This document shows positions 1 through 64,000 of a stretch of DNA of 64,000 bases, in pieces. The notes beneath the pieces were generated by a model. The model saw nothing but the letters and a program-made list of their open reading frames with translations, was not told where the DNA came from and searched no databases. Position numbers and translations under genes: made by a program. Every line of letters begins with the position of its first letter. Positions within the stretch are counted from its first letter, which is position 1. Origin of the DNA: Octopus sinensis (Eukaryota); the NCBI RefSeq assembly GCF_006345805.1, contig NW_021833423.1:1-64000 (forward strand), written 5' to 3'.

Positions 1-199
1 TTCCACATACACAAGCAATCACATGCACACACTACGCACACTACAAACACACACATAGAGTCATCTATCTGTACGTATCTAACCATTTACGTTTCTGTGA
101 ATACGCATATTAATATAGGCTGAGTAGATATATAGGTATATTACAAACATATTTTAAGAAAAACTGAATAATATTTCTACAAAATATCTCTCTTGAGGC

Positions 200-480
200 T
201 CCATATCTATATTGTTCTGGCATGTTCACAAAACTATTTTTTTTCTTTTTCTTGTGCAATATATCCTGAACATTTCGACAGTTCATCTCTGATATATAAC
301 ATGTTTATCTAAATTGGCCTGAAGTTATTCAACATGGCTCCTAAATCTATCACAATTCTTGCAAATCGGAATGTATTCAAATTTTAATTTGGTAAGTACT
401 CTCTCATGAAATTCCAAATAAACTACAAGCAATTCCTAAGAATTTGAAACAGATGACTCAATGCTTGAATGGCTGAAGCT
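200..480 (+). mobile_element. Highly decayed CR1/L2-group LINE 3' fragment
   Basis: From 316 reads GLKLFNMAPKSITILANRNVFKF*, resembling the GPxLFNxLP...FK C-terminal motif of CR1-group ORF2; similar to 63390-63880. Confidence 0.35.
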
Positions 481-552
481 GCTTAAATTTTACTTAACTG
501 TTTAAGAAACCTAGCTTGATCTACCATCGCAAGCAAAATATCATACACGACA

Positions 553-622
553 ATATATATAAATTTATATATGTGTTATATATATGTGTGTGTATGCGTG
601 TGTGCGTGTATTTATATATATA

Positions 623-653
<31 letters not shown>

Positions 654-790
654 GATAGTATATATATATAGTAATGTATGTATATATATACATACATACA
701 TATATATATATATAAATATACAATTTTATATATATTATATATGTGTGTGTGTGTGACTGTTTGTACACCCACACATACACAAACACATAC
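553..790. repeat. (TA)n/(TG)n/(CA)n compound microsatellite
   Basis: Directly visible. Confidence 0.95.
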
Positions 791-794
791 TATT

Positions 795-1196
795 TATCTA
801 TCCGCTCAGTCGAAGTCGACTCTCGGATTACTCGATGGATCAGTATTCTCCAGCCAGTTCTACCCTGGGTCGCTTCTTTCAGATTGGCTATAGCCATTCC
901 CGTGTCACTCTTGATGGTGTCATGCCAGCGGGTTCTTGATCGGCCTCTTCATCTCTTTCCACTTACCATTTCAAGCATGATGTCCTTCTCCAGGGATTTT
1001 CTCCGCATAATATGACCAAAATATGCCAATCTATGCTTGGTAATCCTAGCTTTTAGTGACAGTTTCGGCTTGATCTGGTTAAGAACTTCTCCATTGTTGA
1101 GCATCGCTGTCCATGGAATTCGTAAAAGTCTTCTCCAACACCAAAGCTCGAATGCATTAATTCTCTCCTGGCCAGCTTTCTGGTCAGCTTTCATAC
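795..1196 (-). mobile_element. RTE-clade LINE 3' fragment
   Basis: ORF 949-1194 RINAFELWCWRRLLRIPWTA...RLAYFGHIMRR..LEKDIM..VSGKR is the characteristic RTE/BovB C-terminus; continues after a frameshift (RGRSRTRW). Confidence 0.9.
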
Positions 1197-1199
1197 TAG

Positions 1200-1330
1200 G
1201 TTGAGTGAAAAGTTTTTTCGTATTTCAAGGTGGTAAACTGATGGTGCAAAATCTGGATTATAGGCACGGTGGGGCAGTACGTTCAGCCCCTCAAGTTCCT
1301 GTGCTTGGCCACATTGGTAGTGTGTGCGGT
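1200..1330 (-). mobile_element. mariner transposase fragment
   Basis: VLPHRAYNPDFAPSVYHL is a degenerate HPPYSPDLAPSDYHL motif. Confidence 0.7.
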
Positions 1331-1601
1331 GATACATTTTCCTCACATATATACGCAAACTATATTCAAATCCAGCTTGTCCATTTATATTCTGCATCCC
1401 AAACGTTGATGTATTCATATGAAATAACCCCTCGGCTTATTGATGTAGACATGTAATTCCACACGAATTGCCCAAACACAAGCACCAAACTTCCAACAAT
1501 ACTTCCGTGCTGTCTTCTGTTTTTGCTCTGTTTTTTTTTTAGTGTTCTATTCTTTTCCTACCATTGGGTTTAAAGATAGATCAGCTCTCTTGAAAGCAGA
1601 A

Positions 1602-1602
1602 C

Positions 1603-1661
<59 letters not shown>

Positions 1662-1683
1662 ATAGTAAGTAGTAGTAGTAGTA

Positions 1684-1714
<31 letters not shown>

Positions 1715-1724
1715 TGTGGTGGTG

Positions 1725-1782
<58 letters not shown>

Positions 1783-1894
1783 CAGTAGTAGTAGTAGTAG
1801 ATAATGAGGCGGAGAGAAGAAGAAGAAGAAGAAGAAGAAAAGAGAGAAGAAGAAGAAGAAGAAGAAGAAGAGAAGAAGAAGAAGAAGAAGAAGA
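1602..1894. repeat. (TAG)n/(GTG)n followed by (GAA)n trinucleotide repeats
   Basis: Directly visible. Confidence 0.95.
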
Positions 1895-2149
1895 AATGCT
1901 GTAACAGCGCGTCACTCCATCTACCATTTGTTGGCGATTCCTTACAACACCCGGCGGATGATGCCTCTGCACCACTCAGGCGACTACCTTCCAGACCCAT
2001 GGGTCTATTTGGGTAGTCGTTGCTGACTAAGGTTTGCAAAGTCGGAGTGAAAATCCTGTCCCAACCACTTTTAGTTCCCTTTCACGATGCACAAAAGAAA
2101 CGTTGAGTCTATAGTTAGACATGCCCGTACTTACACGACTCTAAGGCAA

Positions 2150-2263
2150 CGTTAAATGAAGTGTCTTGCTCAAGAAAATAACACGTCACTCGGTCTGGGA
2201 ATCGAGCCCACGATCTGACGATCGTAAGTGCAAATCCTTAGCCTGTAGGCTATGCGCCTTCAC
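2150..2263 (-). mobile_element. tRNA-derived SINE head
   Basis: Minus strand has an A-box-like segment and B-box-like GCTCGATTCC followed by ...TCTTGAGCAAGACAC, as in 60010-60331. Confidence 0.6.
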
Positions 2264-2325
2264 AGACATAAATTTTGAGGATTCAAGGTGTAACAATCTC
2301 GTCATTCCAGCAGATAAAGTATATA

Positions 2326-3215
2326 CGAAGGGTTACCCAAAAGAAATCAGAATTTTGCAATATAATTTTATTCACTTGGTTTTAGATATTTACATTTCCT
2401 CGCCTTCAAAGTATTATTCATTTGAAGTAGAATATCGATCCAGATGCGTTTTCACTGTTCGAAGCAGTCCTGGAATTCTTCAGAAGTGAAACATTTTAAT
2501 GCCTCCGTGGTTTTTTTCTTCACCACTTCCACATCTGCAAATTACGTAACACTAGTGATGATCTTCGAATAAGGGTCCGGATCAAATTCCGACTCTTCTT
2601 TCAGTTCACGACACGCATTCAATCGTGACTGCTTTTGATCTTCCGGGAGCAAGCGAGGCACAAATTTTGCTGCAACTCTTTTCATTTGCGATTCCTCGCA
2701 CAAAATTCGTTGACAGGAGCTCCAGGGCACACCACTCATATCAACAAGTTCGGGAAATGTTTGGCGATGGTCCTTCAAGATCAATTTATGAATTTTCGTG
2801 ATGCTTTCATTCGTTTGGGAGGTGACGATTGCCCTGAAAGAGGTTGATCTTCAAGCGACACGGGACTATTCCTAAAGCGTGAAAACCACTCGTAAACTTG
2901 TGTTTTGCTCATGGTAGTGTCCTTGTAACATGTTTAAAGCATGACAAGTCCTTCAGCCGTTGTCTTTCTCAGCAGAAAACAGAATTTCACGGAAGCACGC
3001 TGTTCCTTCGTTTCAGCCATTGCAAAAATCGTCGAACAGGGAAAAAGCACTGCAAAACGAAGACGCCCCACGTGGCAGTACGATCTCAGCTAATGACATC
3101 GGTTGGCATACTGATGACTGAGGGTTACATCAAGTGGCTTCTAGCGGTGGAAACCCGAACTATAACGGACTTATTCCAAAGAGGACATTTCCGCTTACTT
3201 TTGGGTACCCCCTCG
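2326..3215 (-). mobile_element. Internally deleted mariner element with both TIRs
   Basis: TA|CGAAGGGTTACCCAAAAG at left, CTTTTGGGTACCCCCTCG|TA at right (TA TSD); ORF 2542-2784 KRVAAKFVPRLL.EDQKQSRL..C is a mariner transposase segment. Confidence 0.9.
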
Positions 3216-3469
3216 TATAGATCAACCACATATATAAAAAACTTTTATTTTTTTTAGAAGCGTAGAATGTGTATCGTATTCTTGTATATGTGTGTATATA
3301 TATGTGGCTGTGCGCGCGTGTGTGTGTGTATTCTTGTTTCAGTGATTGGACTACGGCCTTGGAGAGTTTAGTCGAAACGCCAGACCATAGTACTTATATT
3401 TTTAAAGTCCGTGCTTATTTTATTTTTCTCTTTTCGTCGCAACATTAAGTTACGGGGATGTAAACATGC

Positions 3470-3501
<32 letters not shown>

Positions 3502-3509
3502 CATTATAC

Positions 3510-3540
<31 letters not shown>

Positions 3541-3611
3541 TGTATGTATGTATGTATGTATGTATGTATGTATATAGAAATATAACACGTCGCCCCGTCC
3601 GGGAATCGAGC

Positions 3612-4235
3612 GTGAGGCATTTACGCGTAGTAATGCCCTTACTATAAATAAAAATATATTTAAAGGGAATAATTATATATTCATCCCTTATGAGCTTTTT
3701 CACGCTAACTACTTGATAAATTCTTACAACGATTCCATCCTATTTTTAAATTTCAAATTTAACCGGAATATATTAAGTGCTGAATTATTCTGAATATACA
3801 CGTGTACCGAGATGCAATTCCAAAATCCCGCCTCTTATATAGATATATAAGAATGAACATCTCTATGTACTATGCTGGATACATTTGGTGTTCCTCTGGT
3901 ATGTTGATTTTTTTCTTCATTTTTATGTGTCTTGATTATGCCCGAACTGACGATTAGAAGGTGTATTTTGTACACTAACTATGAAATTATATATGATTTG
4001 CGGCTGAATCTGTTTTTAAGAGTTCGCTTCAAGAGTTGCATTCCGTCGCGTTCGGTACACTGTATTTATTATGGTAGTTTTGAGTTTAAGAGTCCCTCAT
4101 AGGGTGAGGCATTTACGCCCTTAATATAAATAGATATATTTAAAGGGGAATAATTATGAATCTTTCCCTTATGAGCTTTTTCCCGCTGACTTCTTGATAA
4201 ATTCTTACAAAGATTTTATACTATTTTTAAAAATT
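3612..4235. repeat. Direct repeat pair (~135 bp; 3612-3752 and 4104-4235), unclassified element
   Basis: GTGAGGCATTTACGC...CCCTTATGAGCTTTTTC...TTGATAAATTCTTACAA...TATTTTTAAA present twice, period 492 bp. Confidence 0.8.
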
Positions 4236-4255
4236 ATATATATATATATATATAT

Positions 4256-4680
4256 GCACAGGTCCCAGCGTTCTTGCCACTTTTGGAAGACGGCATGGAA
4301 GCTGTCTTCCGTAAGAAAGTCGAGGACCTTCAGCGATTCACTCTGGATATCAAGAACGGTGTTATAACGGCAACCTTCTTTGAGCCGCATTTTAATCTTC
4401 GGGAGGAGATGGAAGTCCGCAGGTGCTAAATCTGACGAACAGGTTTCACACAAAATTTAAAGTTGGATCTTTGTTCCTGTCCATGACAAAATCACGGACT
4501 GCAACGTATATATGATCACAAAAATACAAATTTTACAACTTGCGAAGTAAACACAGCGATGTCACTCGGCACACTGCCCCATGAAGGTCACTGCTAGCTC
4601 TCATTCCGCACGCAACTGTGTGCTGCCGTGTTTTAATGCGCTACAGAACCAGTCCGGGAAATGTTTGATACCACCTCGTA
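4256..4680 (-). mobile_element. mariner relic with one TIR
   Basis: ORF 4205-4453 SSDLAPADFHLLPKIK...FQKWQERWDLCI; terminus CCAGTCCGGGAAATGTTTGATACCACCTCG|TA. Confidence 0.85.
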
Positions 4681-4782
4681 TATGTGCGTGTGAGCGCGCG
4701 CGCGTGCGCCTCTGTATTTATATGTATGTGTGTATGTATGTATGTATGTATGCATGTACGTATGTATTTATGTAGGTATGCA

Positions 4783-4915
4783 TACGACAGGCCTCTTTCA
4801 GTTTCCGGTTACCAAATCCACTCACAAGATTTGGGCTGGCCCGGAGCTAAAAAAAGAGAACTTTAGTTGCCCATGATGTCACGCTGCGTGACTTACTCCA
4901 GATCCAAGTTGTTGG
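4783..4915 (-). mobile_element. SINE family A, partial
   Basis: TACGAC...CTTTCAGTTTCCG..ACCAAATCCACTCACAAG shared with full copies. Confidence 0.75.
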
Positions 4916-4919
4916 TACA

Positions 4920-6900
4920 GTGGTTATTCAGAATCCGGTTTCTAAGGAGGCTTTAATAACTGTTATGATTAGTAAGAGTAATCTCATCAGAGATAATTTT
5001 TAAATCTGAGCTACAAAATTCAATATACTTTTATGTCAGTTTAAGCTGCAGGAGGGAAACAAAATCAAAAGAAAAAGAGAGAAATTCATAAAAGAAAAGA
5101 AGAAAATAATTAAATTCATGTTCTGTAAATAGTTGTTGGAAATTTAGCCATTATAAATCACATTTAGTAGTATAGATAACATCACAACATACTTTACTCA
5201 GCAAAGCAGTGTTATCGAGTAACAGATCCTAAATTATCGTATGTTTAGTATGGTATTAAACATAAAGGAGATGGGTTGCCCACACTTAGGTGTATTACGA
5301 TACATACACGCACGTTTTAGCAAAGAACACTGAATAGAGCAATTTCATTTGTTGATGCTTGTACAAACATATACCGCTGTAATTAGGTAAATGCATATAT
5401 TACTTTTTTTTTACTTTTTCCTTGAATCTTATGGGAGTGAATTGAATTTTGTAGCTCATATTTTAAAAGATACCTCCTATGGGATGTTTCATAAGAATGA
5501 CAGATAATACAAGAATTATTGAAATAGCAGTAGGGATGAAATTTTGAAATATCACTGATATTGTAGCTTGCTCCGTTCACGCGTTATAACCTATTTTATG
5601 ATAAATGCAACAAAGTACACTGGTAAGGCAGGCATTTTATAAGTGACTTTAGGAGTTTTGCATACTAAATTATACAGCATCTGTGTGATTATAGTCTAGC
5701 GAAAGCAGGGTTTCCTAGCACGCGCATTTCATGTATACCTCTGATTTTGTATATAATTACAGCTCTTGATTCTCTGGGCTTTTAAGGTTTTTTTTTCCGT
5801 TCATAATCTTGCATTTTGGTAACCTTTAGATATTTTAATGATAAATTCATTTAATGCTGTATTCTGAAGCAGTTTTAATTTCTAGATTAGTAGCTTACCA
5901 GAAGCTGACTTTAGTCTTCCTTTTTTGCTGTTTCTAAAGTTTTAGAGTTGTTGGCTAAAATTTGTTTTCGCCATTCCTATACATCTTTTCCATGCCACTC
6001 CTTGATTTTGCTTTACAGAAGTGGCTTTTCCTCATAAATTACGGTTTCTCAGTTGCACGTTTTGTGCAGAGGGCGTTTACCTGCATTTCTGCATGAATAT
6101 GGAGTTTCAGCTATGTTGTCAGGTGAATATGCTATTACATTTTGTTATTCTTTTGTTTCACTCTTCTTTCAGATTGATCCGTTTTAAATGTTTTCTATGA
6201 TAGGACTGGGATTTTCTATAAGTCTTTTTGCCATAACAGATATCACATTTAATGAATATGGGTGCGTAATATATAATTGTAGGTCCCTTTCTTTCGTTTG
6301 TTCAAAGTCTAAGATGCTTATTTCTCTTTGAATTCAGTAGCTAATACGAGCGTTTTTATTGTAGGGAAAGTCTTATCGAATATTTCAGGAAAGACTGGAA
6401 ATCTGTTCATAAATATTTTTGATGAAGTTCTGAAAACATTCCTTAATTCATCTAAAGTTTAACCATTATTGCCTTCTTATTTCTGTTCCCTTATCTCTAT
6501 AAACGCCAAAGTCTATTGTTGCAAATTTCTTAAGTAAGTACATCTAAGTTGTATAGTTCGATAAACATTCCATATATCATAGAGTACGATCCTGTAGTTA
6601 CGTCAATATAATCTGTTGGTGTGATATTTTACTTAGGCAGTGCTGTTATATAGCATGTATAATTCTTTCTATAATGAAATAAGTTATTGTATGTTAGTTT
6701 TTAGGAAATATTATGTCATACGTAGTAGATTTTTTAACATGAAAATCAATGTCGAATTGAGTAAATCTACATCGTTGAACCAGCTAATGATATCCTTGGT
6801 GTTATTATCGAAACGTTAAGCAAGGCTTTTGTTATGGAATTCTCTCTTTGAAAACATTTAGCTTTTCGCTCGCGCTGATATGCTGATTTGGTCAAACGAA
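4920..6900 (-). mobile_element. Decayed Penelope-like retroelement (Neptune-type RT + GIY-YIG pseudogene)
   Basis: Colinear minus-strand motifs: NTKDIISWFN (6774-6803), DVTTGSY (6583-6604), FGVYRDKG (6483-6512; degenerate YRDDG), IIYYAP..SLNV, SCRNAGKRPLHKTCN*ETVIYE (CxC..CPL..C..VY linker), IGMAKTNFSQQL (GIY-YIG), SEVYMKC; decayed HHR at the 3' end. Confidence 0.75.
4952..4995 (-). ncRNA. Decayed minimal hammerhead ribozyme at PLE 3' end
   Basis: CUGAUGA-GAUUA/cucuuac/UAAUC-(AUAAC instead of GAAAC)-AGUU. Confidence 0.5.
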
Positions 6901-6972
6901 AGTTATGCAATGCGACTTTAGCTATCTAGTTTCACGCAATGACGGATCTCGGAAACACGTGAAGCAAACTTC

Positions 6973-6990
6973 CTATATATGTATATATAA

Positions 6991-7073
<83 letters not shown>

Positions 7074-7379
7074 ACAAAGAGAGATATCTATATACATATA
7101 TACATATACTCACACACACACACATGGATCCATACATGCATACATAGAAGCATTATGCACATAGAGAGAAAAAGAAGAGGGAAAGAGTGAAAACGGCTAC
7201 ATTGACGTTAAGGTCTATATATAGGTACTTATGCGTGAAATTATGCATCTGGGCGCGTGTGCATACCTAAACTGTGTCTGCTTATGCATGTACGTAAGGA
7301 TACACATAAATATACATGCATATATATGTATGTACATGTATATGTAATATATATATATATATATATATAGATATATATA

Positions 7380-7418
<39 letters not shown>

Positions 7419-7510
7419 TATTAACATGTGTTGCTTATGAGCGTATAAACACACGCACACACAATTACGCGCACACACACACAAACACACAGATTCACAC
7501 ACACACACGT
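6973..7510. repeat. (GA)n/(TA)n/(CA)n microsatellite cluster
   Basis: Directly visible. Confidence 0.9.
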
Positions 7511-8109
7511 GCACATGTTAATTTCTTTATACCGATGAGGCGGGTGTTTGTGGAAGAATATGAAGGGTTTGCGTTGAAGAGATGGCGAGCGTGGGGCGAG
7601 TGCTGGTATTTGCAAGATGTATATGATGACAATATGTGTAAAGAAGTTTATGAGGACAGAGTCTCTGACCTTATCTTTAAAAAAATATATACTTACCCTC
7701 TTCCCTAGAAAAATGATGGTGTAATATGTATTTCTTTTAGCATAGTCTAGGGACCATAAATTGACGTGAAAAAAACTGAAGCTACTTTCTTTCCATCCTC
7801 CATATTTACTGCTTTTGTGATGTATATATACAGCTATGGTCACATGACTTACCGTGTTTGTAGGAAGAATGAGGGAAGAAATATGGAAGAAGGAAGGCAT
7901 CGCAGAGGAAGTGATGTTTTAGTAAAGACAAAAAGAAAAACACATTTCACTGAGTTTATTGGGAAAAAAATCTTCAGTCGTACATTACGATATGTTTATC
8001 TTCCATAATATGACATCGGTGAAATATAGTATTGTATAAGCAGGATTGCTGAATTGGTTACTAGTTACGATATGTGGGTAAAATGACTGGCTGTTTCCAC
8101 AGATTGATT

Positions 8110-8310
8110 GAATCGTCAGAAGGTCGTATAAAATACATTGCAATATTTATTCCGACTTTTTACTCTTTGGTTGCAAAGGCCATCGAGGTCAATTCTACAA
8201 TTAAATCCCATCGGGATCAATATAATACGATACCAGTCAAGTAACGATGGCCAATGTAATTCACCGGTCTTCTCTACTAAATTTCTTGTGTCTATGCTAG
8301 AAATTATTAT
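8110..8310 (-). mobile_element. SINE family B, degenerate
   Basis: Similarity to family B consensus (TCGGGGTCGAT..AAGTACCAGT). Confidence 0.55.
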
Positions 8311-8404
8311 TCCAATGAGTATTACAGATTCAAGACGACGTTTATACATATAGAGGCACAATACATACATATCTATATGAGGTGTTGTGCGGGAATTTTG
8401 TCAT

Positions 8405-9140
8405 TTATAACAGTGGCAGGAGGGAACCTATTTGGACTCGAAGATTCCTGGGGAATAGCTGCAGACATCATTGAGAAGCGCAACAACTACCCAGAGTTCA
8501 TCACCAAAAATATCTTGAGATCAGACATCGTCTTATAGTCTGAACAAGATGCCAAAGAGATTCTCATTGAATTGTCAGTACCATACGAGAGCTGCATCAA
8601 AGAGCAGTACATATTTAAGAAGAGCAAATATGGTGAGCTGGCAAAGCAGCTAGAGAGCGAGGGTTACCATTGTACTATGAAACCAATTGAAGTTGGATCA
8701 CGAGGATTTGTGACCGCTTGCCGGTACTCAAACCGTCGGGTATCGAAGACTGCAGAACTTCCACAACCAAACACTTGTCTGATGTTGCTGGAAAGAGTTC
8801 AGTATCGATATGGGCAAAGAGAAATGATCAATGGACCAGTGGTTATTAATAGGAACTATAAGGAAAAAGAGAACTGGTTCCTTCGGTTGTCAGTGTGGCT
8901 TAGTGGTCTGAAACACAGACCTGGGAACACAAGATCACTAAAAGAATGAACCAGGTTCGAATTCCGCTGGAGATAGGATTTTGGTTTTGGAAAGCAGCAG
9001 AGTGACAAATATGAGTCATGACCTGAGTTGGCCCGGCTCCCGTAGGGTGTCAGGTATAAGGACCGAAACACTTGTCGTATGGGATTTCTTCCTCTAAGTT
9101 CTTCCTCTGAAGATCCTGCTGTGCGCCCGCGTAGCAGCGA
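8405..9140 (+). mobile_element. RLE-type non-LTR retrotransposon 3' fragment (HERO/R2-group)
   Basis: LRSDIVL*SE....LIELSVPYE....KKSKY.EL...L...G......IEVGSRGFV is a PD-(D/E)xK restriction-like endonuclease domain; followed by a structured 3' UTR. Confidence 0.8.
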
Positions 9141-9284
9141 GTTTCTGGTATTTAATGTCGGTGGATGTCTAGAGCCGGCTCTGCAGCCATGGTAGAAGAG
9201 GTCGAAACGCCTACAGAGCTACTACACCGCCTTGTGAGGCATCACCTCCTGCATTTGGAGACGGTGTGCAATAGAACCATCAAG

Positions 9285-9331
9285 CGAAGTTGGGGGTACA
9301 AACACAGACATACAAATACATGCACACACAC

Positions 9332-9413
<82 letters not shown>

Positions 9414-9577
9414 TATATAAGATGGGCTTCTTTCAGTTTCCGTCACCAAGTCCACTCTCAAGGCTTTGGTCGGCCCGAAGTTATAGCAGAAGACACTTGC
9501 CCAAGGTGCCACGCAATGGGAATGAAACCGGAACCATGTGGATCGTAAGCAAGCTACTTACCACACAGCCACTCCTA
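9285..9577 (-). mobile_element. SINE family A, 5' half
   Basis: Head on minus strand: AGGAGTGGCTGTGTGGTAAG...GGTTTCATTCCC. Confidence 0.85.
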
Positions 9578-10159
9578 ATCCTATACGGTAAAAACATTTT
9601 ATTTTCTTGTCTTTCGTCAGTGTTGCTTCTTATTTGTTTCTCACTAGAAATCAAAGGAAATGACTACTATTCCTTTCAAACTTTGCTTTTGTAACCTGAA
9701 CCTCAATATTTTGAAACTGACCTATCTTCTGTTACATTAGATAGACTCACCGCTGAGTTGCTGAAGCAGAAATATCGTTATAGCAAATATTCTGCTTTAT
9801 ACCACAGATTTGCTTGTCATTTGCTTCAGCCAACCACTTGAGCATGCACCTTATTGACTGACAACATGTGCATCTCTGATCATGAACGGAAGTAGTGCGG
9901 GGGCGCCATAACAGATGCTAACCAAGGACAAAAATCATGTTACAGAGCGTTATACAGTTATAAGCAACAACAGACATTCATTGTGAAAACACTCAGTATT
10001 TTTCGTGAAATTTAAGGGAAATAACTAAAGCTAATCAGTGGCTACAACATAAAGAATGGATTCAGGTGGCGATGTGCTGATTGACGCTCGTAAAAGATTC
10101 CTCAGTGAACTGCAATATGATAAAAACAAACTAGTTTTATAACTTATAGGAATACTTTT

Positions 10160-10925
<766 letters not shown>

Positions 10926-11269
10926 CTTATACTCGTATTTTCCTGAATTAAACAAGCTAACAAATTGTATGGTTCTCTGATATGGTGTTGCTATCGAAAC
11001 AACTTCATAATTCTTTTTCACCTAGTCTGCTAACAAAATTCAAATTTTGGTCCCTAACTCTAGAATGAGATTTTCTGTGAAATTATTTCTGTTCTTGTTT
11101 ATCTCCAACACTCAGTATTTTGTAGCCGTCAACAACTGACGGTAGGAATTTGTTTATTTCCCCCAGCTAAAGGGTAAATTTCAGGTTATTGAGACTTTTT
11201 GTATACATCATTCAGTACATTAGATCATCACCTACAAGAAATGAAATTGGTCCTGAGTTAAACACACAC

Positions 11270-11872
11270 ACCCACACATGTTTGTAAGTATATACCTATA
11301 TTTATATATGTGTGTGTGTGTGTGCGAGCGTGCGTGTGTGTGCATATATATAAGTCGCAATAAGGGTGTACTGGGTACATAGTTGGGGTGAGAAGGGGGA
11401 AAGAGAGGGAAGCGAAGGAAGTATAATATATGTACATAGATACATATGAATATGTGATATATGTGCTATATGCGTATATATGCATATATGATATATATAT
11501 ATATATTATATATATATACTACGTATATGTTTGTGTATATATGTGTATATATATATGTATATTTATAAACGTGTATATATATATATATATATGCGTGTGT
11601 GTGTGTATGTATGTATATGAAGAGAGAGAGTGCAAGAGAAGGAAAGGTAGACAAATACATAGACAGTCTGAATAAGATTAATTGATTTATTGCCAGATGG
11701 TTAAAAAGAAAAACGAACATACCTGATAGACTTACATGTTAGTGCAAATATATTTATAAAATGGAACAAATTTTAAACTACCATAAAATAGCTATGGGAT
11801 GAGGAAAACCTACATTAGTCAAGGATATGACCTTCACTTATCGTGGATAGATAGATAGATAGATAGATAGAT

Positions 11873-11928
<56 letters not shown>

Positions 11929-12207
11929 ACGAATAGACAAACAGACGGAGAGATATATAAAGAGAGAGAGAGAGAGAGAGAAACGGGGAGAGAGAATGAG
12001 GGATAGATGGATGGATGGATGGAGGGATGGATGGACGGTCACTTAATAGACAGATACAGACAGACTGACATGCAGACAGACAGATAGATAGATAGATAAA
12101 TAAATAGACAGATATATTGACAGAGAGGGAGAGAGAAAAGGGGGAGAGAGATGAAGAAATGGATGGATGGATGAACGCTCACTTAACAGACAGACACAGA
12201 CAGACAA

Positions 12208-12258
<51 letters not shown>

Positions 12259-12763
12259 CATACATACATACATACATACATACATACATACGTACGTACA
12301 TACATACATACATACATACATGCATACATACATGCATACATATATACATACGTATATACATACATACGTAAAAATGAGAGAGAGAGAGAGAGGGGGGGGA
12401 AGACAGATGCATGGATGGATGGATCGATGGATGGACAGCCACTTAGACAGACAGACAGACAGACGGATGGACGGGTCGATGACTCGATGGATGGATGAAT
12501 GGAGGGATAGACAGACACTTAATAGAGAGATAAGATAGATAGATAGATAGATACATACATACATACATACATACACATACATACATACCTATATACATAC
12601 ATAGACGGATGGATCGATAGATGGATACACAAACACTTAATAGACATAGCGGCAGACAGACTGACAGACATACGGACGGACGGACGGATGGATGGGTGGG
12701 TGGATGGATGGAGAGACAGATACTTCATAGACAGACAGGCAGACAGGCGAACGGACGCACCGG

Positions 12764-12815
<52 letters not shown>

Positions 12816-12824
12816 CAGATAGAC

Positions 12825-12899
<75 letters not shown>

Positions 12900-13440
12900 C
12901 AGACATATGCAAAAGTAGGTAGATGTAGGTAGGGATATAAATGAAAGATGAAAATTGTCGAATAAAAACGGTAAACGTGTATCGGTGACAACTATACAAA
13001 GACAGAAAATCAAGAACTATTGGGCTATGATAATGAGTTACAGAACGAGGAGAAGAAAGCGAAAATGAATGAGGAAAAGAAGTTGAAATTGGGAAGTGAA
13101 AGAGGAAATTATAAGCAAACTATCATGGATAGAACCCCAGGAGAATGAATTTGGATGTACGTGTGTGCGTTTGTGTGCGCGTGTGTGTGTATACATGTAT
13201 ATTATATATATATATATGTATGTAACATATATATATATGTATTAGCTATATATGTCTATGTATATATATAATTTACATTACATATGAATACTTATATATG
13301 TGTGTATGTATGTGTGTATGTTATATATATATATATTACATACACACATATATATCCACATATGTATGTATGTATGTATGTAGTATGTATGTATGTATGT
13401 ATGTAGGTATGTAGGTATGTACGTATGTATGTATAAATGT
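11270..13440. repeat. Large (GATA)n/(GACA)n/(GATG)n/(CATA)n/(TA)n simple-repeat field
   Basis: Directly visible. Confidence 0.95.
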
Positions 13441-13617
13441 AGAAAACTATTTTTACTTGATGGCATATTCAGACATTTTTCGTTTAAAATACGTACAATA
13501 AAAATAAAATACGACATAGAAACGAATTTAGATCCGAAAAACGGAGGTTACGGGGTTCAAATTTCTCAGGAGTTCTGAATAACTCTAATTACTTGGAGTA
13601 ACAAAGAAATGACTTAC

Positions 13618-13690
13618 ACGAAAATTTCGAAAAAAAGAAACCGCACATGCGTCTATGAAGTGTAGGGCCTGTGGTTCTAATAAGCGCCAT
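13618..13690 (-). CDS. Candidate first coding exon of a host gene (possible mitochondrial presequence)
   Basis: AAAATGGCG start context, reads MALIRTTGPTLHRRMCGFFFSKFS then GTAAGT donor at 13617-13612; unique sequence; no downstream exon identified. Confidence 0.3.
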
Positions 13691-14404
13691 TTTAACGTAG
13701 TAAGAGCGGCTATAGGAGTTCTTTTTCTTCATTCATTTTATATTTTTTCGTTTCTTTTTTCTTTTGGTGTGGAAGAAAATATAGACAGAGGAGTAGAAAT
13801 TTAATTCTGTATATCTTGTTAATGAGACCTAAGGTGTATTGTACCCTAGGAAATAAATTAGGGTCGGGAATGATATATGTTCAAATGTGAATAGATAGAG
13901 AAAAATGATAAAATTATTAAGGTTTTACTTGAGGAAAAGAGAAGTTCTGAAAATTTATATTTTTTCTCCCTTTAAATGTATTACATTTAAAATAATTACA
14001 TTTTACACTGCTGTGTGTGTATTGTGTGTATATATGTGTCCGTGTGCCGCTAGCGTTTCTAACTGCGTACGGAATTGTACGGAAGATGTGTGTATACACA
14101 TACATACATGTATTTATGTAAGCCTTTTCAGTTGTTGCACAGGCAGGCACGTAAGTAAACAGATATATAGATACCTTAAACGTGTGTTACTGTGTGTGTG
14201 TGTATGCATGTATGTGTTTGCGTGTGTGTGTGTGTGTGCGTGTGTATGTGCTTGCATGCGTGTGTGTGTATGTATGTGCATGCATGTGCGTGTGCGCGTG
14301 CGCACGAAAATTCCACCATTCCTTCAGGCTTTACTTGCCTGAACACCCTGAAGACACACATACTTAGTAATGTAACAGTAGCAATTCATAGCTCCAATAT
14401 ATTT

Positions 14405-14612
14405 TACAAAGGCTGCGCGAAGTGGGAGAAACGTTACCACGCTGGACAAAGTGCTTAACGGCATTTCGTCCGTCTCCACGTTCTGAGTTCGAATTCGGCG
14501 GAAGTTGATTTTGCCTTTAATTTCCACCGAGTCGACAAACTGAGCACAGGAATCGATGTAAAAGACATAAGCCTACCCTACGAAATTGCTGACCTCGTGC
14601 CAAAATTTGAAA
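14405..14612 (+). mobile_element. SINE family B
   Basis: GTGCTTAACGGCATTTCGTCC..ACGTTCTGAGTTCGAATTC..TTTTGCCTTT. Confidence 0.75.
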
Positions 14613-14621
14613 CCTATATTA

Positions 14622-14975
14622 CGAAGGGGTACCCAAAAATAAACTGAAACGTTTTCTGTGGGACAAGCCCTTTGTTGTTCAGGCTTCCACCGCACTTGAT
14701 GCGACCCTCAGGCATCAGTATGCCGACCGGCGTCGTCGAATGTTCTCCTACTGTCACGGGATGCGTCTTTGCTTTGCAGTATTTCTCCCCTGTTTTTTGC
14801 AATGGCTGAATCGAAGGAACGGCGTACCTCCGTGAAATTCTGTTTTCTTCTGGGGAAAACGGCGGCCAAAGGAGTTGTCATGCTCGAAACAGGTTACAAG
14901 GATACTGCCATGAGAAAAACACAAGTTTAAGAGGGGTTTCCACAATTTTGGAATGGTCACATGTCGCTTGAAGAT
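14622..14975 (+). mobile_element. mariner 5' fragment (same family as 2326-3215)
   Basis: TA|CGAAGGGGTACCCAAAAAT TIR; body is the reverse complement of about 2850-3215. Confidence 0.85.
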
Positions 14976-15479
14976 CAATACGTAAATTACAACCACTCCT
15001 AAATACGAAACTAAACAGCGACAGCTTTATTAAGTGATGCAAAAATTATAATCCCTACCGTCTTCCGTAGTATAATATAGAAGTAAAAGCTTAATAACCA
15101 CGTTATTTCAATCAATATATATATATATAGGCAGGATTAAACACTAACTTTAATGAAAATACAACAAAGAGACATATAAATCAATGTACGTTGTATCGGT
15201 ATTAATAGTAAACTGCAATAACTAAATTATATGCTAGATTACGACCAATCTTTAAGTCCAAACAAATAATAAATCCCACCGGTTTTCCATAGATACTACT
15301 ATAATGAAAGTCCAAAACATAATATTTCTCCAAAACAAACCACAATTGAAAATAATTTAACTAATATTTTTATGAGTGAAATATATTATTTCATCATTCA
15401 AAAGTTAATAATAAAACACTACATACTCATTTATATAACACTACTACACGCTATAATATATATATATATATATATATAT

Positions 15480-15887
15480 TACTCTTTTACTATTTTACTC
15501 TTTTACTTGTTTCAGTCATTTGACTGCGGCCATGCAGGAGCACCGCCTTTAGTCGAGCAATTCGACCCCAGGACTTATTCTTTGTAAGCCCAGTACTTAT
15601 TCTATCGGTCTCTTTTGCCAAACCGCTAAATGACAGGGACGTAAACACACAAGCATCGGTTGTCAAGCAATGCTAGTGGGACAAACACAGACACACAAAC
15701 ACACACATACATATATATACATATATACGACAGGCTTCTTTCAGCTTCCCTCTACCAAATCCACTCACAAGGCATTGGTCGACCCGGGGCTATAGCAGAA
15801 GACACTTGCCCAAGATGCCACGCAGTGGGACTGAACACGGAACCATGTGGCTGGTTAGCAAGCTACTTACCACACAGTCACTCCTGT
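15480..15887 (-). mobile_element. SINE family A, full length (tRNA-derived head, internal microsatellite, short-repeat tail)
   Basis: Minus-strand head AGGAGTGACTGTGTGGTAAG..GTTCAGTCCC; tail GAAACAAGTAAAAGAGTAAAA. Confidence 0.9.
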
Positions 15888-16149
15888 GTTATATATATAT
15901 ACATATATATACCTACATACATGTATGTGTGAGTGTGTGTGTGTATTTGTATGTGTAAGTAAGATTCATTTGAATTAGTTACTTAATTTAAGGCACTTCG
16001 TTAGCTCGGAATAATATACACACACAATATTATGAAAATATCGACTTTTCTCACAGGCGTACCGACAGAATGATATTCCTGGAGTGCATGCAGACAATTT
16101 CACTCAGCTGAAGAGCTATTCAGACATGTATATTTTATCAAAAATACAG

Positions 16150-17050
16150 TTCATACAGGAGATACCGAGTATGCGTCGTAGGCTTCTGAGATGGAAGCTG
16201 TTCAGCTTTTTCACCTGACAGGCGTATGTGGCCCATGTCTCGCTGCCATACAACAGGATGCTGAGGACACAGGCATTGTACACAGCCATCTTTGTTTTCA
16301 CTGTCAACTTTGGGTTTGTCCACACTTTTGGTGTGAGGCGCGCGAGCGTAGTGGCTGCCTTCCCAATTCTGGTTTCAATTTCGGCATCGAGAGAGAGGTT
16401 GTCAGTGATGGTGGACCCAAGATAGGTAAATTGATGAACAACTTCAAGTTCGTAGTCATCGATGGTGACGGCTGGTTGTGCTGGTGTGCCTTGCGCCAGA
16501 ACGTTTGTCTTCTTCAGGCTGATGTCAGCCCAAAGTCCTTGCGGGACAACACCTTACTGGCTGAGGTCTGCCTATCTTGAGGCGGGCGGTAGCTGTCCAA
16601 TGAGACTCGAAGATCTCTTCTACCGTCGGAAGTAACATCTGGCACCGCACTCTACGCTAATTGAGTAAAGGCTTATAACCGGTATCTGCTGCTTCCCGTG
16701 TTGTGTCGACACCAAATAAATGGCGAAGCTGGAGTGTCCTCTCTAGGTGCAGGTGTGCATATTTAACGATGGCGTGGACGAATGTGAGCCTGGGCAATGT
16801 AGTATGGAGAAGAGATTGTTGCCGATGCAACTTTTCCCCTCTCTCCAACTCACTAACGAATCCAAAGGAACAGCGGGCTGCTACAGTTTGGTGCCAACGT
16901 GGTCACAGGAGCTGCCAGGACGAAGCTGAAGTCAACATCGAGCTGTCTTAGGGGCTCCGACTCTTAATTTTTCTTCGATTTTTACTGAAACCTTCCCTGT
17001 GATCAGGTATCCCGCAAGAGGATCCGATCATGGAACAGGTTGTACTGGAC
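16150..17050 (-). mobile_element. RTE-clade LINE, internally deleted (5' UTR-like part joined to RT C-terminal part)
   Basis: ORF 16116-16325 KLTVKTKMAVYNACVLSILLYGSETW...FHLRSLRRILGI; 16540-17050 is GC-richer non-coding sequence resembling an RTE 5' UTR. Confidence 0.85.
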
Positions 17051-17072
17051 TACGAGAGCGATATATATATAT

Positions 17073-17280
17073 AGTTACGGAGATGTACTTGCATAGCAAG
17101 TGACTTGATCTGAGATCGTGTGCTGGAACGAAAACAATTACAGCGTGGAAGGTGTTTATAAGCCATTTAAGAAACACAAAAACCGTTAGATTCACTTCAA
17201 CATTTGAATTTAATTTGTCAAAATATTTTCGTCGCTGTGAGACCGCGACCTGTTCATTGACAAAACTTCGTGCAGCCATT
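17073..17280 (-). mobile_element. Short non-coding element next to (TA)n carrying an HHR-like fold (17214-17264)
   Basis: Minus: UUUGUCA-AUGAACA-G-GUCGC..GCGAC-GAAA-AUAU-UU-UGACAAA. Confidence 0.5.
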
Positions 17281-17533
17281 GAGATTACTCATTAACGAAT
17301 ATAGATAATTTTTATAAGTTTTGTCTCTTTTACTGCCTAACAAGAAAAGAAAAAAAATGTAATTATTTAAGACTGATGACGTTTATTTTGTTTTCTCAAT
17401 AGGGTTACAATATTAATTAATTCAAAATGTTTTTCAAATATTGTAAAATGCACTTAAATACACTAACAACACTTCTAAAAGCAAACGTCTTAACCTTCTG
17501 CAGCAAACTTTCATATCATGAGCATGATAGACA

Positions 17534-17572
17534 TTACTATTATTATCATCATCATCATCATCGTCATCATCA

Positions 17573-17634
<62 letters not shown>
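17534..17634. repeat. (CAT)n/(TAT)n repeat
   Basis: Directly visible. Confidence 0.95.
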
Positions 17635-17989
17635 GCACTAGAGCACTTGTGTGTATAATTATCCGAAGCTGTGGCCTTTTATCTCATGCTGAGTCTCCAT
17701 CGGACGGATGTGGTCGTACTGGCTATAACAGTGGTAAAACTTTTATCAGGTGGTGATGTGGCCACGAAGTTATACTCGTAGCCGTGATGGCAATTTCCTC
17801 TGCTGTTATCGTTGTTGTTGCTGATGCTACAGTTGTTGCACTTGTTAAACGATTGGTTATCACTATAAAATCAATAAGGTGCTAATAATTTCTTTCACCG
17901 CCAAAATGTTTTGTTGCACTTGATGAATCGATGCGAAGAGAATACAATACCGTTTACAGATGTGTATGTGTACGTAAAAATACTTACAC

Positions 17990-18063
17990 AAATTCACACA
18001 AACACACAAACACATATATATGTATTATATGTAGGGACGTATATATGTATAAGTGTATGTATG

Positions 18064-18105
<42 letters not shown>

Positions 18106-18116
18106 AAGAGAGAGAG

Positions 18117-18191
<75 letters not shown>

Positions 18192-18305
18192 CAGATAGAT
18201 AGATAGATAAATGCGCACACTAATATGAGAGGGGAGATAGATTATTTTTCTCATTAATCTTCATTATTGGTTGTTTTTTGCTCATATATACGAGTTCACT
18301 TATGT

Positions 18306-18368
<63 letters not shown>

Positions 18369-18990
18369 CTTACATAAGTATATATACATATATTTGTATA
18401 TATTCGCATGTGTATATATATACATATATATGTACACACACACACATATATATCACTTAATGTGCATATATTTCTCCTTTCCTTTGTCACTCAATAACTA
18501 TTATTATTTTCTGTGCGTGATACTAAGTCTGGTGGGGGTTCTGCTTGGAAGTGAGGTGCAAGCGGCGATTATTTAGTGCTATCATTATTTGTAATGATAT
18601 TTCGGGTGTTTGGTTTAAACTTGGTGCAGTGTCTGGTTGCTTGAATGATTTGTGTAAAGAGCATGCCTGAAATATATGCCTTACTTTATATGTACAGACT
18701 TATATCTGCATGCGTATACACAGATATACATAGATACATAGATACACACATACATACATATATATATATGTGTGTGTGCGTGTATGTATATATATATGTG
18801 TGTGTGCGTGTATGTATGTATATATATGTGTGTGTGTGTGTATATATGTGTGTGTATATATAATATGCATACATATATATAAATATATAAATGTATATAT
18901 ATATATATATGTATATATACATGCCTATATATATATATATATATATAAATGTGTGTGTGTGTGTATGTGTGTGTGTGTGTGTGTGTGTTT
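17990..18990. repeat. (TA)n/(GATA)n/(TG)n microsatellite field
   Basis: Directly visible. Confidence 0.9.
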
Positions 18991-19193
18991 GTGTCTGTCC
19001 CCCCAACATTGCTTGACAAACCATGCTGGTGTGTTTACGTCCCCGTAATTTTGCGGTTCGGCCGTCAAAAGAGACCGATAGAATAAGTTTAGGCTTACAG
19101 AGAATAAATCCTGGCGTCGATTTGCTCGACTAAAGGCGGTGCTCCAGAATGGCCGCAGTCAAATGACTGAAAGAAGTAAAAGAGTAAAAGAGT
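18985..19193 (+). mobile_element. SINE family A, 3' half
   Basis: CTAAAGGCGGTGCTCCAGAATGGCCGCAGTCAAATGACTGAAAGAAGTAAAAGAGTAAAAGAG. Confidence 0.9.
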
Positions 19194-19220
19194 ATATATA
19201 TATATATATATATAATATAT

Positions 19221-19251
<31 letters not shown>

Positions 19252-19477
19252 GAAATATTAAAATTACTAAGTCTCTATAAAAGAGATTACGGCAGCGTTT
19301 ACTGGAAATTAATTGTTATCGTCATATTAATATGGCATTCTTATAGATATAAGAATAATCGCTGCCATGGTCAGCTCCATGAGGCCACCGCCATCAAGAT
19401 AGCTATTGATACACGATCTGTATCCATTATAACCTTTGAACAAGGGAGGTCAGCCGCTTCACACTGCCAGTCCGACA

Positions 19478-19519
19478 GCTACAGACGCGTTTCGGGGTAT
19501 TGCCCCTTGTCAATGTAGC
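19478..19519 (-). ncRNA. Minimal type-I hammerhead ribozyme, U3-A8 core variant
   Basis: GCUACA-UUGACAA-GGGG caaua CCCC-GAAAC-GC-GUC-UGUAGC; 6-bp stem I, 4-bp stem II. Confidence 0.8.
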
Positions 19520-20027
19520 GCAGTCAGACCCGCAGGTGTCGCCACCGACGTCTCTGTTCGAAGGCTTCTATTTACCTAGTTTCAGTGGAATACATCCACT
19601 TGTTTTCAATAATAGAAATATTAAAATTACTAAGTCTCTATAAAAGAGATTACGGCAGCGTTTACTGGAAATTAATTGTTATCGCCATATTAATATGGCA
19701 TTCTTATAGATATAAGAATAATCGCTGCCATGGTCAGCTCCATGAGGCCATCGCCATCAAGATAGCTATTGATACACGATCTGTATCCATTATAACCTTC
19801 GAACAAGGAGCTGACCATGGCAGCGATTATTCTTATATCTATAAGAATGCCATATTAATATGGCGATAACAATATATTCCAGTAAACGCTGCCGTAATCT
19901 CTTTTATAGAGACTTAGTAATTTTAATATTTCTATTATTGAAAGCAAGTGGATGTATTCCACTGAAACTAGGTAAATAGAAGCCTTCGAACAGAGACGTC
20001 GGTGGCGACACCTGCGGGTCTGACTGC

Positions 20028-20069
20028 GCTACATTGACAAGGGACAATACCCCGAAACGCGTCTGTAGC
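20028..20069 (+). ncRNA. Minimal type-I hammerhead ribozyme, U3-A8 core variant (inverted copy)
   Basis: GCUACA-UUGACAA-GGG acaauac CCC-GAAAC-GC-GUC-UGUAGC; predicted cleavage after C20063. Confidence 0.8.
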
Positions 20070-20283
20070 TGTCGGACTGGCAGTGTGAAGCGGCTGACCT
20101 CCCTTGTTCGAAGGTTATAATGGATACAGATCGTGTATCAATAGCTATCTTGATGGCGGTGGCCTCATGGAGCTGACCATGGCAGCGATTATTCTTATAT
20201 CTATAAGAATGCCATATTAATATGGCGATAACAATTAATTTTTATATATATATATATATTATATATATATATATAATATATAT

Positions 20284-20317
<34 letters not shown>

Positions 20318-20459
20318 AATTAATTGTTATCGCCATATTAATATGGCATTCTTATAGATATAAGAATAATCGCTGCCATGGTCAGCTCCATGAGGCCACC
20401 GCCATCAAGATAGCTATTGATACACGATCTGTATCCACGATCTGTATTCTTATATATTC

Positions 20460-20782
20460 TTTTTATTCATTTATTTGTTTCAGTCAGGTGTCTTTACTCG
20501 CAGAAATGGTTCCTAGAACTTGTTCTTTGCAAGTCTAGTACTTATTCTATCGGATATGTTTGCCGAACTGCTAGGTCACAAGGACGTAAACACGTCTCTA
20601 TATTATATATATATATCTTACATATATAGATATACGACGGGCTTCTTTTAGTTTCCGTCTACCAAATCCGTGCACATGGGTTTGGTCGGCTGGAGGCTAC
20701 AGCAGAAGACAGTTGTCCAAGGTGCCACGCCGCAGTGGGTCAGAACCTGGAAACATGATTTTGAAACAAGCTTCTTCCCACA
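20460..20782 (-). mobile_element. SINE family A, diverged
   Basis: TACGACGGGCTTCTTT..TTCCGTCTACCAAATCC..CCAAGGTGCCACGC. Confidence 0.8.
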
Positions 20783-20789
20783 TGCGCGC

Positions 20790-21852
20790 GCGCAAAAGTT
20801 ACGGTAAATAAACTGTTGCTTAAATTATGCAAAAATGAAATTATCACTGACATCTCATTTTAATAGATCTATTTACCAAAATTACATAAAAATGACTTGA
20901 AATACTAAAGAACAAATTTTTTCAATAACATCGCCACCAGATGACTTCTGAATCTCCTGCAACTCTTCTGGACGATCTCCTTGTTGAAGTTAGTGAATGC
21001 TGCTATAATCCTTGCCTTCATTACATCTTTGGTGCTACAAGGAGTTTTGTTGGTCTCTCGCTCAAATACGCCCCACACATAATAATCAAGGAGCGTTGCA
21101 GTGTGCGGTGTTAGGATTGATGTGGTCGCAGACTCTATGTCGGCGACCACGTCCAGCAGCCACCCTCTTGACTCAGGGCAGCACTATCTCCTCCATGTAC
21201 TTGATGTAGATCTCCGTACTGATTCTGAGACTGTGTGGGAAGAGGAATGGCGGCACAACGTCGCTATCACTAGCAATCACTCCAAACACAATGATATTGA
21301 CTGGATGTTCGATTTTTATCACTCTTGGTACATGTCCTCAGATTGCACTGCTCTGAGATTGACAAGCAAAAACTCTGAAATGTTCGTATTGGATCTTCTG
21401 GCGTGAATGCCAAGCAGTACAGCATGTCGTTTCCAAATTTCTGGCAGAGTGAATTGAGTCATGCTACTATACTCCGTAGTCGACAAAATCAAAGACAATG
21501 CGCATTATTGTTTATTCTTTATTCTTTACCTTGTTTCAGTCATTTGACTGTGGCCATGCTGGAGCACCGCCTTTAGTCGAGCAAATCGACCCCACTTATT
21601 CTATCGGTCTTTTTTACCGAACCGCTAAGTTACAGGGACGTAAATACACCAGCATCGGTTTTCAAGCGATGTTGGGAGACAAACACAGACACACGAACAT
21701 ATATATATATATACATACGTCGGGCTTCTTTCAGTTTCCGTCTACCAAGTCCACTCACTAGGCCTTGGTCGGCCCAAGGCTATAGTAGAAGAGACTTGCC
21801 CATGTTCAAAATTAAAAATATAAAATGGTGACAGTTTACCCCTCGCACCCTG
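20790..21852 (-). mobile_element. Tc1/mariner-superfamily relic interrupted by a SINE
   Basis: ORF 20905-21150 LDYYVWGVFERETNKTP...KARI..AF......CRRFRSHL.A (transposase C-terminus); terminus CCTCGCACCCTG|TA at 21852. Confidence 0.8.
21520..21803 (-). mobile_element. SINE family A, 5'-truncated, nested in DNA transposon
   Basis: Matches 15480-15810. Confidence 0.9.
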
Positions 21853-21909
21853 TATATGTATGTATACATATGTGTGTGTGTGCTTGTGTGTCTGTGTATG
21901 TAGGGTCAA

Positions 21910-21910
21910 T

Positions 21911-22008
<98 letters not shown>
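21910..22008. repeat. (GATA)n
   Basis: Directly visible. Confidence 0.95.
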
Positions 22009-22182
22009 CATTTCATACGCATATATATCTGGAGTGACAAACCGACAGAGCGTGACAAATGAATATATACATTTTATACCAATTAAAATAAATTTTGTAA
22101 ACAAATGTTCGGGATAAATATTTTCTATACTTTTTATGTGTGTCTACCTTTTTATTCCTACTGGAGTCAAGGTAAGATAACT

Positions 22183-22226
22183 ACTCTGCTGAAGACGCCT
22201 ATTGATTAGAAACATGTGTCCATAGT
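22183..22226 (+). ncRNA. Decayed hammerhead-like motif
   Basis: ACUCUG-CUGAAGA-(broken stem II)-GAAAC-AUGU-GUC-CAUAGU. Confidence 0.45.
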
Positions 22227-22329
22227 TGTACTCTCTCCTGAAAAATACCTATTGTCCTTTCCTTAAAACCATGTGTTTCCGAAGAATTGGCATCTTTCAG
22301 AGCGTAATGGATGTATGTGGTGCTACTTC

Positions 22330-23785
22330 ACGTTTGTTTTTGTAGGACTTAAACCCAAGTAACCTCATAATCTAAACATGATTTTGTTTAGATTACGGGG
22401 TTCGCAAATTTTCTCTCTGTAGCCGTAGATGTAAGCTGCTGGTGGAGAAAACTTATTCCGTCAGACACTACATATTTAAGTGTAAACTTGTAATTCTGTC
22501 AGACTCTGAAGCTTTTGAGTCTAGGATTTTATGGAGCTTAACTGATTGAAGAGATCGAAGCTATGATCTTGGAAAATAAAAAGTTTTCATTGTTTTCCAA
22601 TCTTACTTAAGTGTTTTTTTCTTTTGTGTCTGACTTACAAAAGATGTTTGTCATGAGCTTTTCTTTTTAGCAGAGTATATTACCTGAATATCTTTGTATG
22701 ATTTATTTTGTTTACTTTGGATACAAATACACATGTTTACCAATTTTCTGTCATTTATTGTTTATTTTCTTCTTTAGTTTTTATCAAGTTCACCTTCTCA
22801 GCTGCGTAATTGATTTTTGTTATCGTCATATAGTATATGTACTACAGTATCGATATTGGTGATTGTGGTGCGTTTTCAGTTCGAAGAAACTTAATTCTAT
22901 TTCTTGGTAGAAATGATAGTGCTTTTATTTTGTTCATTCATGTGTGATGGTAGGTGGTCACGTTGATGCCTATTCCTCCAGACATTATCAAATTGAAAAC
23001 ACATTTTCGATAACAGATTTTTTTACTCAATATTTTACGTTCATGAATTTCCTTTCAAAACGAAGGCATGTGGAATCTCAGTACATTTTAGCTATCTTTT
23101 TAGAGATTGGTATGTCATACACTTATTAATTCACCTTAAATTGTATAATGCTATTTACTGTTAAACACTCAAGTTGATGTTATTTACAGTTGAACTCTTC
23201 AGTTGATATTGTCAACAGTTTTAAAAAGTGGTTAGTATGTTTTAGACTTATTTATTGCCCTTCAACTGTAAGATGTTCTCTTAATGTTCCACTCTATTTC
23301 GGAGGTTGTTCATATTATCAACAGGTTTGTTATCAAAATTCATGTAAATTTACTTCTTTTCCAAATGTGCTGTAGGTATTTCCTAGATGCACTTATAGAG
23401 TGACTAAGACTGCATTAAGGTAAGTATTGATTATTTAAAGTGCCATCACGATTTTTGGTTTGGTTTTTCATATAAACTCAAATAACGATATCGTCTATAA
23501 TCTTGGTTGGTTTTGTCTTTTCCTTTTCGAAAAATAGTCTGTTATAACTTCTTGAAAGCAGTTTTAAATTACTTTTTTTATTCATTTCATTTCATTTTTA
23601 CAGTTATATATCAATCTGGTCGTTTTTGTACGGAGAAACTTTAACTATTGAATAAGTGGTAATGATGTTGGTGTTCAGGATTGATTTATATTTGTACACT
23701 CCTTCATTTAGAGTAGGTTTTAAATAGTTTTTGGATGTCTTTTGAAAACTAATATAAACGTGAGTTGGAATATCATTTCTTAGTA
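22330..23785 (-). mobile_element. Possible very old retroelement (PLE-like) relic
   Basis: A-rich minus strand, non-microsatellite; weak motifs only (FQFDN, KT..Y..ILN.NI..TY); adjacent HHR-like motif. Confidence 0.3.
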
Positions 23786-24125
23786 GGTAAAGTAAAGGCC
23801 TCCTTTCCGATATGAAGGGCCATGGGATTGCACCTAAAAGGTTACTCTCCGAGGCACATGTCCAGGAAAGGTTGTTTATGGAAGAGCAGCAGTCGCCCAT
23901 GCATCCCAGCTTCCCCTCTCCATGCCACCAATGTTATCCAAGGGAAAGGCAAAGGTCGATACAGCTTAGCACCAGTGCCGTCGCAGCTCATTTCTGCAGC
24001 TGAGTGAACTGGAGCAACGTGAAATAAAGAAGTCTTGCCTAAGAACACAACACAACACACAGCCCAGTCCGGGAATCAAACTCACTATCTCTAACCACTT
24101 AGCCATATGCCCGACGCTCTAACCA
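23785..24125 (-). mobile_element. SINE family D (tRNA head + RTE 5' UTR-like body)
   Basis: Reverse complement aligns with 60010-60331. Confidence 0.85.
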
Positions 24126-24222
24126 CAAAAGTGACTATACGCAGTTTAAAACTAAATGGCTCAAATATGCGATGAACAGTAAATAGAAAGTGCTTTTTGG
24201 AACAGAAAATGCTCCGCTCGCG

Positions 24223-24282
<60 letters not shown>

Positions 24283-24533
24283 TATATATATATAATGTGT
24301 GCATATGTGGTCGGATTGCGCTGAAAATATGCACACCTATGTTAAAAGTGTTAGCGAGTTTGCATGGCATCTTTGAGTTTGCTCAATTGAAATGCATGGC
24401 TACTAGGGCGAAATTCCTCATCTTTTAAAATATGGACCGCGTAGACCCGAATGAAATCGGGTTATAATACCGGAACAAGTAAAACAATAATAAACTATTT
24501 TAATCCCGAGCAAGGCCGGGTATATGTGTCTAA

Positions 24534-25211
24534 TCTATAAAAGGAAGAAGGCGAACGTTGATACAAATTGGATTTTTATGTAAAAAGGGGTCTACACGGG
24601 GCTGGAAGGGGAGGAGTGGGTAACTTGAGGTGAGAAATTGATTGGGAGACGTTTTGGAGCGCTACAGTGGTTTCTTTGGGAATGCCTGCCATGGTGAGTC
24701 TACTGTCATGAGAAAGAATCACTTCAAAACTTGGTGTTTAGGAATTTTCTATTACATCAAGTTCAAAATTTGTGCCAGCCGTTAAACTGCCAGTACGTTG
24801 CTGTCCGTCGTTAAGAAGTTTTGAATGCGAGCCATAGTGAGTCTACTAACCTCAGATTCTATCCCTTCAAACTTTGGTTTCCAAAATTTTAAAATTTTTA
24901 TTCAGCTCGCAAGTTCGTCTGTCCCTTGAAGCAGACCGTTCTGTTGTCACTGCCTGATATTTATAATTGATCTTTAAAAATATTTTCTTTCTCAAATTAC
25001 TCAAGATCTTTTGTTCTTTATAAATGGGAGTGAGACAGATAAAAATAGAGAGTAAGAGAAAGCGACGGAGAGTCCGAGAGAAAGGAAGAGTAACAAAGTG
25101 GGAAAGTGAGAAAGGAGAGAGGGAGGTTGTGGCGATAAGAAACAAAAAGGAAGCAACAGAAAGTAACAACCACACACTCACCCGCACGTAGAGCGGGTCA
25201 CTTTAAGCTAG
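24534..25211 (+). mobile_element. Non-autonomous Helitron
   Basis: A|TC start at 24534; 3' hairpin ACCCGC-acgtaga-GCGGGT (25180-25198) then CTAG|T at 25208-25211; no TSD. Confidence 0.7.
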
Positions 25212-25389
25212 TCTCATTATAATACGCTTTATTCTTTTCTCTTCACTTCCTCGTTCAACATTTTCTATTTGACGTCTTAATAGATCAATTCTAGATATTA
25301 AACTTTTCATAACATAATTCTAACAACTTAACCCTTGAGATAATAATTAAATGAAAATGAATTTGATAAATATATATTTTTGAGTGTGA

Positions 25390-25525
25390 GTATATATATA
25401 TATATATAAATATATATATTGTGTGAATATACGCATGTGTAAATGTGTAAATACGTACTCAAATATATTGAAGTATAGATAGAGAAAGACAGACAGACAG
25501 AGAGACAGACAGATAGATAGATAGT

Positions 25526-25563
<38 letters not shown>

Positions 25564-25564
25564 T

Positions 25565-25651
<87 letters not shown>

Positions 25652-25715
25652 TACATATATATATATATATATATACAAATGTATAAATACATAAATATGT
25701 ATATATACATTTTAG
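25390..25715. repeat. (GATA)n/(TA)n
   Basis: Directly visible. Confidence 0.95.
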
Positions 25716-26132
25716 ATATTGACAACTAAGCGTTTACCAATCAGGTTTTCAAGATACATATCTTAACGGGGAAATCTTCAAACTGTTGACAATACTTGAT
25801 TTTAAATATGATACAATATGATGTGAACGCTGGGGCAGGAATCGAAACATATATGTAAGTTTTTGGCACCTGCCATTTCTTTTAGAGCTTTATAATTTAT
25901 AATTCATTTGTATTGTTTTTATAAAAGAACTTACACCCTCATTATATAATACAAATAAATTATTTATACATCCATAATTCTCCATCATTTTCTTTCTGTC
26001 ATCATTAACAATATGTATTACTATAATAATCCCTAATATATCGCCGAGACTTTCTCTTTAAATGATAGTGATTAACCAGTGAAATTTTTGAAGTATTTAA
26101 TCTCTAATGAGGACCTTCCATCCTAGAATTGG

Positions 26133-26170
<38 letters not shown>

Positions 26171-26897
26171 CTTTTCCGCATATATTTAAGTTTGTTTCTA
26201 CAGTGTCTTAGAAGATACAAATTAGCCATTCAAAAGCTCTCAAATCTGTTGACTTCACTTAAGCATTTATTATCTGGTATTGACATCGCTCTAATTGAAA
26301 CCTAGTCCCTAACACATTTCAACTGCGAGGTTATTTTACTTTTGTAGAATTCCCGCTGATCCCTTATAAAGTGGCAATGTTCTTTTATTTAAATCAAAGT
26401 ACTTAGGGTTTATAGTTCCTTGAATTGGAAGATGTATGCATATATGTGTGTGTGTTCACTGATAAACTTGCACTGGAATAGTGAGTGTACGTTTTACGAT
26501 AGAACAAATTTGTGTGTGTGTGTGTGTGTGTGTGTTTCTGTGTATTTGTGTTTCTGTGTGTGCGTGCTTCATTACTGCTTGTGTGTACGTGCGTATATGT
26601 ATTCCACATGCATATTTCATTGTTTGTATTTCATTGTATTCAACTAGGAACCTGCAGTGAAGAATCCCTGAAATGTTTTACAAATTTTCAAACTCCCTCT
26701 CACCAATTCCATTTGAAGAATACGAATTAGCTGGCTCTACTCTGTTTTAGCGAATACGAGCTTATCTCTGTTTTTATGTCAACATGTATTTCTGTATGTT
26801 TCTATGTACTAAAGTCTTTCTATATGTGTATCTATATTCGCGTGAATCCACACACATACACACATATTTGCATGCATGTATGTATTATGTAAGTATA

Positions 26898-27635
26898 TGA
26901 GGTCTTGTCAAAAAGTTCCCGGACTAGTTGTGTTCAATATTTACCTAAGTCTTAATACCATCTCCTTCGAAATAGTCACCTTGAGCAGCGATACACCGCT
27001 CCCAGCGTTCCTGCCACTTTTGGAATCCAGCATGGAAATCCGTAAACGAGTCGAAGATCTTCTGTGATCCGCTCTAGACCTCGACAATGGCGACGTTTCA
27101 GCTACATTTTCATCTTGAGGAAGATATAAAAGTCTGCAGGTGCTAAATCTTGCGAACAGAGCGGATTCGGAAGCGATGCCATATTGTTTTAGGGAAAAAA
27201 ACTCATGTGTGTGGAGAGCTCGGTGACAATGATGAATCCAATTTTTCACGTTCCTCAGATCCGGTCGCTTTCGCAGAATGTCCACCCTGAAATGCTTAAA
27301 AACGTCACAGTAGAACTCTCGATCGACGGTTTGGCCCTGGTGCGGGGGTTGAATTCCCGATGCACAATTCCGCGGATGTTGAAAAAGAAAAAAGAGATTA
27401 CAACTCTTACTTGAGCTGCGGGTCCGTTGCCTTCTTCGGTTGTTGAGATGAATGGTACTGCCATAGTGATGACTGCTGCTTCATTTCAGAGTCGTACCTG
27501 TAATACACCCAACGCTCTTAACCGGTGATGATTCTCGACACGAAGGATGGGTCAACAGCGGCACGGTGATGGAGATCTTGACAGATTTCAATGCAATGTT
27601 CTTTCTTCTCAGTGTTCCGCAGGCGGGGCAAAAAC

Positions 27636-27637
<2 letters not shown>
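26898..27637 (-). mobile_element. mariner relic with one TIR
   Basis: TA|TGAGGTCTTGTCAAAAGTTCCCGGACT; fragments VFFNIRGIVHREF, RKRPDL...W, DLAPADF. Confidence 0.85.
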
Positions 27638-27681
<44 letters not shown>

Positions 27682-27775
27682 TGATGATGATGATGATGAT
27701 GATTATGATGATAACAAGAAGAAGAAGAAGAAGAAGAAGAAGAAGAAGAAGAAGAAGAAGAAGAAGAAGAAGAAA
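27638..27775. repeat. (AAT)n(GAT)n(GAA)n
   Basis: Directly visible. Confidence 0.95.
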
Positions 27776-28061
27776 AGGTACTGAAGCCTATTTGAAAATG
27801 ATACCAAGCTCACCATCCCTACAGGAAGAGCAAAAAAATCGTGTTAACTGGAACGACTCATGTACTGAGAAGAGCATTATCACTGTGAAAACAACATCCA
27901 AACATGAATTTATTTGTTTATTAATTTTTTTTAAATACACATTTTACCTGTGAATTTGCGTGTGTAATCTGGGAATGCACACAATGAGCTTCTCTGCCCT
28001 ACGCGTACGGAAAACACTTGGCGAGAAATGGAAGAAAATTTGAAGAAAGGAGGAAAAAAAC

Positions 28062-28062
<1 letters not shown>
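27775..28062 (+). mobile_element. R4/Dong-like LINE 3' tip, ending in (AAT)n
   Basis: KGTEAYLKMIPSSPSLQEEQK/IVLTGTTHVLRRALSL* resembles the QK..LLGTA.ILR end motif. Confidence 0.65.
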
Positions 28063-28129
<67 letters not shown>

Positions 28130-28434
28130 TAATAATAATAATAAAGACACACCGCATGCTCAATTCAGACGTTAGGATTGCCTACACGGATACATACGAC
28201 AGACCAACAATATCAGCAATGGTGTTATTGTGCTCCAACGATCCGTATGCACAAACTGATGAATTTTCTCCACATTTCTAAAGGTGGCGCTCGTGGCAGA
28301 CTGCTCATCGTTTTCCAGGCACGTTTTTTCGCTTTTGTTACAGAATAAAGAAACTTGTTTGTTGTTGAAACATTTTAGCAGTTAAGTTGGTTTAAGTTTG
28401 GACGAATGCCATCCTAATAATACTATAAAAGTGT

Positions 28435-28821
28435 GGAGGCGCAATGGCCCAGTGGTTAGGGCAGCGGACTCGCGGTCGGAGGATTGCAGTTTCGATTCCC
28501 AGACCGGGCGTTGTGTGTGTTTATTGAGCGAAAACACCTAAAGCTCCACGAGGCTCCGGCAGGGGGTGGTAGCGACCCCTGTTGTACTCTTTCGCCTCAA
28601 CTTTCTCTCACTCCACTCTTACTTCCTATTTCTGTTGTACCTGTATTTCAAGGGGCCGGCCTTGTCACTCTCTGTGTCACGCTGAATACCCTGAGAACTA
28701 CGTTAAGGGTGCACGTGTCTGTGGAGTGCTCAGCCACTTACACGTTAATTTCACGAGCAGGCTGTTCCGTTGATTCGGATCAACCGGAACCCTCGTCGTC
28801 GTAACCGACGGAGTGCTTCCC
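28435..28821 (+). mobile_element. SINE family C, full length with TSD
   Basis: A box TGGCCCAGTGG, B box GTTTCGATTCC; 13-bp TSD ACTATAAAAGTGT at 28422-28434 and 28822-28834. Confidence 0.92.
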
Positions 28822-29224
28822 ACTATAAAAGTGTCATAAACTGATTATCACGATTTTGTTACAAGCACGAGCATAAAATTTGATATAAATATAAACACAA
28901 AGTGATGTCAGTCACATACTCATGCCATGTTAGCTGGCTCACATATTCCGTCGTACTACTGGTGTTTGATGTTGATGTTGAATATTGCTATTTGATGTTG
29001 AATATTGCTAATATTACGACGTAGAGGTAAAAAATAAATATACATCATATTTTATAAAACTAAGTTTCAAAAGTGTTTTCTTTTGCGTGCATAAAAAAAC
29101 AAAATCCAGTTACGTATCTACGCTAATACGTAGAATAAAAATGGAATAATTCAAGAGGAAAATATTCAATGAAACATCTTTTTAGATGGTATTCTAAAAT
29201 TGCCTATTTGTTAGGATGCTAATT

Positions 29225-29352
29225 ATATGTATGTATGCACATATATTCATATACATACGGGTGTGTGTGTAAACACACACATACAAGCACATACACAAAT
29301 GTATATACATGCATATATGTGTTTGTGTATGTACGTATATTATATATACTAT

Positions 29353-29408
<56 letters not shown>

Positions 29409-30343
29409 ACATATATATATAATATATGTATGTATGTATGTACATATATGTGTGTGTATACGTGTGTGTATTTGTCTCTGTGTGTGTGTGTTGATGTGAG
29501 AGTGTTATTGTGTACGTATTTCGGGTGGGAGAGCATGAGAATATTGAGGGTGTTTCTACGTGCGTGTATATATGTATGTTTTTTTTTTTTTTTTTTTGTA
29601 TATTTGTGAGTTAGACATATATCAAGAATACGTTTAGTTATAATTGCAAGAAGTAAATATCCATAACAACACCAATAATGATGACAACAACAACAACAAC
29701 AACATCTATGATCATAACAAAAAAAACACAACGAATTTAAAGAACAAAAGCACAAAATTAACAAATAATATAAAACAAATCAATATACCCCAAATAGCAA
29801 AATCAAAATCGAATCAGAAAATTCATCACGCTAAAACATTAACAACGTCAACAACAACAGCAGCTATAACAATAATAACAACAACAACAACAACAACAAG
29901 AAACAAGACACCATGATAATAACAGTAAAACAAAGTCTAGGAAATTGTCATACGTGAAGATCGGCAAGATACAATTAAAGCAAATATACTTACAACAATA
30001 AAGATCTTACATAACAACAACGATGGCGACGAAGTATTCTTCGCCGAGTTATAGCAACTACAAAACCAACAACAACAAAAACGGAATTAATATTGAATAA
30101 CGAAATAACAAAAACGATAACAATTCTAAGCATTGGACACCAATAACAACAACAACAACACAACAACAACAACAAAAATTACAATAAAAATTACAACAAC
30201 AGCAGCAACAATACATAAAACAAGTAGAAAATAACAATAACTTTTACCATTATCCAGCTATAATTTACAATTAACATCAGAATAGACTTCGCTTTCTTTA
30301 ATCTCAAATTCAATGCTTTCTTTTAGTTGCGCTTACGCTCTTG

Positions 30344-30404
<61 letters not shown>

Positions 30405-31400
30405 GTGTATGATTACCGTATGAAATTTGTCATTGTCGTATGTTGCACACAAGCATGCACACACACACACACACACACACACATTCAGGCATATCAGACG
30501 CACATACCATACACACGCAGTCATACACACACACACATATATGTATACGTATATTATATATATTATATATGTGTGTGTGTGTGTGTGTGTGAGTGTGTAT
30601 GTGTACATATATGTATACGAATGATATATATATGTGTATGTGTGAATGTATACAGATATATGTATATTTTCATAGAACTATATATATATATATATATACA
30701 TATATATATTATATATATGTATATATATATATATATATATATACTATGTATATATATATGTATATATATATATATACACACATATATATACACATATATA
30801 TATATATGTGTATATGCATGTACACATATATATATGGATATATATTTATACATGTATACATACATATACATATATACACACACATACATACATATACGTG
30901 TGTGTGTGTGTGTGTGTGTGTGCACCTATCTACGTATGTATGTATGTATTTATGTATGTATGTAGGTCTGATCAACGGTTCGTATGGCTTCTTTCAGTGT
31001 CTTAAATCTTTTCTTTATTCATTCAGAAAGTAATAAAATTTGGAAGGCAGACACACATAACAAACAATTAATATGTGGATATCAATTTAGAGTAGACTTA
31101 GAGGAAGAAATTAGCAATTCTCCGCTTATTTTCGGATTTAATAAGTTGCTGCGTTTTAAGATTGAACGTCCTCTTCTGCTAGTTGAACACACACAGATAG
31201 ACACACACACACACACAACACCATAGATATATAAACAGATACACTCAGACGCACACACATATATGTATGCACATACATATATGTGTATACATATGCACAT
31301 ATATATGCACACACATATATGTATGCGCATACATATATGTGTATACATATGTGTGTACATATGAGTGTGTGTGTGTGTATAAATGAGTATATATTCATAA
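29225..31400. repeat. Simple-repeat field: (TA)n, (TG)n, (CAA)n-rich, (TAT)n
   Basis: Directly visible. Confidence 0.9.
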
Positions 31401-31409
31401 ATTATTGTA

Positions 31410-32105
31410 AAAATTTGGCACAATGCCAGCAATTTCAGGGTAGTGGGTAAATTGATTACAGCAACCCCAGTGCTCAAATTGTATTTATTTTATTGAGACT
31501 GCAAAATGGGATGAAAGGTGGCATTTGAAGTTAGAATGTAAAGACTGATTGAATGTTGCTAACGATTCTACCAGATCACCGCCTCTATATATATATTTAT
31601 ATATTTATTTTTTTATTGCCCACAGGGAGCTAAAACATAGAGGGGACAAACAAAGACAAAGGGATTAAGTTGATAACATCGATCCCAGTGCTTAACTGGT
31701 ACATATTCTTTTCTACTCTAAGCACAAGGCCCGAAATTTTAGGGGGAGGGGGCAGTCGATTAGATCGACCCCAGTACGCAACTGGTACTTATTTAATCGA
31801 CCCCGAAAGGATAAATGTCAAAGTCCACCTCGACGGAATTTGAACTGAGAACTTAGCGGCAGACGAAATACCTATTTCTTTACTACCCACAAGAGGTTAA
31901 ACACAGAAGGGACAAACAAGGACAGAAAAACGGATTTAGTTGATTACATCGACCTCAGTGCGGAACTGGTACTTAATTTATCGACTCCGAAAGGATAAAA
32001 GGCAAAGTCGCCCTTGGCGGAATTTGAACTCAGAACATAAAGGCAGACGAAATACAGCTACGCATTTCGCCCGGCGTGCTAACGTTTCTGCCAGCTCGCC
32101 GCCTT
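31410..32105 (-). mobile_element. SINE family B, multimeric
   Basis: Reverse complement of GGCGAGCTGGCAGAAACGTTAGCACGCCGGGCGAAAT...; about 3 units. Confidence 0.85.
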
Positions 32106-32529
32106 ATATTTGTTTATATAATATATACATTCATATACATGTGTGCTTGACGGTATTTAGTTATATGTGTACATGTCTTTATATATGTATATGGATGGAT
32201 GAATGGATGGATGTACATATATATGTATGTATAACTGTGTGTGCGTTTTTGTATGTGTGTGTGTATGTGCATGTGTGTGTGTGTTAACACCCTTCCTCTG
32301 CAGATGTGCAACAGCTGAGCTCTGCCAATTGTAACTGTGTGTGTTTTCATTTTTAGCTTTGTCCCTGACGCTTGACAGTTGGTGCTGGTTTGTTTACATT
32401 CCTGTGATTTAGCGATTCGACAAATAAGTGGCCAATAAAGTAAATATCAAATTAAACTATAAGTACTGAAGTTAATTTAATCTGCTACACTTTTCAACGC
32501 TTTGCTCCATCACGGCTGCAACCCAAAGA

Positions 32530-32900
32530 GCCTGAAATAAGGCTTGCAGTTCTGCAGGTGCCAATGGAGAATGATAAAGAATTTCAGCTCTTCAGGGTGA
32601 TATTTGCAAAGAAAAGGACATATCTGGCAAGTCTCCAATTTCATGTCAGTAAAACTTGTATGACAGAGCGTTGCGTCTCTGCAGGATAATGACTGCAAAG
32701 GGATACGGATAAAGCTTTGCCCTTCTAATGGGCGGTGTTTTCAACTGGAGAACGACAGTGTTTGTAGGTCTGCAATTTGTTGTCTGTTGAGGGAGATTTC
32801 CTGTTTCGGTTCCGTACAGCTGTTGAGATACAAGATTAGCAAAAAAATTGTTTAGTAAAGTATCTGAAAGATGTGATACAGAATAGATATGACAAGAAGA
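32530..32900 (-). mobile_element. Decayed CR1/L2-group LINE fragment
   Basis: QSLSCRDATLC...KYHPEEL resembles the LSHRRxVxxL...CSEEL motif. Confidence 0.3.
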
Positions 32901-33149
32901 GATACAACTGTGTTGACTGTACAAAGGGGAATTTATTTTGCACCTTATTATTTTAGAAGAGAAAAGCTCATGTTCCTATTTATTGATGGACGAAAACATA
33001 AACGTAATTCTGTAAGGCAGTATCTGTAAAGTATTGTAAGACAAATAATTCTCTGTTACTTGGATGTTATTCTTTGTTAACTGTATGTACGTATGTCATT
33101 ATTCACTTTATTTCAAGATGTCTTGAAAGAACCGGTTTCTATCCTAGAT

Positions 33150-33563
33150 AGGCGAGCTGGCAGAATCGTTAGCACGCCGGGCGAAATGCTTAGCGGTATT
33201 TCGCATGTCTTTACTTTCCGAGTTCAAATTCCGCCGAGGTCGACTTTGCCTTTCATCCTTTCGGGGTCGATTAAATAAGTACCAGTTACGCACTGAGGTC
33301 GATATAATCGACTTAACCTGTTTGTCTGTCCTTGTTTGTCCTCTCTGTGTTTAACCCCTTGTGGATAGTAAAGAAATAGGTATTTCGTCTGCGTTACGTT
33401 GTGAATTCAAATTCCGCCGAGGCCGACTTTGCCTTTCATCCTTTCGGGGTCGATAAATTAAGTACCAGTTACGAACTGGGGTCGGTGTAATCGACTTAAT
33501 ACCTATGTCTGTTCTTGTTTGTTCCCTCTGTGTTTGGCCCCTTGTGGGTAATAAAGAAATAGG
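33150..33563 (+). mobile_element. SINE family B dimer
   Basis: Two successive TTCAAATTCCGCCGAGG..GACTTTGCCTTTCATCCTTTCGGGGTCGAT..AAAGAAATAGG units. Confidence 0.9.
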
Positions 33564-33719
33564 TTTCTATCCTAGATCCAAGTCTCCTTCATTGGAATTA
33601 CAACAACAGGGTATGTATGTATCTATGTATGCATGTATATATGTATGTGCAGATTTGTGTATTTTATGTATGTATTCTCATGCATATAGTTGCATATCTA
33701 GACATGCTCATATATGCTC

Positions 33720-35070
33720 AAATGGAAGCAGTGGTGGTGGTCGTGGTTACAGTGATGGTGGTTGCCGTGGTGGTGGCGAAGGTGGTGACATTAGTTGCAG
33801 CGGTGGTTGTGTGTGATGGTGGTGGTTGTATAGGTGATGGTTGTAGTGGTGTTGGTGTTTGTGGTGGTGGTGACATTAGTTGCAGCGGTGGACGCAGCGA
33901 TGGTGGTGATGAAAGTGTCGATGATAGTGGGAGCTTGTAGAGTGTAGCTGTCATCGTTGCCGTCATGGTGCTGCTCGTGTAGCCGTGGTGTGCGTAGAGG
34001 TAAATCTGTCGATACCAGGTGTAGGAATTTATGCTTAAGAGTGATTCTGCAATGAATGGTGACGGTGATGGTGTAGCCAGCTGTTTGTATGAGAGACCAT
34101 ACTATTACTGTTGATGATAGGGAAAATAAAATTAATGGCGGTTGTGATAGTGGTGATTGTGGTTGTCGTGGTGGCGGTGGCGGTGGTGGTGTTGTTGTTG
34201 TGAAAGGTTTTGGTGGTGCTGATGCTGGTGATGCTGGTACTGATGCTTGTGACGTTGGTGCTGATGGTTGTGATTGTGGTGGTGGTGGTGGTGGTGGTGA
34301 TCGATTTGGTGGCGTTTTGGTGGCTGTAACAGTAGCGGCGGCTGTATTGGTGTTTTTTTGTATCTGTGATGGCGCTGCTGCGGCGGCTGGTGATTTCGTG
34401 GCTATAGAGTTGGTGATGTTGCTGGTGGTGTTAGAGGTGGTAGTATTGGCAGTGACGGTGGCGGCGTCGCTGCTGTTGTTGGGTGTTGGGTGCTATGTGA
34501 GGAGGATTTTATGGACGTTTTCTTTGTTTTTTTTTTATGGTTTTTGGTTGGATAATTCCTTGAAACAGGAGAAATTGTTCCTAATTTTAAGGATTTAAGC
34601 GGATCCCAGTTGGAGAAAATAAATTCTGATGCTGCTGTGTTGTTGCTGCATAATGGCATAATGTGGCGAAATGTGGTGTAGTATGTTGCACAGTGATGTA
34701 ATATTGTCGGTCTATATATAATGTTGTATAGTATTCTCTCTCTATAGTGTGATGCAACGAAGTAGCGTGAACGTATGTTCTGCGTGTGGTGCTCTGATGT
34801 CGGATAAGGCGGTGTAATGAAATGTTCAACGCTTTATGCATTGAAATATGATGTATCGTTGCTGAGTACTGCGTGTGGAACAGCGCTGTGTACTATCGTG
34901 TTGTGTGGTATAAAGAAGAGCGGTGCGATGTGGGTATCTATCCGATGATGTAATGCATTGCAAATATAGTGAAGTGCTTTGTGGGTGTGTATGTGGTATG
35001 GTTTGGTGTAACGTTGTCCCTCATAGGGGTGGGGTTGATGTAATATGATGTAATGTGTTGTAATGCAGTT
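33720..35070. repeat. (GGT)/(GTT)/(TGTGG)-rich low-complexity region
   Basis: Degenerate tri- and pentanucleotide periodicity. Confidence 0.8.
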
Positions 35071-35479
35071 ACGGTGTGGTCGCCGAAGAAATAGTAAAAA
35101 AAAAAATGGAAAAAAAATATATTTGCCAGAAGCTAAAATTGAACGGAGATTCTTCACAAGCAGAGCTTAACGTCAACAAATTGCTGCCAGCTATATTTGG
35201 ATGTCCTAACTGCAAAGCCAGAAGGAGATAAGTACCAGAAATTGCGAAACAGATAGAGAATATATTGGAGGAATTATATGCGAGTTGGAAATATCGAAAT
35301 ATCGAGGAATCGGTTGGATAAAGCAGTTGATATCTCTCACTCTCACACGCGTGGCCCGATGCATGCATATATATATATATATAAATCCTCTTTCTTTTCT
35401 TTCCTTTCCTGAGCATCCAATAACACAGTGCTTGTTCTACGTCCTCGCGTTGTCTTTTCTTGCTTGTTCTTGTTTAGAT

Positions 35480-35483
<4 letters not shown>

Positions 35484-35525
<42 letters not shown>

Positions 35526-35553
35526 ATAATATATATATATATATATAAATATA

Positions 35554-35607
<54 letters not shown>

Positions 35608-35709
35608 ATATATATATATATAATATATATATATATATCATATATATATATATAATATATATTAAATTTGTTTATGTGACGATATATATATATATATATT
35701 TGTGTATGC

Positions 35710-35776
<67 letters not shown>

Positions 35777-36128
35777 ATACATGCATATACATATATACAC
35801 ATACATATGTATATATATATATTTATGCATATATATAGATAGGAGAGAGGGAAAGCGAGATAAAGACAGAGAGAGAGAGTTGCAAACATATATACAAACA
35901 TACATTCACGCATACATATATGTTATGGAGGAAAATAAAGAGAAAAAATAAATAAAAGAACATTGCTTTCAATCTGTACCACGCCTCTATCCTTTTAAAT
36001 GAAAGGCTGCAATGTGTTAGATATGTCCATCTCTGTGGTATGGTTGAATTGAAAGACCTTACTATTGGTATGAGAACTGTAACAGCAACAAAAACACCAC
36101 CACTACCACCAATAACAACAACAACAAC

Positions 36129-36174
<46 letters not shown>

Positions 36175-36215
36175 TTAATAATAATAATAATGATAATAAT
36201 AATGACAATAATAAT
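35484..36215. repeat. (TA)n and (AAT)n microsatellites
   Basis: Directly visible. Confidence 0.9.
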
Positions 36216-36229
36216 AGCTAGAATAGATA

Positions 36230-37160
36230 TAGACTCCGATGTAGGTAATAGTGAAGAAAGTTTATTAAAATCTGCTAGAGCCACGGCAAGACGGAAACCA
36301 AGGACATAAACGAAGTTAAAAACCATTAAAAAGAACAGAAATTATGTGATTGGCAAGAGGTGTTGCATGGTAGACTCCCAAAGATAGTTACAGCAAATAA
36401 TAGTAGTGAGACATGGTTATGGTTACAGAAAGGAAAGCTGAAGAAGGGGACAGAAAGTTTGTTAGTTACTGCACAAGATCAAACATTAAGGACTAACTGT
36501 ATAAAAGCCAAGATCGACAAAACCAAGCAGATTCCCAATGTTAATGATGCTAATCAAAAGAGGAGAGCGTTACTCATATCGTAAGTGAATGTAGCATGCT
36601 GGCATAGAAAGAATACAAGAAAATACATGATAATCTAGGGAGATTTGATTGATTGATTCTAGTTTCAGCTTATGAGCTGCGGCCATGCTGGGGCACCGCC
36701 ATATAGAATGGATTTGAACATACTGATAAATGTTGTGAATATGAACCAAGTAAAGTACTATAAAGTAAGAAATATAAGATGTGAGATTTCAACATTCAGA
36801 CTGACAGAGTAATAAAAGCTAGAAGGCCTGATTTGGTAGAAGTAGATAGAGAGAATATAAAGTGCCAGATAACTGACTTTACAGTCCTAAATGAGGAAAA
36901 TGAGAAGTATAGAAAAAATAGCAAAGTACCAGGCCATGTCTATTGAATTACAGAGACTATGGAAAGTGCGGGTAAATGTATCCCAGTAGGTATAGGTGCA
37001 TTGGGAACTATCCCTAAAGATCTGAACAGATGGATGGAGGAAGTAGGTATAAAACCCATTTAGTACAGCTGCAGATAACAGTATTATTAGGTACAGCTAG
37101 GATACTTAGGAGGTTTCTTGGCGTCTAAGGTTACTTGTTGTAACCAGATGTTGAGATTCT
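36230..37160 (+). mobile_element. R4/Dong-clade non-LTR retrotransposon 3' fragment (zinc knuckle + RLE)
   Basis: LHG..., WLQKGKLKKGTESLLVTAQDQTLRTN, HIVSEC, HDNL, DFNIQTDRVIKARRPDLV, IGALGTIPK, LLGTARILRRFL; flanked by (AAT)n. Confidence 0.9.
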
Positions 37161-37219
37161 TTTCTTTTCCAACAGTCTAATTTGTTGAGTGCATATAATA
37201 ATAATAACAACAACAGCAA

Positions 37220-37430
37220 CAATGGAATTGACATGAGAGCCGAGCAAGCCCCCAAAACGGATCTGCTGGGGTCTGCTAGGATTTTGAGAACGGTAATTGG
37301 ATGTTGAATGTCTCTCGTGATAATTAACAAGCAAATATCAAAGATTATTATGTGCGGAAAGAGGCCCTGACAGACCTTTGACAGCAGGTTGTTCTCTGCT
37401 CTCATAGAAGTTACCAGAACAAGACCGAGC
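37220..37430 (+). mobile_element. R4/Dong-like LINE 3' tip
   Basis: GIDMRAEQAPKTDLLGSARILRTVIGC* after (TAA)/(CAA) repeats. Confidence 0.65.
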
Positions 37431-37449
37431 GTTCTGTAAAGTAAAACAG

Positions 37450-37765
37450 TAATAACAGGAGCACTCAGAGAGCGCAAACCTCCGCCAAGGCAACACCAAC
37501 GTCCTCTCAGTGATTTGCCACAGATGATTTTTTAAAATGATAATATCTGAAATAAACTGAACTGTTCTCACAATCGGGAATGCTAAAAATGAACCCGACC
37601 GCTCACAAAAACTAAGTGAAAAAAAAACAGGAAAAAAATCCCAGAATCCTTGTCCGGTACCGGTTCAATCCCAAAATCTAAACAGTTCGTGCCAGTTTCG
37701 AGGCCAAACATCCCTGAAGGTTTCATCCGAATCCATCCAGCGGTTCTTCAGATATCTTGTCCTCG
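37450..37765. mobile_element. Unclassified non-autonomous element (possibly Helentron/HINE-like)
   Basis: ACCTCCGCCAAGG and TTTCATCCGAATCCATCCAGCGGTTC motifs reminiscent of such elements. Confidence 0.35.
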
Positions 37766-37782
37766 TGCCATTCAGTAAAAAT

Positions 37783-38676
37783 TTGAGCTGTGTGAATTGG
37801 TGCATTATCATCCTGAAAGATTACGTTTCCCTCCAGAAACAGTTACGCAACAATAGGAAGAATTTGATCAGATAAAATGTTAAAATAGTCATGACTATTA
37901 ATTCTGCCATGAAGGGAAAACATTGGGCTGGTGGATTTCCAAGATATAACCCCACCAGATTATATCGGTTCCTCCTCCATGTTTAACAGTTGGAAGAAGG
38001 CAGTCTGAGTCAAATACTCCTTTTGGCTGTCCCCACACGTATACTCGGCCGGTAGTCGGACATAAGGTAAAGGATGACTCGTCTTAGAAAATAACATCCT
38101 TCCTCTGCTCTAGGGACCAATTCTGTAGCTTTTTACTCCACTCTAAATGCATTGCAACCTTTGTTTTTGAAAGTAGTGGTTTTCTGATTGCTGCAACCCT
38201 CCCGTGAAATCCGGCTTTGTGCAGCTCCCAGCGAACAATTTTTGTGGAAACTGGAGTAATTTGAGGAGCTGCTATTTTGTGATCCTTTCCAACAATTCAC
38301 GTAAGATTCTGACAGTCCCTATTTGAAAGTTTTGGTTTTCTTCCGGAGTTCTGTTTGGACGAGGAGGTTTTCCCTCTTTCTCAAAAGCTGTCATTACTTT
38401 CTATACAGTACTTCTTGATATACCAAACATTTCAGCTGTTTTCGTTACGCTAGCGCCTGCCATACGAGCAGTCCGATAGATCTCCCATTTTAATGAATTT
38501 TAATTACCTTTTTCTGATGATATCTGAAAAGAAACAGCAATTTTAACAAAACATATTAAGCAACACTAATAATAAATCAAAAGACACAAAATAAGCAAGC
38601 TTTTAACGATTTAATAGTTATTTCAAAATTATGATGCTATGATGCTAGGTGTTTCCGTTATTTTGTCTAACCCCTG
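37783..38676 (-). mobile_element. Tc1-family transposon relic with 5' TIR
   Basis: TIR TA|CAGGGGTTAGACAAAATAACGGAAACACC; fragments ARMAGASVTKTAEMFGISRSTV, RKPLLSK, VIF*DESSF, PTVKHGGG. Confidence 0.9.
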
Positions 38677-38838
38677 TACCTGGTGTAAATTCCTCTCCAT
38701 GTAAATACAATTTTATTTATTCGCTTTCATTCTAAATTTTGTAAAACGAATTTTTTTAATAATACACAGGCATTCGAATATTTTTTTTTTTTTGACATCT
38801 CTTGTTGAGACTTGGATGTAACTTGTACAAATTGAAAC

Positions 38839-38884
<46 letters not shown>

Positions 38885-38924
38885 TAATAATAATAATAAT
38901 AATAAGCAGATATAATAATAATAA

Positions 38925-39200
38925 TTCTGAAAACAGAAACAATTCCTATCATAGTAGGTGCATTAGGCACGATAAAAAATATTCAGACAAATACATAACA
39001 AAAACACCAGGACTTACAAACACATATAACATACAGAAAATTGCACTACTAGGCACTGCACACATCCTACGCAGAACACTTTCCATACAATAACCATCAG
39101 AGCATCACAACAAATCACAGCACATACCCAAGGCACACAGAGCTGCGCTCGGTAGTGAAGTGAAAGCACGCTATAAAAATAAAACTACTGAATGATGATA
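38925..39200 (+). mobile_element. R4/Dong-like LINE 3' tip in (TAA)n
   Basis: KTETIPIIVGALGTIKK...IQKIALLGTAHILRRTLSIQ*; (TAA)n on both sides. Confidence 0.85.
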
Positions 39201-39209
39201 ATAATAATA

Positions 39210-39525
39210 ATACTTTCTTCCATAGGCACAATACTTTAAATTTTTTAGAGGAGGTGTCATTAACCCCAGTGCATAAGTGGTACTCATTACATTGAACCCG
39301 AAAGGATGAAAAACAAAGACGACCCTCTGCGGAATTTGAACTGAGAACGTAAAGAGCCGGGAAGAGGACGAAATACCGCTAAGCATTTTGTCTAGCGTGT
39401 TAAAGATTTTGTCTGCTCACCAATAATAGTTTCAAATTTTAGTGCAAGAACGGCAATTTAGAGACTGAAGGGGTTAATCTATTATATTGACCCTAGTGCT
39501 TTACTGGTACTGTGTTTCATCTACC
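39210..39525 (-). mobile_element. SINE family B, diverged
   Basis: CCCGAAAGGATGAAA..GGAATTTGAACT..GAAATACCGCTAAGCATTT. Confidence 0.75.
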
Positions 39526-40309
39526 CTTTCTATGTGAAAGTACTTTGTATACTTAGTTTAGGTAGAATATAAAAGTATCGGGTGTGTTAACCTTAATTTT
39601 CTCATCGATTTACATGAATACCTCATAAAGAACGTTAAAGAGACCTTCTGCCTTAACAAATCTTCAGTTATAAAATCTTGTCGGTTAAATATAATTGTGT
39701 TATCAATTTATAAAGATGTATCACACAGTGAATGAAACAGACATTTACCTCTTAACGTAATCTTCAATTATGGCCAGTTCTTTGCTCTATAATTCCATTA
39801 TAAGTTTACACAGATCTATCTCGAATTAATACGATTTGCTTATTACCAGCGTTGATCTTCGTGTCATTCATCGAAATTTAGTTGTAGTTTCATACTGCCG
39901 TGTAAATATAGCGATATACTCGGTCAGACGTGTGGTTGTGCTGTATAATAACCAACGCCTCAACAAAAAAAAAATCATAATTATCGTTTCCACGTATACA
40001 CAATAAATTTGGAATACAAAACTTGTTATATTTATCTCTACAAAACGTGCGGAATTTGCCTCAAATATACTTCTAGGAAACAGTATTTTTTGTTTCTGCA
40101 CATAACTAACACTAAATGAAAACTCACGTGAAGATCGCTGAGGTCTTATTTGACATGTATTTGTGAAGGAGCTAAACTTTGGAAGAACTGACAGCCAGAA
40201 GGATTAATATTAAAGTCTAGCTTTGAAGTGGCTATGATTGAAATCACAGTATTTGATAAATTTCTATATAACTTCGTGGTGGATGTGCTACCACTCTCTT
40301 TCACTTTTT

Positions 40310-40713
40310 TACTCTTTTACTTGTTTCAGTCATTTGACTGCAGCCATGCTGGAGCACCGCCTTTAGTCGAGCAAATCGACCTCGGGACTTATTCTTTAGA
40401 AGCCTAGTACTTAGTCTATCGGTCTCTTTTGCCGAACCGCTAAGTTACGGGGACGTAAACACACCTCCATCGGTTGTCAAGCGATGATGGGGGAACAAAC
40501 ACAGACACGCAAACATATACACACACATACATACATACATATATATACATATATACGGCGGGCTTCTTTCAGTTTCTGTCTACCAAATCCACTCACAAGG
40601 CATTGGTCGGCCCGAGGCTATAGCAGAAGACACTTGCCCAAAGTGTCACGCAGTGAGAATGAACCCGGAACCATGTGGCTGCTAAGCAAGCTACTTACCA
40701 CACAGCCACTCCT
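40310..40713 (-). mobile_element. SINE family A, full length
   Basis: Aligns end-to-end with 15480-15887. Confidence 0.92.
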
Positions 40714-41309
40714 AAACCTTTGAATTTCAAACATCTGTCATTATACCACATTTGAAGGCATAATATTTTAAAGAGCTTGTCATTAATTAATTGGTGATGG
40801 TGTGTTTTCTTAGAGCAGTACGGGTTCTATAATTAACAAATCGAATATTTACACACAACTTCGTATATAATGTAAGTACAGCTAATGTTTTAATCTAGAA
40901 ATACTATATGTCCTGAACTATATTCTCTGAAGAACACAACGCCATTCTGGTCATCAAAAGCTTATCACAAGACGGACAATTCACTCAAAACTATACCGTT
41001 GTCATTTTCATCATCACCATCATCGACATCATCATCATTATCACCACCACTACCATCATCATCATCATCGCAACTACTGCCAGAATACTATCTCGGCGAA
41101 ACGAACAATTTAACACAGTTATAGCCCCACATTATCATAATCATTTCTACCATCGTCTTTAGAGCCACAAAAAGCCCACGCAACTATTAACATTGCTATT
41201 ACACTGTCACTATTGAATGGTCCTGTTAGCCCTACGTTTACATGTAACTGCCACAACCACAACCTGCTAATATCATGGATCAAAAATTAAACAGAAGAAA
41301 GGATCAAAG

Positions 41310-41550
41310 ATCTTCCCCGAGCCATAGTTTCATAAGGCCAATTTCCCGGATTTTGTAGCATAAAATATATTCCTCCTCTGGTCGGGACGCCGGTCCGTTG
41401 CAGGACTATTCATTTTTGTTGGCTGAGAGGACTGGAGCAGCGTGTAATGAAGTGTTTTGCTCAAAACTCAACGCATCAACCAGTCCAGGAATCGAAATCA
41501 AAATCTTACGATCATGAGTACAACACCCTAACCACTAAGCCACGCACTTT
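41310..41550 (-). mobile_element. tRNA-derived SINE (C/D-type head)
   Basis: Minus head GTGGCTTAGTGGTTAGGG..TTTCGATTCCTGGAC. Confidence 0.75.
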
Positions 41551-42314
41551 TACAATATCAATAATACCGTCACACAATGACCAAAAATACCAGTACCTTC
41601 CAAATTCTCGTGTCATCACAATCACCATTAGACTAGACGAGAACTACCGCAATCACCTCCACTGAACAACGTCTGTAACCACCACGACTACAAACCTCGC
41701 CACAAAATAAAATATATACACCACAAATCACAATACTTACACCACAAAACACAATATCTTATACACCACAACCAGCACATACACCACTACAAACACCATT
41801 ATTCTCATCACCGACCAATGTACCACCTTCTCCGATACTGCTAACACGATGACTTGTATAACCCCATACCCATACCTATCTGCCGCTACTTGACATGATA
41901 ACATTTCAAATCAAATCATCCGGAAATTAAACCAATTCTACCAACTTTATTATTTATTATTTATTTCTAATTCTCAATATTTTTCTACATTAATCTTCTG
42001 TTTTGATTTTGGAAGTTTCAAAGTTAACTATAATAAAAATAGAAAATGAAATAAAAGGGAAATGGGGTTAGAATTTGTGACCTTTACAGTCCCTCAAAAT
42101 GTGATGAGATTGACTGATGAGTCTGCCAGGGAAAAATTGCGGACAGCGAGAAAATTCCAGTAGGTTAGGCTTCGGGTTTGAAAGGAGGATGGGATAAAAT
42201 ACCTGATGTGAGATCTTGGAGATGAGATACTGTAAACATGGCAAAAGATAGAAACACCAGTGTCTCTGTTTCATCTACAAGCGGTAGTATGTTCTTGCTA
42301 CATACGTAAATACT

Positions 42315-42750
42315 GGTTTCAAATTTTGGTACAAGGAGATCAATTTTAGTAAAGAGATAAGTTAATTAGATCGATCACAGTGCTCAACTGGCACTCATTT
42401 TATCGACCCCGAAGGATGAGTGGCAGAGTCGATCTCGGCAGAATCTGAACTCAGAACGTGAAGACGGACGAAATGCTGCTAAGCATTTAGCCCGGTGCAC
42501 TACCAATTCTACCAGCTCGCCACCTTAAGGTTAATAATAATAATTTCAAATTTTGCCACGGGGTCAGCAATTTCGGGGAGAGGGAAATTAGATCGGCCCC
42601 AGTGCGCAACTTGGTACTTATTTTTATCGACCTCCGAAAAGATGAAAAGCAAAGTCGATCCCGGTGGAATTTGAACTCAGAACGTAAAGACGGACAAAAT
42701 GCCACTAAGCATTTTGCCAGGGGTGCTAACGATTCTGCCAGCTCACTGCA
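42315..42750 (-). mobile_element. SINE family B dimer
   Basis: Two head-to-tail copies. Confidence 0.85.
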
Positions 42751-43155
42751 TTAACATACATAAATATTTTAAACAACATCGTCAACACCTATGACTCACA
42801 GACACACCGTTTCTTCTGAACCACAATAGCTTCAACCCTTGTGAAGTAGCAAATTACATACCTCCTTTAATCACGCAAAAGCTTTTCCTTCTCACACCGC
42901 CGACTGCTAACACCTGCACAAGACACATTCCTAATCATTATTCCCCATAAATGTCAGTCTTCTGGGAACTACTCCTTGGCCTGTTTTTCTCTTCAAGCAT
43001 CAACTGAAACAAAGGAATATTAAACTACCTCAACGCCACCTAGCTACGAGGCCTCAAAATTTCAAATTTCCACTCTTCGATCTCTGATTCTTATTGATAA
43101 AATATATCCTACTAGCTAGCTATCCGACGCTTTCTAAACCTCTATCAATGTGCCC

Positions 43156-43229
<74 letters not shown>

Positions 43230-43522
43230 TTGTCTGTCTATCTATAGCTCTCAGTTCATAGATCTATCTGGCAAACTCTCTTCCCTTCTCTCTCCATTGT
43301 GTAAATGCGTGTGTGTCTGTGTGTGTCTGCGTGCGTGTGTTGACATACTAACAAAGTATTAATACATGTATTAATGTATTAATGTACGTTTATGTTTTCG
43401 AAGTCGATGATTCATTCCATCGCTACTCAAAATCTCTCTCTCGCTCTCTATATCTCTCTCCTCTTTCTCTCTCTCTCTTTCCCCCTCTCAGTATGTACGA
43501 CACACACACGCGCATATATTCA

Positions 43523-43587
<65 letters not shown>

Positions 43588-43646
43588 GTATGTTTTTATA
43601 TGTATGTTTGTATATAGTATTTGAAGTGGTGTACAGATATTTATAT

Positions 43647-43870
43647 TGAGAAAAAGAAGCAGTCAGAATTTTGGATAATTCTTTATAAGCGCTTTCGTTC
43701 GTTTAACCGAACTCTTCAAGACAAAAATTAAAACCAATTTGGTTTTAATTATTGTTTTAATTTTTTTTTTATATATATTTCGGCTTTAATTTTTGACTTG
43801 AATAGTTCACTTAACGAACGAAATCGCTAATAAAGAATTATGCAAAATTCTGACTGCCTCCTTTTTCTCA
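43647..43870. repeat. Imperfect inverted repeat (~89-bp arms) with HHR-like motif in each arm
   Basis: 43647-43735 is approximately the reverse complement of 43782-43870. Confidence 0.85.
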
Positions 43871-43872
43871 CT

Positions 43873-44010
43873 TCCCGTCTACCAAAACTACTTCACAAAT
43901 CTTAGAACGCCCCAACGTTATAGTAGAAGTCACTTGACCAAAATGCCACGCAGACGGACTGAACCCGGAACCATGTAGTTAGGAAGTAAACTTCTTACCA
44001 CAAAACCACA
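43873..44010 (-). mobile_element. SINE family A head
   Basis: GGACTGAACCCGGAACCATGT..CTTACCAC. Confidence 0.75.
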
Positions 44011-44238
44011 CGTTGTAGGTTTTGAGAGTAGTTGATTGACTCCAGTATTACTAATGTGGTACTTTATTTTATTGACAGCAGTAAGATAAAAAGGTTCTTC
44101 CTAAAAGGCCTACATTTCATATACTATGTGACCAACGACTCCTTTTTCAGATGACTGTAATTTACTGTAATCTACTAATTTGAAATCCACTATAATCTAC
44201 GTATGACCTTCGTTACGGAGAGAATACTCACAATGGGA

Positions 44239-44419
44239 TACTCTTTTACTTGTTTCAGTCATTTAACAGTGGCCATGCTGGAGCACCACCTTTAGTCGAG
44301 CAAATGGACCCCAGAACTTATTCTTTGTAAGCCTGGTACTTATTATATCGGTTTCTATGGCAAACACACCAGCATCGGTTGTCAAGCGATGTTGGGGGGA
44401 CAAACATAGACACACACAC

Positions 44420-44451
<32 letters not shown>

Positions 44452-44607
44452 CGACGGGCTTCTTTCAGTTTCCGTCTAGTCTACTACATCCACTCACAAG
44501 GCTTTGGCGGCCCGAGGCTATAGCAGAAGACGCTTGCCCAAGGTGTCACGCAGTCGGACTGAACCTGGAACCATGTAGTTCGTAAGCAAGCTACTTACCA
44601 CACCGCC
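44239..44607 (-). mobile_element. SINE family A, near full length
   Basis: Aligns with 40310-40713. Confidence 0.9.
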
Positions 44608-44829
44608 AGTTTTAATAATATTAAAAGTTTTCGTTTATTGCTAAACTCGCTCTTTTTTTTTATGCTTCAACAAGATATATTATACCCTGCTTCAAACATA
44701 GACACTTTGCTTTATATTCATTTTGTCTTTTTCAAGAGCAAGAAATCACAAGTATTGTTATTCATATGAAGTAAAGATCATTGTTTCCCACCTCTCAACC
44801 CTAAACCCTGAGCAGCTTGCACCAACGGC

Positions 44830-45060
44830 CCTCACGGTCATTCCAAATGTTAAACTTTAATATCATTGAAGATCTCTCGTGAAGAAAGCCATCTCTCCAC
44901 ATAACTATGAAAGCATCTCACAGAGTGGATTTTATCTTCAGGGTCAGAAAGTATTTCAACCCTCAGCATTTATTGATATCTCATGCTCCCTTCAGACGTC
45001 TTTCCTTGCAACAAATTAACTTAATCATCAGCGGTACAAAAGTTACAGGTTTCGAAGAGC
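44830..45060 (+). mobile_element. Decayed CR1/L2-group LINE fragment
   Basis: HITMKASHRVDFIFRVRKYFNPQHLL resembles the HI...KAS..LG.L.R...YF....LL post-RT motif. Confidence 0.4.
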
Positions 45061-45469
45061 CAGAGAAGGCCACAGACATTACACTACTCTCCAGACCCAA
45101 TAATCAAAAACGTAAAATGAAGGTAGCTCGCGATTATACAAGGACCTAACAGAATTCACGGACACACAGTGCATGCAACAAAGTCCTTCTCCCTACCCAG
45201 TAACAACACGCATTTTGCGCTATTTGTAGGACAACGAATATTACCTTATATTTTGGTAACGTTAGTTTTCTATAATATAAGAAATACTATATATATAACA
45301 AAACAAACAAAGTTTTAAGATATATAAGGACAAGCCTTATACGTAGTTTTGAAGAAAATAATGATTTTATACATTTTTTGAAATGGGAAACCGACTACCG
45401 AATCACCCTGTGCATAAATACATACATATATAGATGAAAAAATGCATACATGCGTATGTTTCTATCTCT

Positions 45470-45489
45470 AAGGAACTGATATATATATA

Positions 45490-45539
<50 letters not shown>

Positions 45540-45543
45540 TGTA

Positions 45544-45574
<31 letters not shown>

Positions 45575-46154
45575 ATATATATATATATAACTTATATATG
45601 TATTATACACACACACACACATATATATATATATACATATGTGTGTGTGCGTGTGTGTATGCGTGTGTGTATGCATGTAATTATGTATATGTATATTTAT
45701 ATGTGCGAGTGTATATAATTAGACATAAACACACACACATGTATGTATATATATATGCATATATATGTGTATGTGTGTGTATGTGTGTGTTATAGAATGC
45801 ATAAAGAATCTCTCTCTATCTGTCCCTCTTTATTTCTCTCTATCTCTTTCTCTTTCTCATTCTTTCTCTGTCCTTCCCTCCCTCCTCTCTCTTTCTCTCC
45901 TTTTTCTTACTCCCTCTCTCTCTCTCTCGCCCTCTCTCACTCTCTCTCACTCTCTCTCTCTCTCTCTGAATCGTCTTATTTTCCCGTGAACCCTTATTCT
46001 TCTCAGGAGTAGTAGGTTATTGCCTGTACAACACAGAGCCATGTCGTCATGTTTTCCATTCTTAGATCTAGAATGAGAAAAAATATAATATAATTATTAT
46101 CATTACTGTAAATAATATTAAATAATAATAATAATAACAATAATAATAATAATG

Positions 46155-46210
<56 letters not shown>

Positions 46211-46268
46211 GGTTTGGTATATTTTCGTTTTGTCCCAAAATAATTCTAAGGATATATTTATATATATT

Positions 46269-46310
<42 letters not shown>

Positions 46311-46434
46311 CATACATATACATATGTTTATATATATATACACATAAACACATATGTATTTCCAAAAAATGTATATTAACACTTATATGTGTGTGTGCGT
46401 GTGTGTGTGTTTGCGTGTGTGTGGATAGATAGAC

Positions 46435-46491
<57 letters not shown>

Positions 46492-47032
46492 CAGGCATAC
46501 ATAGATTATTAGAAACATTCCCTTTAAGATGCTTCATACATACAAGCATACATACATACATGCACATCTATATGCGCATATAGACGAATACATGTACATG
46601 CATATACACACACATATAAATATACGCCTATACTAATTTAGATACATATAAATATACATATATAAATATACATATAAATATGCAAATATACATACAGATA
46701 CATGAATATATATATATATATAATATTATATAAATGTATATATACATACATGCATTCTGCAATGCATCTTCCTGTGAATTTGTCACGAACATTCGTTATT
46801 TATAGAAACACACAATGTTTCATAATGCAATATGCTTGAACTGAAAGACACAGCGCAAAAGAAATTATTACATTAAATTCTGAAGCATACATACGTCTCC
46901 TTCTCTCTCTCTCTCTCTCTCTCTCTCCCTCTCTCTCTCCCTCCCTCTCTCTTTCTCTTCTTCTCTCCTTCTCTTGCCTTCGTTCTCAGTTTCTTTCGCT
47001 CTCGCTCTCAGTTTGGTCTCACACGCGCAAAT

Positions 47033-47074
<42 letters not shown>

Positions 47075-47084
47075 TATATATTAT

Positions 47085-47128
<44 letters not shown>

Positions 47129-47200
47129 GTATATCTGTGTATGTGCGAGTGTGCTTGGCTTGTGTGTGTGTATGTGCCTGCATGTGTGTGTATGAGAGAG
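45470..47200. repeat. Simple-repeat field: (TA)n, (TG)n, (CT)n, (AAT)n, (GATA)n
   Basis: Directly visible. Confidence 0.9.
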
Positions 47201-48264
47201 ACTAACACATACATAATTATTAGCAAATTAGGGATCTGAAGAACGTGTGGCCTTGAATTCAATTTCTGTTTTTGCTTGAAATTTGTTGTGCTTCGTTTTT
47301 TTTAACCTGACTTTAGTTTAAGCATAAACTCCCTGAAATTTCAGAAAAGGCATAGCTGTTGTGCTCGTGTTCGTTTGGTGGTGGGTTCGATTCTACCTAG
47401 GCCTTGTGTTTTGTCTTTGACTCTGGCACTTCATTTCCCGTTGGACTAGTACAATCAGCTGCAAAACTGTATTTTGGAGGTTAACTCTCTTTCAGATTGG
47501 TTTTCTGTCAGCGGGGATTCTTGTATTTACAGCCTATAATCTTGGAAAATCTGGCTAAATCTCACCTGATGAATCCGTAGGACTGAGACAAAAGCATATT
47601 GAACACGAAGTGTAATATTCCAAAATATATTAAATTGAAGATCTGTAGCTTATTAGATTATTTCTGGCTATTTAATTCTATGTAATAGAGCCTGGCTTAG
47701 TATATAGGACTTCTGAACTCATGATCGTAAGATTGTTGTTTCGATTCCTGAATTTGGCAAAGCGTTGTGGTCTTGAGCAAAACAACCCCATCCCACTCAG
47801 CTGGCAAAAATGAGTATTTTTGCAACAGTCTGGCGTCCCGTCCTGATGGGGTTTTTTTTCGTCACAGAACCATAGAAGTAACTTTATGAGCCTATGGTTC
47901 GGTAAGGACTTTTACTCTCACCCCACCCCTTTGTTATTTAATTTCATAATATTGAACACATTGAAGATTATCTTTAAAAAAAAAAAGTATCTATTGAACC
48001 ATTATAACGTGAAGAACACATTAGCTACTGGAACAAAAATACCAAACCTCTTAATTTCACTTAAACTTTTTATTATTTGGTGACAAATCTTTTGTCCCAC
48101 TTACTGCAACTTGGACAGTTGAACGGCTAATATGTCTTCCACGCGATGAGTTAAGGCTACCAATCCCACAGACTACGGGTGGATTTTGAACTCAGAACGC
48201 AAAGATCCATAATGAATGTTACAATATATCCAGTCCGACGTTAATACAATTCCACCAATCCACA

Positions 48265-48628
48265 TGGAAGCACTCCGTCGGTTACGACGACGAGGGTTCC
48301 GGTTGATCCGAATCAACGGAACAGCCAGCTCGTGAAATTAACGTGTAAGTGGCTGAGCACTCCACAGACACGTGTACCCTTAACGTAGTTCTCGGGTATA
48401 TTCAGCGTGACACAGAGAGTGGCAAGGCCGACCCTTTGAAATACAGGTACAACAGAAACAGGAAGTAAGAGTGAGAGAAAGTTGTGGTGAAAGAGTACAG
48501 CAGGGATCACCACCATCCCCTGCCGGAGCCTCGTGGAGCTTTAGGTGTTTTCACTCAATAAACACTCACAACGCCCGATCCTATGACCGCGAGTCCGCTG
48601 CCCTAACCACTGGGCCATTGCGCCTCCA
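48265..48628 (-). mobile_element. SINE family C with TSD; B-box region deleted
   Basis: Reverse complement of 28435-28821; TSD CACCAATCCACA at 48253-48264 and 48629-48640; inserted into a family B relic. Confidence 0.92.
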
Positions 48629-49074
48629 CACCAATCCACAGCACATATGGAGAAAAACCAAAGTTCACGTTGATGGAATTCGAATTCAGAACTTATTCTG
48701 TGAAATATTTTATTCTGTCATCTAACGACTCTGCCAATTTAGGACCTGAAACGCAAAATAAATCTTCATTGCCGCCATCAGCTTGCGACTCTGACTTCAT
48801 AGCATGTTTCATAATTTGTTTTTTTTTTCTTTTTTAGAAGTCTATGCAAATCGGGAGCAAACATAACGCCCACACACTTGATCTACCATTGAGGATGTGA
48901 TAGCTTGTTATGAGAAAAAGTGGTCATCACCATACTGATTTTCAGCTTAGTGCTTTGTTGAAAGGTGCAAGGTTTAAACACGGGCCAAGGTTTAAAGCCG
49001 CAGTTTTATGTACGTCAGCTTAACATGCTAACTACTAAGTTTCATACCTTCACAAATGGCGAATATGTACTTCG

Positions 49075-49285
49075 TACCTTTTACTTATTTCAGCCATTGA
49101 ACTGCGACCGTACACGGACATCGCTTTGAGAAGTCTAATCGAACAAATCGACTTCAGAACTATAGATCTGATTAGCAGAATTGCTGAGTTACTCAGACGT
49201 AAACAAACCACAACCAGATGTCATGCGGTGGGTATGTGACAAACACATAGAAAGATACACACATACATATGTGCACATATGTGTG

Positions 49286-49335
<50 letters not shown>

Positions 49336-49530
49336 TATACACATATATGTATGTATGTATATATACGAACACGCGCGCATGACTGGTTTCCAAAAAGTCT
49401 CTCAACCAAATTCACTCACAAGTCATTAGCTATAGTACAAATATAAAAGAATGGTGCACTAGAAGACACTTACCCAAGGTGCCGCGCAGTGGGACTGAAC
49501 TCGAAAGTGTGTGATTGCAAAGCGAGCTTT
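49075..49530 (-). mobile_element. SINE family A, diverged
   Basis: AGAAGACACTTACCCAAGGTGCCGCGCAGTGGGACTGAAC. Confidence 0.75.
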
Positions 49531-50361
49531 GTTTATAAAACGTACTAACATGAACCTGTTCAAAAATATCGCTCGGCGGAATTCAAATTAGAATATAAAA
49601 GAAAGCATAATTCATCAATTATGCAATTTAATTGCTGCCGACGTCTTTGTTTTCTTCCTTTGTTTTTATTACTAAAATGTTATTGTAGTTCATGGTTTGC
49701 TCTTGTTGTTAACGTCTCTGCGCTGCTGCTGTTGAGCTGATATTTTTTGTTATAGATGGTGTTATATTTAATTTTATATTTGTTGTTGTCGACGCATATT
49801 AAATTCATTGTGGTTGTTGTTGTTGTTGTCACAGTTGTCGCTACTATTGTTGTTGCTGGTGATGATGCTGTTATTTTTAGCATCGTTGTTGTAATTAATG
49901 AGAAATTTGTTTTTGATGTTCCTGTTTTTTGTGTTTTTTTTTTGCTGTTGCTCTTTAATCTCTTAGGATGTGTCAAATGGCAGAATCGTTAGAATGATGG
50001 TTATAATTACTTGCATTATTTGTTTCACTTCTCTACATTTTTAAGTTCAAATCGCGCCGATATCGACTTTGCTTTTCATTCTTCCGGAGTTGAACCATCT
50101 ACCTCAGTACTTGAGATTTACTTGAAAACATCAAGTACCACTCAAATGCTGGGGTCGATATCAGTGACAGTTGATCAATACCAACATGCAATGAACCAGC
50201 ATAGTAGAATAGAGTCCAAATTCCTGCCCAACTGTGGCGGCTCCGCCTATATTTGTCGATGGTCGATGTGACACACCAGTTGGCATACACTATCGTCACA
50301 ACATAATCTTATACCACATCCAACACACGTACACGCAGACACACACGTACACGCACGCAGG

Positions 50362-50392
<31 letters not shown>

Positions 50393-50829
50393 GTGTTGGA
50401 CTTTCTTCTACGAATGAGAGCTGAAGCAAGACACAAGTATACAAATGTAATTCGATGTTTTGATGTGTCGCTTCATATGAAAGTAGTTCAGACCTATCCG
50501 AGATTTGCAGATCTGGTTGCTGACGCTGTAGTAGTTATCTCCGGCATTTGGTGATAGATGGGACACTTCTCTTTTCTGATATTGACCCCACTTTGAACAA
50601 AAGCATTCCGGATGTGAGTCATTTTCTTTTTCTTACGTACAGAGAAACCAGAGCTATATCATGTGATCTGAGGGAGATTAGGTTGCTTGCTTTTTGCACG
50701 TCTGTTAGCAAACTGAATAACGAAGATAGTGAATTTTAGCCCGGTGTTTTATAGGTACTGCAGCGAGCTATAAATGTCACTGTGTCTACCAGACTATTAG
50801 ATGTTTTTATACTCGCTGATCACAATGCT

Positions 50830-51066
50830 CTTCCTCGCATTACAATAGCTTTCGAATGATGCCACCTCGCAGGGTAAGCAGACTGGTCAATATCCCCATC
50901 AAACGGAAACCCAGTCCATCGTGAAGTTACCCATTTGCAATTAAGTGGAGGAACATGAAATGAATTATTTTTGCTCATGTACCCAAACTCCGCCGGTCTG
51001 GAAATCGAAACCACGATCATCAGATCGTGAGTGCAGCATCTTTACCATTTGGCCAAGCGCCCTCAC
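50830..51066 (-). mobile_element. tRNA-derived SINE, diverged
   Basis: Minus head GGGCGCTTGGCCAAATGG..GGTTTCGATTTCCAGACC. Confidence 0.65.
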
Positions 51067-51711
51067 ATTATAAATGATTTTCTGCGTATTTATGTAAACA
51101 GCGGTAGCAACTTCGAAGGTAATTTAGTGGTTTTTTTCAATATTGTGTATTACTGAGGCAAGATAACTAGCAGAGACGTTAGAGTGTTGGACAAAATGCT
51201 TTGTGAGCGTTCCTCCGGCTATCTACGCTCTGATTTCAAATCCCGCCGAGGTGAACTCTGCCTTTTAACTTTTCGAGGTTGATAAAATAAAGTATCAGCC
51301 ATGTTTTGGAAATTACAGAATTGACTGAGTTTTATATCAAGCAGCTCAAACGAGCGATCAAATACATGCTACATTTTTGGACTCTAAAGTTGAATTTGTT
51401 GGTTTGCCTAAGTCAAACCAGAAGGAGAAGGCCAATTGGAAAAGCAATCATTCCATTCATAACCAATCCTAACTTGTTTTCAAGTATAGTGCATCTAGGA
51501 CTATATTGTACATTATACCTTCCCTTAAAAAATTTAGTTTTGAGGGGAATTTTTGCTTTTTATGCGAAAAGACAAAGTAGCTACAACCACTCTGGTTTGT
51601 TCTAATATATATGTCTTGACGTATTACAGCTTATGATGATGGTGATTATAATGTTGATGATGATTTTGGCTCATGTTTGTGCTGTTATCGTTCATTATTT
51701 ACATATGTAGA

Positions 51712-53950
51712 AGGCGGTGAGCTGGCAGAAACATTAGCGCACAGGAAGGAATGCTTAGCGGTATTTTCTTTGCCGCTACGTTCTGAGTTCAAATTCCGCC
51801 GAAGTCGACTTTGCCTTTCATCCTTTCGGGGTCGATTAAATAAGTACCAGTTACGCACTGGGGTCGATATAATCGACTTAATCCTTTTGTCTGTCCTTGT
51901 TTGTCCCCTCTGTGCGTAGCCCCTTGTGGACAGTAAAGAAATAGGTATTTCGCACGTCGCTACGTTCTGAATTCAAATTCCACTGAGGTTGACTTTGCAT
52001 TTCATCCTTTCGGGGTCGATAAATTAAGTACCACTAAAACGCTGGAGTCGATGTAATCGATTATCTCCCTCCCCAAAATTTCATGCCTTGTGCCTATAGT
52101 AAAATGAATTATTTCCATCTGCAGAATCGTTACCTTTCAGCATTTGTTCTAACTCTATAAGTTCTGAGTTCACATCCGTCCGAGGACAACTATACCTTTG
52201 TCTTTCCGAGAATCGATAAAACAAAACAGTTAAATACTGTGCTCGATTAAATCGACTAATAACTCCTTACAAAATTTCAAACCCTGTACCTAGAAAGAAT
52301 TAGAAAGATATAATTAAAATCCTTTTAAAAGCAGAAAAATTTGCCGGCAAATTTTTCTGTTTTTAATAGGATTTTATCTTTTATATATACTGTTCAGTAT
52401 TTACGTGTTGAAAAAAGATATCATTCTACTTGTTCTACAATACATTTCAACGCTTCAAAACAAATTTATGTTTGTTTGCATATGACGTCATCTAGAAAGA
52501 GTCATTTCCATCATTTACTTTTGGTATTATTGAGCTTTGTCGTTAAAGCTGACAGAATCGTTAGCACATCTGACAAAATGCTTAACGGCATTTCTTCCAG
52601 CTCTTTAAGATCTGAATTCAAATTCCACCAAAGTCGAATTTACCTTTTTATCTTTGCGGGGTCGATAAAAAAGTACCAATTGAGTAATAGGGTCGATGTA
52701 ATCGACTTTACCCAGTTATTTAAAGATTGCTGGCCTTATATTTAAAATTTGAACCCATTTAAGGCGGAGCACTGCGGCATTTTTCCTAGTCTTACGGTCT
52801 GAGTTCAAATACCGTCGAGATCGACTTTGCCTTTTATCCTTTCGAAATCGATAAAATATGTACAAGTTGAGCATTGGAGTCGATGTAATTGACTAACTAC
52901 TGCCCCAGATTCCAGGCTTTGTTGCTAAAGTAAAAATAATTATTGCGTTTCATAATTGATATTGTTACTTGTCGACTTTTGTTCTATTTTTCTGTTCCGA
53001 CCTTTTTTCACTGTTTCTCGTTCTTATTCATTCTTTTGACGTCGTTATTGCTGTTATCGTAATTAATCTTTCGTTGTTGTCGATGCTACTGACGTAACTG
53101 GCGTTGTAATTATTTCAATATATGGAGCTGTTAAGGCGGCGAGCTGGCAGAAACGTTAGCACACCGGGCGAAGTGCTTAGCGGTATTTCGTTTGCCGTAA
53201 CTTTCTGAGTTCAAATTCCGCCGAGGTTGACTTTGCTTTTCATCCTTTCGGGGTCGATAAATTAAGTACCAGTTACGCACTGGGGTCGATATAATCGACT
53301 TAATCCGTCTGCCAGTCCTTGTTTGTCTCCTCTGTGTTTAGCCCGTTGTAGGTAGTAAAGAAGTAGGTATTTCGTCTGCCGCTAAGTTCTGAGTTCAAAA
53401 TCCTCCGAGGTCGACTTTGCCTTTCATCCTTTCGGGGTCAATTAAATAAGTACCAGTTACGCACTGGGGTCGATATAATCGACTTAATCCGTTTGTTTGT
53501 CCTTGTTTGTCCCCTCTGTGTGTAGCCCCTTGTGGGCAGTAAAGAAATAAGAAACGTTAGTATGTCGGGCGAAATGCTTAGCGGTATTTCGTCTGTCTTT
53601 ACGTTCTGAGTTCAAATTCCGCCGAGGTTGATTTTGCCTTCCATACTTTCGGAGTGGCTAAATAAAGTACCAGTTGCATATCAGGGTCGATGTAATTGAG
53701 TGGCCCCCCTTCCCCCAAAATTTCGGGCTTGTACCTAGAGTAGAAAAGAATAAATAGCGCTGGTAGAATTGTTACCAGGCCGGAAAAATTGCTTAGCGGC
53801 ATTACGTTCTGAGTTCAAAATCTCCCGAAGTCGATTTTGTTTTTCATCCTTTCGTGGTTGATAAAATAAATGTCAGTTAAACACTACGATCCAGGTAATC
53901 GACTTACCGCTGTCCCCAAAATTGGTGGTCGTATACCAAATTTTGAACCA
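51712..53950 (+). mobile_element. Cluster of co-oriented SINE family B units
   Basis: About 9 TTCTGAGTTCAAAT..GACTTTGC..TCGGGGTCGAT units at 51712-52300, 52545-52945 and 53133-53950. Confidence 0.9.
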
Positions 53951-54061
53951 GTATAAGTAACCGTCGATTAATACTTACCAACTCCATCGGCTCCATATAA
54001 CATACATAAGCCATAACATCAATACTACCCCACAAACAACATGCCCAGATAATTATTCCAG

Positions 54062-54067
54062 TACACA

Positions 54068-54136
<69 letters not shown>

Positions 54137-54442
54137 TGGAACTAACAGTCGTAAATGTGAAAACATAGGTGTGTATCTGTACACAAAAAACTATGTACAT
54201 ATATATGTATACAAACACTCATACAAGCATAGATATATAATATCTCGGTCGTTCTCTCCTCTCTCTCCTTCTCTCGCTTCCACTAGTAGTAGTAGTAGTA
54301 ATAGTAATATATATATACATGCACACAGATTTATGGGTGTACATACATGTACATACATGCATAAATATGCACAACCTATTAAATGTGCACACATTTGTAG
54401 ACACACACACATATACGAGTGCGCGTAAACGTATACATATAC

Positions 54443-54473
<31 letters not shown>

Positions 54474-54651
54474 GAAAAAAGTGAAAGGGGTTTGTATGCG
54501 TGTGTGTGTGTGTGTGTACACACCCATCTTATATCCTATCACAGAGATACACATATAGGTACACAAAGAAACATATAAACAGTTATATAAGTACACTCAA
54601 ATAGATATGAAAGGTGTGATAAAAGTAAAACACCGAACACTGCCTATTATC

Positions 54652-54682
<31 letters not shown>

Positions 54683-54893
54683 CCATCATCGTCATCATCA
54701 TCATCATCGTCGTCAACATTATCCCCATGCAGACCCAGCCCAGCTTCCTACCCCACAAACCTTTACACATACTTCTCTCCCAGTCTTCATAACACCATCG
54801 GTGTAAACTCAATTTACTCTGCACTGATTCAAGATTAAACTCATCTCTTTTGGCATTCAATCAAGGCTACACACGCGCGCACACAAACGCAAG

Positions 54894-54926
<33 letters not shown>

Positions 54927-55107
54927 CACACACACACCACACACACACTCACACACACTCACACACGCAAACACACACACTCACACACACTGAAGCATAT
55001 GGTTAATGCTTCAATTAAACATACTTATGATAATGTATATTTGTGTGTGTATACCTATATCAATCTCTCTCTCTCTCTCTCACCCACTCTCTCTCTCTAT
55101 CTATCTA

Positions 55108-55148
<41 letters not shown>

Positions 55149-55230
55149 GTGTGTGTGTATATATGTATTGGATATACATATCTGAATGTATGTATGTGTG
55201 TATATAAATATGAGTGTGTATATGTGTACA
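54062..55230. repeat. (CA)n, (CAT)n, (CT)n, (TA)n microsatellites
   Basis: Directly visible. Confidence 0.9.
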
Positions 55231-55644
55231 ATATATTTCTGTGTGAGCATTTAAGTTTCCAAACGAAAGAAAAGAGTACTCAATACATTTATAGAGTATC
55301 CAATTGAAAATCTAGTAGTGAATTACTCCTTTGTTACTCAGAGTTTCACACGAAAGCTATACCTGCGGTCTCAGACAATTTATGGTGAACGAATCAGCAA
55401 CACTATAGACTGAACCAAAGCGGTTAAAATAACTCATGTGATCGAATGTGAAGCAGGTGAAAGGTGTTGATGACTCGAGTATTTTGAAGTGAATGAAGAC
55501 CATCGATTTCAAACGTATAGTGAAATATCAAATAAGAATAATCACACTACGTTTCTCATTGGATCGATAGCTATTAAACCCAATCCTTGGATTTTGAGGT
55601 GTCTGCACGCTGTCCAGGAGGAAACTCGTTCGATGATGTGTGTT

Positions 55645-55860
55645 ACGTTTTATACTTGTTTCTGTCATTGGACAGCGGCCATTCTGGGCCACCACCTTGA
55701 TGGATCTCCTTAGTCGAAAAGATCAATCCCAGTACATATTTTAAAAAAAATATATAACTGGCACTTATTATATCGATCACTTTTTCCGAATCGCTGTGTT
55801 ATGAGGACGTAAACAATCCACTACCGGTTGCTAAGCGGGGCAGGGCAGATACAAGCACCA
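55645..55860 (-). mobile_element. SINE family A 3' half, diverged
   Basis: TACTTGTTTCTGTCATTGGACAGCGGCCAT..GGACGTAAACA. Confidence 0.7.
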
Positions 55861-55971
55861 AGACATGCACCCGTGTGCACACAGCACACAGCTATGACTT
55901 CTGCCTTTGACTGCTAATTGCCTCCATGACTGTTTCAGAAATATATATATATATATATATATACAGAGAGA

Positions 55972-56043
<72 letters not shown>

Positions 56044-56943
56044 GCCAGCAGTTACCCCAAGAAGGGGGGAAAAATGAAGGGAACTAATTTCGCCCTTTCG
56101 AATAAACACACTACAACTTTTCTTCCCGTGAGGTCCAGCAAAAATCCGTTGGCGTAATGAGTTAACTTACACTTTTATTTGATCACTTTCAAAGTCAACA
56201 ATCACATTTTAAACTATTGCAAAGTCCTTTCTTCTCAATCCGTTGATGTTTTTGTGCTGACCAAATGATCAATTGATTGATTGTAAATTATGTTTACTTT
56301 ACACATGAATAAACAGAATAAACATATATAAAAATTGTTTTGAGCGATTTCATGCCTGCACCGCATATGAACAATATATATTTATATCCGTTAATGTTCA
56401 TAATGTATATATATATATAAAAGAAAACTTGTTCTGTTTCTATTGATTGCGGCCTTGAGTAACTCGTTTGAAAGGCTGGAGTTGCGTTTAGAATGAATTA
56501 ATCTGAACTCATAAAGCATTGATTGTCGCACTGCTTTCCTTTACCAAGGAAGGCACGGCGTTTTCCCCTAGCTGGTGGCTACGGTGAAAGACGAACTTTT
56601 TTAATTGGTCTCCTCTCGTGTCTTTCTATTTCTTTTACTTTTTTTTTTTTCACTTTTCAAATATTTCTATCTTATTATCGATCTTTCTATTGTTGGTGCT
56701 GTTTAGACCGAGGTAATTCCTTATTGAACAGACCTATGACGAAAGGCAGTCAACCGATGGTCCTCTTGTCGTTTTAGACACAGTCGCTCTCGAAATAGAT
56801 CATTCAATATGTTCTTCCTTTTCTAAAGACAGTCGAATAATCACAAAGTGACATACTCGTGGGATAGTCTGATGTCTTTATCTAGAAGTCTTTATATTTG
56901 CATCAGTTTACCAAGATGGCTTTATTACACATATTTAGTAATA

Positions 56944-57118
56944 CTTTCGTTGTTGTCGATGCTACTGACGTAACTGGCGTTGTAATTATTTCAATATATG
57001 GAGCTGTTAAGGCGGCGAGCTGGCAGAAACGTTAGCACGCCGGGCGAAGTGCTTAGCGGTATTTCGTTTGCCGTAACGTTCTGAGTTCAAATTCCGCCTG
57101 GGTCGACTTGCTTTCATT
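56944..57118 (+). repeat. Local duplication of 53068-53245 (unique flank + SINE B head)
   Basis: CTTTCGTTGTTGTCGATGCTACTGACGTAACTGGCGTTGTAATTATTTCAATATATGGAGCTGTTAAGGCGGCGAGCTGG identical at both sites. Confidence 0.9.
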
Positions 57119-57285
57119 CTATATATTTTATCTTTGAAAATAACGACTCGTCCGAAACGTCGTTATCTCTTCTGTTTCTTTGCGGAAAATACATAAACTT
57201 TGTTAGTAATTTTATTTGTTTACTTTTTTTAAATTTACCTCCTGGACTAACTGACCAACGGAGACCAAAGCATGTCGAATGTATA

Positions 57286-57326
<41 letters not shown>

Positions 57327-57433
57327 GTGTGTATGTGCGTGTGTGTGTGTGCGTGTGTGTGTGTGTTAAATAAAATGAGACAACAAAGCCAAAGCAGTGT
57401 GAAAATTCTAGGACTTTTATAAAGAGAAAGATA

Positions 57434-57481
57434 GTCTTACAGCTGTTTCAGGGATATGAGGGATATCCCTTCATCAGAGAC
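57434..57481 (-). ncRNA. Minimal type-I hammerhead ribozyme, canonical core
   Basis: GUCU-CUGAUGA-AGGGAUAU cccuc AUAUCCCU-GAAAC-AGCU-GUA-AGAC: all core nucleotides intact, 8-bp stem II, palindromic helix III. Confidence 0.9.
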
Positions 57482-57819
57482 GATATGAGAGAGTTAAATA
57501 GAAGGAAATAGTTGAGTTCAATATAAGAAGTCATTTTGGAAAGGGAGGGATAAAGGAAGTATAAAGGAAAATATGAGAATAAAAATAAAAATGTATGTTG
57601 GATGTTACAGTTGCAGTTCCGTTATCCAAGGAATGTGCTGTGTAGAATAAGTCTACATACCATGGACAAGAAGTCTCTTTACTCACATACACGCTCATAC
57701 ACGACTCGCGTTAGCCTCCTCATGCTATTATCGAACCGGGAATCTAACAGCGGTCCTTCAGTAGCACTCTCATAGCCTTACTTGCTTTTGGGTCTTCTGG
57801 ATACCAAAACCTCTCATAC

Positions 57820-57850
<31 letters not shown>

Positions 57851-57883
57851 TGTATGTATGTATGTATGTATGTATGTATGTAT

Positions 57884-58165
57884 GCGTGTATTCGGCATCG
57901 TGCGTACAGCTGACCACGTCCGCCAGTGCTCTCAATCGCTGGCAGTCCCGTGCCAACCCCTCTGCATCCTCCAAGATGACATCCAGCCTCTGGAGATCTT
58001 CTTTAATCACGTCCAGCCATCCGGTGCGGTATCTGCCAAGGGCCTCTTCCAGCCCTCAGTTGCTGCATCGAACGAAAGCAAGGCCCTCTTAGGATGATCT
58101 GGCATAAAGAGGAGGGTGAGTTCGTACCAGCGCATGCTCTAAAGCCTCGACCAATTTGCGTCCTG
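57884..58165 (-). mobile_element. RTE-like LINE 3' tip ending in (CATA)n
   Basis: GRGPWQ..HRM.., IKEDLQRLDVILEDAEGLARDCQRLRAL resembles the RTE GRP..W...D...A.DR..WR end. Confidence 0.6.
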
Positions 58166-58219
58166 TAATATATATATATATTTAGGTATGAACGTATACA
58201 TATAAACATGTGTATGTGT

Positions 58220-58455
58220 GTGCTGAGGCCAGTGACCGAGCAATTGTACTCACAATCGCATGGTCATGGTTTCGATTTCCGGACCGGGCGCTACTTTGAG
58301 TTTATGAGCAGGAGACTTCTCTTTCCGATGTTTCAGTCTACTCAGTTGTGAATGAGTAACCCTGCTCAAACCGGCACCTTGTTCAGGGAGGATGATTTGA
58401 TCTCGGTCAATTATACGCTACGGAAACCGGGTGACCAGTCCTGAGTCCTAACTCG
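58220..58455 (+). mobile_element. tRNA-derived SINE, diverged
   Basis: GGTTTCGATTTCCGGACCGGGCG B-box region. Confidence 0.6.
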
Positions 58456-59020
58456 AAATTTTGATGGAGGGTGGGCGCAGTCGATTAGAACTATCCCAAT
58501 ACACAACTGGTACTTAATTTATCTACCCCCGAAAGGAGGAAAGGCAAAGTCGTCCTCGGCGGAATTTGAACTCAGAACCTTGTGCTAACGTTTCTGCCAG
58601 CTCGCACCCTTATGTCCTTTTCAATATTACTACAGTATAATTAAAGCTGACGAGCTGGCAGAATCGTCTGTTTTTACATTCTGAGTTCAAATTCTGCCGA
58701 GACTGACTATGCCTTTCATCCAATCGGGTTCGATAAAATAAGTACCAATCGAGTGAACCCCTCTCCCAAAATTGCTGGCCCTCTGCCAAAATTTGTAACC
58801 AATATTACAACGTCGTCATTAAAGGCAACGAGCTGGCAGAACTGTTAGCACGTCGGGCTTAATAGCATTCCGTCCGTCTTTACGTTCTGAGCTTAAATTC
58901 CGCCGAGGTCGATGTTGCCTTTCATCCTTTCGGGGGTCGATAAAATAAGTACCAGTCGAGTACTGAATACTGAAGCCAATTTTATCGGTTTACTCCATCC
59001 TTTGAAACTACTGGCCTTGA
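58455..59020. mobile_element. SINE family B cluster (one minus, two plus copies)
   Basis: GAGCTGGCAGAA heads at about 58603 (minus), 58652 and 58830. Confidence 0.8.
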
Positions 59021-59485
59021 ATATTACTCTGATATTATGATACCTACATAACTGTGTTTATAATGTCACAGCACACAGCTTACAGCAACACTCACTACAC
59101 TGCTTGCTGTATTATTAAGTATTCAACGACGTTCACTGCTGCTGTTTGCCAGGTGCACGTCTGCACATCTGCATGCAGCTAACTGTATATAGCACTGTGG
59201 TAGCAGTGGAGAAGACTCATGACAATGTTTGTCTGTATAAGCAATTGTATATATGTACGTGAGAATATACGCATAATTATGCATGAACGAGTGTATTTGT
59301 CTCATAAATACAGAGTTAAATAAATAGATAGATAGACAGATAGATAGATAGATAGATAGACAGATAGACCTTTATGTATGTAAATATATGCTAAGATATA
59401 TATATATATACTTACATATTTACAAACAGACAGACACACATACACACACTCACACTCCTATATATATATGCATACATACAAATAT

Positions 59486-59529
<44 letters not shown>

Positions 59530-59567
59530 TGGTGGGAGTGAGGGAGAGAGGGAGGGAGGGAGAGAGT

Positions 59568-59908
59568 TGCAGGAGTAGCTGAGTGGTAAGAAGCTTGCTT
59601 CCCTTTCACATGTTTCCGGGTTCAGTTCCACTGCGTGGCATCCGCGAGCCGACCACAGCCTTGTGGTGAATGAATTTGGTACGCAGAAACTGTATGTATG
59701 TATTGGTGTGCTTGTGTTTGTCCCCTCACCAGTGCATGACAACCGATGTTGGTGTGCTTACGTCGCCGTAAACTAGCGGTTAGGCCCTAAGAGACCGATA
59801 CAATAAGTACTAGGCTTATTAGAGATAAGACCTGGGGTCGATCTATTCGACTTAAAAGGCGGTGCTCCAGCACGGCGGCTGTCAAATGACTGAAACAAGT
59901 AAAAGAGT
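59568..59908 (+). mobile_element. SINE family A, near full length
   Basis: GCAGGAGTAGCTGAGTGGTAAG..GGGTTCAGTTCC..AAATGACTGAAACAAGTAAAAGAG. Confidence 0.88.
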
Positions 59909-59910
59909 GT

Positions 59911-59944
<34 letters not shown>

Positions 59945-59967
59945 ATATATGTGTATATATAATATAT

Positions 59968-60009
<42 letters not shown>

Positions 60010-60011
<2 letters not shown>

Positions 60012-60329
60012 TGAGTGAAAGAGCGTCGAGCTTACGATCGTGAGGTTGTGAGCTCGAATCCCGGACCGGGCTGCGTGATGTGTTCTTGAGCAAGACGCTT
60101 TATTTCACGTTGTTCCAGTTATTTCAGCTGTAGAAATGAGTTCCGACGTCACAGGTGCCAAGCTGTATCGGTCCTTGCCTTTTCCTTGGATAACACTGGT
60201 GACGTGGAGAGGGGAGGCCGGTATGCATGGGCGTCTGCTGCCCTTCCATAAAACAACCTTGCCCAGACTTGTGCCTCAGACCGTAACTCTCTAGGTGCAA
60301 GCCCATGGTCAGTGTCTGACCGAAGGGGG

Positions 60330-60331
<2 letters not shown>
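60010..60331 (+). mobile_element. SINE family D
   Basis: B-box-like GCTCGAATCCC, TTCTTGAGCAAGAC, then GGTGCCAAGCTGTA..TTGGAT..GGAGAGGGGA body. Confidence 0.85.
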
Positions 60332-60394
<63 letters not shown>

Positions 60395-61110
60395 GTCTAT
60401 AAAAATATACTCAAACTTTTTTAATATGACTTTGAAACATATTTAAGTTTAAATGTATCTATCATCATAAGCAAATATTTGTGTCCGAATGATTATATGT
60501 ATGTGAGAATCTTACTGCATGTATACGCAGTTTGATTATATATGTGATTATTTGTTTCTTTATATATACATGTAAATGTATGTTTTATCTTTATATATTT
60601 CGTGGAAGAGTCTGCGTGCCTGTGGATCCTACAGGCCGTTCCCAGATGGGTAAAATTGTCATAGTTTATGTAACACCCAAGGTGTTAAGTGATGATGGCT
60701 GAAGGGCAAAAAAAAAATAGGCTGGGGATGAGAATTCCAAAGGGTCGATAATCTTAGGTAGAATGAACTGGGCTTAGTGATTAATAAGCATGCCTTAGGG
60801 GGAGGTTATAGAATGGGTAACGAGAGGATGTGCGACGGGTGCACTGGAAACGCCTGAAGGGTAGTGGTACGTGGCAAGTTCCAGGGAAAACTTATGTGCC
60901 GAAGGAATAAATTACGTTGACGCCAACACATCAACTCCAGTTATCAAGTGGTGGTCGTGGGGACAAACACAGTCGCACACACTCACACAGACACACACAT
61001 TCATAAATATATTTATACAGGTATACACACACATACACATATGTGTGTATGTGTGTGTATACATACATATATATATATATGTATGTATGTATACAATCAC
61101 GCATACAAAC

Positions 61111-61152
<42 letters not shown>

Positions 61153-61355
61153 ATGTATATATATATATAATCACGCGTACAAACTTATATATAGAGAGAG
61201 ACACATATATATATATATACTCGTGCGCACTCACTCACACACACACATATGCACACACACAATAATGTACGGGATTAAGAATTTCGTTCCGAAACCACAT
61301 GGTTTCGGATTCATTTCTTTATTCATACTACTTGTCTGTTTCTGGGTGTAATATA

Positions 61356-61389
<34 letters not shown>

Positions 61390-61579
61390 CCTCTTTTTGT
61401 CACTTGTCAGTTAACCACCGGTGTTGGTTTGTTTGTGACCCTGTAATATAGCAGTTCAGCATTTGTAAAAATAATAAAATATGTCCTGGAAACTATTTGA
61501 ACCCCTAAATCCTTCCAGACAGTACTCAGCATAGCTGTGGTCCAATAGCTGGGACATCTAAAGAATAAAAGAAAAAGTA

Positions 61580-61614
61580 TAGACAGACAGACAGACAGAT
61601 AGATAGATAGATAG

Positions 61615-61671
<57 letters not shown>

Positions 61672-61765
61672 TGTTTCTTTATTAGCCACACAGGGCTGAA
61701 CACAGATTGGACAAATTACAGAGTAGAGCTTAATAGATAGATAGGTAGGTAGGTAGGTAGGTAGA
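61580..61765. repeat. (GACA)n/(GATA)n/(GGTA)n
   Basis: Directly visible. Confidence 0.9.
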
Positions 61766-62509
61766 GATATAAGGATGTTACATTTCAATATGTATCACAG
61801 ATATACTGTATCGTAACCATGTGCATCAAAACACTGTTACGGTGTATAATGTGGCTGTGCACATTACTTACGACGATGTTCACTACACAGACTGGTGCAG
61901 GTTGTCAGGTGCATATCTGCATGCAGCCAACTGTGTATGGGTATTTCAAGTGCAGTCGGTAAATGTTCGTGTCAAAGCATGTCCCTGTGAACGAACTCGC
62001 GTGTGAATACGAACACGTACTTATAGTGGTTATGTATGTGTAAATTTCTTAGCGTGTACATGTGTGTGTATAGCTATGTGAGCGCGTAAGTACAGGCATG
62101 TGTTAGTGTTTCGATGTGTTTATGTGGAAGTGAGTATGAGTGATGTGTGAATGTGTATCGTGTGTTAACATGAGATGTACGCGTTTGTGATTTTGTCTCG
62201 CTGTTGACGATTCAGCTGTATAGAATTAATTCTCGTGGTTTTTGGTTTAACACTACATACCCGAGTTCAAATCATGCCGAAGGCGACATTGCCGTTCATT
62301 CTTTTTTTTTTTTTTTTTCTTTCTTACTTGTTTCGGTCATTGGACAGCTACCATGCAGGAGCACCGCCTTGATTGAAGGGTTTGGTCGAACAACCGACCA
62401 CAGTACTAATTCATTTAAATCTGGTACTTATTCTATCGATCTCTTTGGCCGAAATACAAAATTACGGAAAAGTATTCAAACAAATGGAATAATACGGAAT
62501 CTCAGCTCT

Positions 62510-62587
62510 AACATTTTTGTTAAGATTTTTTTGTTAAGATTTTTTTAAAGATTTATGTTAAGATTTTTTTGTTAAGATTTTTTTGTC
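62510..62587. repeat. Short tandem repeat of about 13 bp (TAAGATTTTTTTGT)
   Basis: About 5 imperfect copies. Confidence 0.8.
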
Positions 62588-62674
62588 TCTAAAAGAATCG
62601 TACATTCAAAATAACACACACATGCATAGGCACATACACTCACCCAGGCACGTACACATACCGTTATATTCTTT

Positions 62675-63047
62675 TATCCTTTTACTTATTTCAGTCATTT
62701 GACTGCAGCCATGCTGGAGCACCGCCTTTTGTCGAGCAAGTCGACCCCAGGATGATTCTTTGTAAGCCTGGTACTTATTCTCTCAGTCTCTTTTGCCGAA
62801 CCGCTAAATTACGGAGACGTAAACAGACCAGCTTCGGTTGTCAAGCGTTTTTGGGGCGGGGGGGGGGCAAATACACAAACACATACACACACATACGACA
62901 GGCTTTTTTTAGTTACCAAATCCACTGACAAGGCTTTGGTCGGCGCGAGGCTATAGTAGAAGACACTTGCCCAAGGTCCCACGCAGTGGGACTGAACCCA
63001 GAACCATGTGGTTGGTAAGCAAGCTACTAACCACACAACCACTCCTG
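62675..63047 (-). mobile_element. SINE family A, full length
   Basis: Aligns with 40310-40713. Confidence 0.9.
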
Positions 63048-63389
63048 TGCCTATATGTATATTATATTTTGTGGAATTCTCTTATACGATTCCTGTTTTC
63101 TCAACTAATATTTTTTCTACCTGGTTTCTTGTTTTGTTTTGTAATGTGCTACGATAGTTCTTTCATATCATGAGAAACTGTCGTATCTGTTTGTCCCATA
63201 TAAGTGTTAGTGTCATGAAATGTATAGTGTTTGTATCTACAGTAATTATTAATTAACAAATGAATAACAGAAGAACAGAAGTTATGTAACTAATTACTAA
63301 ATGAAATACAGATTAGTATAATTGATGCAAATTTATTAATACTGCACTGTGCAGGATTCCGCTAAACTATGTCAGCAGCGGGATTTTGA

Positions 63390-63880
63390 AGTTCCTGCTC
63401 ATAAATTAGTGCCGATTATAAGAGGACCCGGTACATGACTCCGGAAAGTCGGTGTTGTCCCTGTATAAACGTCATTTGGACAACGAGGGGAATATGCCAC
63501 CGGTATAGTCAAAAGAACTTCATCAAATTCAAAATTCACCCAATGTTGGAACCACATTCCATACGCCCCCTACACAATTCACACATAAGTTCACTGCAGC
63601 ACAATCAATTTCTTTTCCTCAACAGGTCCTGTTCTGTTTAACATTATCCCAAACCAAATCAAAGAAAAAGATCTCATCACCTTGACACGAAACCTGGTAA
63701 AATTTCTTTAAGGGATACCAGATAAGCCACCTATATCTGGATACATTTCAGTCAACAACAACCCCCTACCTGAATGTGCCATGATACCAAAAACTTGACT
63801 TAAAAATGGATTAACAGATCCTATCAGGCGATGCTATTAACTTAGATACGGCCTGGGCCAGTTTGGGGCTGAAACATATC
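63390..63880 (+). mobile_element. CR1/L2-group LINE 3' fragment
   Basis: TGPVLFNIIPNQIKE.....RNLVKFL*GIPDKP.ISGY matches the GPxLFNxLP...LDKFL..IPD.P end motif. Confidence 0.65.
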
Positions 63881-64000
63881 TAAGTTTATTTAAGTTTATA
63901 TTGTGTTGAGTCAAAAGTTTTGCAGAAGTTCCGGTTCACGGCTCACTTCCTGCACTCGCGAAGCTTCATCAACCATGATGAGTTGGAAGTCTCAGTGAAA

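What the first reader, a model, noticed from the sequence alone, without database searches (positions are those of the whole stretch)
19981..20115. HHR helix I extends into a long interrupted rod with strand-specific G-U pairs
Flanks of the ribozyme pair in nested order: GCUACA/UGUAGC, GUCUGAC/GUCGGAC, CUGC/GCAG, CAC/GUG, GUCGGU/GCUGAC, AGCCUUCGAACA/UGUUCGAAGGUU. Several pairs are G-U only on the ribozyme-sense strand, which suggests selection on RNA structure rather than a DNA palindrome. The rest of the unit is also made of hairpins (GCCATATTAATATGGC, ATTCTTATA..TATAAGAAT, GTGGA..TCCAC, GATACA..TGTATC), as expected for a compact, viroid-like structured RNA.
Basis: seen in the sequence. Interest (0 to 1): 0.7.

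Follow-up and report, generated by a model that had tools for sequence, protein, structure and literature searches.

The report
Conserved rod of a hammerhead retrozyme
A predicted self-cutting RNA motif in a 363-base jumping repeat sits at the tip of a 43-pair interrupted stem whose pairing is kept, with changed letters, in five related repeat families, and this stem is predicted to let two neighbouring copies cut each other out as a unit ready to close into a small RNA circle, a known kind of element seen in unusual detail.

Summary
The rod is real: 43 pairs, -71.2 kcal/mol, z -6.9. It is the extended helix I of a type I hammerhead (U3-A8 core) in a 363-bp non-coding repeat, an animal non-LTR retrozyme; 1,442 exact core matches. 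Copies of the window's subfamily are too alike to test covariation, but sister families give it: 98.5% of cells paired, 10 of 15 pairs changed on both sides; every representative keeps 40-44 pairs. The G-U argument is weak for this copy alone (antisense z -5.3; one G-U is private) and modest across families (31 G-U, 15 A-C). 'Viroid-like' overstates it: the predicted circle is a rod plus a branched domain. In 41 of 57 real tandem dimers the unconstrained fold is the double hammerhead with rods swapped, which would release a monomer with its ends clamped. Insertions carry the Penelope footprint: 80 of 81 scorable back-to-back pairs join one short and one long 3' end. This locus itself cannot give a monomer. 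Cleavage, expression and circles are untested.

The parts
19982..20115 (+). Interrupted rod (extended helix I) with the hammerhead at its tip; 43 pairs, longest run 11
   Evidence: covariation
20028..20069 (+). Type I hammerhead: helix I 20028-20033/20064-20069, core UUGACAA 20034-20040 (U3-A8 variant), helix II 20041-20044/20050-20053 with loop CAAUA, GAAA 20054-20057, palindromic helix III ACGCGU 20057-20062, predicted cut after C20063. This copy has a private G>A at 20044 that weakens helix II (G in 42 of 43 copies)
   Evidence: sequence, pattern, family counts
20025..20070 (+). Internal loop of helix I (UGC 20025-20027 opposite U20070); URY/U in 8 of 9 close family representatives; likely tertiary partner of loop CAAUA
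   Evidence: anchored table; tertiary role inferred from canonical type I hammerheads (PMC4209133)
20095..20105 (+). Conserved 3'-arm motif UGACCUCCCUU, at +31 to +34 from the cut in 9 of 9 representatives, partly bulged; role unknown
19804..20241 (+). Right arm of the back-to-back insertion, 438 bp, 5'-truncated, ends at short site A; one hammerhead
19244..19808 (-). Left arm, 565 bp (1.55 units), 5'-truncated, ends at long site B; one hammerhead; 5-bp overlap with the right arm at 19804-19808
19432..19566 (-). Second copy of rod and hammerhead, helix II intact, one change in the outer helix
19244..19305 (-). About 60-bp 'tail' between sites A and B, present only at the end of the left arm
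20123..20226 (+). Small hairpins of the branched domain (20123-20139, 20191-20210, 20211-20226); the first and last are in the five-family consensus fold, the middle one is not
20317..20437 (-). Third, 121-bp fragment without hammerhead, ending at site A in the same TA array; likely a separate insertion
19193..19251 (.). (TA)n target, left
20243..20317 (.). (TA)n target, right

Best explanation
The stretch is the extended helix I of a type I hammerhead motif in a 363-bp non-coding tandem repeat (an animal non-LTR retrozyme), its pairing is conserved by compensatory changes across sister families, and it likely works as a clamp: in a tandem transcript the arms are predicted to swap partners so that two ribozymes share one palindromic helix III and would cut out a monomer whose two ends are already paired for ligation into a circle. 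Shown here: the rod, the family, the covariation, the palindromic helix III, the insertion footprint. Computed prediction: the double hammerhead as ground state of dimers, its loss when the rod is scrambled, and a circle whose own helix III costs about 6-8 kcal/mol to close, so that it would stay uncut. Inferred from published retrozymes and Penelope-like elements (PLEs): cleavage, ligation by an RtcB-type ligase, and copying of a circle or uncut multimer by a PLE reverse transcriptase that starts at two internal sites (A, B) from both nicked strands of a (TA)n target. The window locus is a dead-end product: each arm has one hammerhead, and a read-through RNA would fold arm on arm.
For: Fold z -6.88. 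1,442 exact core matches, reversed control 0; sister family with C3-G8 core among 791 matches, control 0, 66% identical over 145 bp; further families. Sequence-only MAFFT of 9 representatives, 15 inner pairs: 98.5% of 135 cells paired, 10 of 15 pairs with double change, 0 of 500 shuffles reach the covariation score, slid controls 29-55% paired. Own arms give the best duplex in 10 of 11 rows; the outer 24 nt of F1a give -23.7 with their own partner and -5.7 to -10.3 with other families. 40-44 pairs and no run above 14 in 9 of 9. Helix III/loop is a perfect palindrome in 167 of 175 distinct copies with four main different sequences; positions 3/8 are U-A 154, C-G 16, C-A 5. Double hammerhead is the unconstrained minimum-energy fold in 41 of 57 dimers with complete rods and 3 of 11 with a truncated arm; scrambling the outer rod leaves it in 3 of 48 trials, scrambling non-rod sequence in 42 of 48 (four arrays). 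Two 3' end clusters in 5 of 5 families, 181 of 273 segments followed by TA-like DNA; 80 AB, 1 BB, 0 AA among 98 unique back-to-back pairs; 140 of 178 arms run through the cut site, 84 exceed one unit. Arms of one locus are closer to each other than to other loci in 61 of 75. Young PLEs with intact RT + GIY-YIG frames, a U3-A8 hammerhead-like motif and (TA)n 3' flanks are in the genome.
Against: No cleavage, expression or circle data; read laying was inconclusive. Rfam finds no hammerhead. The antisense strand also folds well (z -5.26; circle z -5.6 against -7.1; in one F1a monomer antisense z is the stronger, -9.2 against -7.8). MAFFT plus RNAalifold recovers only the inner 11 rod pairs; the outer rod shifts register between families, so its support is alignment-free only. 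Between F1a and F1b 3 of 6 changed pairs break in the F1a register, between F1a and F1c 4 of 6. Representatives are related, so counts are not independent. 16 of 57 complete dimers do not fold as double hammerhead; ensemble share is 0.45, 0.53, 0.49, 0.07 and 0.0 in five arrays. Any tandem hairpin with a palindromic tip gains a helix by swapping, and scrambling 80 nt frees sequence to mispair, so these folds show what the rod permits, not why it was kept. Co-transcriptional folding favours the unswapped rod. No sequence link between the retrozyme units and the PLE 3' regions examined. One F3 circle folded no better than shuffles (z -1.5).
Confidence: 0.65

Rival explanations
1. The rod is selected as RNA, but as a general stability or protein-binding element (closing the circle, resisting exonucleases, presenting the bulged UGAYYUCCC motif to the PLE protein or a host factor); cleavage geometry needs only the inner 11 pairs.
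For: Inner helices carry the clean covariation; the outer rod keeps length and a conserved partly unpaired motif while its partners change; runs never exceed 14 bp, which would fit avoidance of dsRNA sensors (recalled biology, untested). In the anole PLE the hammerhead needs protein and cleavage is dispensable for insertion in vitro (PMC11167929).
Against: In folds the outer rod is needed for the double hammerhead to be the ground state (3 of 48 against 42 of 48). Not exclusive with the best explanation.
Confidence: 0.22
2. The rod is a by-product of the insertion mechanism: back-to-back junctions near the cut site create perfect inverted repeats, so the 5' arm is a decaying DNA mirror of the 3' arm, renewed now and then, and apparent covariation is wholesale re-templating.
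For: L180 shows such a junction giving a perfect mirror around the core (-110.5 against -109.8 on the two strands). Both strands fold well.
Against: The URY/U internal loop sits at the same place in 8 of 9 representatives, which a mirror would erase; isolated double changes (G-C to A-U at -20, A-U to G-C at -11) occur inside otherwise unchanged helices between 85%-identical subfamilies; G-U exceeds A-C 31 to 15 in the 9 close representatives and the sense fold is lower in 11 of 12 rows. It may still explain how the rod first arose.
Confidence: 0.08
3. The unit is a viroid-like RNA that also replicates RNA-to-RNA, the rod serving as a template for a host polymerase.
For: Compact, 60-64% paired circle, interrupted rod, several coexisting families with paired substitutions. 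Sequence heterogeneity of mussel circles led the authors to raise the idea (PMC7229834).
Against: All copies studied are genomic insertions with a PLE footprint; hammerhead pattern in one polarity only; the circle is branched, not rod-like; DNA-level retrotransposition accounts for every observation.
Confidence: 0.05

Closest known systems
Animal non-LTR retrozymes (Cervera and de la Pena 2020, PMC7229834; Li, Clavereau and Pollet 2026, 10.64898/2026.07.22.740005)
   Same: Tandem 350-363-bp non-coding units, GC 41-49%, one type I hammerhead per unit, self-paired predicted circle, PLEs in the same genome; F1's weak palindromic helix III resembles axolotl HHR_Amex1, which cleaves as a dimer.
   Different: U3-A8 core in most copies examined (154 of 175); a 40-44-pair rod shown to covary over five families; dispersed back-to-back insertions with two fixed 3' ends in (TA)n, not described in the parts of these papers that I read. 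Expression and cleavage are shown there, not here.
Endonuclease-bearing Penelope-like elements and their tail (PMC8557442, PMC3846280, PMC11167929)
   Same: 5' truncation, partial tandems, adjacent inverted 5'-truncated copy, tail at one end, two internal reverse-transcription starts, AT-rich or (TA)n targets.
   Different: No ORF; tail 43-63 nt, not 30-40; one-short-one-long pairing is near strict (80 of 81) where the papers say 'often' or 'optionally' at one end; canonical hammerhead with loop 1/loop 2 motifs, not a minimal one.
Double hammerhead of newt satellite 2 and avocado sunblotch viroid (Forster 1988, as cited in PMC4209133 and PMC7761336; original not seen)
   Same: Palindromic helix III shared by two tandem motifs; dimers active, monomer circle spared.
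   Different: Here the swap involves 40-44-pair rods and is predicted to be the global minimum of the dimer.
U3-A8 hammerhead variants (PMC3088659; Schistosoma Cercyon-related motifs, PMC4209133)
   Same: Compensatory change of the C3-G8 core pair, reported as active in vitro.
   Different: There a few examples or mostly single minimal motifs; here high-copy canonical motifs in tandem units, with a C3-G8 sister family in the same genome.
Viroids and HDV-like circular RNAs
   Same: Small, highly paired circle with a hammerhead; interrupted helix.
   Different: Encoded in DNA, one polarity, branched outside the rod, no evidence of RNA-to-RNA replication.

Membership tests
Type I hammerhead ribozyme | Conserved core (N3 UGA N N8 A, GAAA, NUH) with a 3-8 pair | tested here: met
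   UUGACAA / GAAA / GUC; 3-8 pair U-A 154, C-G 16, C-A 5 of 175; U3-A8 is a known variant (PMC3088659, passage)
Type I hammerhead ribozyme | Helix I 6 bp, helix II 4 bp, short palindromic helix III | tested here: met
   this copy's helix II has a private mismatch at 20044
Type I hammerhead ribozyme | Loop 1 / loop 2 tertiary contact | tested here: inconclusive
   URY/U loop and CAAUA-type loop conserved; the contact itself cannot be computed, and the likeness to the Schistosoma motif is recalled
Type I hammerhead ribozyme | Match to Rfam hammerhead models | tested here: not met
Type I hammerhead ribozyme | Self-cleavage | not testable with these tools
   needs in vitro assay; only 1 of 9 predicted frog dimers cleaved in 10.64898/2026.07.22.740005
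Animal non-LTR retrozyme | Tandem units of 150-450 bp, each with a type I hammerhead | tested here: met
   69 distinct cut-to-cut monomers of 336-365 bp; one arm of 3,564 bp in L109. The window locus itself has no two hammerheads in tandem
Animal non-LTR retrozyme | GC below 50%, no coding frame | tested here: met
   GC 0.41-0.49; longest stop-to-stop frame inside the insertion 116 aa
Animal non-LTR retrozyme | No LTR, PBS or PPT | not tested
   no LTR layout seen in segment maps; PBS and PPT not searched
Animal non-LTR retrozyme | Expressed as linear and circular unit-length RNA | tested here: inconclusive
   no holder on record as RNA; contigs cannot show strand, ends or circles
PLE-mobilised element | Variable 5' ends, fixed 3' ends, inverted 5'-truncated partner, tail at one end | tested here: met
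PLE-mobilised element | Tail of 30-40 bp | tested here: not met
   about 43 (F2, F4), 50 (F3), 57-63 (F1) nt between end modes
PLE-mobilised element | Autonomous partner with a homologous terminal repeat | tested here: inconclusive
   RT + GIY-YIG elements present, but no unit similarity inside their bodies in 44 loci, drawn from 150 scored of 5,029 candidates
Viroid / viroid-like replicon | Rod-like or fully paired circle with ribozymes in both polarities | tested here: not met
   branched fold, 60-64% paired; pattern in one polarity, window only
Viroid / viroid-like replicon | RNA-to-RNA replication | not testable with these tools
   needs strand-specific RNA data

The most novel reading that the evidence does not exclude
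The rod is a register switch that makes the catalytically active double hammerhead the ground state of any tandem transcript, releases a monomer with clamped ends and leaves the circle inactive; a PLE enzyme dimer then reads that circle from two fixed internal sites, one per nicked DNA strand, which gives the strict one-short-one-long back-to-back arrays. These families would be a natural, sequence-varied kit for testing the whole animal retrozyme cycle, whose mobilisation step has not been shown in the papers read.
Probability: 0.3. Interest if true: 0.72.

Novelty: new variant of a known kind. Interest (0 to 1): 0.48.

Why it matters
Animal retrozymes are known to make abundant RNA circles, but two points are open in the papers read: what keeps the circle from cutting itself again (PMC7229834 notes the ribozyme is not blocked by self-pairing) and how it is copied back into DNA. 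Here five families with different letters keep the same rod, the same palindromic tip and two internal 3' ends. This gives covariation evidence for the structure, a concrete folding model for dimer-only cleavage, and a genomic footprint tying the units to a Penelope-type enzyme that reads through the cut site. Each step can be tested with short transcripts. The kind of element is known, and similar insertion footprints were already noted elsewhere in this scan, so the gain is mechanism and testability.

Tried and rejected
Rfam scans found no hammerhead; miRNA-model hits come from the inverted repeat around the TA array and were dismissed. Covariation within the window's subfamily is uninformative: only 3 rod or core positions vary by 10% or more from the window copy among 43 copies. 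RNAalifold on sequence-only alignments missed the outer rod because of indels; I did not build a structure-fitted model, to avoid circularity. No RNA holder listed. Laying three guessed-RNA runs and one unlabelled run gave contigs only, mostly with sister-subfamily letters over the ribozyme; no conclusion on expression, and no silent control stretch was laid. A pile-up of 5' ends at the cut site, expected for a linear cleaved template, was not seen: 11 of 178 within about 8 nt, near the uniform expectation. Circle against uncut multimer could not be told apart. BLAST of five units against 44 PLE loci matched 3 loci, read as neighbouring insertions outside the PLE body. Most diverse hammerhead-like hits have no rod (of 27 folded, z below -3 in 8, four of them F1 copies and one driven by a TA run); they were left out, except L165, L179 and L187 (seeds of F3-F5) and L173, L182 (distant rows). 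output was swamped by TA matches, so PLE end types were not scored. A 92-aa frame beside the locus had no significant Pfam match. PMC5785218 is not held. Earlier-findings look-ups by place and by sequence were empty.

Full report
Observation. Window 19981-20115 (+) folds as one interrupted rod of 43 pairs (runs 11,1,2,6,2,3,4,8,6) at -71.2 kcal/mol; 0 of 200 dinucleotide shuffles do as well, z -6.88. The reverse strand also folds strongly (-61.0, z -5.26). At the tip lies a type I hammerhead motif: helix I 20028-33/20064-69, core UUGACAA, helix II with loop CAAUA, GAAA, palindromic ACGCGU, predicted cut after C20063. The core has U3-A8 in place of C3-G8, a natural compensatory variant reported active in vitro (PMC3088659, passage; PMC4209133, parts 1-2 of 4). 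Rfam does not detect it.

The locus. The rod belongs to a 363-bp unit. The insertion has two back-to-back, 5'-truncated arms, 19244-19808 (-) and 19804-20241 (+), each ending in (TA)n, plus a 121-bp fragment at 20317-20437. Each arm has one hammerhead, so no unit-length RNA can be cut from this locus, and a read-through transcript folds arm on arm (-846.5 kcal/mol; 20030 pairs with 19517). The copy in question also has a private G>A in helix II (1 of 43 copies). The rod therefore tells about the family's RNA, not about this locus.

The family. The genome G000 (2.72 Gb) gave 2,128 candidates, the best 40 scored at 96-100% identity. A 25-letter core pattern has 1,442 exact matches, control 0, covering the window's subfamily F1a and an 85%-identical F1b; 129 places match 48 letters of F1a exactly. 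A canonical-core pattern gave 791 matches, control 0, most of the 100 listed being a 353-bp family F2 that is 66% identical to F1a over 145 bp. A third pattern (104 matches, control 0) led to F3 and F4 (2,148 and 1,713 candidates, which may overlap other families) and a single-locus F5. Family labels are mine.

Is the rod selected as RNA? Within F1a there is too little variation. Across 9 real representatives aligned by sequence alone, the 15 inner pairs (two rod helices and helix II) are paired in 98.5% of 135 cells, 10 of 15 show changes on both sides, 0 of 500 shuffles reach the covariation score, and slid controls give 29-55% (the shuffles ignore relatedness). Counting outward from the core without any alignment gives the same picture and a URY/U internal loop in 8 of 9. 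The outer rod shifts register and is missed by RNAalifold, but alignment-free tests support it: own arms make the best duplex in 10 of 11 rows, the outer 24 nt of F1a pair at -23.7 with their own partner and -5.7 to -10.3 with other families, and all 9 keep 40-44 pairs with no run above 14. Isolated double changes separate F1a from F1b (G-C to A-U, A-U to G-C), though 3 of 6 changed pairs break in the F1a register. On G-U: of five in this copy one is private, one polymorphic, three fixed. A strand-neutral count gives 4 G-U to 1 A-C here, 31 to 15 in the 9 close representatives (summed by hand) and 48 to 19 with two distant ones; rows are related, so the nominal p of 0.0005 overstates it.

The rest of the unit. 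The circular fold of the window's unit is -124.5 (z -7.1; antisense -108.6, z -5.6; 25 shuffles), a rod plus a branched domain, 64% paired; the non-rod part alone is weak on both strands. This is a retrozyme-type circle, not a viroid rod.

How the rod likely works. Helix III plus loop is a perfect palindrome in 167 of 175 distinct copies, with different letters per family, the mark of the double hammerhead known from newt and PLE motifs (PMC4209133; PMC7229834, parts 2-4 of 6). In that fold each core acts on the other unit's cut site, so the rod arms must swap partners, and the swapped inner rod joins the two ends of the future monomer. In real tandem dimers this is the unconstrained minimum-energy fold in 41 of 57 with complete rods and 3 of 11 with a truncated arm; it beats two single hammerheads by 12-20 kcal/mol in 7 of 8 first tests, the eighth having a truncated arm. 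Scrambling the outer rod leaves it in 3 of 48 trials, scrambling non-rod sequence in 42 of 48 (four arrays; a fifth was inactive throughout), and closing helix III in the monomer circle costs 5.5-7.7 kcal/mol. These are nearest-neighbour predictions without tertiary contacts or folding kinetics. Ligation by an RtcB-type enzyme is taken from axolotl and mussel retrozymes (PMC7229834).

How it spreads. All five families have two 3' end clusters, A at about +170 to +183 and B at +217 to +240 from the cut; 181 of 273 segments are followed by TA-like DNA; 5' ends are scattered. Of 98 unique back-to-back pairs 80 are A+B, 1 B+B (a 35-nt cross-family match, likely spurious), 0 A+A, and 17 have an unclassified end; in the pattern-found subset 34 of 40 are A+B and 6 unclassified. 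L020, an F2/F1a chimera, reads as a further B+B if followed to its far end. 140 of 178 arms run through the cut site and 84 exceed one unit, with no pile-up of 5' ends at the cut, so the template was a circle or an uncut multimer. Arms within a locus are closer than to other loci in 61 of 75. This matches the PLE footprint: inverted 5'-truncated partner and a tail at one end (PMC8557442, PMC3846280, passages), the tail being the stretch between two internal starts of reverse transcription (PMC11167929, parts 1-2 of 4). Young elements with 775-781-aa RT + GIY-YIG frames, a U3-A8 hammerhead-like motif about 90 nt before the end and (TA)n flanks exist in the genome, but none of 44 loci shares sequence with the units, so the partner is not identified.

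Against what is known. It works like, and meets the sequence-level features of, an animal non-LTR retrozyme; cleavage and circles are untested. A PLE origin of retrozymes has been argued from co-occurrence and terminal-repeat trees (10.64898/2026.07.22.740005, parts 1-3 of 5). Searches for a description of such a rod or of a strict two-end rule (listings only, plus passages of PMC7761336) found none, but figures are not held, I opened no supplements, and bioRxiv supplements are closed; published circle drawings may show similar rods. Earlier notes of this scan report the same two-end footprint; I had recorded it before, and those notes are not independent evidence.

Verdict. Observation confirmed, interpretation partly supported. 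A new variant of a known kind; interest 0.48.

Noticed in passing
L020 (1196-2573), L115 (1829-2190), L051, L116: Insertions that join arms of different families (F2 with F1a; an F1c arm ending at A with an F2-like arm ending at B), suggesting that two different RNAs can serve in one event, or that the same TA site is hit twice.
   Followed up: partly
L180:936-1086 and 1499-1765: Back-to-back junction inside helix I that makes a perfect mirror rod around the core; shows how the insertion mechanism itself could seed a rod.
   Followed up: partly
L272:4540-4870 and window 20093-20105: The PLE 3' region carries repeated GATTGG and GATGACGTCCC-like boxes (CCAAT/CRE-like promoter look, label recalled); the conserved rod motif GATGACYTCCC of F2 and F3 resembles them. 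Post-hoc, short; may hint at a DNA-level promoter role.
   Followed up: no
L272:5238-5330; L275:4863-4965: Young RT + GIY-YIG PLE family (775-781 aa frames) ending in (TA)n with a U3-A8 hammerhead-like motif and ACATGT palindrome; candidate mobiliser.
   Followed up: partly
L118 (G000:C1:28190500-28197000): F1b array whose units alternate between two helix II variants (period about 720 bp): a dimeric template or a local higher-order duplication.
   Followed up: no
L173, L182, L183, L164: More distant hammerhead-like elements with CAAUA-type loops, some with long rods (z about -3.4) and microsatellite 3' flanks; possibly further families.
   Followed up: partly
window 33223-33564 and 53182-53546: Two tandem dimers of a related 183-184-bp repeat, SINE-like in look.
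   Followed up: no
window 20905-21183 (-): 92-aa frame with a DYYVWG motif that looks like a Tc1/mariner transposase C-terminal fragment (label recalled; no significant Pfam match).
   Followed up: partly
The unit is held by runs of four coded organisms (A-D), so the family is not confined to this assembly.
   Followed up: partly

What the first reader, a model, noticed from the sequence alone, without database searches (positions are those of the whole stretch)
57434..57481. Perfect canonical minimal hammerhead ribozyme
Minus strand GUCU-CUGAUGA-[8-bp stem II]-GAAAC-AGCU-GUA-AGAC has every conserved core nucleotide. Helix III is the palindrome ACAGCUGU, typical of PLE-associated minimal HHRs thought to cleave as dimers. 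It lies in a non-coding element (about 57366-57740) abutting a (TG)n tract. It is the best candidate here for an active ribozyme.
Basis: partly seen in the sequence, partly recalled or inferred. Interest (0 to 1): 0.75.

Follow-up and report, generated by a model that had tools for sequence, protein, structure and literature searches.

The report
Hammerhead of decayed Hydra-type retrotransposon
The hammerhead (self-cutting RNA) motif is really there, but it is one of thousands of copies at the end of an old, broken Penelope-like jumping gene of the known Hydra type; it is predicted to cut only as a pair, and this lone truncated copy is likely inactive, so it is ordinary.

Summary
The type I hammerhead is present as described at 57481-57434 (minus); 0 of 100 shuffled windows give a comparable motif. 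It lies 67 nt from the 3' end of a 282-nt fragment of a dispersed repeat; its 3' half alone has 3,787 exact matches in the genome. Long copies run RT, C-terminal GIY-YIG, 3' UTR, then this hammerhead (L117, L121), with the RWK, DKT, FDITMG and CxCX5C motifs of Hydra-clade Penelope-like elements. It is a different family from the published Hydra-1_Obim. Two copies co-fold into the double hammerhead, while the monomer's active fold has P about 1e-4. "Perfect canonical" is overstated: G10.1-C11.1 is missing, and the family usually has a mismatch there. "Best candidate for activity" is unsupported: there is no same-strand partner on the contig, no RNA cover of the unique flanks, and 19 of 79 copies are as intact. 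The window copy is a two-armed truncated insertion, confirmed in an independent DNA run. The scan has noted such Hydra ends and U4C cores elsewhere in this genome. Verdict: real, ordinary, new member of a known kind.

The parts
57434..57481 (-). Type I hammerhead motif: helix I 4 bp, core CUGAUGA/GAAA, helix II 7 bp plus an A-U closing pair, palindromic helix III ACAGCUGU; predicted cut after GUA, between 57438 and 57437
57367..57648 (-). Arm A: 282-nt 5'-truncated 3' end (3' UTR / pLTR) of a Hydra-clade Penelope-like element, ending at fixed end site S1 (...CATTTTATTTA)
   Evidence: 85-91% identical to the paralogues that cover it
57652..57684 (+). About 32-nt piece that directly precedes arm A in intact copies, here flipped
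   Evidence: junction spanned with 0 differences by a contig of independent DNA run X2
57685..57820 (+). Arm B: the about 140-nt 'tail' that follows S1 in intact copies and ends at fixed end site S2; it is the 5' leader of the next tandem unit and ends about 50 nt before the ORF's ATG
   Evidence: L205, L226; L220 shows S1 and tail in the same place
57289..57366 (.). (TG)n microsatellite abutting S1
   Evidence: most copies end in (CA)n or (TA)n
57821..57884 (.). (TATG)n microsatellite abutting S2

Best explanation
This is the hammerhead motif in the 3' end repeat of an old, high-copy Hydra-clade Penelope-like retrotransposon family, and the window holds a truncated two-armed fragment of it that is likely inactive. 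Shown: motif, family, link to an RT + C-terminal GIY-YIG ORF, the tandem layout (ORF, 3' UTR, hammerhead, S1, 140-nt leader, S2, 50 nt, next ATG), and the two-armed structure of this copy. Predicted: one motif cannot fold the active core, but two pair through ACAGCUGU into a double hammerhead that would cut after GUA. Inferred, from what is known of PLEs: in the ancestral tandem transcript the motif cut slowly, as a dimer and/or with help from the element's protein, to give unit-length RNA, while the RT copied mostly uncut (or re-ligated) RNA from two start sites, S1 and S2, into nicks in TA/CA microsatellites. This gave the back-to-back arms. This copy has decayed neutrally since insertion and kept an intact core by chance.
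For: 3,787 exact matches of the 3' half, control 0. RT-EN-UTR-hammerhead are collinear in L117 and L121, with the hammerhead 91% and 95% identical to the window's. GIY-YIG PF01541 at E 5e-4 and 9e-4, below the curated cut-off. RWK, DKT, FDITMG and CxCX5C motifs match the Hydra description in PMC8557442. The co-fold MFE of two 48-mers is the double hammerhead, -32.9 vs 2 x -13.5 kcal/mol, and the monomer active fold is 5 kcal/mol above its MFE, P about 1e-4. The majority base is shared between the U4 and C4 subfamilies at 41 of 48 hammerhead columns vs 42 of 86 and 43 of 70 flank columns (biased by anchoring on the motif). A young sister Hydra family keeps the architecture with other letters: helix I UUUUAG/CUAAAA, palindrome ACGAUCGU, GUA. 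11 of 13 two-armed loci among 60 examined end at S1 on one arm and S2 on the other. 82 of 95 arms read across the cut site. Only 40 of 79 copies keep all core nucleotides. Literature: single min-HHRs showed no cleavage and dimers low activity (PMC4209133); the PAc HHR needs protein, is dispensable for insertion in vitro, and RT starts at two internal sites (PMC11167929).
Against: No cleavage was tested. There is no compensatory base change within the family: 0 of 13 pairs in 30 copies, and covariation is below all shuffles, so the helices rest on conservation and on the sister family, not on covariation. With 10 nt of natural flank, a UCGUC/GAUGA hairpin is predicted to replace helix I even in the dimer. 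No single intact element of this subfamily was found; the Hydra motifs come from several decayed copies (the N-terminal ones matched the L111 query at 61-87% amino-acid identity). The unit is >=3.4 kb, longer than the 'generally <3 kb' of Hydra. 5' ends do not pile up at the cut site (4 of 95 within 3 nt, about 1.75 expected, P about 0.1), so in vivo cutting left no clear trace. RNA absence rests on contigs of three guessed RNA runs and is weak.
Confidence: 0.85

Rival explanations
1. The window copy is itself an active ribozyme that cuts a host or local transcript, as a monomer or by pairing in trans with transcripts of other copies.
For: All core nucleotides and helices are intact. Family-like sequence is present at low level in guessed RNA runs. 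Thousands of copies share the same palindrome, so trans partners could exist.
Against: Monomer active fold P about 1e-4. No same-strand partner on the contig. No RNA cover over the unique flanks. No host gene was evident among window ORFs >=130 aa (read by eye). 19 of 79 copies are equally intact.
Confidence: 0.06
2. It is a non-autonomous retrozyme or SINE-like element: a short non-coding hammerhead unit that spreads on its own as circular RNA.
For: The local copy is short and non-coding. Most sampled copies are under 500 nt. One direct pair 295 nt apart exists (L139/L140).
Against: 5' ends are scattered from -29 to -823 with no fixed unit start. Homology runs continuously into an RT-EN ORF. 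26 of 30 pattern-selected loci have no same-strand second motif within 1.5 kb. The 295-nt pair is separated by microsatellite and looks like a local duplication.
Confidence: 0.03
3. In this family the motif no longer needed to cut; it was kept mainly as an RNA pairing or protein-binding signal for the retrotransposon.
For: A U4C core is commoner than U4 among exact 5'-half matches (1,542 vs 1,039). Positions 10.1/11.1 are mismatched in most copies. 82 of 95 arms read through the cut site. PAc HHR mutants insert normally in vitro (PMC11167929).
Against: The other catalytic positions stay at 0.91-1.00 in the C4 group. A natural U4C viroid hammerhead keeps enough activity in vivo (PMC3088659). 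The sister family keeps a canonical core.
Confidence: 0.15
4. Chance match or assembly artefact.
For: No Rfam hit. The contig is small (79 kb).
Against: 0 of 100 shuffles. Thousands of copies. An independent run spans both junctions with 0 differences.
Confidence: 0.01

Closest known systems
Hydra clade of C-terminal-EN Penelope-like elements, incl. Hydra-1_Obim of Octopus bimaculoides (Craig et al. 2021, PMC8557442; read: abstract, passages, sections 11 and 12, rows of Files S1/S2 and sequence/alignment passages of the supplement)
   Same: RT then C-terminal GIY-YIG; RWK, DKT, divergent RT4(B), CxCX5C linker; insertion at TA/CA microsatellites; 3' sense hammerhead with palindromic or near-palindromic helix III; an extra base on both sides at the base of helix II, as in Hydra-1_aJap, Hydra-2_aJap and Hydra-1_cRog; inverted 5'-truncated copy plus tail.
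   Different: A different family: four motifs from it have 0 hits in the supplement, and the Hydra-1_Obim hammerhead has other helices. Unit >=3.4 kb with an about 1.1-kb 3' UTR; tail about 140 nt rather than 30-40; long Asn-rich insert before the linker; large U4C subfamily.
Metazoan PLE minimal hammerheads (Cervera and De la Pena 2014, PMC4209133; read parts 1-2 of 4)
   Same: Type I, helix I 4 bp, helix II 7-8 bp, palindromic 15.2-16.2 and loop 3, mostly solitary truncated copies, predicted dimer.
   Different: Has a 2-bp helix III with a 4-nt loop (their 'small palindromic helix III' variant) rather than none. Lacks G10.1-C11.1 next to G12: the first G-C pair lies one step out, behind a 1x1 mismatch or A-U.
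PAc (Poseidon) of Anolis (PMC11167929; read passages and part 2 of the main text)
   Same: Two fixed insertion ends flanking a 'tail', next to AC-rich sequence; hammerhead upstream of both ends; uncut RNA as the main template.
   Different: Other PLE clade. In PAc the hammerhead overlaps the ORF start; here it lies about 260 nt upstream of the next ATG, and the tail is non-coding leader.

Membership tests
Type I hammerhead ribozyme | Core C3 U4 G5 A6 N7 G8 A9, G12 A13 A14, A15.1-U16.1, H17 between three helices | tested here: met
Type I hammerhead ribozyme | Match to an Rfam hammerhead model | tested here: not met
   No hit at gathering score or E<=10; a library limit for short PLE motifs is the likely reason (inference)
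Type I hammerhead ribozyme | Compensatory changes support the helices | tested here: inconclusive
   0 of 13 pairs within 30 copies; the sister family shows different helix I and palindrome sequences with the same pairing (one comparison)
Type I hammerhead ribozyme | Self-cleavage | not testable with these tools
   folding predictions only
PLE minimal hammerhead (Cervera 2014) | Helix I 4-5 bp, helix II 7-8 bp | tested here: met
PLE minimal hammerhead (Cervera 2014) | Palindromic 15.2-16.2 / loop 3 allowing a dimer | tested here: met
   ACAGCUGU duplex -11.1 kcal/mol; dimer MFE is the double hammerhead
PLE minimal hammerhead (Cervera 2014) | G10.1-C11.1 pair with one extra base 5' of it | tested here: not met
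   A-U in the window; A.A, U.U, A.G in most copies. So it works like a min-HHR but departs from that consensus; it fits published Hydra hammerheads
Hydra-clade PLE | RT followed by C-terminal GIY-YIG EN, linked to this hammerhead | tested here: met
   L117, L121, L062; EN to hammerhead also in L072
Hydra-clade PLE | N-terminal RWK motif | tested here: met
   RRMRWK or QRMRWK in L206, L207, L209, L211, L212, L226; L226 has the hammerhead-downstream piece and tail upstream of its ATG
Hydra-clade PLE | DKG changed to DKT | tested here: met
   FSDKTENMY in L111; FSDKTGN in L210, L217
Hydra-clade PLE | CxCX5C linker; CxxC and CxH around conserved E and N of the EN | tested here: met
   CNCRPGTTC / CKLCLKEA / LLNK..TCNH in L118, similar in L061 and L114
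Hydra-clade PLE | CCHH motif absent from the EN | tested here: inconclusive
   judged by eye only, no reference alignment
Hydra-clade PLE | Insertion into (TA)n | tested here: met
   ends abut (TA)n or (CA)n in most of 30 loci
Hydra-clade PLE | Generally under 3 kb (descriptive in the paper, not diagnostic) | tested here: not met
   ORF piece to S1 spans about 3.4 kb in L117
Hydra-clade PLE | RT groups with Hydra in a phylogeny | not tested
   published consensi were not available as tool sequences; compared by eye alignments
Naiad/Chlamys PLE | N-terminal GIY-YIG, no canonical hammerhead | tested here: not met
   EN is C-terminal and a canonical hammerhead is present
Non-LTR retrozyme | Short non-coding monomer with fixed ends, in tandem | tested here: not met
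   scattered 5' ends and continuity with the ORF

The most novel reading that the evidence does not exclude
The palindromic helix III is kept mainly as an RNA pairing signal that brings templates together for the two-armed insertion, with cutting secondary (U4C and a mismatched 10.1/11.1 tolerated in over 1,500 copies). The window copy, whose three pieces cover the element's 3' end exactly once, records one uncut RNA primed at both S1 and S2, with the S2-primed RT skipping the stretch already copied from S1: twin priming as the source of PLE inverted repeats and tails.
Probability: 0.12. Interest if true: 0.6.

Novelty: new member of a known kind. Interest (0 to 1): 0.17.

Why it matters
As a single motif it matters little: hammerheads in PLE end repeats are expected, and Hydra-clade hammerheads are published, including one from an octopus. 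The modest value is at family level: an apparently undescribed Hydra family with thousands of hammerhead copies, natural U4 versus U4C and 10.1/11.1 variants, and many two-armed insertions. These give ready material for the open question of what PLE hammerheads do and how the inverted repeat and tail arise. A young sister family with identical hammerhead copies and long open ORFs would be the better test subject.

Tried and rejected
Rfam: no hammerhead hit at either threshold. Pfam: no RT family hit for the Hydra RT pieces; GIY-YIG only below the curated cut-off in 3 of 8 pieces, and none for the 6 proteins, including the long open ORF of the sister family. Covariation within the family: none. 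Pile-up of 5' truncations at the cut site as a trace of in vivo cleavage: 4 of 95, not significant. Expression: the run search found no RNA run holding more than 5% of the words; three guessed RNA runs have no contigs over the unique flanks, which shows no presence but does not prove absence. Assembly artefact: rejected. Naiad and retrozyme readings: rejected. Identity with Hydra-1_Obim: rejected. The Lunse et al. 2017 paper on dimer cleavage was not held and is cited only through the review PMC6765202 (passages). Literature searches found no description of this family's hammerhead or of twin priming in PLEs. The O. vulgaris repeat paper PMC13282606 (passages) mentions neither hammerhead nor Hydra. 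Repbase and Dfam could not be searched, so the family may be catalogued there. Script ended in an error after its helix II counts; one search was too noisy and was redone. Earlier-findings look-ups by sequence and by nearby place returned nothing.

Full report
Observation. The minus strand at 57481-57434 reads GUCU-CUGAUGA-AGGGAUAU-CCCUC-AUAUCCCU-GAAAC-AGCU-GUA-AGAC. An exhaustive scan of both strands finds this as the only canonical type I hammerhead pattern in the 64 kb. In 100 dinucleotide shuffles loose patterns occur 0.35 per window, and none has helices as long. Rfam gives no hammerhead match at gathering score or at E<=10. The window is microsatellite-rich. The closest named protein to a family ORF piece is 81% identical and comes from Octopus bimaculoides, where it is labelled a GATA zinc-finger-like protein, so the genome is likely an octopus (inference).

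What surrounds it. 57367-57648 is one copy of a dispersed repeat: 2,482 first-look candidates, best copies 85-91% identical. The 3' half of the motif has 3,787 exact matches, control 0; the exact 48-mer has 2. On the hammerhead strand, copies end 67 nt after the motif at a fixed site S1 followed by (CA)n or (TA)n, or run on through an about 140-nt tail to a second fixed site S2. 5' ends are scattered from -29 to -823 relative to S1 in 95 arms chosen by a pattern downstream of the motif. Walking upstream reaches a decayed ORF. In L117 and L121 RT, GIY-YIG endonuclease, 3' UTR and a hammerhead 91% and 95% identical to the window's are collinear, and L121 and L072 also carry an inverted truncated copy at their 5' side. 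In L205 and L226 the tail lies directly upstream of an ORF start, ending about 50 nt before the ATG, and L220 shows S1 and tail in the same place. The parent layout is therefore the PLE partial tandem: ORF, 3' UTR, hammerhead, S1, leader, S2, next ORF.

Clade. The ORF pieces show RRMRWK, FSDKT, FDITMGSSDSAQV, GLYRDD, a CNCRPGTTC linker, and CKLC and TCNH around the endonuclease E and N. These are the traits given for the Hydra clade in PMC8557442 (section 11) and match its alignments by eye. Pfam GIY-YIG hits are weak (E 5e-4 to 0.02, below cut-off, 3 of 8 pieces). The motifs come from several decayed copies, not one intact element; most close matches carry stops. Absence of CCHH was judged by eye only, no tree was built, and the unit is longer (>=3.4 kb) than the 'generally <3 kb' of the paper. 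The family is not Hydra-1_Obim: four motifs have 0 hits in the supplement and its hammerhead differs.

This copy. It has three pieces: arm A (282 nt, minus, ending at S1), a flipped piece of about 32 nt that normally precedes arm A, and arm B (the tail, plus, ending at S2). Aligned to intact copies they cover the element's 3' end once, with no real gap or duplication (7 of 8 reference copies place the middle piece upstream of arm A). A contig from an independent DNA run spans 57604-57809 with 0 differences, so the junctions are real. Of 60 loci examined, 13 were two-armed and 11 of these, the window included, end at S1 and S2 (loci not an unbiased sample). This matches the inverted-repeat-plus-tail structure of PLEs (PMC8557442) and the two RT start sites found for PAc (PMC11167929). 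In many other copies both arms duplicate the same stretch, so the once-only tiling is not the rule; L303 (arm B starting at +4) and L233 (flipped continuation) show similar features. Twin priming on one RNA is an inference from few cases.

The ribozyme. Folding: the monomer's active structure is -8.5 against an MFE of -13.5 kcal/mol, P about 1e-4; two copies co-fold into exactly the double hammerhead, -32.9 kcal/mol, through the 8-bp ACAGCUGU duplex. With 10 nt of flank a UCGUC/GAUGA hairpin is predicted to displace helix I even in the dimer, and in the 282-nt arm helix I has P 0.02. This fits the low, dimer- or protein-dependent activity reported for PLE hammerheads (PMC4209133 parts 1-2; PMC11167929; review PMC6765202). 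Conservation: core and helices I and III are 0.84-1.00 conserved in 92 U4 copies, but 10.1/11.1 is A.A 31, U.U 24, A-U 20, A.G 7 (copies anchored on the motif). So helix II is 7 bp behind a free position, the window's A-U is a minority state, and the G10.1-C11.1 of the min-HHR consensus is absent. Published Hydra hammerheads have the same extra base on both sides. There is no compensatory change within the family (0 of 13 pairs, 30 copies). The hammerhead is more alike between subfamilies than its flanks (41 of 48 vs 42 of 86 and 43 of 70 columns, biased by anchoring), and DNA contig depth at >=93% likeness peaks over it (not a copy number). A young sister Hydra family (46% amino-acid identity; long open ORFs) keeps the architecture with a different helix I and palindrome. 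A large subfamily has U4C: 1,542 exact 5'-half matches against 1,039 for U4. U4C lowers activity in vitro but is tolerated in a viroid (PMC3088659, passages).

Is this copy active? Probably not. It has no same-strand partner on its 79-kb contig; the only relative is a U4C copy with a broken palindrome on the other strand at 10623-10674. Three guessed RNA runs have no contigs over the unique flanks and only diverged family pieces over the element (weak evidence). Among 95 arms chosen without regard to the hammerhead, 79 cover it, 40 keep all core nucleotides and 19 also keep helices and palindrome. That looks like neutral decay, and it makes the window copy one of many intact by chance. 82 of 95 arms read across the cut site, and only 4 start within 3 nt of it (about 1.75 expected, P about 0.1), so the templates were mostly uncut or re-ligated RNA, as for PAc.

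Verdict. Earlier notes of this scan in the same genome reached like readings on other DNA (truncated Hydra ends, U4C cores, paired ends, long-armed sister hammerheads). They are unchecked AI notes; one pointed me to PMC11167929, and the overlapping claims were tested here on this family. bioRxiv supplements were not available and could hold further Hydra families. New member of a known kind; interest 0.17.

Noticed in passing
window 10623-10674 (+), within about 10590-10745: Second, short copy of the same superfamily with a U4C core (CCGAUGA), a longer helix II and a broken palindrome (AACU), between TA tracts.
   Followed up: partly
G000 genome-wide; L131-L183: U4C hammerheads outnumber U4 ones among exact 5'-half matches (1,542 vs 1,039) and are linked to ORF-bearing copies (L114, L118).
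   Followed up: partly
L124-L129 (e.g. L124 about 5564-5654, +): Young sister Hydra family with open ORFs of over 800 codons, tandem units about 4.3 kb apart, and near-identical hammerheads with a 68-nt helix II region and palindrome ACGAUCGU; a better candidate for activity.
   Followed up: partly
L129 about 1084 (+) and the opposite strand: A third hammerhead type with a long helix II region and palindrome ACGUACGU, cut site GUC.
   Followed up: no
L137, L150, L154: Subfamily with a 29-nt helix II region and different flanks but the same GAAACAGCUGUAAGAC 3' half.
   Followed up: no
P0003: An O. bimaculoides protein labelled 'GATA zinc finger domain-containing protein 14-like' is 81% identical to this family's RT-thumb region; probably a mis-annotated PLE ORF.
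   Followed up: partly
L061 3971-5317, L072 3214-5600: Other non-LTR retrotransposon ORF pieces are inserted inside the Hydra ORF at a similar place (the Asn-rich, (AAT)n-containing linker) in two loci; possible targeting of that microsatellite.
   Followed up: no
window 57007-57120, 58480-58750, 33223-33564, 53182-53546: Copies of a very abundant tRNA-like SINE (label recalled, not tested), with tandem 183-184-nt units at two places; very high depth in DNA and guessed RNA contigs.
   Followed up: no
window 57894-58100: Another multi-copy repeat directly beyond the (TATG)n tract (high summed depth); not identified.
   Followed up: no
window 16116-16553 (-), 26941-27480 (-), 8539-8949 (+): ORF fragments resembling an RTE-type LINE, a mariner-type transposase and a LINE C-terminus (by eye, recalled motifs).
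   Followed up: no
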